From NCBI GenBank assembly GCA_903813345.2, contig CAIIXF020000001.1, positions 22,940,001 to 23,004,000 on the forward strand: a stretch of 64,000 nt of DNA, given 5' to 3'. The notes under the pieces are model-generated. The model did no database searches. It saw only the letters and a program-made list of their open reading frames with translations, and was not told the DNA's origin. The position numbers were made by a program, and so were the translations under genes. Origin of the DNA: Owenia fusiformis (lineage: Eukaryota). Positions 1-64,000 of the stretch are shown piece after piece (the first letter of the stretch is position 1; the number at the start of each line of letters is the position of its first letter).

Positions 1-3000
1 ATATCGGATGTGGGGTCCGAGACGAAACGCCTTGCACCAAAGTACACTTTATCATAGCTGAAAACAAATAAGAATGATCTGATAATTACCAATAAATGCC
101 AAAGGGCTGGATGGGATTGTTGCTGTAAATATTAGTAATTAGTATGAAATTGCCTGCTCCGTAATCAGAGACGAAGTTTATAGACACAGCATTTCCTGGC
201 CCCATTGGTATGAAGGTGCTCACGATTCATCGTAAATACACATATGAGACTGACATAGTTACAACCTTCAATATGCAAAATGTTAATAACATATTATATA
301 TTTTTCATATTTGATAATCAATTTTCATTTTAAACTGTCCGATAAACAGTTTACGTAAATGCTATTCAATATGTTGATGTTTTTAAAACAATGAAATACG
401 AGTATGCAATAACCAAGGCACAAACTGACACCATCTAGTAAGAAATTAAAAATGGTTACAAAAAACGAACGTGTGTCACAAAAGACGGTGGCTATACAGT
501 GTCTTAAACCGGTGTTAAAGAAATTATGGTCCCCCAGTGATTATGGTCCCCCCCCCCCCTTTAAAGGCCCTTTCTGGTCATGATTGTGTATAAAATAATG
601 AGGGAAAGAGTTGTATTTAGATCACCATTGAAATCAATGGAGAGTAGGACCATAATTTGATAGGACCTCCTACCCTTTTACACCGGGACATAAAAATACA
701 ATATCCTCGTCTTAGGCATTTATCATTTCCCAAATTATTGCTTACTTTTCAGTGAAAATAGTCTGAGGAATTTGAGCAACTAGTCGAGCAGAATCAAAGT
801 TGAGTTGAGCCAGGATCCCACCATTCTCTTCGCAGGTTTCATTTGCTGCTGCCCAGCTCGTGGCAGGCGTCTGTGGCACGTGGTAGCACCATCGGACTTG
901 CGTTGTGTCGTAAGTGAACGGAGTTTTTGCCATAGCTACAAACGATAGACACAAGGTCAAGGGCATACATAATGTTCATCTCTCCAACATTTAAAAAGAG
1001 AAACATCAAAGTATGTATCAAACTTTTCAAAATAACTAATTAATTCAAAATCATGTATAATTTGCTACATGTACACGATGAAGATAGTCCATGGTGCTGT
1101 TGATTTGGAATGATTTGGATTCATGAATGTGAGGAATCTCCGAATCATACTTTTTTGTTTATATGCATAAGAACATAGTTTAGGATGTAACGGGTTTGTT
1201 TTTTGTTTAGATGGTTGTCCTAATAAGATGTTCCTTTTTACTGCGTTTTGTGGGATCCTCCGAAAAAGATCACCGGTACAGTTGGCAAAATGTTTCACTT
1301 ACTATATTTATCATACGTGTAGTCATAGAAACCTGACGTTACCAGCGCCGCATCATCACATGAAGTTGTATGCAGGGTGCATAGCATGAGGTCAATGTTG
1401 TAGGTAATCGTCGTGCAGGACGTGTCAGCGCTGCACTGGTCGGCACACACAAATAATGTGCTGTTAAATGGGCCGGATAGAATTGTAGCGGAAGGGCATT
1501 TACCCCAACGCATAGAATACCCGTCAATCACTGAAATATTAACAACAATTAGGCAGTTAAAACATGTAATCATTGGAGTGGTCATAAAGAAAGTGGAACA
1601 ATCATCTCTGTTTTGTAACGGTGTACTAAGAATAAAATAAACCGTTAACGGACAGGACAGTTTTTCCTTTTTGGGTGCAAGCAATTTCCTTTCCTATTTG
1701 GATTAAATATTTTCTTTCATTTTGAAATGTAAAGAATGAATACAAATTGCTGTTAAACGTTAAACAGAAAGCCTGCAGCTTAGTCATTTTAAATTACGTT
1801 AGAAACAGGTGTAATTGGCTTCCAGCAGGCCTAGCTACATCTTTCATAAAAACGGTGAAGTTAGCATCAATGACGTCAATGCCTCAAATGTGTACAAAAA
1901 GGTTTTTAATTGAGCATTCTAAGCAGCTAGAGTTATTTTTATTATAGAAGGATAAAGCCGTGTGTGCATTTATAGACCAATTAGAGTATATCACATTGTT
2001 TATGGATAACAACCGGAGAAACCACCCACTTATAACAAGTGTCAGCGTTCTCTGTGGGTAAAAATATATATAAATGTTATAAAATAATCCGAAATAAAAC
2101 TAGAGAATTTATTCCAACATGTTTCTTTATTCAAAATCGTCAGGGAATGTTTAACATAGGAATCGTGAAATTAATGATAATATAAAACAAAATGTTGAGA
2201 TTTTTGTTTTTAACACTTTTAAACATGTAATAATATAAAAATAAAATAAATATATAGATAATAATAATAATAATATTATAGGAACATCTTATGATTTCGA
2301 AAAAATATCATTTGTATCCATGAGTGGATATTGATATCTTCACGAGTGAGCGCAGCAGTGAAAAAGATCTAAACCATCGAATATCACTTTTGAAACCATC
2401 GATTATCCTACACTTATTGTACTAAATGTAATTAACATCAAAAAATAAATGTGATATTTATTGGGAAAATGAATAACCGGAGGATATTGTGATGATATAC
2501 TCCGGGCGGAGGATATCGTGACGATATACTCCGGAAAACCCAATATGCGGAGGATATTGTGACAATATACTCCGCTTGTTTATTTCCCGCCAAATTGACT
2601 CTATTTGGCATGATATTCATTTTGCATTGATATTATACATTTGTACACTCCTTGTAAGTGAAGGATAATAAGAACATCCTATGATTTTTTTCAGAATATC
2701 ATTTTAATCTACTCGGTGATATTGATATATTCGCTTTGCTCTCTCGTGCAGATATCAATATCACCTCGTAGATAAAAAATGATATTCCTCAAAATCATAG
2801 GATATCCTATAAATATCACTTTTTGAGAAGTGATACTCGATGGTTTGAGAAGTGATATTCGATGCTTTCGGGATATTTTGCTAAAATATGATATCTTGAT
2901 CCACATATCAAATGTATCTTCACCTGATATCCGATCTATATCCTTTGAACCATGGGATAAACATGTTTATCCTATGCCAAGTAGAGTTTTAGGGAGATAA

Positions 3001-3504
3001 GTTGGCAAGATATATCCCGTATCCTGATTTTGAGGTTTCCATATCCTGAACCTCCATATCCCCCGCCATATCTCCCGCTCCAGGGCATATCTGCCCGCTT
3101 CGAAAAAAAATTGAAAATAAGAAAAAATGTGAAAAAATTAAAAATTGAAAAAAAGAAAAAAAAGAAAAAATAGAAAAAATTTGAAAAATGGTAAAAATAA
3201 AAAATATTTAAAAAATTGAAAGAAAATTAGAAAACTCTACTTGGTATAGGATAAAGCAGTTATGTACGGTCGGTTTGGATATTGGGTTCATCCTTCGTGA
3301 GATATGCACATCTACCTTCGGTCCCTACGGTCCCTCAGGTAGAGATGCATATCTCCCTCTGGATAAACCCCATATCCAAAACCTCCCAGTACATAACCCT
3401 TATATATATATTTAGAGACGTACCTTTCCAATACTCTGGAAGACAATTGCAGTTAGGATCTGACTCAGACACTGTTGAACCACAATCTTGTGCGATACCA
3501 AAGT
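1..3504 (-). CDS. Partial spliced gene: secreted-type protein with a Cys-rich segment, a PAN/apple-like domain and a C-type lectin domain (3' end runs off the window)
   Basis: Phase-consistent GT-AG exons on the minus strand: 3504-3424 (FGIAQDCGSTVSESDPNCNCLPEYWK), 1530-1303 (…CADQCSADTSCTTITYNIDLMLCTLH…, a PAN/apple-type C-x3-C…C…Y…C-x-L pattern), 935-746 (WCYHVPQTPATSWAAANETCEENGGILA, the CTLD N-terminal motif) and 57-1 (YDKVYFGARRF, the WIGL-equivalent). Start not fixed: either the in-frame ATG at 3538 or an unidentified upstream exon. Confidence 0.7.
509..686. mobile_element. Small MITE-like element in a lectin-gene intron
   Basis: Terminal inverted repeats CCGGTGTTAAAG…TTTTACACCGG, with internal ATTATGGTCC/GGACCATAAT repeats. 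Confidence 0.4.
2280..2830. mobile_element. Non-autonomous DNA element (palindromic, no clear TIR/TSD); inverted copy at 42930-43430
   Basis: 2400-2810 is the near reverse complement of 42930-43430 (e.g. TATCCTACACTTA…, CTCCGGAAAACC, GGATATCCTATG). Confidence 0.7.
2967..3401 (+). mobile_element. Double-hairpin interspersed repeat, copy A
   Basis: Near-identical to 7298-7697 and to the reverse complement of 11567-11951. Internal IR TATCCTATGCCAAGTAGAGTTTT…AAAACTCTACTTGGTATAGGATA, plus a 3' hairpin. Confidence 0.8.
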
Positions 3505-3707
3505 CTAAAACAAATACTAAATGAGAACATTGGTGCATCCATGTTCATATAGAGTCCATAGTATTAATTGAATCAGAAGGCATGAACAGTTTGAACGTTT
3601 TGAATGAGTAGACGCTGGACTGAACTTTAGTCCTTGATCTTTAGGAAACGAGTTTGTTGTCCGGGTGCCCACCACAAAAATCAACTACTGCATAGTGATC
3701 CTACATA

Positions 3708-4653
3708 CAGGGTGTCCAAAAAAACAGGACCGTAAGAAAGTTGAATAACTCGGTCAATTTTGCATATTTTGCCTTGAAATTTCAGAATTATTTAGTTCAT
3801 TCAATGAACTACAGCTCCTTACAAAACATGCCCCAAATGTGTAAATCTCATCTCTATGCACAATTCAATCCGGCGAACAAAGCTGTTGATGATCCTCCTA
3901 CACACATGTCTTTCTGAATGGACAAGTTTGTTCCAAGAACAATTGCTACTGGAGTTTACATCCTCCCGGTGAAATGTTACAGCATCCATTGCATTCTGAA
4001 CAATGCATTGCCTGGGTGGCAATGAGGAAACATGGAATCATCAGTCCCTTTTGGTTCGAAGGTGACTTGGGACTTGCTATCAGCATGAACAAGGACCAGT
4101 AAGTTCTCACCAAGTTTTGGAGGTCACTAAGCACCAGAAGGGACATCTAAGGAGATAATTAAGCAGTGGTTTCAACAAACCAATACCACCTCAACACTGC
4201 AAATGATATGCTGAAATGGTTTAGGCAATGCGTTGGTGGTCAGCTCATCAGTTGCAGAATGCAAACCATATGGGCAGCTCATTTGCCTGATCTTAATCCC
4301 CCAAATTTTTATCTTTGAGGATTTCTCAGAGCCAATGTGTACACTGACAGGCCCCTAACAATCTTCAGAGCTCAATAACTACCCCAATATTTACCATCCA
4401 CATTAATGTGTATAGGTCAGGGTCATTAACAACTTTGTTCGCAGAATTCGTTTGTGCATAGAGAGGAGAAGTGACCACTTTGGGCATGTTTTGTAAAGGA
4501 CTGTAGTTTTTGACACAATAAACAGATTATCATCAAACTTTCAGAACAAAATTCTCATTGAATGAACTAAATAATTCTTAAATTTCAAGGCAAAATATGC
4601 AAAATTGACCGAGTTATTCAACTTTCTTACGGTCCTGTTTTTTGGACACCCTG
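3708..4653 (+). mobile_element. Degenerate Tc1/mariner element with TA target-site duplication
   Basis: TA|CAGGGTGTCCAAAA… and …TTTTGGACACCCTG|TA, with long TIRs. Internal broken transposase motifs: WFQQ…HTA…, WAAHLPDLNPPNFYL*GFLRANVY (WPxxSPDLNPxDFxLWGxLK-like). Confidence 0.85.
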
Positions 4654-5007
4654 TATGCTCTACACTGGGGTGTGTTACATTTTTCACACAAAATGAGGAT
4701 TGGAGCAAGGATGTAAATGGGGATATGCACTATTGACTTAACTTGGGGATATCATCATATTTCTAAGCCATCATAGATATTTATTTAGGTAACGTTTTGT
4801 CACCCTGTACCTTTTATACATGTCACATTACCCCTTTTCAAGCATGAGACAACTTGTTTCATATAACTTAAAATGTATTGCGTCGTGCGGATTTTCTACA
4901 ATTGAAGACGTCTGAATCCTAAGGGAACCATCTTTTTGACATTTTCTACATTCTCTTATTCTACATTCTCTTATCAATCAAAAATACTTAATCTTTATCA
5001 AAATCAA

Positions 5008-5437
5008 TTACCCAAATGCGAGTAGGTAGTTACCAGTTTCACCACCAGGTGGCTGATTCGGGTCAATTAACATGGCAGAAGAAAGTTCCCTTAAACTTGA
5101 ATATTATCAATTTAAGTGGCTCAATTTTCATATAACCCTTATGTGTCTGATACTTATACTAATGAAAATATGTCCAGTAAAGCAAAATATTATCTGTCCA
5201 CTAAAAGAAAAGGTATTTCATTTTTTGTGATTTTATAGCATGGGGTCTATGGGGAATCTCCCCGAGCTAGAAGTCACATTTTCAAAGAAAATTAATTTTT
5301 CAAAGTTGATAAACACTTTTTAAAACCACATTTCTAGATGTAATTTTACATGTAGATTTCAAATATGATATTACTTTGACTTAATTTTGAATTTTTAATG
5401 ACGTAAATCAAGATTATTTCTACTCGCATCTGGGTTA
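5008..5437. mobile_element. ~430-bp MITE; an interrupted inverted copy spans 10949-13488
   Basis: TIRs TTACCCAAATGCGAGTAG / CTACTCGCATCTGGGTTA. The two halves match 10949-11218 and 13330-13488 in reverse complement. Confidence 0.75.
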
Positions 5438-7297
5438 TTGACATCATACTTATGAAATGCAGTTATGTGGTAAAAAGTAAAAAAATATATATACAAAAAG
5501 TTGTTTTAAATGGCAACCCTGTGTGATCCCTTCTAAGAGGCAAGGGCCCCTGTTACAATCAAAACTAAATATATATTTTCTTAATGAGGGAAGTCAGTAC
5601 TTTGAAACGGTATGCTCATTTTTGTGGAATACCGGAACGGAACGGACAACGACACTTTGAATTCATTTTTGGGAGCATGCTAGGGACTACTTGTGTATTT
5701 TGCTACGTCTATAATTAAGCAATCTTGAAACAACTGCAATTTTACTTTTCCGATATATTTGATTGTTTTGAGTCTTCCTAGTCCAAGCATGGCCTAGACG
5801 CGTTTCAACAAAAATAAATACTTTTTTTCTCGAAAGCTCAAGAGAAAATTAAACATGGAGAGTTCTGGACTTAAGTATTTGACACATTAAACTGTACACT
5901 TTTTCAAAAGCTTTAACAATCATTATGTACAATGACTTGCAGTTCAGTAAATGGTCGGTTCAAAAGTAAAATAATACGGTATCACTCACAATGCCAAGCA
6001 AAGCTATCATAAGCTGCTCTAGATGCAATAATTAATGGCACTCGTCAGGGCTCTATTGTAGGACCAATAATGTTCATTATTTAACACAATGTTTTAATTC
6101 CAGAAAGTAATATTTGAATGTCTTTATTTATTTCAAATGCAGATTTCTAAAACTATGAATTATACGACGACGCAAATGGCATTCCCTGCATTTATTTTTT
6201 GTTATTATCGATCATTCATTGAAAAGTGGTAACTTTTGGTATGGGAGTCGAGTACAACTGCAGCAATGTCGGAGGTTTATTCTGTATATAAGGTGTGGGT
6301 GAAATGATTAAATCGAATCGATTAATATGCTACAATGTCCTTATACATACAGTATACCTTTATGTGTGCCTAGATGTGTTTTGGTTGGTATATGTGACGG
6401 TGTAACTTTATAATTTGCTTTGCAAAGTGGCTTTCCAGTTAATTGATTGTCCCGATCGAAGTGTTATTGTTTCTTGCATAAAAGATTAAAGGAAGCGCTC
6501 AAATGTGCCGCTACTTGCAATCAGGAAATCAGAATGAAATATAGAACTATGTAACATGTAAAATGATTATGCCTTATAATTGTGTCTGGCCTTTGGTGAT
6601 GAAAATATCCTATTACTATTTGGTTTTCATAAACAGATCGAACGGTGGAATTCATTTTATTTGTTATATTATTTCATTGTATTGTCTAATCTGAGATTAG
6701 ATTCTTAAACAAAATACGTATGTGTAATAGGATAAAAAGTTCTTGGACAGACCTTGGGATAAAATGTCTGTCTCCGATAATTGAAAATCGCAACACCTGA
6801 AAATTCACGTGGGGGCAAAATATGTCACAAAACGTTTAAATATTGCTTATTAAACCACTACCACGTTCAGTAGATGAAGCAGTTGCCATATTACTGATTA
6901 GATGGCATGTCAAAATACATTCATTATGAAATAAGACTGATTGCTGAATATGTCTAAATTACTATTTTAGTTGTGCTTTAAGTGCATTCCATTACATAGT
7001 AACGTCTGATATTTTGAAGCTGGTGGAGAATGTCACTGCAGTTATTTCATTAAATGTGTTTATTCAACAGGGACATATTGATACTTTTTTCATCAAGCCG
7101 ATTTCAGAATTCATTTGATGCCATGAAAGTCGATGTACTTGAAGATAGTTTTTCTTCTTGTCAACAATGCAAATTAAGTGTACCGGTATGTTATGCTTAA
7201 GATTGCCGCCAAGGTTATTTTTTAAAAACATTTTTGGAACTATCTTTCCAAAGTCACCGTTTCCTAGTCTTTTTGTATCAAAAAGTGATATACTCGT

Positions 7298-7697
7298 TTA
7301 TCCTATGCCAAGTAGAGTTTTAGGGAGATAAATTGGTAAGATATATCCCGTATCCTGATTTTGAGGTTTCCATATCCAGAACCTCCATATCTCCCGCCAT
7401 ATCTCCCGCTTCGGTGCATATCTTCCCGCTTCGGGTAAGTAGTGGAAATGCAATAAAATGACTTTGCATATGAATGATATGTTTATTTTTACACCTTGTA
7501 CTATTGAAATGGCCATATGCCCCTGAAAACTCTACTTGGTATAGGATAAAGCAGTTATGTACGGTCGGTTTGGATATTGGGTTCATCCCTCGTGAGATAT
7601 GCACATCTACATTCGGTCCCTACGGTCCCTTAGGTAGATATGCATATCTCCCTCTGGATAAACCCCATATCCAAAACCTCCCAGTACATAACCCTTA
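7298..7697 (+). mobile_element. Double-hairpin interspersed repeat, copy B (different core)
   Basis: Flanks near-identical to 2967-3401; the central ~90 bp is unrelated to the A-rich core of copy A. Confidence 0.8.
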
Positions 7698-10600
7698 TAT
7701 ATCCAACAATTTGAAAGTTAATGAATATCTAAGTTGAAAAATTCCCTAAAGGGCTGGTTGTGGTTAGGCGCATTAATGCACCTCTGGGCCTTTATTTATA
7801 TATCGAGATTTGTCACTGAACCAGAATTGCATTTGCTGCAATATTAAAAATACGGCTGTTGACAGTCCGAAAAACTCCAAATTTGGAGTTTTTGCTCTCT
7901 TAGAAATGATTGCATCATCACGTTCACAAAGCGATTGTCAAACTTTGAACAAGAACAAAGCGATCATTTATTGGTGGTAAATAAAACAAAATACAATGTC
8001 AGTATTGTCGGCTTTTCCAAACTATTGCCAGATAGGTTTATCAAGAAGTAATAAAAACAGGGAATAAACAGGGAATTGAATTGATATTCAAAATAGCCTG
8101 TATCAGAACTATCCCCTGGCATTTCTCTTGATTTTTACATTCTTCGTTTTATTTTAAACCTTGTTAATAAAAGGTGAAAATGTAATATAATACATCAAAT
8201 TGTATCATTCTATGTCGCCATGGTGATGACAAATCAAACCTCAAAATGAATAAGTTTAGAAAGAAATATTGTGGAATTAAATAGGTAAATTTTTCCTCGA
8301 GAAGATATGATATTGGCCTCGGTCAATATGATATTATTCTTGGCCAATACCATATCTTCCCTCGGAATAAAAATCATATTCCATCCCTTACATTGAATAA
8401 ACTTGGGCAACTAGTGACCTTTATAAGCTATGGGATACTTTAAAGAATTCTTTCTAGAGACTAGCGTCGGTTAATCTTATTATATCTTCAAAAGAATATT
8501 AAACGTAAACATAATTATCGGGTGTGCCGTCTGGTTATCCTGGCCTATAACAGCCTAAAATAGAAGGAAGAACCTATACTCGAGCTAAAGGTATATTCCT
8601 AGATGTTATCACTTATTTCAATAATATAAGTGTTATATATTGCAGTTATTAGAGCCACCGATGTAAGGCATAAAACGGCTTGATCTATAGCTAGGCAATC
8701 AATGATAAATCATGGGACAGATTTATCTTAACGTCTGAGCAAAAGTTCCTTTCATCTTGTTTCATTAAATTTTATTCAAAGAGGAGTTTTTTGTTTTACT
8801 ATCTATTCAGTGATTTATTTCGCAATTATCAGTTTCCCATAATCGCAAGTTAGACCTAAGATTTTCATTGCATCAAAATTGTTTATCTTATCTCAAGGAT
8901 GGTTTTAATCGATTGTTATACAGCAAGAATATCTTTTGAGTTCGCCTGAGGTTTGATTCTGAGAGGTAACCGTTACATATGTGTTAAAAACTGTCAGGAA
9001 AGTGGTAGTTACGATAGAACAATATTTATATTGGTGGGACTTAAGGGCTAATAACAAACGTTTCCTTTGTATGCCCAAGCGCGATTGAAATGTATTTGAG
9101 ATAATCAAAACAATCTTAGAAGAAAAATTAAGTAATTTAAGTATACTTTGAATGTTTTTATGTGAGTAGAAAGTTCATCCCTGGAGCAAATCGCACGATT
9201 GGTCAAATCAGGTCACGTGGTTAAAGAGGTGTCCATTCTCATCGATTAACTGTTTTAGATTAATTTTCTCTTGACAATCAAAAACGAGAATTCTGACATT
9301 AGAAAATAACGATCACGAGCAGGATTATCATCTATTTTCTCTGATGATCCATTGTATTGACGTTGATTCTAATAACATGCCTCGTCCAGTATAATGCAAT
9401 TCAGTGTCAGGTTCAATAAAGCTACTATTGCTATTTATACATTTGTACATTCAGGTCTTCTTACATACATTATTTCTAATTTCCTATCATAATTTAGATT
9501 GCATCGTTAGTCCTGGTACAATGGTTTAAATAAAAAACTTTATTTAAATTGCATTGTTGGACTTTCCAAACTTATCGACAGTAGTGAACATAACAAATCG
9601 AAATTAATACTGAAAAATATTGAATAATGAATAATTCAGACGTCCAGACACTTTTCGAGACATATAGATTACGTGATGAAGAAGTGTTTATTTATAAAAG
9701 AATGGTGATATCAAAAGGTTCAATCTGTCACCAAATAAGGTTGGCTTTTATCTAATCGGATCGTTACGGTGTGTCGATCTATTAACATCCACTTTATTTG
9801 TCCAGTGTTATGTTCCTGATAAAAAATGTGGAAATTGTAAGTAATACTCTTTGTGGACTTGGTGTAATTAAACATGCGAATCAATGGGATGGCGAGATAA
9901 GTATATAATTCCATTAACCAAGACAAGTTGAATCGATCTAGTTGTAACCATTAAAATGTAGAAAAAACGTCCATTTATATACCAGTACCGAGTTACCAAC
10001 GATAAAATGAACACCAGAAAGAGCGTAAACTGCAAAGTGTATAATTTGCAATCACATTAAACATGAGCATGGTGAAAAGGAATGCTATTTCATAGTAATG
10101 CTACTTCTACATTCATGTATTTCTCATTCATGTATTTTTCTACATTTATTTTTTATTTAAAACAATACATCAGCTGACATTTTAAAATTCATGAATGATG
10201 TGAACACTTTTAACTCATCTCATAAAATTCATAAATTAATGAAGATGTTTACTAGATCATATTTAACTAATTACGGGAAATGATTCTCTACAAATCCACA
10301 GTAGATCACCCTATTAATCATATTAAAAGATGAGTCTTTCTACTCCAGCAATTAACAACAATGTTATCTCGTTCCAAACGAAGAGGATGGGTTGGAACAA
10401 GATAACAACAATGTTCTTGTACAGCAATCAATGAAGTAATAACAAAGAGTTTTGGGATTCTAAGAAAATATGAAAACAGTTGACAAAACATTTTGAAAAA
10501 TAGTTCAAAAACTTGATGAAAAGAAAATATGAAAAATAGAAAAGATAAGGGCAGTACCGCAACCACGTCTCCAACCACGTCTCCGAAGCATATGACTGCT

Positions 10601-11566
10601 ATAAGTGACTGTGGAAATTCTACCGTGGCCAAAGGCTTTCGTTATCAAACCGAAGACCGCGTACGATTGCCATAGCAAATGTGACTGATGCATAACGTTT
10701 ATACTGTCTTTGGACGAATAAAACAATTATAGACATCGGCATGGGTTCTTGTAAATACAATTTCGTGACGAAATTTGAAAAGTCAACCTCTGACCAGGTC
10801 AAGAATTTGGTTGTAAATTGTATGTTGTAAATTGGCAAATTCCGAATTGACGCTAAGCTTCACCGAATATTCCTCAGCATCATTTTTACATGAAAAATTC
10901 TGATAAAGGGAATGCGAAAAAATAGCTCGATTTCTTATGAAATTTACAAGATGCGAGTAGAAATATTCTTGATTTACGTCATTAGAATTTTAAAATTCAG
11001 TCAGTGATATCATATTTGAAATCTACATGTAAAGCTACATCTAAAAAGGTGGTTTTAAAAATTGTTTATCAACAATTTAATTTTCTTTGAAAAGGTGACT
11101 TGGAGGTCGGAGAGATTCCCCATAGACCCCATGTTATAAAATCACAAAAAGTGGAATATCTTTTCTTTAATTGAACTGATACTATTTTCTTTTACTGGAC
11201 ATATTTCAATTTGTATAACTGGGCCAATTTACAATTTATCATGATATTTTAAAAATCTGTTGTTGTACTAGAGTGCGACATGTTGATTTCATGGATAGCA
11301 ATGTGTTATTTTTTGTTGACCAGAGTTTAAGCAAGTATTGTCCACAAGGTACCTAGTTGGAATATTGCTTATATATTTTAAAAAATATCACTTTAATGAT
11401 GGATTTTTAGACAATTAAGAAATATTTTATTTTTCCGGCAAATACAAACTCGGATTTCTTAATCTAAAATGTGTCGATTGCATTGGTATTTTTGAGCATG
11501 TTAATAAAATGTATGCGCTACCTACTCTTGAAAGCTAGATGTTTGATATGTTGTAGTCACATAAAT

Positions 11567-11951
11567 AAGGGTTATGTACTGGGAGGTTTTGGATATGGGG
11601 TTTATCCAGAGGGAGATATGCATATCTACCTGAGGGACCGTAGGGACCGAAACTGACCGTACATAACGGCTTTATCCTATACCAAGTAACTTTCTTTCAA
11701 TTTCTTTTTATTGTTTCAATTTCTTCACATTTTTCTAATTCTTTTTCAATTTTTTCTAATTTTTAAAAAAAAAATTTTCAATTTTTTCACAATTTTTCTT
11801 TTTTTCTTATTTTTTTCGAAGCGGGAAGATATGCCCTGGAGCGGGAGATATGGCGGGAGATATGGAGGTTCAGGATATGGAAACCTCAAAATCATGATAC
11901 GGGATATATCTTACCAACTTATCTCCCTAAAACTCTACTTGGTATAGGATA
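11567..11951 (-). mobile_element. Double-hairpin interspersed repeat, copy C (inverted, internally deleted)
   Basis: Reverse complement of 2967-3401, with the T-rich equivalent of the A-rich core. Confidence 0.8.
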
Positions 11952-12429
11952 ATTAAGTATATTTTACTATATGTATACGATTTGTCAAATATTTGTATCC
12001 TCCAACACTTCGGCCATATAGATATACACTATTGATGCATTTATTTGGTGAAAGCTATGCCAGAAGATGCATTTTGATAACATATCTTAAATTGCAAACA
12101 ATGGAGATATATGATTGAGTAAGTATTTCTGTTGTGAATTCAAGTTGTCTAGATTAGGCTGTCCAATATTTTGTATCCTCCAATCATTAAAATATCATCT
12201 TTGGGAAAAATATTTTTAGATTATCATTTTGAGAAATGAAAGTACTTAATAGAAGCGTTTAGATCATCATTATTTATTTTTTGAATTATTTCAATTGTCT
12301 TTGTAAAACGTTATTATGCATGTGTTGGAGGATACAAAATGACTTTAAAATTATGTGAAATATAAACGTACGATCAAAAGTTAGTTGTATTCGTATTTTT
12401 ATGTTAATTATATCTAAATTAAAGCTTTA

Positions 12430-12812
12430 AGCCTAGTATACACCAATGGGCCAATTTGGGACTTCCATAGAATAACATTGCGTGGGACCTCGTGGGACTT
12501 CTCGGGAATTTGCCCTTTGAAGTCCGTGGGACTTCATGGGACTCCGTCAGATTTTGCCCCATCGAGTCCCATGAGGTCCCACATGGGACTCGGCGGAATT
12601 CGATGGGGTAAGATGGGGCAAAATCCCACGGAGTCCCATTTTGCCCCATCGAGAATGAACATGTTCATTTTTCCATGGGTCATCGTGTGATTTTCGATCA
12701 TATGACGTGTTGTGTAAAGCCCAGTATACACTAATGGGGCAAGTTGGGACCTCCATAGACTTAACATTGCGTTGGACCTCGTGGGACTTCTTGGGATTTT
12801 GCCCCCCCCCCC
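12430..12812. mobile_element. Rearranged/truncated copy of the PIF/Harbinger-like MITE at 48542-49049
   Basis: Starts AGCCTAGTATACACCAATGGG; GGGAC/GTCCC-rich core; a second copy of the same terminus restarts at ~12718. Confidence 0.7.
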
Positions 12813-14857
12813 TGGTTAGACACCCTTTTCTGGAAAAAAACATATTAAATGAAGCCACAAACTTTGTCCTATAGTGAGGGCATCGGGGAAGAACTGTACA
12901 TGTAAAATTGTATGAAGGTATCTTGCCCATTTCTTAAGTTATCACTTTTGACATAGGGGTCGTTCAAAATAATTTGCGGCTAATAATTTCAAACGATAAC
13001 GTTGACTCTATTTACATTTTTATTTTTACAATTCAATACTTATATCCAAGGAAACATGCTTATTGTTTGTTTGACACAAAAATGTGATAAATAATATCTT
13101 ATTTGAAATCAAACCGGACTTATTGAACGATTAATGAAAATAATTTAATTTTTTATTCCTTTGATTGCTCAGGTTACGAATTAATGCCAATATAGTTCCA
13201 ATGATGCCGCTTGCGAATTTATAAAATATATTTGTGTTTCCTCTGCAATTCAAGAAAAACCATCGCCATATGGATGTTTCAATTTTCGAATTGTGTATTT
13301 TTTGAAATATCAATTATCGTTAATTGGCCTATCAGGTACTTGTACATAAGGATAATATGAAATTGAACCAAGATAACCGATGAACATTCAAGTTTAAGGG
13401 AACTTTCTAATACCCTGCCATGTTATTTACCCAGAATTAGCCACCTGGTGGTGAAACTGGGAAGAATCCTACTCGCATCTCTGGGTAACTAGAACAGTTT
13501 CTTATTGAAAAGGAAATTACTTTTAACAATTCAATACAATGAGATAATGAAACAGTTTTCCTTAACTCAATTCCATCGCTAAGTCTGACGTCTAGTTAAC
13601 AAAAATATGTACATGAAAAATAAAAAACGGTTAACAGTGTTGATGTTTTGATGTATCCCATTTTTAGTGTTGTGGATGTGTTGTTCAATTAAAAAATCTA
13701 TTAAATTAAGATTTAAATTCCTAAATAAATGTAGAATATATCAATTTTATATGATATATTTCGCGCGGTGAAATTCCATAAACCCAGCATCAACTTACCT
13801 AAATTAAAACTTGTGAAAAGCCATACCCATAACCATACCATGTCGGATCTACTGCATCCCCGTTTTCCAATCTAAATTAATCCTTTTGTGCTTAAAATCT
13901 TGTCTCATATAATCTCAATTCCCCTGTGAGTAAATTAGCTGAGGTGGTGTTGTCTTTCTAGAAGTCAAAACAAACGTAGTGTTCTTCATAATCATCTATT
14001 AGAGCATATTCCTCAACAGACGGTTAATGTGTATTATATGTATGCTTTGAGTATTTCTTAAATAGCACTTACAGGGGCTGTTTATATTTCCATAGAGAAT
14101 CAGGAAAAACCTGCGGTAAGAACACAGTCGTTGAATGAACATTTGATAAACTGGTAAAGAGTTCTTTTAGAGTTCTTTTCTTCCCTGTTCTAAGAGCAGT
14201 TCCCTAGAAACTAATAGCGTTCGATTAATGGATTATGTTGTTGTGCTACCAGCTCCTGGTGTTTAGATTAGAAAAATTGGATTAAAAAATAGATAATTCT
14301 GCTTACATGACATTACGGCTAAAAATGCCGTTATACAGCGATTGTTGACTTTTGCTTAATTCATGAATTGAACAAAAGCGACCATATTGGATTTAACTAA
14401 CAGTTAGCCAAACAATAATGGCGCCTGTTCAGAACCGGGAAACTTCATAAAATGGTTATAGCACGCTGTTATACAGAAACTTATTTCCAAAATGTCTGTA
14501 CTTTAAGTCTTTAATACTGTCATTAATTTTTTTTTACAAGTCATTGAAACCATGGAGGAATATAAGGCCTTAGATGACAAAGATATCGGCTTGGATTTAA
14601 ATCCGTTGGTCTGAAATTGTCCAAACCCCCGTCCAGACCCAACTTTTGTTAAGGTTTTATTAATCAAATATAGAACCATTCACATATACTAGGACTTAGG
14701 CATGATATATCACATTCAAGCCAACTTGACAGAGTATTTGATATCATATTGATTCCTATTTTTTTTCAAATTCATAATCAGCGAAAAATGTCATCGTAAG
14801 AACCTTGTGAAAAAGTTTCTGGTTGAATTTCATTTTTAGAGATATTGTTGAAAATCT

Positions 14858-15218
14858 CTACCCTGTGCGCAGAGTCTGATGGTAACAAATACGCACCTAT
14901 AGGTTACATAAACAACGTTTATATACAAAAAAAATTATGTTGAAACAAACTTACCAAGACCCCATAGAAAAGTTTTAGCATCTTTAAGGTGCCTTTAAAT
15001 ATTGAAATAGGACGATATACTAATCCTAAAACACCATTACAGGAACGGTTATGCAAAATGTGCAATTCTCAGGTTGTTACATATTTGTTGACTTGTATTT
15101 TATTTATGTATTTTAATTGTATGATATGTGTGTGACTTTAACAAACTATTTTAACTAACTAGCTATAAACTTGACGAAGCTCCCTTTTAAGAAGTGAAGT
15201 CAAACGAATGCAAAGGGT
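14858..15218. mobile_element. Short-TIR element; internally deleted derivative at 21350-21428
   Basis: CTACCCTGTGCGCAGAGTCT…GACGAAGCTCCCTTTTAAGAAGTGAAGTCAAACGAATGCAAAGGGTAG. Both ends recur juxtaposed at 21350-21428. Confidence 0.55.
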
Positions 15219-16849
15219 AGATAATCTCTTGTTATGTGTTAAAATAATTTTAACTCAATTTAACCGCTAACGCACATTTTCTCAATCGACTTTGAAATCG
15301 GGCTCCAAATCTCATTCAAATTGATTTAGCCCTTAAATCTTAAATCACAAGTACTAAATTTATCTATTAACGAAAGGTACAGGTATGTCGGCGTAGTCGC
15401 CAATACGTGCATTTCTACTGTCATACTTAAGTTCACTATCATGATACCTATTTAATGATATTCTGGCAATGATTTCTAAAGTTTAAGTTACCCTTTCGGT
15501 TCTAATTATAAATTGACGACATTTCTGAATCTAAAATATTGAAAAGCCTCCATATTCACGACAGTCATAAAAGGGTAAAAAGGTTTGGGTTACAACCTCC
15601 CTAAACTTCATCAAAATTAAAGTTACAGTATCTTTCACCTTATTTATTGGACACCCTCATCCCGCTGTATATGTTAAGTCCCTTCTCTTAGCACCGTAGT
15701 AAAAATCGGAGCAAATGTGACCACGGCATTACCTACCCAAATGGCCTCCTAAATATAACACGGTTATTAAACAGCTAAAACTGCAATTTATAAACCGGTG
15801 TTACATTCAGAACGTGTTATTTCGCCTTAATACTGAGATAATTGCAGTTTATGAATTGATCTTACATGTTCGACAACAATTTACTGAGATCGATTTTCCT
15901 GTTCCCTGCAATTGTACTCTAAAGAATAATAACATACTTTACAATTTCTCCTAGCTAGAGTGGCAGTTAACTCATTATATGTCATAACTCCACACTTTTC
16001 CCTTGTGAACAATGGGCTGGTTCATAGAGTAACGGGACTTTGAAGAGTCGGGAAAAGAGCCAGGGCACAAACAAAGCTCAATATTTTATCGCATGTTCTG
16101 AAGGTAATGCAAAGACACCGTTGAAGAATAAAGCATAGAGAGAAAAGGATAGCGAACCTTAATCATCACCTAATTAACAACTCTTCTTGACCGAACGTAC
16201 AAATAAAAGTGTCTAACCCCAAACACCTCCTCCAATCAGCAGAATCACAATACCATATGACAAAGTACGCACACAAAAATTCCAGCTGTAATAAAACCAT
16301 ACTGAATAAATGAAATCATTCGAATGTGGCTATCCGAAACGAAGATCACTTTCTCTATTACCCCGAATGATCCAACTTAGATCAGCAACGCATGCGCATG
16401 ATAACCACTGGTAATAGGCCAATCACTCCTATTTGTAATTATGAGACGATGCATAATCACTAATAATCACTATGGAAAATGAGAACTAACTAGATACTGT
16501 AACATCGACGCAAAAGCGTAGCAAATCCCATTGAACAGCCATGGCTGCCATATTTACAAAATCCTTCAACTTACCTATTCAATTGGAGCAAAAATTGTAA
16601 AATAACACACATAAAAATGACCACCACTTTCAAAACTGTCGCTCACTAGCAAAATTGTCATTAGAAAGTGTAATATGCTTCGAAGTGCACATGTAAATGG
16701 AGGCCATTTTGAAAAATGGCCGCCTACTAACCAAAGTGCCATATAAGACAGTGTATCATGCTTATGGACATTCAAATATCAAATATGAACAAAATAACTT
16801 TTTAATTACTTTTTGAGTTACAGTAAAAAAACATAAAATAACACACATA

Positions 16850-17900
16850 CAGGGTGTTCCAAAAGTAACAGGACTGGTGCTGGCATCTTGTTGAATATGC
16901 ACCAATCATCTTCAAAATTTTACATGATGTACTTCCATGTATTGTTACTAAGACTGCACAGTTTCGACAAAAATTATGAAACTTGGGTAGAGTTATGGTT
17001 GCTATGATAACATGACATCACACTACCCGGGGCAACATTCCATGCAGAAAGTTACAGAGACTTTAAGCATTTTGTACATCCCTTATCAAAGCTAGAATCC
17101 AACAACTGGTGGGAATTGCATTGGCTAAATACATCATTTGATATTCCTATGTATCCTCTACTTTGAAAAGTAGGGTCCTCTTTGGTCAGTCCAAGAGTAG
17201 CACTCAGTATCCATGACTCAAACACATGAGTAAACCCATTTGATGACATGTCACGCAGGGTCAAAAGGACAACTTGGAGAAGGTCATTCTCATCTTTAAC
17301 GGTCTTACCGCGCTGATTAGCATTCCATTCTCCAAATAAAAGTAAAAATTAGATATTGCATGATCAGAAGAGTATAGTGCATGGTATTAGACCTCAAGAC
17401 CTAGCTCCGCTATAGCTGCAGCGGTCTTTAATTCTGACTTGCGGGCAGACGCCTTATCAAGGTGGATAATTGGCTTAAAATTGCGTCTTTTCAAAAACTC
17501 AATCGTAAATTGTGCAGACTGTTATACATGATGATATTTCAGGAAATTGAATAAATATTATTATTATGAAATCATACTTGAATCTGAGTTGTATAGCAAC
17601 ACCATTACTATAAAGCAACTAATAAAACAAACAAGAAATGTTGTATTGTAATAGGTGAATCAGATACTTTCTTCAGTAATATAAAAATGTTAGATATTAC
17701 ATTTTCGTGAAAAAGTTGCCCCGGGTATCGTAATGTCACGTTACTATAGTAACCATAACTTTACCCGCATTTTATCATTTTTTCTGAAACTTTACAATTT
17801 TAGTTGCACTACTTCAAGGTACCATTTGTGAAAATTTGAACAAACTCGGTGCAGAATTGACAAAATGCCAGCACCAGTCCTGTTACTTTTGGACGCCCTG
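16850..17900. mobile_element. Non-autonomous Tc1/mariner element (TA TSD) inserted in an older GGCCATTTTGAAA-type repeat (~16540-18320)
   Basis: TA|CAGGGTGTTCCAAAAGTAACAGGACTGGTGCTGGCA… and …TGCCAGCACCAGTCCTGTTACTTTTGGACGCCCTG|TA. A solo end occurs at ~44770-44866. Confidence 0.85.
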
Positions 17901-19925
17901 TAAAGCTTATGAGTATACACATATCAAATATGAACAAAATCTACTAATTTTTAAGTTGAAGCAAATAGCTTGTAAAGGCCCCCATTTTTCAAGATGGCTT
18001 TCAGTATTTCTTAAATATCTACATTTCAAGCTTTATATATGTCCAATATAATTTTTTTACTTTTAAAACATATTGCTATTACAGTTTTATGTACAGTACC
18101 TAAATTACTGTAAAATCGGCCTTAAATTGGCTGCCATTTTTAAACGAGTAGCCATTTTGAAAATCGGCCTTCGAGCAGAACTCTACCGCCATAGAGCATA
18201 TCGTATGTGTACAAAATATGAACAAAATTGGGCCAACGGTATTTGAGTTATCACCCCGACGGACGATCGGACGGAGACGTTCCCTATATCCCTCCGAACT
18301 TCGTTCAATGGGATAACTACTGCACTTAATCCACTGGATCTGAAGATAGTGTATATTGGCAAAAATTGTTTAATACAATGTTTTTTTGACTTTCCTAATA
18401 AACTTGACATCAGATATTGAAAGTTATTTGGGCTCATTGGTATAGAGTATTGAATTGCAAGAGATACGTGATGTTCTGGGTAGACTTGGTGTTTGTCGAA
18501 CATGAGCATTGTGATTTATGAAGTGAAGTTGAACGCACTCTGCAGTGCATTGTACACTCCAAAGGTTTCACAACCCTAGCTCCGACATTTGTGTTAAGAC
18601 TGTCATTTGAATTTTATCTACATAATGAGAATATTAGTTTGGGGTTTGAAAATAGAAATTGATTTTTTAACATGTTTTCTTTCATAACAAAAGGTCGAAA
18701 ATTATATTATAAATTATTCCCCGTCAAGGAGGATTGGCTCCCAGAATGCAACACCGATATTCTGCAAAACAATCACCTAGCGATAGCTTTGTTGGAGAGT
18801 ATCGGGTCATTCTCCATGCAGTCGTACAAATTATACAGACACGAATAGCAAATGACGCATGCGTGGAGATTAAAGAATATCGAGTTGGAACCCTGGCTTC
18901 CAATCCTCCTTGTCCCCGTGTAAACCTTTGGGTTCAAGATAAATATATAACTAAATGTTCGGAAAAATATTCACAAAAAATAGTTTTTATATAGAGAACG
19001 CTTTGTTGAGAAAGTAACAAAGCCTCGATATCATTAGGAATATCGTTTAGTGTCATTTCATTTTTTTCTAAATAGACTTTAGCTTTAATTATAAACAAGG
19101 ATTTAATGTAAATATAGTGTCGCAGTGATCCGCGCATGCGCCAGGCACATTCCATATGTATGGGAACGGCGAATTTAAAAAATCTAGAAATTCGTTATCG
19201 ACGGAACTATTGGAATTGAAGATTTTTTAAATAATTGGAGAGATTGCATTTGATGTCAGCATATATTTAGAGTATTTTTCTCAGCTGGCAAACAAATTCA
19301 AACAATAGCGCATTTAACACAATGAGATTTAGGGATGCCAAACATTTGGCAGGAAGTGTGTGCAACTTTTTAGTAATACCCTTGATAAAACATGACTTAT
19401 CTAATTTATTCTCGATGTGTCGATCAGTAGTGAGCTGTCATGATTTTTTATATTATTATTGGCAACCAAGGAATTCATAAATTCTAGACTTTGGCAGCAA
19501 CAGCATAATCTATATCCATTACGTAATATATTGCCATTAATGGCTTTAAACAAAGACTAGTTCGGCTCGGTTCAGAATGATTGATTGACGTTTAAAAAAT
19601 AAAGGGAGTCTCTAGTATCTAGCTGAATAAATAGATGTCACCATCAGCTTTATTTGTTTTGGTTTGGCCAGACTGCCATTGGTTTCAATGTTAAAAGCTT
19701 GCAATAGTCACTTAATTCCATCGTGTTGGTTGATTCTGTCTAAAACTCGAATGGCATATTATTGGATGACTATGTTTATGTATATTTAATTGTGTATTAA
19801 ATCATGAACATTTTAGCTGTATATTGAAACGCCTCTATACTGTATTAAATATGATTGTATATCCCGTTTGAATTTTCGTCCGATGCGAATCTAAGGCTAT
19901 AACAATGTTTACACTGGTTCTACAG

Positions 19926-20921
19926 GGTTTCTAGACAACTCATCCCGAGACAACTCATCCCAAGACAAGTCATCCCTAAGACAACTCATCCCAAGACAAC
20001 TCATCCCTAAGACAACTCATCCCAAGACATCTCATCCCAAGACAACTCATTCCAAGACATCTCATCCCAAGACATCTCATCCCAAGACAACTCATCCCAC
20101 TTGTATCATTGATAAATTATTTTGTCCTCTCAATTATATACATGTATATCCTTTTTTCATTTTTACGATTACAAAGTGATATTTGATTATACACTCAATC
20201 TCAATATTGATAATTTTTAGCATTTTGAAATGGCACTTGAAAGTTGCGTTTTACTTTTAGTACCGTCTTTTTTTATTAATTTTAGGTTATTCTTAATATA
20301 TTTGAGAAAATAGAATTGAATATATAAATCTGAAACTTTGAAATTGGAAGTCTTATTTAGGATTAAGCCAAATATGACGTAATGGAATTAAACAAAATAT
20401 TTTAAAACAAATACTAATTAATCTGGGAGAATTATTCTAATAATACCCGGATAATATATTCTTATTGCATTAATCCTAATCTGACACCCTTGATGATCTT
20501 TGATTTAATAATCAAAGTATATATTGATTTGAACTTGTTTACATTTATCCCAATCAATCAACAAAAATTAACTAAAACTAGGCTAAACTAACTACAAAAT
20601 ATAAAAGATATTCCATGGCCAAACACGGTGCGCTAACTACAAAAATCTCTAAATATTTTTCAAATATTCTTTCAAAAGTTGAAATTAATTGTATAAAATT
20701 ATGTTATATTTCAAGTTGGGGAGATTTGTCTTGGGGATGAGATGTCTTGGGATGAGTTGTCTTGGGATGAGATGTCTTGGGATGAGTTGTCTTGGGATGA
20801 GATGTCTTGGGATGAGATGTCTTGGGATGATATGTCTTGGGATGAGTTGTCTTGGGATGAGATGTCTTGGGGATGAGATGTCTTGGGATGAGTTGTCTTA
20901 GGGATGAGTTGTCCTGTTACC
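19926..20921. mobile_element. Foldback-like element with TIRs built from 15-bp tandem repeats; 8-bp TSD
   Basis: Left arm (GACAACTCATCCCAA)n at 19934-20100, right arm (TTGGGATGAGTTGTC)n at ~20720-20913. TSD TTCTACAG at 19918-19925 and 20922-20929. Confidence 0.9.
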
Positions 20922-20958
20922 TTCTACAGCTATGGTGGTTCTAGTACTTTCACTGTAC

Positions 20959-21164
20959 CAGACCCGTAGCCAGGGGGGGGGGAGTTCTATGGGTTTGAGC
21001 GAACTCGCACTCGGCCAAAAATTCTTTCAAAATCATGCAGTTTTTCATCATTCTGAGCACTTTGGAAGTGATTTTGGCCATTTTGGACCAAAATTGTCGT
21101 AAGTGAACCCCCCTGGAATTTTTCAAAAAGTGAACCCCCTTGGCAAATCCTGTCTACGGGCCTG
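20959..21164. mobile_element. CAG-terminal MITE with 6-bp TSD; relatives at ~26752-26925, 30424-30545 and 30663-30880
   Basis: CTGTAC|CAGACCCGTAGCCAGG…CCTGTCTACGGGCCTG|CTGTAC. Confidence 0.8.
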
Positions 21165-23968
21165 CTGTACTATAGTACTTCTAAGGCTATGATAAATGTA
21201 GTTAAAAGCCATATACTCCGCAGGACGTTTTCTCAAGTGGGTGCAAAATTCTTCTTCACACTTCCCAAAGTAAGGCAATTATTTTTCTTATTTTCAAGAG
21301 TGAGTACTAAGCATTTGCTTCAAAACTAGGAAAACCACTGGTATATATGTACCCTGCCTGCAGAGTCTAGTTAAACTACAGACGAAGCTCTCTTTTAAGA
21401 AGTGAAGTCAAACGAATGCAAAGGGTAGTATATACAGGTATGTATACAGACTGAGATATGTACAACAAAGATACATGTTCATTTTTCACTAAAAACTTTA
21501 TCAGTTATATTTTGAAAAGATAGGTGAATGACTACATTAAAGTAATAATAGAAGTTTATGCTTTATTATACAGGAGTAAATCAACAATTCTCCTTTTAGT
21601 AAATGCTTTATAAAAAATAAAATGTTACAAGATTATTGAAAAGTTGGTACATGTACATCAAAGTGAATCAAGACAAAGCGACAAAATATACCAGAGTTTC
21701 TCACTATTAAGCCCATGGGTGTTTATTTGAAAAGAAGGGTACATCGAAATTATCAATTAAATATCAATTTGGCAAATTGGTGAAGATTGATGATCAAATT
21801 GATGATATTTTTGCTTATCACGAGGTCCTGAAGACACTATTATCAAACAAAACTAGCTTGAATGGCAAAAAAGCCATTATATGCCAAAAACAAGTTTGTT
21901 TTCTTCGAACATATGGGGTTTATAATGAAACAAATTAAGACTGCCACATTTTCAGAAAATAGTGCAAAATTTTCACTTTGGGAATATCCTGCCCACTGAC
22001 ATGTTCCTCCGGCCTGGGAAAAATATTTTGCCGTATTTCCCTCAATCAGTCACTATTTGTATAATATCTCCATAAAAATCACCTGCCAGCCTTATATCAT
22101 AATCGGTTCTCTTGATAATAATGCAAGGGTGATCCTTTTTATTTAGGAGAAAGTCTGGTATTTCCTGCCCTAATAGACCTTTCCAATAAACAGTGCCATC
22201 TTTCAATGCACAAAAGAAGCTTGAATATATTGGCTAAATTCATGTCATAGGCTGTTTGTAGCAATGTTAACAAAGAATTAATTAGGACTTTTTTCAAAAT
22301 TAGCAATAGATTAATCCTATTGTTAACTAAGAAACTATGCGTCATTCAAATGACAACATGAATGTAGCCCATATAACCCTGCTTTATTGGTGTAACAAAA
22401 CATGGCAAATATTTCATAGTATTCATTCGATGAATGGCATTACAAGTTCATCTTTCAATTATTTACAAGATATATAACTGTATATATTATGTGTTCCCTT
22501 TTTTCCACATTAAAAATTGTAAGTAAAAACCTACTACCATACAACTGTAAAGTACCAACCAAATCTAATGAATTCATAAAATTATGCTACGCAGATAACA
22601 GGGGGGTCTCTCTCAGTTTCATTTTATACCTTATTTTAGATCCTCTTATAAATAATTATTGTATACCTTAAAATAAAAACTCTTATTCAATACCTTATAT
22701 TTTGGAGGCTCTTATACCTTATCCAAATAGACCCCCCTGCAAACAGTATGAAATATATTGTTAGTGTAGGTTGAACTGTTTTACCTCTAGGGAACCCTTA
22801 ATTGGATTAGCCAGGTATTCAACCTCAAAAATATTATATAGGAAACATCTTGGGTCCCAATTTATTCATTTTCACTGTATCGAAGTCCAATTTAAATGTA
22901 TAACCAACAGTGATAAAGTCTACAAATTATTCACATACACTGTAGAGTACATGTATATTAAAATTATTTTCATTTTAGGCTAAGGTAATTAAATAAATTG
23001 TTAAGCATATTCACTTTTTCTTTTTCAAATCAGGTGCATACAAATCGAAACTACAAAATATAAATCAGATACAACTTACACGATATTTAAAATAATCTGT
23101 GATCCAATCATAATTCAATCTATTTTAGTAATATCATCTGCTATCCTATTTGTATTCATTCAGTCTTATCTCATATTAGATAATATTAATAACTACAGTA
23201 ATTTGAAAAAATTAATGCTGAACAAAGAATTTAACTAACCCCGCCTAAAATACATGTACATACAATACACACACTTTTCACATCATTTTACCTTTCCAAA
23301 AATACAGATATATCTCACTAAAACCTACATAACATAATACTGGATGTAGGTTCTAAAATATATTTTACAGTTTATGTTATATCCTGGGACGATACGATAT
23401 TGCCCATGGAAAATATCATACTGACAAACCTAGAAGGTATAAGTCAGAGTGTCAGTTTGACAATTTTTGAGGCCTACATCATTATTAACCCACGTTCCAT
23501 CCCAAATTAAATAAGTTACTTATTCCATGAAAGCAATGAAAATCAATCTGTCTGTAAGAATTAGGGATTCTGGCACTCAATGCAATTTTTGGCTGACAAA
23601 AGATTCAAACCTGGATTACATAATATCAATTCTATTTTGATACATTTACAGACTTTATTTACCATTATTGGACATTAATTTCCATGGAATGAAGTAATTT
23701 ATTTACTTGTTCTTTGAGGAAAGATCTATAATCAGAATTCCACATTTGATTACTTAGGATCCACGATATATATATACATTCCACCTTCCACTAAAACATC
23801 TATATCGTCTCATAATTAAATTTCTTAAAATACTCAAACACTCTTTTCATTGCTGCTCTCAAGATCAAGTTGGCAGTGACAGTTAGACTGACATTCTTTG
23901 TATATGGGACTTTAATTCCTCATTGCTAGAGACTGTTGAGCCTGGGACTGGTACACCTGGGACTGGTG

Positions 23969-26900
23969 TTACTGGTATGGGGGAGGTTGTGATTGGGATT
24001 CCACTATAAATGCCTCAAAAGCATCTTGGATCTCAGTATCAAAGTCTTGATCAAATTCACTTCTGCAAACATAAATAATATATCAGTTATGGAAAACAGT
24101 GATTGCCATTTCTTACTAAACAGTACTACTACTGTACTTTTAAACTATAAACATATCTACAAATATAACATAATTCACCTTTTAGAATCGAATGTATTAG
24201 TTGATGACTTTGAGCGTAAAGAACTTTGTGATATTCAGAGTTATATCTTAAAGATTGTTTCTAAGTGTTAATCAAAATATCTCAACATTCCCCTTTTTGA
24301 CAGGGTGTAAACATATTGTCAACAGGGTGCTGGGTATACAACTGGGTTTCAATGGTAATCATGTTCAACTTACGACTGGATATATTGGCCAGCAGTGGCA
24401 GCATACTGTTCATCATCTGGATTCGACCAAGTACCTATCTGGAAAGATCCATCTGGATTTACAGCAAAGTCTGAAGAGGTGATGGATGCGCTATCATCTG
24501 GTACGGTGTAGTCATTGGTTTCATCGTGATAGCCTGCCTCTTCTCTTGTGATCACCTGACCAGTTGCGTTATAGAAGATAGGCTCAAGCTGAAATTATTA
24601 AACAGGGATATCATTAATATCATAATAGTCATTTATTTCAGTTTACTTTCTTGATCCACTGTCAAATTCAAATTTATCAAAGAGTGATGTAGAGAGGAAA
24701 ACCACAAGGAAGAAGGAATACACAAAAATACCATGTTCTTTCGAAAACTGAGAACTACATTCAACATGATTCATATGTGCAATCCAGATTCCTTCTCTTC
24801 AATGTTTAAAAAAATAAAAAATTCCATAAAATTTCCAGAGAAGAAATAAAAAATTGTACATCCCCTCACTTACTTGATTAAAAGTATTAAAATAATTGTT
24901 ATAATTACAAGTCATTCATTGACAAGTGAACATGTGTGAAATATGTCTTGAATATGGAATGCATTTCTATGTGAAAAATATGAGTGAAAAAATATGTTTA
25001 GAATATGTGTGAAATATTAGTGGAATATGCATGAAATATGAGTGTACTAGTTGTGATATATGTGCTAAATATGAAATATATGTTGAGTATATGTGAATTA
25101 TGTGGGATAATATGACTATCGTATACAAAATGTTACTCGAAATATGGTGAAATATGAATACTGTATAAGAATATGAATGTAATATGACAATCGTAGAATA
25201 TGAGTGAAATATGGCTTTGGGAAATATGAGTGCGATATGACTGAGCTAAATATGAGTGAAATATGTCTGTGGGAAATGTGAGTGAAACATGTGTGGAACC
25301 TGTTTCTTACGGTTAGATTTTCATTGAAGCTGAACTGTCCCATCTGAGATTCAAGTTTTGGTGATGGTGCTGACTCTATCCTCCCCCAGTTGCTAGCTCT
25401 TAACTCTATCAAGTCCAGCAACATTTGTTTTACAGTCCTGTAAAATGTATACATTTTATACAAGGTTATAACACAAGGTATACCAGTGAAGAAGCAGAGT
25501 ATGATATCATATATATGCTATATAATATTGTATATAAGACTGGATTATCCAATATCAGATTGTTTCTCGTGGCATCATTTTATTGCCTCATCTTATATTA
25601 CAAGAAGTGATCTGATATTCTGAATTTATTATACATGTGTTATGTTGGGTAGAACGCATGAAATAAATAATGTTAACGAACTGACTTGCTTATATTCTGA
25701 ACATCTAAAGTTTGTTGCTTTATCCTTTGTATGATATTGTCCATATGTGGGGCTGAACCATTGCTTTTCTCTTTTTCTGAATCTTCCAGGGCAGCTCCAG
25801 CAAACTGAAAAATCAAAAATCTTTCAATTCAATAACACAAAGAATAGATAACACAAAACGTCTGAAGCAATAATTCAATAGATATTATTCTTGAGTCATT
25901 AAAATAGCCAAATTAACCTGCTTCGAGTTATTGAATGGATCTAATGACATTAAAACTAATTCTTCGTTATAGCTTCAAAGAAAAATCATACATCAGCGAA
26001 CAATTGAAATAGAAAAGTTGTGAAACTGAATAACATTCAATTCAAGATTCCAGATTTGGTGAATGTTCGACTTCTAAAAAGAAAGTCAAAAGGAAGGAAG
26101 TTCTCAATTTTGATCTCCGAGAGAATCAACATCAAATCAATTTTTTTTAAATTAAATTACTCACCTTGAGTAACCTAATGGCAAATTTATAGTTGTTATC
26201 TGATGGATGGTCCAGTAATGTAAGTGTTAGATCTCTACAAGCTGTGCCTAACAGGTGAATTCTCTCATTATTTACCTGCAAAAACAAGGCATAGTGTATA
26301 ACATAATACATAACTTGATAACAGCAATGCCAAGGCATAGTAAATCCCAACAAACAGTCATGTAAAGGACTGTTATTTTTTCATATTACCCTGATTTTAA
26401 AGTTATACAAATGAAAAAAATCCCAATAAAAAGAAAATATTATCTGTCCAATGCAAGAAAAAGAGGAATCTTATCATATTTCTAATTCTAACAAGCGTCC
26501 AAGAAATTTGACAGAAAAATGATTCTGTAAATCAGAAAATTAACTGTACTGATTTGTTTTCATTTTACAGTTGACTTACTGTCATATTCATAAAAAGTTC
26601 TCCCATAAAAATCGTGAACCCATGTAGTCGATTACAATCACTGAGGCTAGATGCTAGCTCATTCCTTTTTGTATGCTCTCTTTGACACCTAAAACAGAAT
26701 TTTACTATGTATTTGTCAAGTTTTCAATAACTCAGACTGCCTTTATGGATAACAGCCCTGTATCCAGGGGATCGGAGGTGAGGTTCTATGGGGTGCAAGC
26801 AAACCCTTCCCCCCAAAAATCATTCAGTTCTTCACCATTCTGAGCACGTTTCAAGTGATTGTGGGCCAAAGTGGTCAATTGTGAACCCCCTGGAATTTTT

Positions 26901-29900
26901 TGAAAACTGAACCCCTCTTGAAGGGTTGTGATAGAATGGAAGGAGTAATTGTTGATTTCTTTACTGAAAATGTTGATAATCAAGTGAAATCAAAAAGAAA
27001 TCAAAAATTGTCCACAACTGACAATAAACAAAACAATTATCTGAAACTAAATAGATGATGTGAAAATGTATAAATATTCAACCAATAAATAACATTGAAT
27101 CGTCATAATATTATATATGATAGAGCTTTAGGCATTTGAAGTTGTAATAGACTGCTAGACTCAATAACACATAGTATAAGTTATTGAATGATTTGAAGTG
27201 CAATACAGAATATATTCTGTTCGCGAAATTTATCAAGACAGAATATATCCTGTATTGCACTTCAAATCATTCAATAACGTTTTTATTGTGTGCTCCTCTG
27301 TATTGCGACTGAGATTGTCCCCTTTGTACCAATATTTTCTGTATTGCAACGGAGATGATCAACAGGGACAATCTCAGTAGCAATACAGATTGGTACAGCA
27401 CAAGAACTGACCAATCAGAGAGCTTCATTTTACAGATCATACGATGAATTAAATTGCAATTATTGAAGTGTTCAGGAAAGCATAACTTATTGCTAAATTA
27501 TTTGTGAGGATTTGGTGCGAAAAAAAATCCAGAAATGACAGCATTTTTGCACATTATTTGAATACATCTCTACACAAGCTTACCTTTTTAAAAGAAGCTG
27601 TCTAAATGTTGCTAATTTTATATGCACAACTGGGAGAAGGTGTTGACTAAAATATGCACAGATCTTGGCGCCTGTATATGTGCTCTGTAGATCTGTTATG
27701 GACTGGAAATGTAATAAATAGAGGTTATTCACTGAGAGGGATTGAATATGGGGTTTATATTGAGGAATAAATACAATCCTAAGGGCCAAGAAGTATTTTA
27801 CCATATCATATATGGGATAAACACTAGAAAATGGCAACATCATCTCGTAGATATTCCCAACTAATTATACGAGTATAGCATTTCTAGAACAGGCTTTAAT
27901 CTGCTGGTCATGCTTTTATTCTGTTGGTATTGTTCTCAACAAGGTATGAGATATTCATGTGAAATATTTAAATATTGATTCTATATAGTGATCTTCCAAA
28001 CTCAATACATTTGATTAAACAGTACATTAAAGCTATGCTTGGAAGAGATGTCAAAATTAATGGAAATTCCATTTTTGATCTTGAGAGGGATAAATAAAAA
28101 ATAAAACAATATCTGCAAATGACTTTTAAATACTAGAATACAGTGTGTCTCAAAAAAAATGTTACACTTACAAAAAGTTCAATATCTTTCATGATTTTGA
28201 CTTTTCCCCTAAAATATACTTAGATACCATAAGACCAGTCTTTCTCGAATAAATTCACACCATCAGATTCAAAATCCGTCCAAGATTGGCTGCACAGGAC
28301 AGATTTTATAGACGCATGTGAAATCTGATTTGCGCCAACTTCTCAGTGGCTGGACATGTGGTGATCAATTCTTTTTTGGTGTGAATGCTGTGGACAGTGA
28401 TATCTTGATATGATCAATGATCCAGTTGTTTCTTTCCTGGATAGAAATACAAGATTTCATTGTCAGAGTGTTCAATTTTGTTATGATCGCAACAGGATGG
28501 TGCAAAGGCCTGTGGCAGATCGTTTGGTAGAACTCTTTGGAAATTAGAAGATAGCATTGAATTACCCAATGGATTGGCCCCCAGGGTCATCCCACTTTAC
28601 ACCCTTGAGTTTTTTAAGGGCCTCTGAATGCAGTTTACATCATTACAAACTGACCTAAATGAACTTCTGCAAAAACAATTGATAGAATCAGAGTGATATT
28701 ACAATTCATGCACGCATGGGCAAGGGTACCTCAAGTTTAATTAGGAGAACATGTTGAGGGGACCACATGTTTATGTCTTATACCCAATGATCATATGTAA
28801 GACAAATAGGAAAATTACATAATGACTCAGTTTAAGGTCAAGCTTCTACTCAGAAGAAAGTTAAATATTAAAGAAACTGTTCCTCTTTTGTCATTTGGTC
28901 AATCTAATCACTTAGAAGTTGGCGCAAGTCAGATTTTACCATGGGACACTAAAAGCTGTCATGTGGAGCCAATCAATGACAGATTTTGAATTTGATGGTG
29001 TCAAATTATTCAAGAAAGATTTTTCTTTTGGTATCCAAAGTATATTTTAGGGAAAAGTCAAAATTATGAAAGATATTGAACTTTTTGTGAGTGTAACATT
29101 TTTTTTGAGACACTCTGTAGTACATTTCCTTTGAATATAATAATGCTATACTTCAGAGACACCTCAAAATTAACAGAAATACACTTTTCTTGATGTCTGA
29201 CATACTTTCCCCCTTGGCCCTATCAAACTTTTTCATGTGGATCATTTGAGTAATTTCAAGATGCAAGTATCCCCATACATTGCATAGAATTTTCAAGAAT
29301 TCAAAGAAGGCTCACAGTCAGAGCATCATTATGTTCAGGGACACAGCACACATAGGTGAGGCACTAGGCGAGGCAAAACTGAGAGAAAGATAGATTTCTT
29401 ACACATGTACTCGACTCGTAAACAAGCTACACCCATCTTGGTAAATTCAGGGTATAAAGTAACATGGCAATATACCTAATAAAAGTTGACAGATTGGTAC
29501 TTATAAATGTAGTACATTTAATTAAGTTTCACATACCTTGTTAAAAATGATATCAACTATTTTTTCTAAAGTTTCTTCGCTATCGATTATTTGACAAATG
29601 TCTCTATTAAGGGATTGTACTGTTATATCAAAGCTGCCTGGGTGTCGAGTAAGGTCGTTCAATGTTGTTGTTACTCTCTCAATGGGGTCTATTGGTGGGG
29701 CTGTGGACCATGTATTGTATGTTTCCACAGGCTCTACAATATGAGGATCCCATCCGCTTGGCTGAAATAATCAGATATACTGTACAGTGCAAAAATAGAA
29801 GATGATACTTGTATTTTTTAAATTCCTCCATTAACTATGATCAAACTATACCTAATAAATCCAAAAGGAATTTGATGGAAAATACATCACAATTCTAGAA

Positions 29901-31219
29901 AAGATACCATATTCATAGAAAAGTTCTCATTTTCCAAAAATGTAAAATGCCAAACAAAAAGTTCGATTAGCAGTCCCAAAATGTATTGCCTCAGTGACTT
30001 TTCAAAACTCTAGAACCATTTACATCTAGCTCCAGCTTTATACTTCCACTTGTTGGGTCCCAATCTAGTCAATGTGTCATACATGTACCTAACTGAAAAC
30101 CTGGATCCGCCTCTGTGTTATACCTGATATTGGGGCTGTATCCAACTTCTAGGTACAAACTCTGCAGCTTCTGCATTCAGGGTGGTTTTGGGGAAATTAT
30201 TCTGTGTTGTGATCGTTGTAACTGAGGGGCTAGCAGTGTCTGTTGGTCGTGTTACGTTTACACCTGACACATCAGCACCTGAAAAGAACAATCGTAATTA
30301 CGAAGGCTGCTCTTTTACCAAACTCTTATCTATGACCTAGAGTTATGAGTAATAGTTCTAAAAAATGTACAATCTAATTCCCCAGTATGCTTTGAAGTAC
30401 AAAAGAGTGTGATATGCATAGACCAGGCCCGTAGCCAGGATTTGCCAAGGGGGGGTTCACATTAGACAATTTTGGCCCAAATATGGCTAAAATCACTTGA
30501 GAAATGCTCAAAATGGTGAAAAACTGCATGATTTTGACAGTTCGTTTGTATGGACCCACAGTCGGTTACAGTTGATATGGGGCAAGCCCAAATCATGATC
30601 TCTAGGCTACTTTTTTTCAGAAGAAATGTATACTAATGATTTGAGCTTGCCACACTGCATACCAGGCCCATAGCCTGAGGATTTACCGGGCGGAGATGTT
30701 TTACCAAGGGTGGAGCTATTGCCAAAGGGGTTATATGCGAAAAGTGCTCAGAATGGTGAAAAACTGGATGATTTAGAAAGAATTTCTGGACAGGGAGGGG
30801 GGAGCGGCGGAGGGGGAGTGGCGGAGGGGGAGCGGCTGCCGCTCCCTCTTCTGCTTCTCCCCCACCTGGCTACAGGCCTCATACTGACGTATGGACGTGC
30901 AAACTAACAACTCTGACAAAGGCTAATAGACCCAGGAACATCTTTACAAATTAAAAGTCAAGGTTAGTCTGATCAGTGGCTCGGAGTCCCAATCAGAATC
31001 CACACTCCACAGTAGATTTTTTCTCGTGGGACACAAACTGCCTTTTTTATACATGTTGCTTGGCCATTCAAAACATTGTCAATTACACTTTTGAAAGATT
31101 GTACCTGGCTCCTGGATCAATCTTAAAAATGTTTCTTCAGTTGGCTTGCGAAGTCGTTTTGTTTTCGCGGGTTTCCCTCGCCCTCTACCTTTCCCAACTT
31201 CCGGTGAATCTCCCGACAT
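23969..31219 (-). CDS. PAIP1: Polyadenylate-binding protein-interacting protein 1 (PAM2 + MIF4G + acidic C-terminus), 462 aa
   Basis: Ten GT-AG exons, phases consistent: 31219-31105, 30278-30124, 29761-29537, 27702-27584, 26688-26580, 26275-26165, 25804-25686, 25437-25311, 24588-24374, 24062-23969. N-terminal GKGRGRG; PAM2 motif TLNAEAAEFVP; MIF4G-type YTGAKIC…FRQLLLKRCQ…IFMGELF…LIELRASNWG; C-terminal EPIFYNATG and DTEIQDAFEAF. Confidence 0.93.
24925..25300. repeat. Degenerate GAAATATGAGT-type minisatellite in PAIP1 intron 8
   Basis: Repeated GAAATATG(A/T)G(T) units abutting the donor of exon 25437-25311. Confidence 0.7.
28141..29117 (+). mobile_element. Degenerate Tc1/mariner element in PAIP1 intron 3 (TA TSD)
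   Basis: TA|CAGTGTGTCTCAAAAAAAATGTTACAC… and …GTGTAACATTTTTTTTGAGACACTCTG|TA, with ~200-bp TIRs. Remnant QQDGA and WPPGSSHFTPLSFL (WPPRSPDLTPLDF-like) motifs. Confidence 0.85.
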
Positions 31220-31561
31220 TGTGTAGGATGTTAGTGTGTTAGATTGTAGCGATTGATAGCACTAACTATCAATTATTCATTAAGTGTTTACATTAATTTA
31301 CAACAATTGGTGTAAACACTTCTAAATATGCTTCAAAATATAACAAATTCTGGTTATTTTTGTTTTGTAGAAATCGAAATCGAGGCTAAATAATTTAGCC
31401 CTGATATTTAGTCCTATTTCATTAAATATTTAGGTGCAAAATAATTACTTTTGGTTTAATTTTGTGTTGAAAAATTAATGTGATGTAATTGAGTGAGTTC
31501 TATTGATCAGATCAATAGCATTTCAACCGATTCTTCCATTCAAGTTTTATTCACTTCCAAG
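31220..31561. promoter_or_regulatory. Putative bidirectional promoter and 5' UTRs shared by PAIP1 and BRIX1
   Basis: Divergent ATGs at 31219 (-) and 31562 (+), only 342 bp apart. Confidence 0.7.
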
Positions 31562-34500
31562 ATGGCAAAACGGAAACATGCTGATGTTCAAAATAGCACT
31601 TCTAAAAAGAAAACCAAGGAAGATATTATACTCCCTGCCTCAAGATCGTCCGACGAACCTGTAGAAAAGAAGGTACTCTAGCAATGTACTTGCAGTGATA
31701 CTTTGGTTTTACAAAAGTTTGCATTCTTTTTTAATTTTAAAATTTTTCAACTTTGAAAGTGGGCGATAATGGAGTCATTATCAAAATTTTCTGTATGTAA
31801 AATCTTCTGAAAATCTTTATGTATCATAATATATTCATCATCATCATCATCATCATCAGGTTTAGGAGAATTTGGAGGCTTCAGCCTGTAATGTTCTCCC
31901 ATCTGTACTAATTTATTTAACTGAATAGGGATAGGGAAAGTGCTATTGCTCACTAGAGTCCATTTCACTGCTTCAGTTCGTCAGTAGAACGGCAAAAGTA
32001 AGAAATTGGGAGACCATTGTGCAATAATATATGGAAAATTATATTCATAATGTACATGAATGACATTTGTATATCTTGGATTGCTTCTAGTTTGGCTTAT
32101 AAAGTGTGTGGCCTCTTATATTTGGATGTTTCTCTGCCATGTTATTTTCAATAAGATTAACATGGCTGAAATTCTTCAAATTACAAGACGGCACAGGCTT
32201 ATTGCACAAAAAACTAAGAAATCTGAAATATACAAATGTCATACATGTACATTATGAATATACTTTTCCATATATTATTGCACAATAGTCTCCCAATTTC
32301 TTATTTTTGCCGTTCTACTGACGAACTGAAGCAGTGAAATGGACTCTAGTGACTATTGTATATATCTGAGTGCCACGTCCTGTCTTAGAGGGTCTTGAAG
32401 CGGGAAACTGAGGGGGCATCAATAACATCCTGGGGTAGAGAGTTCCAGTTGTCTACAATCCTGGTACTGAAGGCATTCTTTCTTAGTTCCAGTCTAGTCT
32501 GTGGATTTCTTATTTTGTGGGTATGTCCTCTTGTTGGTAATGTTGACTTTTTGAAGAACTGGTCTATTTTCAAATTGTAGATTCCATTCATTATCTTGTA
32601 CACTTCTATCATATCTCCCCGGCGTTTCCTCCTATAACTCAGGGAATATAACTTGAGCCTCTGGAGCCTCTCATGATAGGGGAGATGTTTCAAAGTTGGA
32701 ACCAATTTAGTTGCTCTCCTTTGGACGTCTTCCACTTTGTTAATGTCCATTTGGTATCTTGGGTGCCATACTGAATTTCCATATTCAAGATATATATTGA
32801 ACAACATCTCAGAACACCAGTGTGTTACACATCCATGTTCATGCAAGCATATTCCATTCAAAAAGCTAAGTAACTTACCATGAATTACTCACGTCGAGAG
32901 CTACCATGTTAGATTTTGAAAGTATAGCTCTCCATCGTGAGGATCTCCAGCCTGAAGAATTGTGACATCTAAATTTGATCAGCGCCAGTCAGCGGCTTAC
33001 TGTTTGTCTCAAACTGTAGCCTACATATGGGCTCATATTATGTGTCTACTTTCCCCGTGCATATAGGATCGCGGATGTGCTTCTATGGCGATCAGGAGTT
33101 CTAATCGTTTTTTGTTCGATACACATTTCCAATATGGCGGTTAAACGGAAATATTATCGACGCATGCGCAACTTGGGAAACGTCAAGCCGCCATATTGAA
33201 TATACCTGGCCAAAACTTTTGACACGACCAATAAAATAAAGTCCTGATCGATACATAGGGCAGTGAGACGTTCTATAGTTGAGCTGAATGAAACATCTAA
33301 GTAGCTCTCGACGGGAGTAAACCATGAACTGTTCCATCAAAAAGATAATATGCAAGAAGCAATGGCTGTTCAGGAAATCCAAAAGCACCAACAAGAAAGA
33401 AGACTGAGCCCTCTACAAACAACTGGGAAATGATATTTCCAAAGCCCATGCCAGCTCACACCACACCTACAGAGCTTGTCTGGAAAGTAGAAGTTGCGCC
33501 CCTTCTCCAGATAACTTTTAGCAGATGGAGTTGTTCCCAAAGACTGGACTCTGGCTAATGTCACAGCCATCTTCAAGAAAGGTGATCCAACAAGTACCGC
33601 CAACTACAGACTGGTAACAGTTACTGGTCCATGTATCTCTAACATCTATACCCTTCCACCAAATTACATGTAATTAAGGTTCAGCTGGAAAGTAACATTT
33701 TGGTAAAAAATTGCTATACCTGCACATGTTATTTTCTGGTACAAAATTAAGTATGAAGGCATGTGTGTATTTCCTTGCTTTTTCAGGAAAGTATCATTAC
33801 ATTGTCTACTTTTAGTAAACCTGGAAAACCAGGTCAATGGTAGCTCCTGTGTTGTTTGGAAACTTTGAAAGAAAATTTAGAAAAATAGAAAGTGTGAAAT
33901 ATCAGAATTTCCTTGAGTTCCCATTGAAGTATTACCAGACCAAGACCTGAATCACAGAATGGCTGACTAACAGAATGCAGAAAGTAGTTGTAAATGGAGA
34001 AACATTAAAACCAGCCAAGGTAGCATCTAGCTGCAGGCACTGTGCTTGGTCCTTAGATGTTTCTGCTCTATATCAATGACACTGGGGATGGCATCACTGT
34101 TTACTCTACCAGACCATCGGGTCACCAAACTAAGATAGTGGGCTGAGCGGTGGCAGATGGACTTCAATGGCAAAGACCTGGCGCATACATCATGAAAGGC
34201 CAAGTACTCCAGGATGTACCCCATAACCCCTCCCTTGGTTTGAAACTTGAGACTGACATAAACTGTAGAACTAGAGGCAATACTGCCAATTTAGATTTTT
34301 CTGATTTGGTTTTTATGCATGTTCAAAAATGAATCTGCTTTATTCCTTCTTCTTCTTCTTTTTCCTCTTACACAATGTTCTTGTGATGAGCACTATTGTG
34401 CTGCCATCGGTTACTTGCTACAGTTTTGACAATTTTGACAACACATGTACCTTTCTAGGAAAGAGAGAGAGATGTATGTATATTAAATGTACATATATTT

Positions 34501-37500
34501 ACAGTTTCATTAAATAGTCACTATCCTTTATTTATGATTCCTTTGTCTTGAACCATTTGGTTTCATCAATAAATCTCTGGAAACTTTCAAGGATTTTTAG
34601 GTCCGTGTTCAATTGGACTGTTCATGGCTACGAGAAAGTATAACATTATCGACTGTCTATCCTTTGCTCCTAATGAAAGATAGACAGTTCATCCCTTGGT
34701 AGAGTGAATGGTACACATTCAAGCAGTGTATACAAGTGTATTTCAAATAAAGTGAACCAAATAAGTGAACTTGGCACAGATTGCCATTTATGGAGTTAAA
34801 AAAACAACAAAAAAAAAATATTAGTTGTTTCAGAAAGTTACGCGTTTTCTTTCAGTCAAGATGGATCAACAAAGAGCGGGTGTTAATCTTCAGCTCAAGG
34901 GGAGTGTCATACCAGGCAAGACACCTCATGAATGATCTGAAGAACCTCATGCCACATTCTAAAGGAGGTGAGTAACCAAAATGCCCAATTCCAAGGGAGG
35001 GGATTGATCATATTGCCCCATTCCAAAGGATGTCTATCACTTAACCAAATGAGGTGAGTAACCATTATCCCAAATTCCAAAGGAGGCAAGTAAACATTAT
35101 GTGTCATTTCAAAGGATGTTGGTAAAGATAATGCCCTTATAGTAGGCAAGTAACCCTAATGCCCCATTCCAAATGAGGTGAGTAACCATAAAGTCACATC
35201 AAAGCATGCAAATGATCCTATCATAATGCTCCATTCCAAAGTAGGCAAGTAACCCTAATGCCCCATTCCAAAGGAGGCTAGTAATCATGATGTCACTAAT
35301 ACCAAAGCAGGTCAAAATACTAGTACCTCATTCCATGAAGGCAAGTAACTCAAATGCACCATTTCATACTCCATATCAGATGAGTAACCATAATGCCCCA
35401 TTTCAAAGGAGGTATACAACCATTATGCCACATTCCAAAGGGGGTGAGTAGCCATACTGCCAAATTAAAGAGCATTATTCCACATTCTTAATGAGAAGTT
35501 TATTTTCTTTAAATGATTTATAAAATGCTCTCGAAAAATAGAATGAAACTTATGTGAGAAATCTTTTTCAGATACCAAGATGGATAGAAAAGACAAGTTG
35601 TTTGTAATAAATGAGGCAAGTTATTATTTTTTTAATTTCGTGATATCACATTTACATAAAAGTTACATCTCATATTTTGTTATTAAAACTGTTTATCAGC
35701 TAAACCAAAAATATTCAAATATCTTGTATTGAAATGAACAGATATTATATTTTTGTCATATATCACACATTTTAAATGTTATGATTATCAAACTCAAAAA
35801 GACAATTCAAGTTCCATTTTTTCCATATTGTGTATAATTGGATCTTCAATCTTCCCAAAAGTAGCGTTTCAGAAACTTGTATTGTTTCAAAATGGTGACA
35901 TTTTCACCTTGTGAGTACCCATGTTACTATTTATAAATGTTGTTTTCTTTTGTTTTAGATGTGTGAGATGAAAAACTGTAATAAATGCTTATTTTTTGAA
36001 ATGAAGAAAAAACAAGATTTATATATGTGGTAAGTTGAACATTTTTTTTGTTCAGTTGTTACAATTTTTTAAGAAGGTATGAAAATATGATTGCATGAGA
36101 TATGAATTATAATCTTGAATACCCTCTTCTAAATTTCATGATAGTTTTTTAATTTCATGATGTTTTTCTATCTTGTAGCTTTGTATAATAATAATTTTAT
36201 GTTATTTGAAAATCATCTGAAAATGTTATCCTTATATACCTACTATACCTTTCACATTGAAATACTAAAAAATTTTAGGATAACTGGTGTTCCAAGTTGT
36301 TCTTTCAGTATTACAAAAACAATTTACATTTTACGATATCTGGTGTTCCGAGTTGTTCTTTCAGTATTAAAAAACTATTTTACATTTTAGGATATCTGGT
36401 GTTCCTAGGGGTCCATCTGGCAAGTTTTTGGTGGAGAATGTTCACACAATGGAAGAGCTGAAAATGACGGGAAACTGTTTAAAAAGTTCAAGACCTTTGC
36501 TGTCTTTTGATGAGGTAAATAGTCCATCACTTCAGAAAATATAGTCAAAATTAATACCGAAAAACATTTGCATGAGAACACATTTTGAACAATATTGAAT
36601 AATGGTAAGGCGGGTTTGGAAATGCCCCATAGAAAGCTAATAATAAGGCTCATAATAAGGTAATGATGTGTGTCAAAATGGTAATGAAATTGACTTTGAA
36701 AATGTTGTCTCTGATATTGTGACTTAAGTTGTTTTTTAATTGTTATTTATACATAATTTTACAGAAGTTTGAAACGGAACCACAGTATGCCTTAATGAAG
36801 GAACTATTAATACAAGTAAGTTCTTCATCACATTAATGCAATTTGCTTTCTTTCATGAGATATTTGTGTTTGTTAAATGATAGCAGGATGATCTCACATC
36901 CATAACAATTTAATTTTTAGATGTTTTAAAACTTTCATTTGGTGTTGGTACATGTTCATGATATATGAACTGGTTTTCTTTTATCCAGATGGAAAGTTGA
37001 TGGTGAATGAAATATAGCTTCTGCGGTTCTTTATGGGTTATACATGTCGTGAGAAAAAAGCTATCACTTTTGGACACATAGTGTTAATACCTTGCTATAC
37101 AGTCCATCTGTACATTCGTCAATCTGTTTCTGTCTGGGTGACAGCAAAATATCAATTTCTTAAAATTTTGGTCTTTTGTAACTTAAAATACATTTTGTTT
37201 TGAGGTGTCGGAATTTTTGTTCATAATCTCCTACTTTATTTCTCCATTAGTTCTGAATCTTATATAATAATGTAATTGTACATGTGTTCCAGACATTCAG
37301 CACACCTAATCATCACCCCAAGAGTCAGCCATTCACAGATCATGTTTTCACATTCTCAATAATGGACAATAGAATTTGGTTCAGAAACTATCAGATTTTA
37401 GAGGAAGATGGATCATTAGCAGAAATAGGTAAGAAACAACCTTTCCAATACATCCAAACCATTTTAAAGCAAAGAAACTACAGGGTATAATGGCTACATT

Positions 37501-39026
37501 CACGTTGTCACCATTCACGATGTCACCCTTTGCAGGCTGCAACATTTGTAAAGAAAATTGAAAATTTCTGCTATGAAATTGTAAGGATTGACATCTTAAC
37601 CAATAAATAAGATGATTTACTGGAACCATGGATTGGTCTATTGTTTGATATTTTCTGAGCTTGATTCCTAATGTTCGTATTGCTATATGTGATGTATGGA
37701 GTGTCTAAGGACTGGTGGCCCATAACTGGTTTATGCTTTTAAGTCTCTATATCACATTAAAGAAAGAGCATGGAGGCTCTTCAAGATGTTGTCTCTGGTG
37801 CTGTCTTTTAGTATTTTAACCTATAAAGTCAAAAATAGCGATGAGCTTTTACTCATTGAAAATGAGGGTAATCCAATTTGATATCTGTCGACTGTCGTGT
37901 ACATATCTGATTCGATACAGATGTTATGAGATTATCATTCAATAATGTATGGTGTTTATATTTTTTAATGATTTCAGGTCCAAGATTTGTTCTGAATCCA
38001 ATCAGGATCTTTGAGGGCAGCTTTGGTGGGCCCACCTTGTATCAGAATCCTCACTATGTCTCCCCTAATGAAGTAAGTTAAACAAATATTATACATTTGT
38101 ACGAGTATCTTTTGTAGCCTATAGCACCATGTCACAAGTGGTGACATAAAGTACTGTTATTGGCTCCGACTTTTTGTGGCCAGGTGTCACCATTTGGCAT
38201 CTGTAACAAATAGCACGTTGCGACATTTTGCATGTTTATGCCTTGTGTGGTTTTTATGCTTACACAATCTGAATGGTCTCAAATGGAACTTTTGTGAGAG
38301 TTTGGAATATCACTTGTGTAAGATGCACTGATACAAGTACTTACCCCATTAGAATCAAATGTCTTGTATGAATTTGTAATGCATTGAATTGCATTGATAT
38401 CAATACATTTTTGCTGCTTGTTAACAATAGCATTATCATGGGGATAAATCTGTATACCATATGGGCCATTGGATAAATCTGTACACCATATGGGCCATTG
38501 GATAAATCTGTATACCATATGGGCAATTGGATAAATATGTACACCATATGGGCCATTGGATAAATCTGTATACCATATGGGCCATTGGATAAATCTGTAC
38601 ACCATATGGGCTATTGGATAAATCTGTACACCATATGGGCCATTGGATAAATCTGTACACCATATGGGCCATTGGATAAATCTGTACACCATATAGACCA
38701 TTGGATAAATCTGTATACCATATTGGCCATTGGATAAATCTGTATACCATATGGGCCATCGGATAAATCTGTATACCATATAGGCCATTGGATAAATCTG
38801 TATACCATCTGGGCCATTGGATAAATATGTATACCATATGGGCCATTAGATAGATCTGTATACCATATTTGTTGTTCATTTTCAGTATCGACGAAGCTTA
38901 AAATCAAAGTCAGCTTACAAATACTTAGATCACAGACAAGCCAAGGATTCCCGAAAACAGCGCACTAGTAAGACTACCTACAATGCTGATAAAACTGAGG
39001 ATGTTTTCAAAACTTCAACAGATTAG
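31562..39026 (+). CDS. BRIX1: Ribosome biogenesis protein BRX1 homolog (Brix domain), 294 aa
   Basis: Nine exons, phases consistent: 31562-31672, 34856-34967, 35572-35615 (GC donor), 35959-36029, 36391-36514, 36765-36815, 37293-37428, 37978-38072, 38886-39026. Motifs WINKERVLIFSSRG…RHLMNDL…MPHSK, DTKMDRKDKLFVINE, CEMKNCNKC, VHTMEELKMTGNCLK.SRPLLSFD, KSQPFTDHVF…IWFRNYQI…LAEIGPRFVLNPIRIFEGSFGGPTLY. Confidence 0.96.
31951..32351. mobile_element. Palindromic MITE with ~110-bp TIRs in BRIX1 intron 1
   Basis: CACTAGAGTCCATTTCACTGCTTCAGTTCGTCAGTAGAACGGC… mirrored by …GCCGTTCTACTGACGAACTGAAGCAGTGAAATGGACTCTAGTG; flanks share CTATTG (degenerate TSD). Confidence 0.85.
32385..32790 (-). mobile_element. 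CR1-type LINE, ORF2 C-terminal fragment
   Basis: EYGNSVWHP…VEDVQRRATKLVP…YHERLQRLKLYSLSYRR…GDMIEVYKI…TRGH…FSTRIVDNWNSLP. Confidence 0.88.
32879..33326. mobile_element. CATG-terminal MITE inserted between the LINE fragments
   Basis: TIRs CATGAATTACTCACGTCGAGAGCTAC / GTAGCTCTCGACGGGAGTAAACCATG. Confidence 0.75.
33340..34230 (+). mobile_element. Degenerate CR1-type LINE RT fragments, opposite strand to the 32385-32790 fragment
   Basis: VVPKDWTLANVTAIFKKGDPTSTANYR (~33530-33612), EWLTNRMQKVVVNG and GTVLGP*MFLLYIND (~33957-34080), WAERWQMDFN (~34140-34170). Confidence 0.75.
34949..35460 (+). repeat. ~32-bp tandem repeat derived from the BRIX1 exon 2 / intron 2 junction
   Basis: Unit ATGCC(A/C)CATTCCAAAGGAGG(TG/CA)AGTAACCAT. 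The first unit is the exon end plus the donor. Confidence 0.85.
36270..36405 (+). repeat. 56-bp tandem triplication containing the BRIX1 exon 5 acceptor
   Basis: ATTTTA(G/C)GATA(A/T)CTGGTGTTCC recurs at 36279, 36335 and 36391. Confidence 0.8.
38442..38867. repeat. 29-bp minisatellite (~15 copies) in the last BRIX1 intron
   Basis: (GGATAAATCTGTA(T/C)ACCATATGGGCCATT)n; explains the repetitive spurious ORFs at 38279-38907. Confidence 0.95.
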
Positions 39027-41149
39027 TTCTATGGACGGTCAAACCTGTATGTGAACAAACCTCAATGGGAATGTCTTCATATGGGTCCCATTTTAGATAT
39101 CCCATTGACAGAACTTCTCGTTAACTGTGTGTACACATGACAATGTGAATACTGTTATAATTCAATCCAGAAGCATTCACACAATATAAATGTATATGAA
39201 TCATGGTAGCAAGATGGAGAGGTTGTTTAAACTCAAAGATTTGGATTCATCTAAACTGTATTCATAGTATACTCAAATACTGAAACTTAAGTGAATATAA
39301 ATAAAAAAGGATTTAAAAAAACGTTTATTATTATGTCTCCTGAAAATGACACACCGTATTAACTACCGTCTTCCCTTTCCAAATGTCATTTATAAAAATG
39401 ATCTATTGAGTATTGTTGGGAATTTTTCATAATCTGTTTGATTTACTCAAAGCAATTAGATAGTTGAACAGTAAGAGTTGCCAGCAGCAAGGAGGATTGA
39501 CTCCCAGAATTGACTCTCAATATTTTCCAACAATGAATCCAATCCTGAAGGATGTGGTGATTATTTCCTGGGATTAGAAATATTTGAAACAATATCTTCA
39601 TCACTTCTTGGGTGTTCTGAAAGGATGAGTCTGGGAATGAGTCTGGGTATCGACTTAGAAAATATTGAAAATTGTAATGTCTGAAAAACCAACTCAATCA
39701 CACATATTATTAAACTTCAATATCTTATCCTTCTTCTGAGATTACAAAAATACCAATTTGTATCACAATTGATGAAGAATATTGGCATCAAAGACAGTGC
39801 ATATCACTTTGTCAGAATTGAAAGAAAATCAATGGCAAATATTAAATCAATTATTTATACAAAAAGTTTGAAATATATCCTCCAAAACATTGCTTACTTT
39901 CTTTGTATAGACATTGAATGGTATTTCTGCATAAGTGAATTGGTGTTTATCTGGGTAATCAAGGGATTATAGTCACTCAAAGTTACTGAGCATCCAGTTT
40001 TGAGACTTCAATTGTGTTGGTGAAGTTACACATATTTCAGTCAAATTCATGCTGAGCACAACATTTTGGTTTCAATTTTATAATCTCTATACATGACCCT
40101 GGTGATGAAGAGTCAGAATCAGTCAAAAAACCTAAACCGGAAAACTGTGCTCATTGTGAAAACTAAAAGTGAAACAACTTTTTTTCTGATATTTCTTACA
40201 TCAAATGGCAGCCATCTTGTTTTTCCCCCTTGAAATTAAACTAGCGGGAAATTCAAAAGTTTGAAAAAAATTGTAATCCTTAAATATATTTCAAAAATAT
40301 GATTTTATTTTTAATTCTTCAATGGGTCTTAAGTTATTTCTTCTTTGTATGTCATACATGTTGCCATTGGTGTTTTTTTCTATGATGATGACTATTTTGT
40401 TTTTGTTAAGATACTTATTCTGACTCTCAGCAGGGGGTTAATTATGCATCAAATCTTGTGAAAAAGTAAGTATACTTATCAAATATAACTAGGACAGTAA
40501 TAAAAACCATATTTCACATACATTTGACTGAGGGACCAAAAGGGCATATACCCGGACACATCCTTTTTGCTCCGAAATAAGACCTAAACTCGCGATTCAA
40601 ATTCTGAGGTGAGAAGGGAAAATGGTGGCTGTTTGATTTCAAATTTTGTAATCATGACAGTAGTAATGTACCTAGAATCCATTAGGTAATGAATACATCT
40701 AGTATGTGCGGTCGGTTTTGGATACAGGGTTTATCCCTCGGTTAATATGTGTATCTCCCTTAGTCCCTGTTGTCCCCCAGGATATCTTAGGATAAACCCT
40801 GTATCCATAACCCCCAGTACACAACCCTTATGTGTGCTGAAACTCTGAATATAATCTGAACAACGTGAATGGATCATCATATATTTGCTGCACACATATA
40901 TAAAGAACGCACACTGGTCCCAAAACGTCTTTATAACTTAATGAATGAACTTCCTTCAGAGGAAAATTATTTTCATCATTTCTACCAAGAGGTAGGTCAA
41001 CATCAGTATCCAAACATTTTACTCGCTTGTTAATAATGACATTTGGTTTCTAAAATTCGAATCAGTCAGTACATACACGGGCTCAGTGGCTAGTGAACCC
41101 CTGTGTAAATAGTACGAGTATACAATTTAATATTTTATCATTCATCTTA

Positions 41150-41289
41150 TGCCTGGGTCACATTTGCTCTGATCCATCGGCCGGCGCCCGGCCGATTGAG
41201 TGTTTTGTTCAATATTGTATTCAATTTTGAAGAAAAAACTCAATCGGCCGGGCGCCGTAGTGAAAATCGGAGCAAATGTGACCAAGGCA
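41150..41289. mobile_element. 140-bp palindromic PIF/Harbinger-like MITE (TTA TSD)
   Basis: TTA|TGCCTGGGTCACATTTGCTC…GAGCAAATGTGACCAAGGCA|TTA; fragments at ~15693-15731 and ~44670-44725. Confidence 0.8.
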
Positions 41290-42449
41290 TTACTCGATCG
41301 TGCTTCAGAAAGTTCAAAATGGCTACTTAACGCAAAAATTCTCAATAATTATGGCTATGTAACACTGTACTATCATATAATAAAATTTTTAGATTCATGA
41401 ATAATTTGGTCGTTGGGATTTGCTACTCTGTGTAGCTGCCATTTTCTAGTTTTGTTAAGTACGGCGCCTTTGTTAATAACAATAACAATTACTGGATGGC
41501 ACTTGATAATTTTGGTCCTTGGTGTTATAATAGTGAAAGGTGTTCCAAAATCGATGCAGCTCTATGCATGGTACTGAATACTAAATATAATGTGACACGA
41601 ACCCTTTCTTTCTCTAGATAAGAGATTAATATATATAATAGAACAGTAGTCCTAGATATAACAATAAGTCATATGTTAGCGCAAGTTGATAAATGTTTAC
41701 AACAGTCAGATAAATAAACAAAAGATGATAAGAGATTTATTCATAGTCTTTGGTATCATATTGACAAATACAGGAATAGAGCTGTATACACACGCAATAT
41801 TCGTTGATACATTGTCACGAGCTATGCATAGAAATTAAATAGATATCATACAATCAGATAGTATATTTGTAATAAATATTAGGGGATACTGTCAAAGATG
41901 TAATCTCTCCCACTCCGTTTGGTTAACGAAAACTCACCTTTTACGGATATAGTTTTAAATATCACACGAAACTTATGTTTCTTCATTTATTTTATCAACA
42001 CTATCGTGTTTTACTTTATTCTATTATCAGATAATCGTAATACATTGTCTTATCGAAGTCATGACACATCCCCTATTAGACAATAGGTGACACCTTTGAT
42101 TATATTTAATTTTCGAGAGGCCACTACGTGCAAATCCACCACTAAAGGGATGTTTATAATGCTCAGGATACCATAATAATTTAATTACGGAGCAGTTTCA
42201 CTTCTTAGATGATTTTTAGGCTCTTGCGCTATTGATTCACTCGTCATCATATTTGCCTGTTAGTTTCCATGGCAATATAGAAATTTGAGATCAGCAGAGT
42301 TTTGATTGGATGTCAAATTTAGATGTTAATATAGTAAGCCTGCGCTAGTTGACCAACTCCTGACTTTCCATTAATTCTTACCACAATTAGCGCTAGGAGT
42401 TCTAAGAGAAGTTCGGGATCTTCCGAGGAGGAAATCAGGAACAACTACC

Positions 42450-45400
42450 ATGTCGTTTGATCTCGGATTGATGCTGCATACTCGCGAACGCAAACGCGCT
42501 TTCCAAGCGGGGCATGTTGGAAAACTTGGTCGAGTCGCATCCTTGGAGGAGGAAGACAAAAGTCTGAATCAGTATGTACACCGAAAGGAATTTTCAGATC
42601 CAAACGTGAGAGCGCAAAAGAATGATTCCGAACATGACAACAAAGACGACGATAATATGGTTGCCCAGGGATCTAGTAAAGTGTCGTCTCCAGACTGGAC
42701 ACGCTTTGAATCGGCATATGCACGAGGTATAGTACCCAAAACATATTTACTCAATAATGGTACCTAAACATGTCATTTAAAAACATTTGTTCTAGCCTCT
42801 TTGGCTAATGTGTAGATTACGATCCAGATACTTTGATAATTTCGTCAATCTGATCACCTGATGTACAAGAGAACAAGTGTTGCGTACCACGTTTCTTGTA
42901 GTTTCACAACTCAACTCGTCAAGACGTGATACCTAAAACAGCTAAAAAGTAATGGAATATGCAAGTTCCGTTCAATCACTTTAGAACAATCATAGGATAT
43001 CCTATGATTTTGAGGAATATCATTTTTATCTTTGACGAGGTGATATTGATATCTGCACGAGAAAGCAAAGCGAACGAGTGCATACATCAATATCACAGAG
43101 TAGATTAAAATAATATTCTGAAAAAAAAACACGGGATGTTCTTATTATCTTATACTTACAAGGAGTGCACTAAATGTATATTTATCATTGCAAAATGCCA
43201 ATTTCATGCCAAACAGAGTCAATTTGGCGGGAAATCAACAAGCGAAGTACATCGTCACAATATCCTCCGCATATTGAGGTTTCCGGAGAATATCGTCACG
43301 ATATCCTCCGCATATTGGTTTTCCGGAGTATATCGTTGCGATATCCCTCCTGTTATTCATTTTGCCAATAGATATCAAATTTATTTTTTAATGTTATTAT
43401 ACATTTAGCGCACTAAGTGTAGGATAATGGGCAATATTCTAGGACATAAATACCTGTTTAGAAACACCATGTTAACATTGAAATGTACTTGATTAAACAA
43501 TCGGTTTTAGCTGAATCTTCAAAGTTACAAAGATCGATCGCTAAAAGGCCTTAAAAATCGCATATAAATAGATAATAATATTAACAGATCCTTTTTAGTG
43601 ATACGATTCTTATCTTATATTTGATATCTCAGGTCGATACGACTGAAATAGCAGGAGAATATTTCTAATACAAGTATTGGCCTTATCCAGTGTTTATAAT
43701 TGTTTTTATAACTTTTGAAAATAAGTCAACTGACCTACTTTCCCGAAAATATTTTGCCGCAAAATACCTATAAACGATTTTGGATTTTCCCATATAACAC
43801 TAGTACACTATTCCATTGTAATTATTGGGTAAAGTCAATATTAGATAATCCTTCTTGATATCAATTTATGGACTCGTGGATATTTGATATTAAATGTTCG
43901 ATAAAAAAATGATATCACTCAAAGTGATACTATATTCTGTCATCTACGGAATGGCCCAAAACAGGCCAAACCAAAATAGAAATATTTTACTTTTGACATT
44001 TTAGCAATCATTTCCATAGTAAAGTACAGAAAGTACTTTCAATGGATGTACCTATTCAGCCTATGTTATCCAATTTGTTACACTACGTTCCTTATTCCCT
44101 GTGCCATGAGCTAAAATCAAAATTGTGCCCCTTTTCCCAAAGTTTGAGGATATATACAATTGTATTTGTATACAATATTGTAATTTGCATGTCAACCATC
44201 GACTAATCTGTCTGCCCTTTCGCATCCTATTAATTTATTCTTTGAATTCAGATAGGGTTATATTGTTGGATATCATTATTGGAATACCTCATCAACGTGT
44301 ACCATCTAAGGTTTTTGACAATGCTTCCAAATAGGTAAACAAAATGTTGTTGGCTGCCAGAAAATATAATTTCAATACCATTTGTCATGGTTTATCATAA
44401 TGGTTTTCTTCGAGAATACATAATGCGGGCCTGGGAATGCGGCGTGTCACATTCATTGCAACACACCTTGCAACAATGTCTTATGAGGGTAATTTCTTAT
44501 ATTGAGAAGTTTATCATCTGTTGAAATTAAATACTTGTAGCTATAAAAAGCGAATTTGTTTGACCAGTCCTAATGTGTGAGGAGGCCTTTCAGGCAATTT
44601 TCGAAAGCGTAGTGAGAACAAGTTTGGTGTAGAGGGGAGGGGGATATCTCCCACCTCGGTCTCTCTCTAATGCCTAGGCCACATATGCACCGGGCGCGGG
44701 CCGATGAGTAGTCATCGGCCGATTTCTAAATTAGTTTCGACAAAAATTATGTAATTCTGCAATTTTAGTTACAAAACATGAAGGTACATTATGTAAAATT
44801 TTTAAGACAATTGGTGTATATTTAACAAAATACCAGCACCAGTCCTGTTACTTTTGGAACACCCTGGACCCTCTGGAGGTGTTAAAAAACTAAAATGAAT
44901 CTGATATACACATAATCACAAGTGAATCATCTATTAATACATCACTCTCATTTTAATAATGACAATTCTAGATTTTGATTTATATCAAAAGTGTTCAATT
45001 CAACAGGCTAGGTGCATTTGGATTTGTGAAATGCAACCTGTGTAAGGGTAAGTTATCTTATAAAGGTAAATGACATTCTATATAAGCTGCCCTAGTCATT
45101 CCACAGTTCCAGGTGTTATTTTGTGGAGCCCATGTCTTGCCACATCACACGTGGAAATGAGTTTGACAAACCTTGGACATCTTTCTTTCAGTCCATGGAC
45201 TCTAAAATAACAAGAATTTGCATTGTCGGGAGCGTAAAATTGGTTATTTTGAATGCCGCCTCTTGTATTTTTCATCTGCCTCTTGTACACAAAGTTACTG
45301 AAACCACTGTATTAGGCATTTGGTGATTTCTGGGCAGTTTAAATGAACAAATATATTTATTGTATTAATACAACCAAAATCTTTTTTTTGAGTACATGAG

Positions 45401-48400
45401 GTTAACCGCTCATTAGATAATTTTATCATTGCAATGTGCTATTTGATGATATCTGGGTACTCTAAAATTAAAGTGTCTAAAACAATAGATATAATAATTT
45501 CAATTGTTTTTAGGGGTGTGAGATGTGGCCCACCCCCTCTGAAAAAATTATCATTTTAAGAGGCTATTAATGTGATTTCTGGGTAATTTTAAAGAGTATG
45601 GGTTATTAAAAAAGAAATTGGGAAAATATTCAATTTTTGGAGGGGGGTGTGCTAGAGGGGAGTGCGGTACCGGTATTTTCACAATGAATAGTATTTTCTT
45701 TGTCTAATAATGTGTTCTTGAATTACTTGTTATTTAGTTTTCATTGGTAGTTTTTACAGTTTCTATAAAGTCATTTGGTTGGCCATCATTGACATATGAC
45801 AAAATAAAAGTTTATTATTTTGCTGTTTTTGACGACATTGCATTGACGGGTATCCCAGGGATTTTACGAGTTCGCAATGACTATGATGAGATCCCTCAAG
45901 GATATGCTTTATCTTATTGTCATGAATTAAGTTACTGGCGACAATGAGAAGTTTACCTAAAGGAGTGGTATCGATATGGAGAACTTTTTGAACACACGTT
46001 TCTCTTAAACCAGTCATAAAAAATCTAAAAATTGTACACATCGTCAATTTAATGGTCATCTTTTGATATAATTTGAAAAATATATATATAGTTTATCTAT
46101 ATTGTTTTAGAAAACACATCAAACACTTGAAAGTGAAATGAAACATCTTTCCGAACCTCATTGGAACAAAACGACATAAACAGTACATGTTTAGGTTTCT
46201 CAATATTGTAATTGTACAAAGGAATTGGTTGATTTAAAAAAAGTATCTTGTTAATGAAATAAAAGGTTTATATTGATTTTTATCTATTTTGGGGGGATTT
46301 TGTTTTAATTTTTTGAATACTTTTTTAAAATCAACCAAAAATTCCTTTAAATAACTATAATATTGAGAGGTCTAAAAACATGTTGTATATGCTATTTTGT
46401 TCCATCAAGGTTCGGAAAGACATTTTATTTCATTCTCAAGAATTGGTAGAAAGGAGCAAAAACAATTGCACTAAAAAAACAAAAAATGTTAACAAAAACA
46501 GTTGTATAAAATATTTCTAAATAATTTTCGCATTAAATTGTTGTCAATCAGTCAACATTACATAAAATACCGTGTTTTTTACAGAATGTTTTCAATAATT
46601 GGTTTAAGAGAAAAACATTGTTGAATTCAGTTCTCCATATCGATACCAATCCTTTGCTAGAGTTAAAGTTTCGTCCCCATATATGAGAAAATGAAATCTG
46701 AGCATTAACAATCCACGACCAGCATTAAAGGAACCCAGTTTCTGGTTTTATCGTTTCATTTAAAATTCAAATATGACTGAATTGTATTGTTCCGACATAG
46801 CATCAATTCATGTGTAAAGATTTGGTTTTATTTTCCTATAACGACCCAAGAGATTAATAAAAAATCGAAATTCTTCGTCAAAAGTATTGATGCCCCTTAA
46901 ACGTGATTTTGATTGACACCTGAGGTTCAAAATTGCTTGATTTTTGACCTTAGTACACTCAATGTCTCAGTGGGAATGGAGTTGCATCTAGCAATTTTAA
47001 ATTAGCCGCGAAACTTTTGACCAAATATGTTTGCGCTCTCATTTTCAATAGGTTATCACCCCAATTCAAATGGTATAGCTGAGGGCAAGAATACTGCATA
47101 TTAAACCTTAATTGTATGCCAATTTTGTTTTGTTTTTCAAATATTTCTAAAGGATAAAAGTAAACATCAAATGTGTTTCCTGAGCAAAAGATATTAAACG
47201 CATCTGTTCTAGTTGATACAAACCTGATGCGTCTCGTATATTTTCTTATCTGAATTAGAGCATTTAGCCTCATCATTCACTGTCAAAGTTCTATGTTTTC
47301 TCTCTTGCAGGCTCGATATCTCACAGTTCAAATGAGATGACTATTAAATCACAACTAATTTTCGATCTACTTTGACGTTTACATGCCGAGTTGATGTTCA
47401 GCATATGGCCATATATCTTTCTTGGATGTGGGCTTTATTTAGAGACATCTACTTAATCCCTAATAAAGCTCGAATATTATCTGCACAAGTTCCGTGAACT
47501 CGGCTGAATCATGACTTAGAACGCTCCTCTCATAAATGAAATATTGAAAAAGCCACCTTCAGTCTACTTGGTAGTTTTAAATCCCAGATTCCCGCAAATT
47601 GTTCGGAAGCAATTGTACGTATTATCAAGTATCATTATTCTCGCGCACCCCCCCCCCCCTCCCCCCTCCACACACACACATACAACGATAACCTTTACAT
47701 TCTATGGACTGTTCTTTCCAGAGTTGTTCCCAGCAGGAGGTGGAGGTCATAAAACTCAGGAATTTCTTTTAGAGGTGACCAACATACTCATAGATTATGT
47801 CCACAAGAATAATGATCGTTCAAAAAAGATTCTTGATTTCCACCACCCCCACCAACTACGCGAGATGATGGATCATTGTCTCGATCTCCACGAGGATCCA
47901 CGAGATCTCGAACAAATTCTGAGTGACTGTAAAGAGACATTAAAATATTGTGTCAAAACAGGTAAATACAACAATTTCTTTTCGAAAATCTTGAGAATTG
48001 ATAAAACAATTTTACTCCTCTGAAATTTTGAAAAAACTTAAAGATCAACGTTTTAAACGTTGATACTAACAGACTAAATCTGAGTTTCTTAATACTTAAA
48101 AAAACCACATTGTCACGAAGCACCCCTGATCTGAAAATAAATACAGCTCGACAAACGGTAACGCCAAGACCTAGATACATGTAACTCCATCGAATATTTC
48201 GTTCTTGCATAACAAGAGGTCTTGGGATAGGAAGATGGGACATGGAATGGAACATGGAACATCTTCAAATGTGGCTGTTCAAAATAATATTTTCGATAAT
48301 ACTAATCTGTGTTTGTATCATATAGTATGATTTTATTGCCTTGTTTTATGATATTAGTTATATTATGATATTAGTGGTTGGTTGTTAGCAAGAACATTTA

Positions 48401-51400
48401 ACTGTGAGACAAAATTATAAAAAAAATCAAAGGAACATAATTTCCTCATAGTATTTAGATGGTTATTTGTAAACAAATTAGATTAAATTAATCAAAAATT
48501 TAATAAAGTCAATTTAATTCCCCAGGTTTGATGATAACTAAAGCCCGGTATACACCAATGGGGCAAAATCCCACTTGCCCCATCGAGTCCCATCTTGCCC
48601 CATCGAATCGCAATTTGCCCCATCGAATCCCACGAAGTCCCATGGGACCTTGATGACTTTGCCCCATCAATCCCCATGGAGTCCCATCAAATCCCACCGT
48701 GCCCCATTGGTGTACATGTATGTCGGGCTTCACACAACACGTCATATGAGCGAAAATCCCACGATGCCCCATGGAAAGAATGAACATGTTCATTCTCGAT
48801 GGGACTCCATGGGACTCCGTGGGATTTTGCCCCATCTTGCCCCATCGAGTCCCACCGAGTCCCACGTGGGACTTCATGGGACCTCATGGGACCTCGTGGG
48901 ACTCGATGGGGCAAGATGGGGTTTAATCCCACGAGGTCCCATGGAGTCCCACGGACTTCATGGGGCAAAATCCCAAAAGGTCCCACGAGGTCCCACGCAA
49001 TGTTAAGTCTTTGGAGGCCCCAACTTGCCCCATTGGTGTATACCGGGCTTAATATGATCACGTTTAATAAGTTTATACTCGGGAAAGGTTCTTTAAAAAA
49101 CAGAATGTTTTCTGATTGTAAAAGTATTGCTATGATGGTGATGTTAGGAAGAGAGAAGTCCGATATAGTTTTGAAATATCAGACCCTTCTCGATTTCCAA
49201 TCAGAATATTTTCTGATTGTAAAAGAATTGCTATGATTGTGATGTTCAGAAGAGAGAAATCCGATATAGTTTTGAAATATCAGACCCTTCTCGATTTCCA
49301 AAAGAATTGCTATGATGGTGATGTTCAGAAGAGAGAAATCCGATATAGTTTTGAAATATCAGACCCTTCTCGATTTCCAATCAGAATATTTTCTGATTGT
49401 AAAAGAATTGCTATGATGGTGATGTTCAGAAGAGAGAAATCCGATATAGTTTTGAAATATCAGACCCTTCTCGATTTCCAATCAGAATATTTTCTGATTG
49501 TAAAAGTATTGCTATGATGGTGATGTTCAGAAGAGAGAAATTCGATATAGTTTTGAAATATCAGACCCTTCTCGATTTCCAATCAGAATATTTTCTGATT
49601 GCAAAAGTATTGCTATGATGGTGATGTTCAGAAGAGAGAAATCCGATATATTTTGAAATATCAGACCCTTCTCAAATTCCTCTCTATTTCTGTGTAACAA
49701 GAGAAGTCAGTATCATCCTCTTGTATACATGTATAAATCATTATGATAAAGACTCAGTCTCCACCTTTCTTGGAAATACGGAAAAGAATTATATATAAAA
49801 ATGCGGAAGTTTCTATAATTCTAACCACAAATCACCGCAACATAAAATGACAAATTCAAGGTTTGGTAGCCCAGATGTTATTGACGCACGATAATCAATT
49901 ACCCATTATACTAAATGTTGCGAAATGTAACACTCGAATTAATTCAACTTAATTGTTTGCAAATTTAATCTGTAATATGTTGACCGTTTTGGCGATGGAC
50001 AAGAAATAATTGATTAGACCTCCAACTCTTTTCTTTGCCTCAGAAGTTTAAACTATTTACCAAGCTTCCATCAAGAACACATGACAGCTTCCCAGTAAAA
50101 ATCGAAACTATCGGGCAGTACTTGAATGATGACAACTTTCCAGGAATAGTCGGTAGAAGAGCTTACATTACTTTTGGTTATGACTTAGATTTTAGAACAT
50201 GGCGATCAGCAATGGCGTAAAAAGGGCACAGGTCAATAAAAATGACATTAATATGTAAGAAACTGTAATATTCTCGAGCTTCTCTTGCCAGCTGTTACCA
50301 ATTGTGTAAATCACAGGGAGCTCAGTGGAAAATTAGACAATAATGTCTCGTTAACACTGTGCCAGAATAACTGAGATGGATATTTAAATCAATTTAGATT
50401 TCCTTGTGGGCGGAAAATTTCCAGCGTTTTTTAATCCATATAACAAAATATCTGATTAATATATCAATGTGCCTACTGATTTGGTACAACTGATTTACAT
50501 GTACAGGTGTATTGCGTTGTGATTTTCAATAACATCTATGGAGGTACTGTGAGGCACGGGCAGGCGAGGCTAGTGCCTCACCATAATTTCAACTAAAACT
50601 GGAAATGAATCCCAAAGGTAGTAATATACATTCGTTGACCTTTAGCCTTTTGCGCTTTTTGTTTAGTTATAATTATGATATCAGTCATATCAACAATGAT
50701 TTCAAACCATGATTTCAAACAGTACGCCCTTTTTTATCTATCAGTATCTTAACCATGGACGACATTTATAAAAGAAAGCGCGTGCGAAAGATTTCAGTGA
50801 AACTGCATTCGATCCTTTCCATATAGTTTGAGAAGAAGCATAATTCATAAATTGTAAACGTAATACTTTTACTCCTTTTGTCATTTTCAAATATATTCAA
50901 ACCAAGGGCAAGTAAAAGAATAGTCTGATTCCATTGAAATTTGCATTTCTTCGATAATGATGAATCATTACATCAGTAGGTATAAGCTCATGATTATTTA
51001 GAATGACGATATGAGCAGTGCTTAGAATCACATCCTCTCCAGACAAAATTTTTTTTTATCAAAATCGTTGGTATGTTTTGTTCAAAATAGTGAGTAGCCA
51101 AAATTCAATGATTTTTAATTAAAGGCAATGGTCTAACTTTGAATAATGTTTAGGTCATCCAAGATTTTTCAACCAGCTGTCTCAGGGCTTGGACATAGTG
51201 GCACTTGCTGGGGAATGGCTCACTGCAACTGCGAATACCAACATGTGAGTGCTCATGAACGTATCTGTTACAACATTATGCGAACGTATATGTTACAACA
51301 TGTTGCGAACGTATATGTTACAACATGTTGCGAACGTATATGTTACAACATAATGCGAACATGTTACAACACATTGCGAACGTATATATTACAACATAAT

Positions 51401-54400
51401 GCGAACATGTTACAACACATTGCGAACGTATATATGTTACAAGATACTGCGAACGTATATGTCAGAACATAATGCGAACGTATATGTTACAAAATGTTGC
51501 GAACGTATATGTTACAACATAATGCGAACGTATATGTTACAACATAATGCGAACGTATATGCTACAACATAATGCTAACATATATGTGAGAACATGTTGC
51601 GAACATATATGTTACAAAACAATGGGAACGTATATGTCACAACATGTCGCGAACGTATATGTTACAACATAATGGAAACGTATATGTTACAACATGTTGC
51701 AGACGTATGTTATACCATATGAAAAAGTAAGCTAATCCGTATACAATGCAAATCATACTGACGCCCAAGCTTCATCATTTGAAAAAGAGTTTATGGCGCA
51801 TGTGCAGTGACATGGAATAAAAAGAAAATAATCATCGAAATGTATTTCATTTGACTTGTCCAATGTATCTTGACTGGCAGCTGACTATCTCGGGCACAAT
51901 ATACGAAATGTACTTCACTCAGTTGCAAATCATTAAACGTCCTGCATATTTATAGCTCATTGTATTTAATTTTGGCATGTTCGCGTATGAGATTGCCCCT
52001 GTTTTTTGTTAGGTTTACATACGAAGTCGCCCCGGTATTCACTCTGATGGAAGACATAGTGCTGACCAAGATGAGAGATATTGTTGGCTGGTCTGATGGT
52101 GACGGAATTTTCGCACCAGGTTTCAATCTTTTTTATCTCAAAATAAGACAGAGTTATATTTTCGAAATATGAATTATGAAATGAACAATTACAAATAATA
52201 GCCTCCTTCTAGGCTTTCTCTTAATTTCTTTTTCTTAGTTTTCGTATTCTAATTTTGTCTCTGGAACAAAACACAACGTTCAGTATATTGAGCAGACGTA
52301 GGGTTTAAATGACATGTATCCCATGCTTAACTTCTTTCGATGAATTCTATATGAAGCAAGAGAATGTTACTAAACATATATCAATTGCCAACGTACATTC
52401 ACGTAGGTAATGTAGCTTCTAATGTGTGATATAGGGGGCGCCATTGCTAACTTGTATGCTGTTTTGGCCGCTAGGCATCGCTGCTGTCCAGAGCAAAAAG
52501 CACAAGGAATGTGTGGACTCACCAGACTTGTAATGTTCACATCAGAGCACGTAAGTTTACCAATCTGAAAGAGACACGAGGGGAGGAATAAACTACATAC
52601 ACAAAATAAATACTTGAAATATGAACTATAAAACCGATCCTCAAATCCAGAGCGGTCGATTTACTACGATGAGAAAAAGAGGTAATTAAACCCTAAATTC
52701 GAACAGAATTCTTCCGCAGGGACAGATTTTTATTTAATAATCTGTCATCTAAGAGGGAATTATTTCTAACCTTATAACTCAACTCAGCTTTAACTTGCAA
52801 TAGCCGTCTCTTGTGTCGATGGTTCTCGAGAGCTCATTTACATAATCAGAAATGTTCCCTGCGTGGGTGTAACATCAATATGCGTCCTAACTAAAGTCTG
52901 ATCGTCAGTTGACGTGGGCTCTTCTGTTGACAAACTGTAAAATCAATCTTCGCAGTTTAAATAAAAAAACTAAATTTTATGAACATTCGATATGGTTAAT
53001 CAAACTTAAAATAATCTAACTCTATAATTAACGAGGAAATTAATACGACTCTAAATTGTTTATTCAACTAACAGTGCGGTAATCGTAATAGTGATATTGT
53101 TAAATTTACTGCACTTTTTCTTCGATTACAGAGTCACTTCTCAACCAAGAGAGCTGCCGCTATTGCAGGGATAGGCACCGACAACTGTATTGCCGTAAAA
53201 TGTGATGAGAGGTTAGTGTTTCGGTGATGTACTATAGTTACATGAGTTAGGAGTCACATTTTGTCTAGTAACAAAGAGCATGTCCAATGAGGCGTAAAGG
53301 TCAGATAACTAAGGATGAATTTGACCTAGATTATAGATTCATCGTGCAACTGTACGTTACAGTCACTTGTGAACGTGGAATGAATATAGAACTCATAATC
53401 GGTCTTCCTTAGCGCAGTCGGTCCTTTGGGAATGGAGCATTTTGCGAACAGTTTACTTCTAATTTGTGTCATGTTGAATGCTTATTACAGATAAGAGACT
53501 CAGGTCACCATATTAATTGGTTGAAGATGGACAAACCATTCTTTATAAAGTCCCGTCAGAAAGTCTTCGTATTAGTCCACAAACTCATACCCAGTCTTAA
53601 GCATATTACGGAAAAGAATCACATACAGAAAAGAATCCTTGTATACAAGGTGGTCCGAAAATATAGACATAGTGATTACTTTTCTCTTATTTACTGTCTT
53701 TTTTCTTATCATAACTCAGGTGCCATTGCTACAGTGTATATTTTGCTTTCTAGAGGAAAGATGATTCCAGGGGAACTTGAGAAGTGTATTCTCCAAGCAA
53801 AATCAGAGGGTGCCAAACCATTCTATGTGACATGTACCACCGGTTCAACTGTTCTTGGGGCGTTCGATCCCATCAATGAAATAGCAGATATATGTGAGAC
53901 ATATGGAATGTGGATGCACGTGGACGTACGTATCAGTCCTTTAAGGCCACATATAAGTTTAAACCACTTTACTTATATTGTAGTCCTACCCAATGCTATC
54001 AAAATGTGATATGTTAAACTTTTTTCAAAATTTTAAAAGAGTTTTTTGAAGGACTTGTTTCGGAAAATCGTTAACTAATTTAAATTAAAATTAAATTAAA
54101 CTTTAGAGGTCACACTTATTTTTGGTTCGGTTCTTAAATAAGCAAAAAATTACTCATCTATGCATCAAAGTTGCTCACAGAAAATTGTATTTTAAAATTA
54201 TAGTTCTTATAGAAACCAATGGTGCGGTGACATTTAAAACATAATGCAAATCTTTTTTAATTAAACTACAGTTCATTCTATTTAGTTGCTTGTTCTGTTA
54301 ATTAATATTAAACCTCATTTAGGAAGCAACATAATAGAATGAACTTCTTTTGTTACAGCTAAGCTAACTTAAAAATTCTCCTACATGTTATCCATGTTCA

Positions 54401-57400
54401 ATATATATCTCTAAAGCCCCTGAAGGAATTACTTATTCCTTTAAAGGGTTTATTTGTGTGTCAAAACGCAACATATTGATGCAAATAGAAATTGAAAAAG
54501 CAGGGTAGGAAGAAGTTCGAAATCAGGACAGCATTTCAGAAAAAAACATGTGGGTGGGTTGTTTGCATCCATACCATACCATATACCGTTCATAGTAGAT
54601 CTAGACAATGTGTGTTTTTAAGTCTACAATTTGCTGTAGAGGGGGGTGCTGTTGTTTTTTGACACCCTGTACAGTGTAGACTATAGCTATTCGTACTGGA
54701 AGAATTATTTCGCCAAATAGACATTTCCCATGGTTTATCTAAATTGATTATTCTTTCTTTAATAGTACCTAATCCATTATGTTCTTATTACAGGCAGCTT
54801 GGGGCGGAGGTGCTCTGTTGTCCGAACGTTATCGCCATCTTTTCAACGGAGTAGAGAGGTACACATATATGTAAAAATATCTAATAATTCTATAATTTTA
54901 AGCATTCGTATGGGACAACTCCATCTTTAAGACATTCCTGAAAAAGCAATATGCTCTATCATCGAATATTGTTCAAAATGGAATAATGATAATCTGTTTT
55001 TATAACTGAACCGCCATCCTGTCCTTGAATGATTTCATAAACTATGCTATTATGATAGTTTTTCTTTGTACCTTTGCATATTCCTATATCCTAAATACCA
55101 TTTCTTTAGATGTGATTCCATAACATGGAATCCTCATAAAATGATGGGAGTTACTCTGCAGTGTTCAGCTATTCTACTAAAGGAGAAGGTATCTTTGATT
55201 GAAACCATATGTATTTATGCTGTCACCATTGCACATAAATTATACAATTACACATACATATCACCATTGCGCATACGTGCCACAATTATCAATGCATGTC
55301 ACCATTGTACGTTAATGTCAATATTACACATGTTTCACCATGGCAACCATTACACATGCATTCATGTCAGTATTACTCTACATGTCACCATTACCCATAG
55401 ATGTCACTATTACGCAAATATATTGCAATTACATGTATATGGCACTTTTATGCACACATCATGTCACCATTACACACACGTGTCACTATTATACATGTAT
55501 GTCACCATTACACACACACGTCACATTTACACGTACGTCTTTCATGTCACCACTTCAGATACTTGCCACTATCATGTGTACGAGTCGCAGTTACACGTGG
55601 ATGCTCACCATAGCACATTCATGTCACCAGTATATTCACATGTCACAAATACATTCACATGTCACCACTACATTCACACACACACCCGGGCTGTTTTACA
55701 CAATCTTCTATCCTATAGCTTTAGTGCAACTTCAATAATTCCGCTTCCCACATTTTTAATAATGACCTCTAATAAGGTGACATGAGGTAGTCAAAGAGCT
55801 TTAGAATGCAAACCTTGGCTTTCAGGATCTCAACTGAGTAATTCAGAACTGTTTTTAGTTCCGATGATGCCCTTTAAAGGCGACCTCAGTCTAAAATGTG
55901 GAATGACCTTACATGACCCAAAAATGAGTCTCCAAATTCAAAAAGTAGTTCAAATTCATAGTAGTTATTGACCAGCCAAACGACCTTTATTGTCACATTA
56001 GACTTCGAATGTCGTTTTGGTCGACACATAGGGATCGAAACCAGCCATAGTTTTCTCTTCATGAAATATTGTGCTTTATGGATTATGATGTTGGCTTTGA
56101 GGATAGATGTTGACCCTTTGTTGACCCGTCTGTGGATTTGGGATAGGATTTTATTTGTCCCACATCATTTGAGACAGGGTGCTCTATCTTGTATTTGAAT
56201 ACTACATGTAGATATAGTATGTACAACTATTTTTGATGTCATGAATATTGGTTATCAATTTAAATTCATTCTTCAACATGTAATGACTTCAGTAAGAATG
56301 AAATGTCTCTTTTTATGGCCCTTTATTGATTGTGATAATGGTGGGGGAGGGGTATTCCCGGGGGTATGAGACATTAACCCTAGTTACTCTAGCAGTAAGG
56401 AGCAGTGTGAAGCCTGAACATACAAAGTCCATTTAGGAAAAAATATTCCAAGCTTAAGCAAAATAATGTACATGCGCTCGAACTGTGAATGTATGTTATC
56501 ATTAGGATTTAATGGATTCGAGTTGTAGAATCATAAAGTCTTATATGTTCAACTTCTTCAGGTTGTAAATTTTTGATACATTGAGTAGTTTTTCAAATAT
56601 TAAATGGTAAAATTTTAAATAAAACTTGGCCATTAACAAGTTCACATACACATTTGTGTTCTAATCAAGTCATAGACAATTTCTGGTTTTAGATGTTGTA
56701 CTTTTTGTATGTTTAAAACAGTATGCTAATTTCGAACTTGCTACAACAAACAGATTTCCAACTAGATAAATGGACTGCATGTGAATTAAATTGAATGAGT
56801 GATTAATCGATTGATTTATTCTCAATAAATTGATTGATTGCTCGGTTCCATGTATCAGTCGATTCATGCATGAATGGTGCCACAATATTCACAAGTTCTT
56901 TTTTTGTACCGTGCACACTCTAAGGGCAGACTCAGTTACATGGAACCCTCACAAGATGATGGGTGCCATGCTCCAGTGCTCCGCCATTTTGTTAAAACAC
57001 AAGGTAAAATATCGTAAGTCTTGTGATCAGTTTTGATAAAACCAAGTCGCTTGTGTCATTCTGTGATGTATTCCCCATCATGTCGTTCGCATTATGATTT
57101 ATATTCACAACTGATTTCCCATCGCATCTTTTATCGCATAATTTTATTTATGAATTGAAAACACAGTACTTTTACGATATTTTTCCTTGTTTTGCGTTTG
57201 TTATATTCCTCTGCTATTTTATTCTTTAATGCGTTGCACGGTTTATATGTATATGTTTATATGTTTTAGTTGTTTTTAGCATTATGTAGTCAAACAAAGG
57301 GGCAGCAAAGACTAGAGACCTCCTAACTTTCTAGAAACTGTCACATTTTTACAATGCATTTTGCTCACAATATTCTCTTTCGTGCCTTTTTTCTCAGTTT

Positions 57401-59862
57401 TAACCCTTTCTCATGGTAATCGTTTATTTAAAGATATTTGGCCTTCACTCTAAAGGTGAATTCTATGCCTTCTACTTGTGATCAGATAACTATTAAGGCT
57501 GTAAGAGAAACATCGCCATGTATTTTTAAAATATCCCATCCAACATTTTAGACTCTATTCTTTGATGCTGCTTTAACCCTAGTTTAAGTGCCCCATGTAT
57601 AGCCACAAAACTTTGTGTAGGCAAGATCCACTACCTCAATCATCCCATTCTATAAATTCCATAATACTTCTATATATAAACATTCATATATCTGAAATGA
57701 GATGGAAATCAAAAGTATCAATACAAAAATACTCGTTTTTATAATTCTTTTAAAAGCTTTTTACAAAAAAACTAATTTTTATAATTCTTATAAAAGCTAC
57801 AAAAATACTTTTTTATAATTCTTATCTTAAAAAGCTACAAGAATACTTATTTTTATAATTCTCATAAAAGCTATAGAAAAAGTGATGAATAAAAGTTACT
57901 TATAATGTCTTAATGTATTAAGTAGAGTCTGTTTCCCTTGTTGAATACATTAACGTCTACTATACTTAGCGACTCCGTTTTAACACTTTCAAAATGCTTT
58001 TAGGACATTCTGAAGAATTGTAATTCCATGTGCGCAGACTACCTATACCAACAAGACAAGCACTATGATGTTGTTTACGATACTGGAGATAAAGCGATAC
58101 AATGTGGACGACACAACGACATCTTCAAGCTGTGGCTAATGTGGAGAGCAAAGGTATTGAGACGGTTTGCCCACCTTAAACAATGCTTCTTTCGATATTA
58201 CATCATTCTGATACTCATCACATCTTTCTGTGTTCATCTAGAAAGAAGCTGATAGACACCTGTGATTTTACATGATGATATTACATAGTCTAGATACATC
58301 AGACTTGCACACAAGTGTGAGAAGGTGTTTAGGCAAGTAGTCGAGGGTTCACAGAGGCTTGTAGCTAGACTACTAGATGTGCAGTCATATTTTTGAACAC
58401 CCTGAAGATGAAGGCTATGTATTATGGATATGTTTAAAGGCCCCATATAAAGTTTAAACCACATCGTAATAGTTAATAACTTTCACAGTCATGAAACATA
58501 ATAGTAAATGTATGATGAAAACCTTTTTTTTCAAACTTTGCATGGGGCCTTTAACAGAGGTATACAATTTTCAATCCAACCATGTTAAAGGATTTAAAGG
58601 ATAATTTAAACGGGTTATCTGTCATTTTGATTAATTATGTGATGATTCTATTGTTTTAGGGCGATAAAGGACTTGAGTCTCAGATAAACAGAGTTTTTGA
58701 GCTTGCAAAGTAAGTAGACTTGAACAGGGTCTCCAGAAAAGATCGTCCCTTGATTAAACGCTATAATGACTTTCTAGACACTCTTAACTCACAGTATATA
58801 GGATTAGAATTATGATCACATTATTGAAAAGTATAACTTGTAAGTATAAGATGCAATTTTGATAAATAACAGTGTTGTATATTCCATATTCTAATACAAT
58901 TTCTTAAAATTATTAGGTATTTAACAGAAAAGATACGAGAAAGGCCTGGATTTATGATGGTGATGGATGAGGTACATTTTAAGATATATCATGGTTGTAG
59001 CCAGCCATGAGGCAGGCGAGACATTTGCCTCTCCAAAATTTGGTAGAAAACATTTATGTAACCTTTTTTCAATTGAAATCCTGTCAATGAAAAATGATAG
59101 TATCGTACAATGTATATTACGTTTAACAATTTTACACCACTTTTTTCTCGCATTGCCCATTTCTTGATCCTTGTTACACCCCTGTATACTGGCGGACTTA
59201 AACGCAGTAATCAATGAATTGTGGGTTGCATAATGCTCTAGTTTTCTTTATGCTTATAAAAACGAGGTCTTTAAACGAGCTCCTAGCCATTAAGTGTGAT
59301 TAATAGTTATTTATCAAATGGAAAGCTCTTTTGGTAGCATTTATTTCTGTAATAAGCACGAAATGAAGTGTGTTTTAATGTTTTCAGCCGGAATATACAA
59401 ACGTATGCTTCTGGTATGTGCCATCAAAGATCCGGCATTTGGAACAAGGGAAAGAAAGGGATGACGAATTGTCCAAGGTAGGGCCGGATTGAAAATATTT
59501 TTCAGGATAATAATTGTCTAAAGATTATTTTAGAAACGCAATTTTGGATAATCAAATGGGCTAGACGAGGCCAGACTCGACAGACGTGAACAAAGCATTG
59601 ATCTTTTAGTAAACGTAAGATTATTATCATGTCTACCTGAATTTCAATGCATTTACAATACCATTGCATTGATTGAACATACTTTCAGGTGGCTCCTCGT
59701 ATAAAGTCGATGATGATGGAAGGTGGATCTACGCTTGTGGGATACCAGCCACTAGGAAAGAAACCAAACTTTTTCAGAATGGTAATCAGCAATCCTGCAG
59801 CAACTAAGGAGGACATCGATTTTCTATTAGAGGAAGTTGAACGTTTGGGTGAAGAAATATAA
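42450..59862 (+). CDS. GAD: Glutamate decarboxylase (PLP-dependent group II decarboxylase), 581 aa with either exon 9 variant
   Basis: Phase-consistent exons 42450-42726, 47722-47961, 51154-51244, 52013-52119, 52435-52550, 53132-53211, 53754-53925, 54794-54858, [55110-55188 or 56925-57003], 58004-58153, 58660-58709, 58917-58971, 59388-59477, 59689-59862. Motifs [29 protein letters not shown] (GAD-type rather than CSAD/GADL1-type residues), [39 protein letters not shown]. Confidence 0.95.
42930..43430. mobile_element. Inverted copy of the 2280-2830 element, in GAD intron 1
   Basis: Reverse-complement match to 2400-2810. Confidence 0.7.
45961..46653. mobile_element. Whole-length palindromic non-autonomous element (Kolobok-like AGG termini, tentative)
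   Basis: AGGAGTGGTATCGATATGGAGAACT / AGTTCTCCATATCGATACCAATCCT; inner arms ~46140-46250 and ~46315-46430 are also mirrored. Confidence 0.7.
48542..49049. mobile_element. PIF/Harbinger-like MITE (TAA TSD) in GAD intron 2
   Basis: TAA|AGCCCGGTATACACCAATGGGGCAA…TTGCCCCATTGGTGTATACCGGGCT|TAA; core of GTCCCA/TGGGAC 11-mers. Confidence 0.88.
49100..49675. repeat. 101-bp tandem repeat, ~6 copies (one with a 22-bp deletion)
   Basis: Unit TCAGAATATTTTCTGATTG…CAGACCCTTCTCGATTTCCAA starts at 49201, 49381, 49482 and 49583. Confidence 0.92.
51255..51715. repeat. ~25-bp minisatellite at the start of GAD intron 3
   Basis: (TGCGAACGTATATGTTACAACAT(GT/AA))n. Confidence 0.9.
55110..55188 (+). CDS. GAD: GAD alternative exon 9a (PLP-lysine exon): [26 protein letters not shown]
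   Basis: tttctttag|ATGTGAT…GAGAAG|gtatct; 79 nt; phase 2 in, phase 0 out. Confidence 0.9.
55220..55685. repeat. Degenerate ~20-bp ATGTCACCATTACAC minisatellite just downstream of GAD exon 9a
   Basis: Repeated (A)TGTCACCATT/TGTCACTATT units; source of the His/Thr-rich spurious ORFs. Confidence 0.85.
56925..57003 (+). CDS. GAD: GAD alternative exon 9b (PLP-lysine exon): [26 protein letters not shown]
   Basis: cactctaag|GGCAGAC…CACAAG|gtaaaa; 79 nt; same phases as 9a. Confidence 0.85.
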
Positions 59863-61851
59863 GGCGATGATTCTGAATAAGCGGTGTCAGAGTAGATCAG
59901 ACACGTGACATATTGTTTTTAAGCTTACATGATTGGATGAGGATATATTGCGTTTGAGTAGATCGGACAATGCAAGTGACATCTCCTATTACATGATTGG
60001 ATGAGGAACTGCTGAATCAGATTAGATCTGATCATGTGACATTTAGTACGTTCGAAAGGTTCCGAATTTGCTGTGTCAGAATATATCGGATCACGTATAA
60101 ATTGTATATCGTCATTACCGTAGTTTTTGCAGAGATATATAGGGTTTGTTCCGAATCTTCTTTTTCAGAGTAGATCAGATCACGTTAAATATAATAGTTA
60201 TAATTATGGTTGGGTGAATCGATGTTTCCTATTCAAGGGGTTGTCTAATACCCGGGACTTATTTTTGTGTACCAAACGAGACAAAACGACATCCGGGGCT
60301 TAGTATCTCCCTCATTAGACTTGTTCCTATTGGTCGATAGATTGGTCGTATTACGTTCTCCCTTGGATTATCTAAGATGTAGATCAAACCTTGATCTTGA
60401 TTCGAAAACTTCTAAGTTCAGATCATGTCAAGTGACGATACAACTATATTCAACTATATGCAGACACCAGTATAGTGCAGTAGACAATACTAAGTACATA
60501 TTGTATATATATAGTGTTATTTAAACAAAATATATAAATGAATATGAATATAATATGTGTTGAGCACGAAATTCATGTTTGTGAAGGTTGCCTTTGGGAT
60601 GAGCTCTATGCCATTTAGACCAAAGACTATTTGTAAATGTGAGAAATATATATCTAAATTATTTTTTGTTTATTTTGCAACGGAAGTAATATTTGAAATT
60701 TGACATGCCAAACATGCCAAAGAATAAAGTATGTAATGCAATGTAATATCTATAACACTGATCTACACTCTCCTCCATAAGTTTGGTAATCCCGATTCCT
60801 CTATTAATTCAAACTTACACAGGGGAGTGTATTGTATATCTATTATGCATTCGAATCATTTGAACTGGTTAAACTACATACTTATCCATAGTGTAGGTGC
60901 AATAGAAATACTGTACTATAACCTTTCTCATTTAAAGTCCGAACGTGTTTTTTCTTTTTTTGAAAGCGGCATAACAAATAAGCAGATGTTTAGAGGGAAT
61001 GCCAGATTCATTATATATTGCAGTAATAATTAACGTTAATTAGAATACATGTTGGAATATGAGATAAAATAGAATAAAGAAATTAGATGAAACATACATT
61101 TATTTCTGTTTTATCAGTATGTAGAATTTTTTTCTATATTCTCAGGCCCAATTGTTTACAAATCAATAACAATATACGTACATAATTCCAAAACACATTA
61201 TATACTTGTTCTGGATTCATTACAATTGCATAAAGATTGTAAATCAATTAATTTCAAAACTCAAATTAGCCACTTCAAAAACTGGTGTCCAGGTGAATGG
61301 CAAGTTCATACTTCAAAACAAAGGACAATATATTTAAAGCTGGGCTGTATAGGGTGACTCAAAAGTCGTTACCCTCTACTTTTGGAATACCTTTCTCAAT
61401 TATGATGGACTTTTCGTGAATGATTTTGCGTAGGTAGAGTGTTCAATGCATGAAACGTTTGTGTATTTACATAGCATTCATGATTTGTAGATATGAATAT
61501 ATCATGTTTTCTGAGGAGGTATGCCCTGACGCCAAATCACTCAAAAATGTTTGTGTTTCTTATTTAACTAATAACCAAATCAGTACATCATATTTCGCAA
61601 CATGAATTTAGAAAACTGGGTAGATGTGACATATATTGATAATGTAACCAGCTGAATGTACCAAAAGCCATCCAGAAATTACTTAAATAATGGCGAAGAT
61701 AGATATCCCAATTTTAAGCATACTTGAAGGGAACACCCAATCACTCTAAATTTAAAATCATAGATGCAATAGAAGTACATTCTGATACTCAAACCATCTT
61801 TCTGTTTCACTTGAAACATCTCAGGGCTGAGAAGAAATGAGATGTCATGGG

Positions 61852-62063
61852 TTGTTTTCTCCATCTCCACAAAAAATGTAACTAAGATTCCATCATAACC
61901 TAGAGTGTAATACCTCTCCCCCCGCCCCCCCAAAAAAAGAAGTTGAGCAACCTTTGGATAAATTGTTTTCTCCATCTCCACAAAAATGTAACTAAGATTC
62001 CATCATAACCTAGAGTGTAATACCCCCACCGCCCCCCCCAAAAAAAAAGAATTTGAGCAACCT
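61852..62063. repeat. Tandem duplication of a ~111-bp unit
   Basis: TTGTTTTCTCCATCTCCACAAAAA…GAGTGTAATACC…CCCCAAAAAAAAGAA.TTGAGCAACCT occurs twice. Confidence 0.85.
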
Positions 62064-64000
62064 AGATTTGAATTTCCTCCTCGACAACATTAATGTGATA
62101 ACTTCTTTTTGAAAATGTCAATATAAAGTTTTCAGAATGTGATCTAACAGAGTTACTTGAAGGCAGAATCAGTTCTATAGGGGGTAACATAATTGCATGC
62201 TTCGTGTGCAATTGATCTACTAGCAGTATATTCCTAACGATATCAAATATAATATCTCCCAAAATCCGCGATATGTTATAAATTGATGGTAAGGTTATTT
62301 GAGATTCAAAGTGCAAAAATGGGAACATTTTTTAAATTCTCCCGAAAGATAAATTTGATAGCCACGTTTATAAAAAAGAATACAATTATTGTAAGGATCT
62401 GTAGTTTTCTTAAAGTAAAGTATGTATATTTTTAAAACAGACTTGACAATGTGATATGAGCTAAAAATATTCTAAAACTGAAACAATATTTTGTTACGGT
62501 TACTTGCTAGATTTGATACTCCCTTTAAGCTCCCATCTTGGAACCTTAAATTCAATATGGCAGCTCCCCGTATATTTATCCCATTTTCAAGATGCCAAAA
62601 ACATGTTATATCAATAGTCAATGCAAGCTTTTTGAAATTGGAATAACCCATAATTAGTGTACAAACTCACTAAATGGTCCGATTACATTTCCGCATTTAA
62701 GTTACTCTTGGTCGTTTGGTAAAGAAAAAAAGGAATTGACGTTTTGGTAACCAGTAATAAAAAATGAAAGGACTGTGGAATGTGTAATTAAATATATAAT
62801 TTATATGAACGAAATACACTCCTTGAAGATACCTACATTGAACATTGTACATTTACAGTTCGAACCCAGGACCTAACTATTCAGGTGTTTTCGTTGTTCG
62901 ATGTAAACATGACGTCCCCATCGGCGTGTGAATCTCAACTTTTAAGCTTGCTGTTGATTTAGATCATTCCTTAACTCATAAACAAATTCATTAGCATTAA
63001 AACAAACATTAAAAGATGAAGGTTAAAAGTGACGGAAAGGCAAATGTATTAATCCTTAAATCTACCATCCCATTTGGCAAATATAATACGGGCTGTTCGG
63101 AAGCAAGAATCGGAAAGATCTTATAAGATATATTAACATGAACATGTTGGTTAGATAGTTTGCTTGACAAAAACATTTTACGAGGATTTAAGAATTAAAC
63201 CTCAGTGTTAAATATAAAGTTAAATTCAAATAACTACATTTTCCTTAGGTCATCCTCTGAAGTCAATCTGGATCATTGACTCCTGGGATATTTTGGTTAT
63301 GACATGTACGTGTTACAAAACCAACGATCGCGTCATCTATTTTATTAGGGATTAAAAGAGAATTAAATATAAATCAGTTATAAATCTATCTGAACAGAAA
63401 ACCTACATTCCGTCCAACATCAACAAAACAGCCAATCAGCGCCGTATCATACGTATGGACAAGATTTTAGTGTCTTAAAATTTATAATTAGGCAAGGAAG
63501 GTCTTGTTCTGGACAGTTTCAATCATTACTTGGACAGTGACACACACACTTACAGAATTAGTTTTTAGAGTCCGATTCAAACTAGAACAGAAGGACGAAC
63601 AGACGATCACATAACTTTGGTGAAGGTAAGTGTAGTATAACAATTAACTAATGACATAATAATGTGAATAGTTTTTCTCCTAAAATTGAGGAATGTCAAG
63701 TGTTCGACTACACTGAACAACACATTTACCCGAATATATTGGTGTTATTCAGCGTTTTCAAAATTTCAACCCTCACAACGAAGAGCTGTAGATAACTGTA
63801 TCGGCTAGTGTAACGACATTTTAAAATGGCACAAAAGCTGAGAAACCTTTCAAGTGCATGCATTGTTAGCTAGTTTTCATTTAACTAGAAGAAGTCATAT
63901 TATTAAAAAATAGGTCCCTTGTCTAAATATAGAAATTATATCAAAAAACATATTTTCGAAACAGTGTATTCACTTTTTATTACACGAAAAATGAGTTCCT

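Follow-up and report, generated by a model that had tools for sequence, protein, structure and literature searches.

Proteins are often diversified by mutually exclusive splicing of tandemly duplicated exons, and this route is well known. Exon pairs that arose in this way include exons 9 and 10 of PKM, exons 5a and 5b of SNAP25, exons 8 and 8a of CaV1.2, and the flip and flop exons of GluA. Local RNA stems are known to occlude splice sites at tau exon 10 and SMN2 exon 7, and exon-intron duplexes act as ADAR editing sites near alternative exons, as at the R/G site located before flip/flop in GluA2. Vertebrates have two forms of glutamate decarboxylase (GAD), called GAD67 and GAD65, that come from two genes (GAD1 and GAD2) and differ in their PLP occupancy.

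The GAD gene of Owenia fusiformis, which belongs to the lineage sister to the rest of the annelids, carries an ancient tandem duplication of the 79-nt exon that holds the NPHK motif with the PLP-binding lysine. The best explanation, to which we assign a probability of about 65% from sequence features, is that exon 9 was duplicated in tandem long ago, that both copies are selected, and that they are spliced as a mutually exclusive pair. Splicing of one copy or the other would give two full-length enzymes that are five residues apart. The pair resembles the described class in that the two homologous exons are adjacent, have equal length and phase, lie among unrelated introns, and are both conserved. 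The predicted isoforms also differ by few residues within the functional core, as in that class. Unlike the described pairs, the GAD exon holds the catalytic PLP-lysine of an enzyme that synthesizes a neurotransmitter; the pair is so far from one species, and use of the second exon is a prediction. The mechanism itself is well known and would be no surprise to specialists. What makes the case interesting is its location, because the duplicated exon carries the catalytic lysine of a GABA-making enzyme. As in vertebrates with GAD67 and GAD65, two GAD forms would occur in one animal. However, the vertebrate forms are products of paralogous whole genes and diverge along their entire length, N-terminus and catalytic loop included, whereas the Owenia forms would differ at five residues of one exon, and the region of the catalytic loop lies in the shared exon 10.

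The gene was found in a 64-kb window (the whole stretch of DNA that was analysed, to which all positions refer). Its coding span runs from 42450 to 59859 on the plus strand, where all features given below also lie, and consists of 14 coding exons and the extra exon copy. Its sole annotated protein, CAH1773736.1 (581 aa), was aligned with the window by tblastn. Segments located wholly within an exon were 100% identical; the remaining segments overran exon borders into intron. The exon matches given here are approximate. Exons 1 to 5 matched at 42450-42725, 47721-47963, 51153-51244, 52013-52121, and 52434-52550, and exons 6 and 7 at about 53129-53212 and about 53740-53925. Exon 8 (54794-54858) stops after the second base of an Arg codon (phase 2) and is followed by a 5' splice site GT at 54859-54860. 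Downstream of the duplicated exon lie exon 10 (58004-58153, 150 nt) and the matches to exons 11 to 14 at 58660 to about 58715, about 58918 to 58971, about 59388 to 59480, and about 59689 to 59859. By similarity, the window's one GAD gene is a GAD1/GAD67-like glutamate decarboxylase. The protein has the Pyridoxal_deC domain (PF00282) of group II PLP-dependent decarboxylases in a precomputed assignment. Among its best solved relatives, it scored 766 bits with human GAD67 (an alignment that covers residues 84-580), 706 with GAD65, 575 with CSAD, and 566 with GADL1. The named proteins most similar to it are called GAD1 or GAD, and GAD is closer than CSAD or GADL1.

The two copies of exon 9, named 9A (55110-55188) and 9B (56925-57003), form a tandem with a common orientation, bounded by exon 8 on one side and exon 10 on the other, and are separated by a 1,736-nt intron (55189-56924). 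Both are 79 nt long and run from phase 2 to phase 0. Exon 9A is flanked by AG at 55108-55109 and GT at 55189-55190, and its splice sites are good, with a clear polypyrimidine tract. Exon 9B is flanked by AG at 56923-56924 and GT at 57004-57005. Both copies encode NPHK, which aligned with the NPHK of 2okj and 2okk and whose lysine forms the Schiff base with PLP in GAD. At the nucleotide level, 53 of the 79 bases are identical and 26 differ; at the protein level, 21 of 26 residues are common. A hand count of the 27 codons, the split Arg codon included, gave 8 identical codons, 14 with synonymous changes only, and 5 replacements (C/A, I/V, V/A, T/M, and E/H, with 9A given first). Counted from the lysine, the five differing residues are at -9, -6, +4, +5, and +15, and they map to positions 304, 307, 317, 318, and 328 of the 2okj chain. 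Further evidence of a single duplicated exon comes from searches of the window. Residues 383-409 of CAH1773736.1 were matched twice by tblastn, with 100% and 81.5% identity (E value of 3e-9 for the latter), and no other whole GAD exon was matched twice in the window by the same search. The motif coding for WNPHK occurs exactly twice in the 64 kb, against 0 expected from 100 shuffles. A repeat search of the window also recovered the pair, with the similarity ending at the exon borders, and the intron between the copies is dissimilar both to intron 8 and to the intron between 9B and exon 10.

How old is the duplication? Of the conserved codons that are able to vary synonymously, 14 of 19 differ between the copies (hand count). 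By a rough hand estimate, dN is about 0.13 and dS is saturated. The saturation of synonymous sites indicates that the duplication is old. The first-pass annotation of this DNA had reported the positions, length, AG/GT flanks, and phase of both copies, the tally of 8, 14, and 5 codons with its list of replacements, and the placing of VT in one copy and AM in the other 4-5 residues after the lysine; all of these were reproduced exactly, the last as +4 and +5. Its statements that the flanking introns are dissimilar and that the duplication is old are likewise borne out, the former by the end of similarity at the exon borders and the latter by the saturated synonymous sites.

Could the second copy be an artefact of assembly or of haplotypes? 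The 26 base differences between the copies and the unrelated introns around them rule this out, leaving it a negligible chance. The 1.8 kb that separate the copies also argue against it. Contigs of an independent sequencing run, which may nonetheless share the sample used for the assembly, gave some depth at both copies, 9.3 in the bin of 9A and 4.2 in the bin of 9B.

The length of the exon has a direct consequence for the reading frame. Since 79 cannot be divided evenly by 3, the inclusion of both copies or of neither shifts the frame into an early stop in exon 10. With both included, the shifted frame reads through 9B without a stop and meets a TAA at 58021-58023; with both skipped, a TGA is reached at 58011-58013. 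In other words, only the inclusion of one of the two copies preserves the frame. Both premature stops are located at least 130 nt upstream of the 3' end of exon 10. Because the distance from either stop to the next junction exceeds 50 nt, such transcripts should yield no enzyme and would probably decay. The frame would thus ensure that 9A and 9B are exclusive, if not in splicing then at any rate in the product. In this respect the pair is like frame-dependent exon pairs that are backed by NMD: with an exon of 79 nt, including both copies or neither brings in a stop that is 130 nt or more away from the next junction. Unlike in those pairs, decay of the aberrant GAD forms is assumed, and we know of no established NMD rules in annelids.

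The conservation pattern suggests that both copies have been retained under purifying selection. An alignment of 62 exon-9 peptides (60 from metagenome loci, together with 9A and 9B) contained 9 invariant columns and 3 columns that were at least 90% conserved. Of these 12 invariant or near-invariant GAD residues, all 12 are kept in 9B and 11 in 9A. At position 1, 9A has Cys, a site that is Ala in 90% or more of the aligned GADs. At position 4, 9A has Ile, and nearly all of the GADs among those listed have Val or Leu. At these two positions the 9B peptide is nearer to the general animal GAD consensus. The other three differing positions (14, 15, and 25) vary freely among animal GADs. Position 15, the +5 residue, differs between 9A (T) and 9B (M) and also between human GAD67 (L) and GAD65 (P). 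Hand counts of identity with single-copy GAD exons gave 23/26 for 9B and 22/26 for 9A with Lingula, 22/26 and 23/26 with Apostichopus, 22/26 and 20/26 with Hofstenia, and 21/26 for either copy with the human GAD67 exon peptide. Distant GADs thus match each copy roughly as well as the two copies match one another. The synonymous changes in 14 of 19 codons, set against the conserved residues that are kept (12/12 and 11/12), make both copies look selected. A rough estimate for a neutral copy at 0.2 substitutions per site gave a probability below 1% that the approximately 27 constrained nonsynonymous sites would all be unchanged. Purifying selection on both copies had been proposed in the first-pass annotation together with an early exon 10 stop upon inclusion of both or neither; the intactness of the copies and the residues invariant across the 62 peptides support the former, and the stop positions given above confirm the latter. 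Its further idea of two PLP-pocket variants made from one gene stays at the level of a hypothesis.

One other source of an old-looking and intact 9B would be a diverged paralogous decarboxylase, from which the exon was copied recently by ectopic recombination or gene conversion and was never selected at this locus. Such an origin would account for the saturated synonymous differences together with the intactness, and 9B has Ala at position 14, as do human CSAD and GADL1. However, Ala at this position is also common in invertebrate GADs, 9B scored best with GAD67, followed by GAD65 and then CSAD and GADL1, and its borders and phase are exactly those of the resident exon. Recent copying from a paralogue is therefore considered highly improbable.

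A further feature of 9B is found at its 5' splice site, and it is a new observation beyond the first-pass annotation. The 5' arm of a 22-nt inverted repeat (56996-57017) straddles the 5' splice site, with 8 bases at the end of 9B and 14 at the start of the following intron; the 3' arm of this repeat is intronic (57172-57193). The arms are 91% complementary and 154 nt apart. At up to 3 mismatches, the two arms were the sole matches to the arm sequence in the 64-kb window, with 0 expected from 100 shuffles. The predicted fold of 221 nt around this splice site had a z score of -3.96, and none of 200 shuffled sequences was equally stable. For comparison, segments of equal size around the corresponding sites of exon 8, exon 9A, and exon 10 gave z scores of +1.0, +1.4, and -1.2, respectively. 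A 22-bp exon-intron stem, as predicted from one sequence, would thus bury the 9B 5' splice site. As in the known cases of occluding stems and exon-intron duplexes, a predicted duplex of exon and intron, here of 22 bp, would cover a splice site. Unlike a short hairpin, it closes a 154-nt loop, and it may act on splicing, on editing, or on neither. We infer that 9A would be the default choice and that 9B would be used when the stem is opened or bypassed.

What do transcripts and protein databases tell about 9B? The annotated protein uses 9A. No protein that bears 9B was present in a collection of 5.8 billion proteins or among annotated proteins. A 50-aa query for the 9B region, which included intron read-through, matched 34 proteins, none of which was identical to 9B; its best match was from Lingula, with 71% identity over 76% of the query. 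A search with exon 10 returned, at 100% identity, just the protein that bears 9A, and the 90%-identity cluster of CAH1773736.1 has 1 member. In three O. fusiformis RNA-seq runs that were aligned with 42000-61000, the mean depth was at most 0.5 in the bins of exons 8 and 9A and in the bin of 9B. The reads of these runs fell almost all on intronic repeats, leaving the gene barely covered. Among the 15 joints listed of the 56 found over 42000-61000, none connected exons of the GAD gene, which is nearly silent in these runs. The runs are therefore uninformative for 9A and 9B alike.

Two readings in which just one copy is used were weighed. According to the first, 9B is an unused relic (a pseudo-exon) or was recently silenced, and the gene makes just the 9A enzyme. 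The databases contain the 9A form alone, the 5' splice site of 9B sits in a stable predicted stem that could mean that the exon is never used, and a second copy was seen in no other sampled animal. On the other hand, 9B is free of stops and indels and has kept its AG and GT despite synonymous saturation, and it retains all 12 conserved residues and 21-23 of 26 residues of the brachiopod, echinoderm, and human GADs. An intact 9B in the face of such saturation makes long neutrality very unlikely, so that only a very recent silencing would fit. A silent 9B is therefore regarded as unlikely, although it keeps an appreciable share of our belief. The second reading reverses the roles: 9B is really used, 9A is unused, and the gene model took 9A merely because the predictor met it first. 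The Cys and Ile of 9A at positions where the aligned GADs mostly have Ala and Val or Leu would agree with this, as would the more ancestral appearance of 9B. According to an excerpt of the paper that describes the annotation pipeline, RNA-seq evidence was combined with ab initio models (PMC9977687); as far as that excerpt goes, the choice of 9A too may not rest on reads. Against this reading, 9A is equally intact: it retains 11 of the 12 conserved residues, its length equals that of 9B, its splice sites are good, and the argument against long neutrality holds for 9A too. A gene that uses 9B alone is accordingly improbable.

The preferred reading, in which both copies are selected and spliced as alternatives, was also compared with data from other animals. 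In 80 metagenome GAD loci, the WNPHK-coding motif was present once in 65, absent in 15, and present twice in none; an HK..LQC motif was present once in 66 of the same loci and twice in none. In 19 of the 80 loci, the sequence extends 2 kb or more upstream of the exon, and none of the 80 came from a close relative of Owenia. The result consequently bears on the spread of the duplication and not on the use of 9B. A comparison of same-species isoforms by length covered 10 clusters and included GAD isoforms annotated as X1, X2, or X3 in Apostichopus (591 and 617 aa), Amphiura (608 and 635), Branchiostoma belcheri (593, 569, and 528), and Daphnia magna (513 and 514). Equal-length exon swaps in these four animals were rejected because the lengths are unequal. 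In the literature, no report of such an exon pair in a GAD gene was found, and supplementary exon catalogues or Owenia genome tables might list isoforms. Among the listed papers on alternative splicing in O. fusiformis, none concerned GAD as far as titles or the opening lines of abstracts tell.

If both forms are made, they would be natural enzymes five residues apart and would offer a clean comparison for residues that affect cofactor occupancy, a property usually studied with the far more divergent GAD65 and GAD67. If 9B is silent, it would simply be an unusually well-preserved pseudo-exon. A bolder reading is that the animal makes two GABA-synthesizing isozymes by swapping the exon with the PLP-lysine, that the stem at 9B gates this swap by hiding the 5' splice site of 9B or marks that site for editing, and that the arrangement is a splicing-level counterpart of GAD67 and GAD65. 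The Cys/Ala, Ile/Val, Val/Ala, and Thr/Met differences would then tune cofactor retention or redox sensitivity across neurons or life stages. This extended reading is offered as a tentative possibility, which we think more probably wrong than right. The predicted stem provides a simple, testable handle on exon choice.

How might exclusivity be achieved during splicing? Several known mechanisms were considered. A docking-selector arrangement of the Dscam type was not supported: of the 36 inverted repeats in 54600-58300, 25 were listed, and none of these 25 pairs a single site with the neighborhoods of both exons. For a pairing of this kind, only weak AT-rich pairs were seen among those listed. 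Incompatibility of U2 and U12 splice sites, as in JNK, was not supported either. The 5' splice site of 9A resembles the U12 consensus at 7 of 8 positions by simple comparison of letters, and the homologous intron has ordinary U2-type GT sites in both of two relatives. Steric hindrance, which applies to introns shorter than about 60 nt, does not fit the 1,736 nt between 9A and 9B. A degenerate tandem repeat with a 19-nt period occupies part of this intron (about 55219-55681), and a repeated element is located near 56295.

The glutamate decarboxylase (GAD) gene of Owenia fusiformis consists of 14 coding exons on the + strand (42450-59859), as placed by tblastn of the deposited GAD protein (P0007, 581 aa; CAH1773736.1 / A0A8J1U915 in its source) against the window. 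Segments of the protein lying wholly within an exon matched at 100% identity, and the remaining segments overran exon borders into intron. The protein carries the Pfam domain PF00282, and its residues 84-580 align with human GAD67 at 766 bits, with GAD65 at 706, with CSAD at 575, and with GADL1 at 566. By these scores, the gene is a GAD orthologue. The higher scores of GAD67 and GAD65 put a cysteine-sulfinate or aspartate decarboxylase identity out of consideration.

Exon 9, which encodes the NPHK segment with the PLP-binding lysine, occurs twice between the 3' end of exon 8 (54858, whose last two bases are part of an Arg codon) and the start of exon 10 (58004), all on the + strand. As the first-pass annotation had described, the copies, 9A (55110-55188) and 9B (56925-57003), are each 79 nt long and bounded by AG on the 5' side and GT on the 3' side. 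Each translates to 26 residues, and 9A is the copy present in P0007. Residues 383-409 of this protein gave two tblastn matches in the window, one of 100% identity and the other of 81.5% (E 3e-9). The WNPHK-coding motif was found exactly twice in 64 kb (0 expected from 100 shuffles), and a repeat search recovered the pair as D6. The copies share 53 of 79 bases by hand count. A recount of all 27 codons, with the split Arg codon counted in, reproduced the reported 8 identical, 14 synonymous-only, and 5 replacement codons. The flanking introns had been called dissimilar, and an alignment with 150-nt flanks indeed found likeness inside the exon only. On sequence grounds, the tandem duplication of the active-site exon is real, old, and well preserved.

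The claims of an old duplication and of purifying selection on both copies are both supported by the sequence comparison. The copies encode the same residue in 22 codons, 19 of which are able to vary synonymously, and 14 of these 19 differ. This is the expectation for fully randomised synonymous sites, and therefore the copies appear old. Despite this, only 5 of the 26 peptide positions differ. For comparison, a search with exon 10 retrieved 80 animal GAD loci from metagenome contigs. The WNPHK-coding motif is present in 65 of them, and exon-9 peptides from 60 of these were aligned with 9A and 9B; four presumed duplicates of neighbouring loci (L005, L018, L026, and L056) and one locus with the motif at a contig edge (L054) were left out. 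Nine columns were invariant and three more were at least 90% conserved. 9B keeps 12 of these 12 columns and 9A keeps 11, the exception being a Cys in a column that is Ala in nearly all the other sequences. Hand-counted identities to single-copy exons of Lingula, Apostichopus, Hofstenia, and human GAD67 were 23, 22, 22, and 21 of 26 for 9B and 22, 23, 20, and 21 of 26 for 9A; thus each copy resembles very distant GADs about as closely as it does the other copy. By a rough estimate, the probability that a neutral copy retains the ~27 constrained nonsynonymous sites is <1% even at 0.2 substitutions/site. Neutral drift during synonymous saturation would not be expected to leave these sites, the length, the frame, and both splice sites intact. 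We therefore infer purifying selection on both 9A and 9B, which in turn implies that both are used.

It appears that 9A and 9B form a mutually exclusive exon pair, a reading to which we give a probability of roughly 65%. The exclusivity of the product follows from the copy length of 79 nt. As had been predicted, double inclusion leaves 9B open in the shifted frame and then reaches a TAA (58021-58023), and double skipping leads to a TGA (58011-58013). Both stops lie at least 130 nt upstream of the 3' end of exon 10, and a stop this far ahead of an exon's 3' end usually triggers transcript decay. In other words, transcripts with both copies or with neither would meet an early stop in exon 10 and would then presumably decay.

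How would either-or splicing be enforced? Steric hindrance is not supported, the intron between the copies (1,736 nt) being far too long. A docking site with selector sequences has no counterpart in layout among the inverted repeats listed. U2/U12 incompatibility would draw on the 9A 5' splice site, which fits the U12 consensus at 7/8 positions; however, in both relatives examined (L040 and L065) the exon borders of the homologous intron are unchanged and its GT sites are ordinary, leaving this mechanism unsupported.

The longest inverted repeat among those listed for 54600-58300 pairs 56996-57017 with 57172-57193. Its 22-nt arms are 91% complementary, and the first arm comprises the final 8 bases of 9B plus the first 14 intronic bases. 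With up to 3 mismatches allowed, a search of the whole window gave no match other than the arms themselves (0 expected from 100 shuffles). A 221-nt RNA at the 9B 5' splice site folds with this stem at z = -3.96 (0/200 shuffles as good); for exon 8, 9A, and exon 10, RNAs of the same length at the 5' splice site gave z = +1.0, +1.4, and -1.2. The folding of this one sequence suggests that the stem likely holds back 9B, in which case 9A would be the default exon. An editing duplex, or a structure with no role at all, is just as plausible.

In three raw RNA-seq runs under the same species label, mean depth was at most 0.5 in the relevant bins, and no GAD exon-exon joint was among the joints listed. 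High RNA depth (up to ~70) and very high contig depth were seen in all runs in introns at 45804-47071, 44536-45169, 53972-54679, and 57850-58483. Many of the reads have loose ends, and one joint goes back from 58462 to 53972. The four stretches look like copies of expressed dispersed repeats (transposable elements), not GAD transcription. The 90% cluster of P0007 has one member, and protein searches with the 9B region or with exon 10 did not find an Owenia 9B form. As outlined in PMC9977687, the gene set combines RNA-seq assemblies with Augustus models, and its 26,966 genes are represented by 31,903 transcripts. Given this build and these totals, an unannotated minor isoform would be unremarkable, and even the choice of 9A may be a predictor's.

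The copies differ at peptide positions 1, 4, 14, 15, and 25. In the exon-9 alignment, positions 14, 15, and 25 show free variation across animal GADs, and position 1 is almost fixed as Ala and position 4 as Val/Leu; 9A alone departs from these, with Cys and Ile. At position 14, V is found in human GAD67 and GAD65 alike, and A in CSAD and GADL1. Position 15 is T in 9A, M in 9B, L in GAD67, and P in GAD65. The catalytic-loop region falls in exon 10, common to both forms. That the two forms handle the cofactor differently is conjecture.

A second WNPHK-coding motif was present in 0 of the 80 metagenome loci (one motif in 65, none in 15), and an independent motif, HK..LQC, occurred once in 66 of them and twice in none. 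Sequence reaching 2 kb or more upstream of the exon was available for 19 loci; in two of these no intron precedes exon 10, and these two may be transcripts. In four other invertebrates, isoforms of one species labelled X1/X2/X3 are unequal in length, and therefore contain no equal-length swaps. Judging from these counts and lengths, the duplication is not widespread among the loci and isoforms surveyed. The first-pass annotation knew of no described GAD case, and a literature search likewise found no published GAD example of such an exon pair. Deposited GAD models of the moth Phthorimaea operculella (P0005) and the nematode Ostertagia ostertagi (P0006) scored higher in the exon-10 search because they carry an exon-10-like segment two or three times; the near-identical repeats seem to stem from errors of assembly or gene modelling and not from alternative exons. 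A GAD-like protein of the leech Helobdella robusta (P0084) has NCHM in place of NPHK, and so is without the PLP-binding lysine; this may be an inactive paralogue, or the gene model may be wrong.

The GAD introns also contain other repeats. Degenerate tandem repeats occupy 51250-51700 in intron 3 (unit ~38-39 nt) and 55219-55681 directly 3' of 9A (19-nt period; families D1-D3 and D5). A 30-nt intronic stretch (51977-52006), which stops 6 nt short of the exon 4 acceptor (52012/52013), would encode 10 residues that mirror the first codons spanning the junction of exons 3 and 4 (7/9 residues and ~17/27 bases identical). The differences are mainly synonymous and there is no in-frame acceptor; the stretch resembles a short, ancient, partial copy of the beginning of the exon. 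An 18-nt direct repeat, D12, occurs at 57393-57410 and 57973-57990 (89% identical), its second copy lying ~14-30 nt 5' of the acceptor of exon 10, in the expected branch-site zone.
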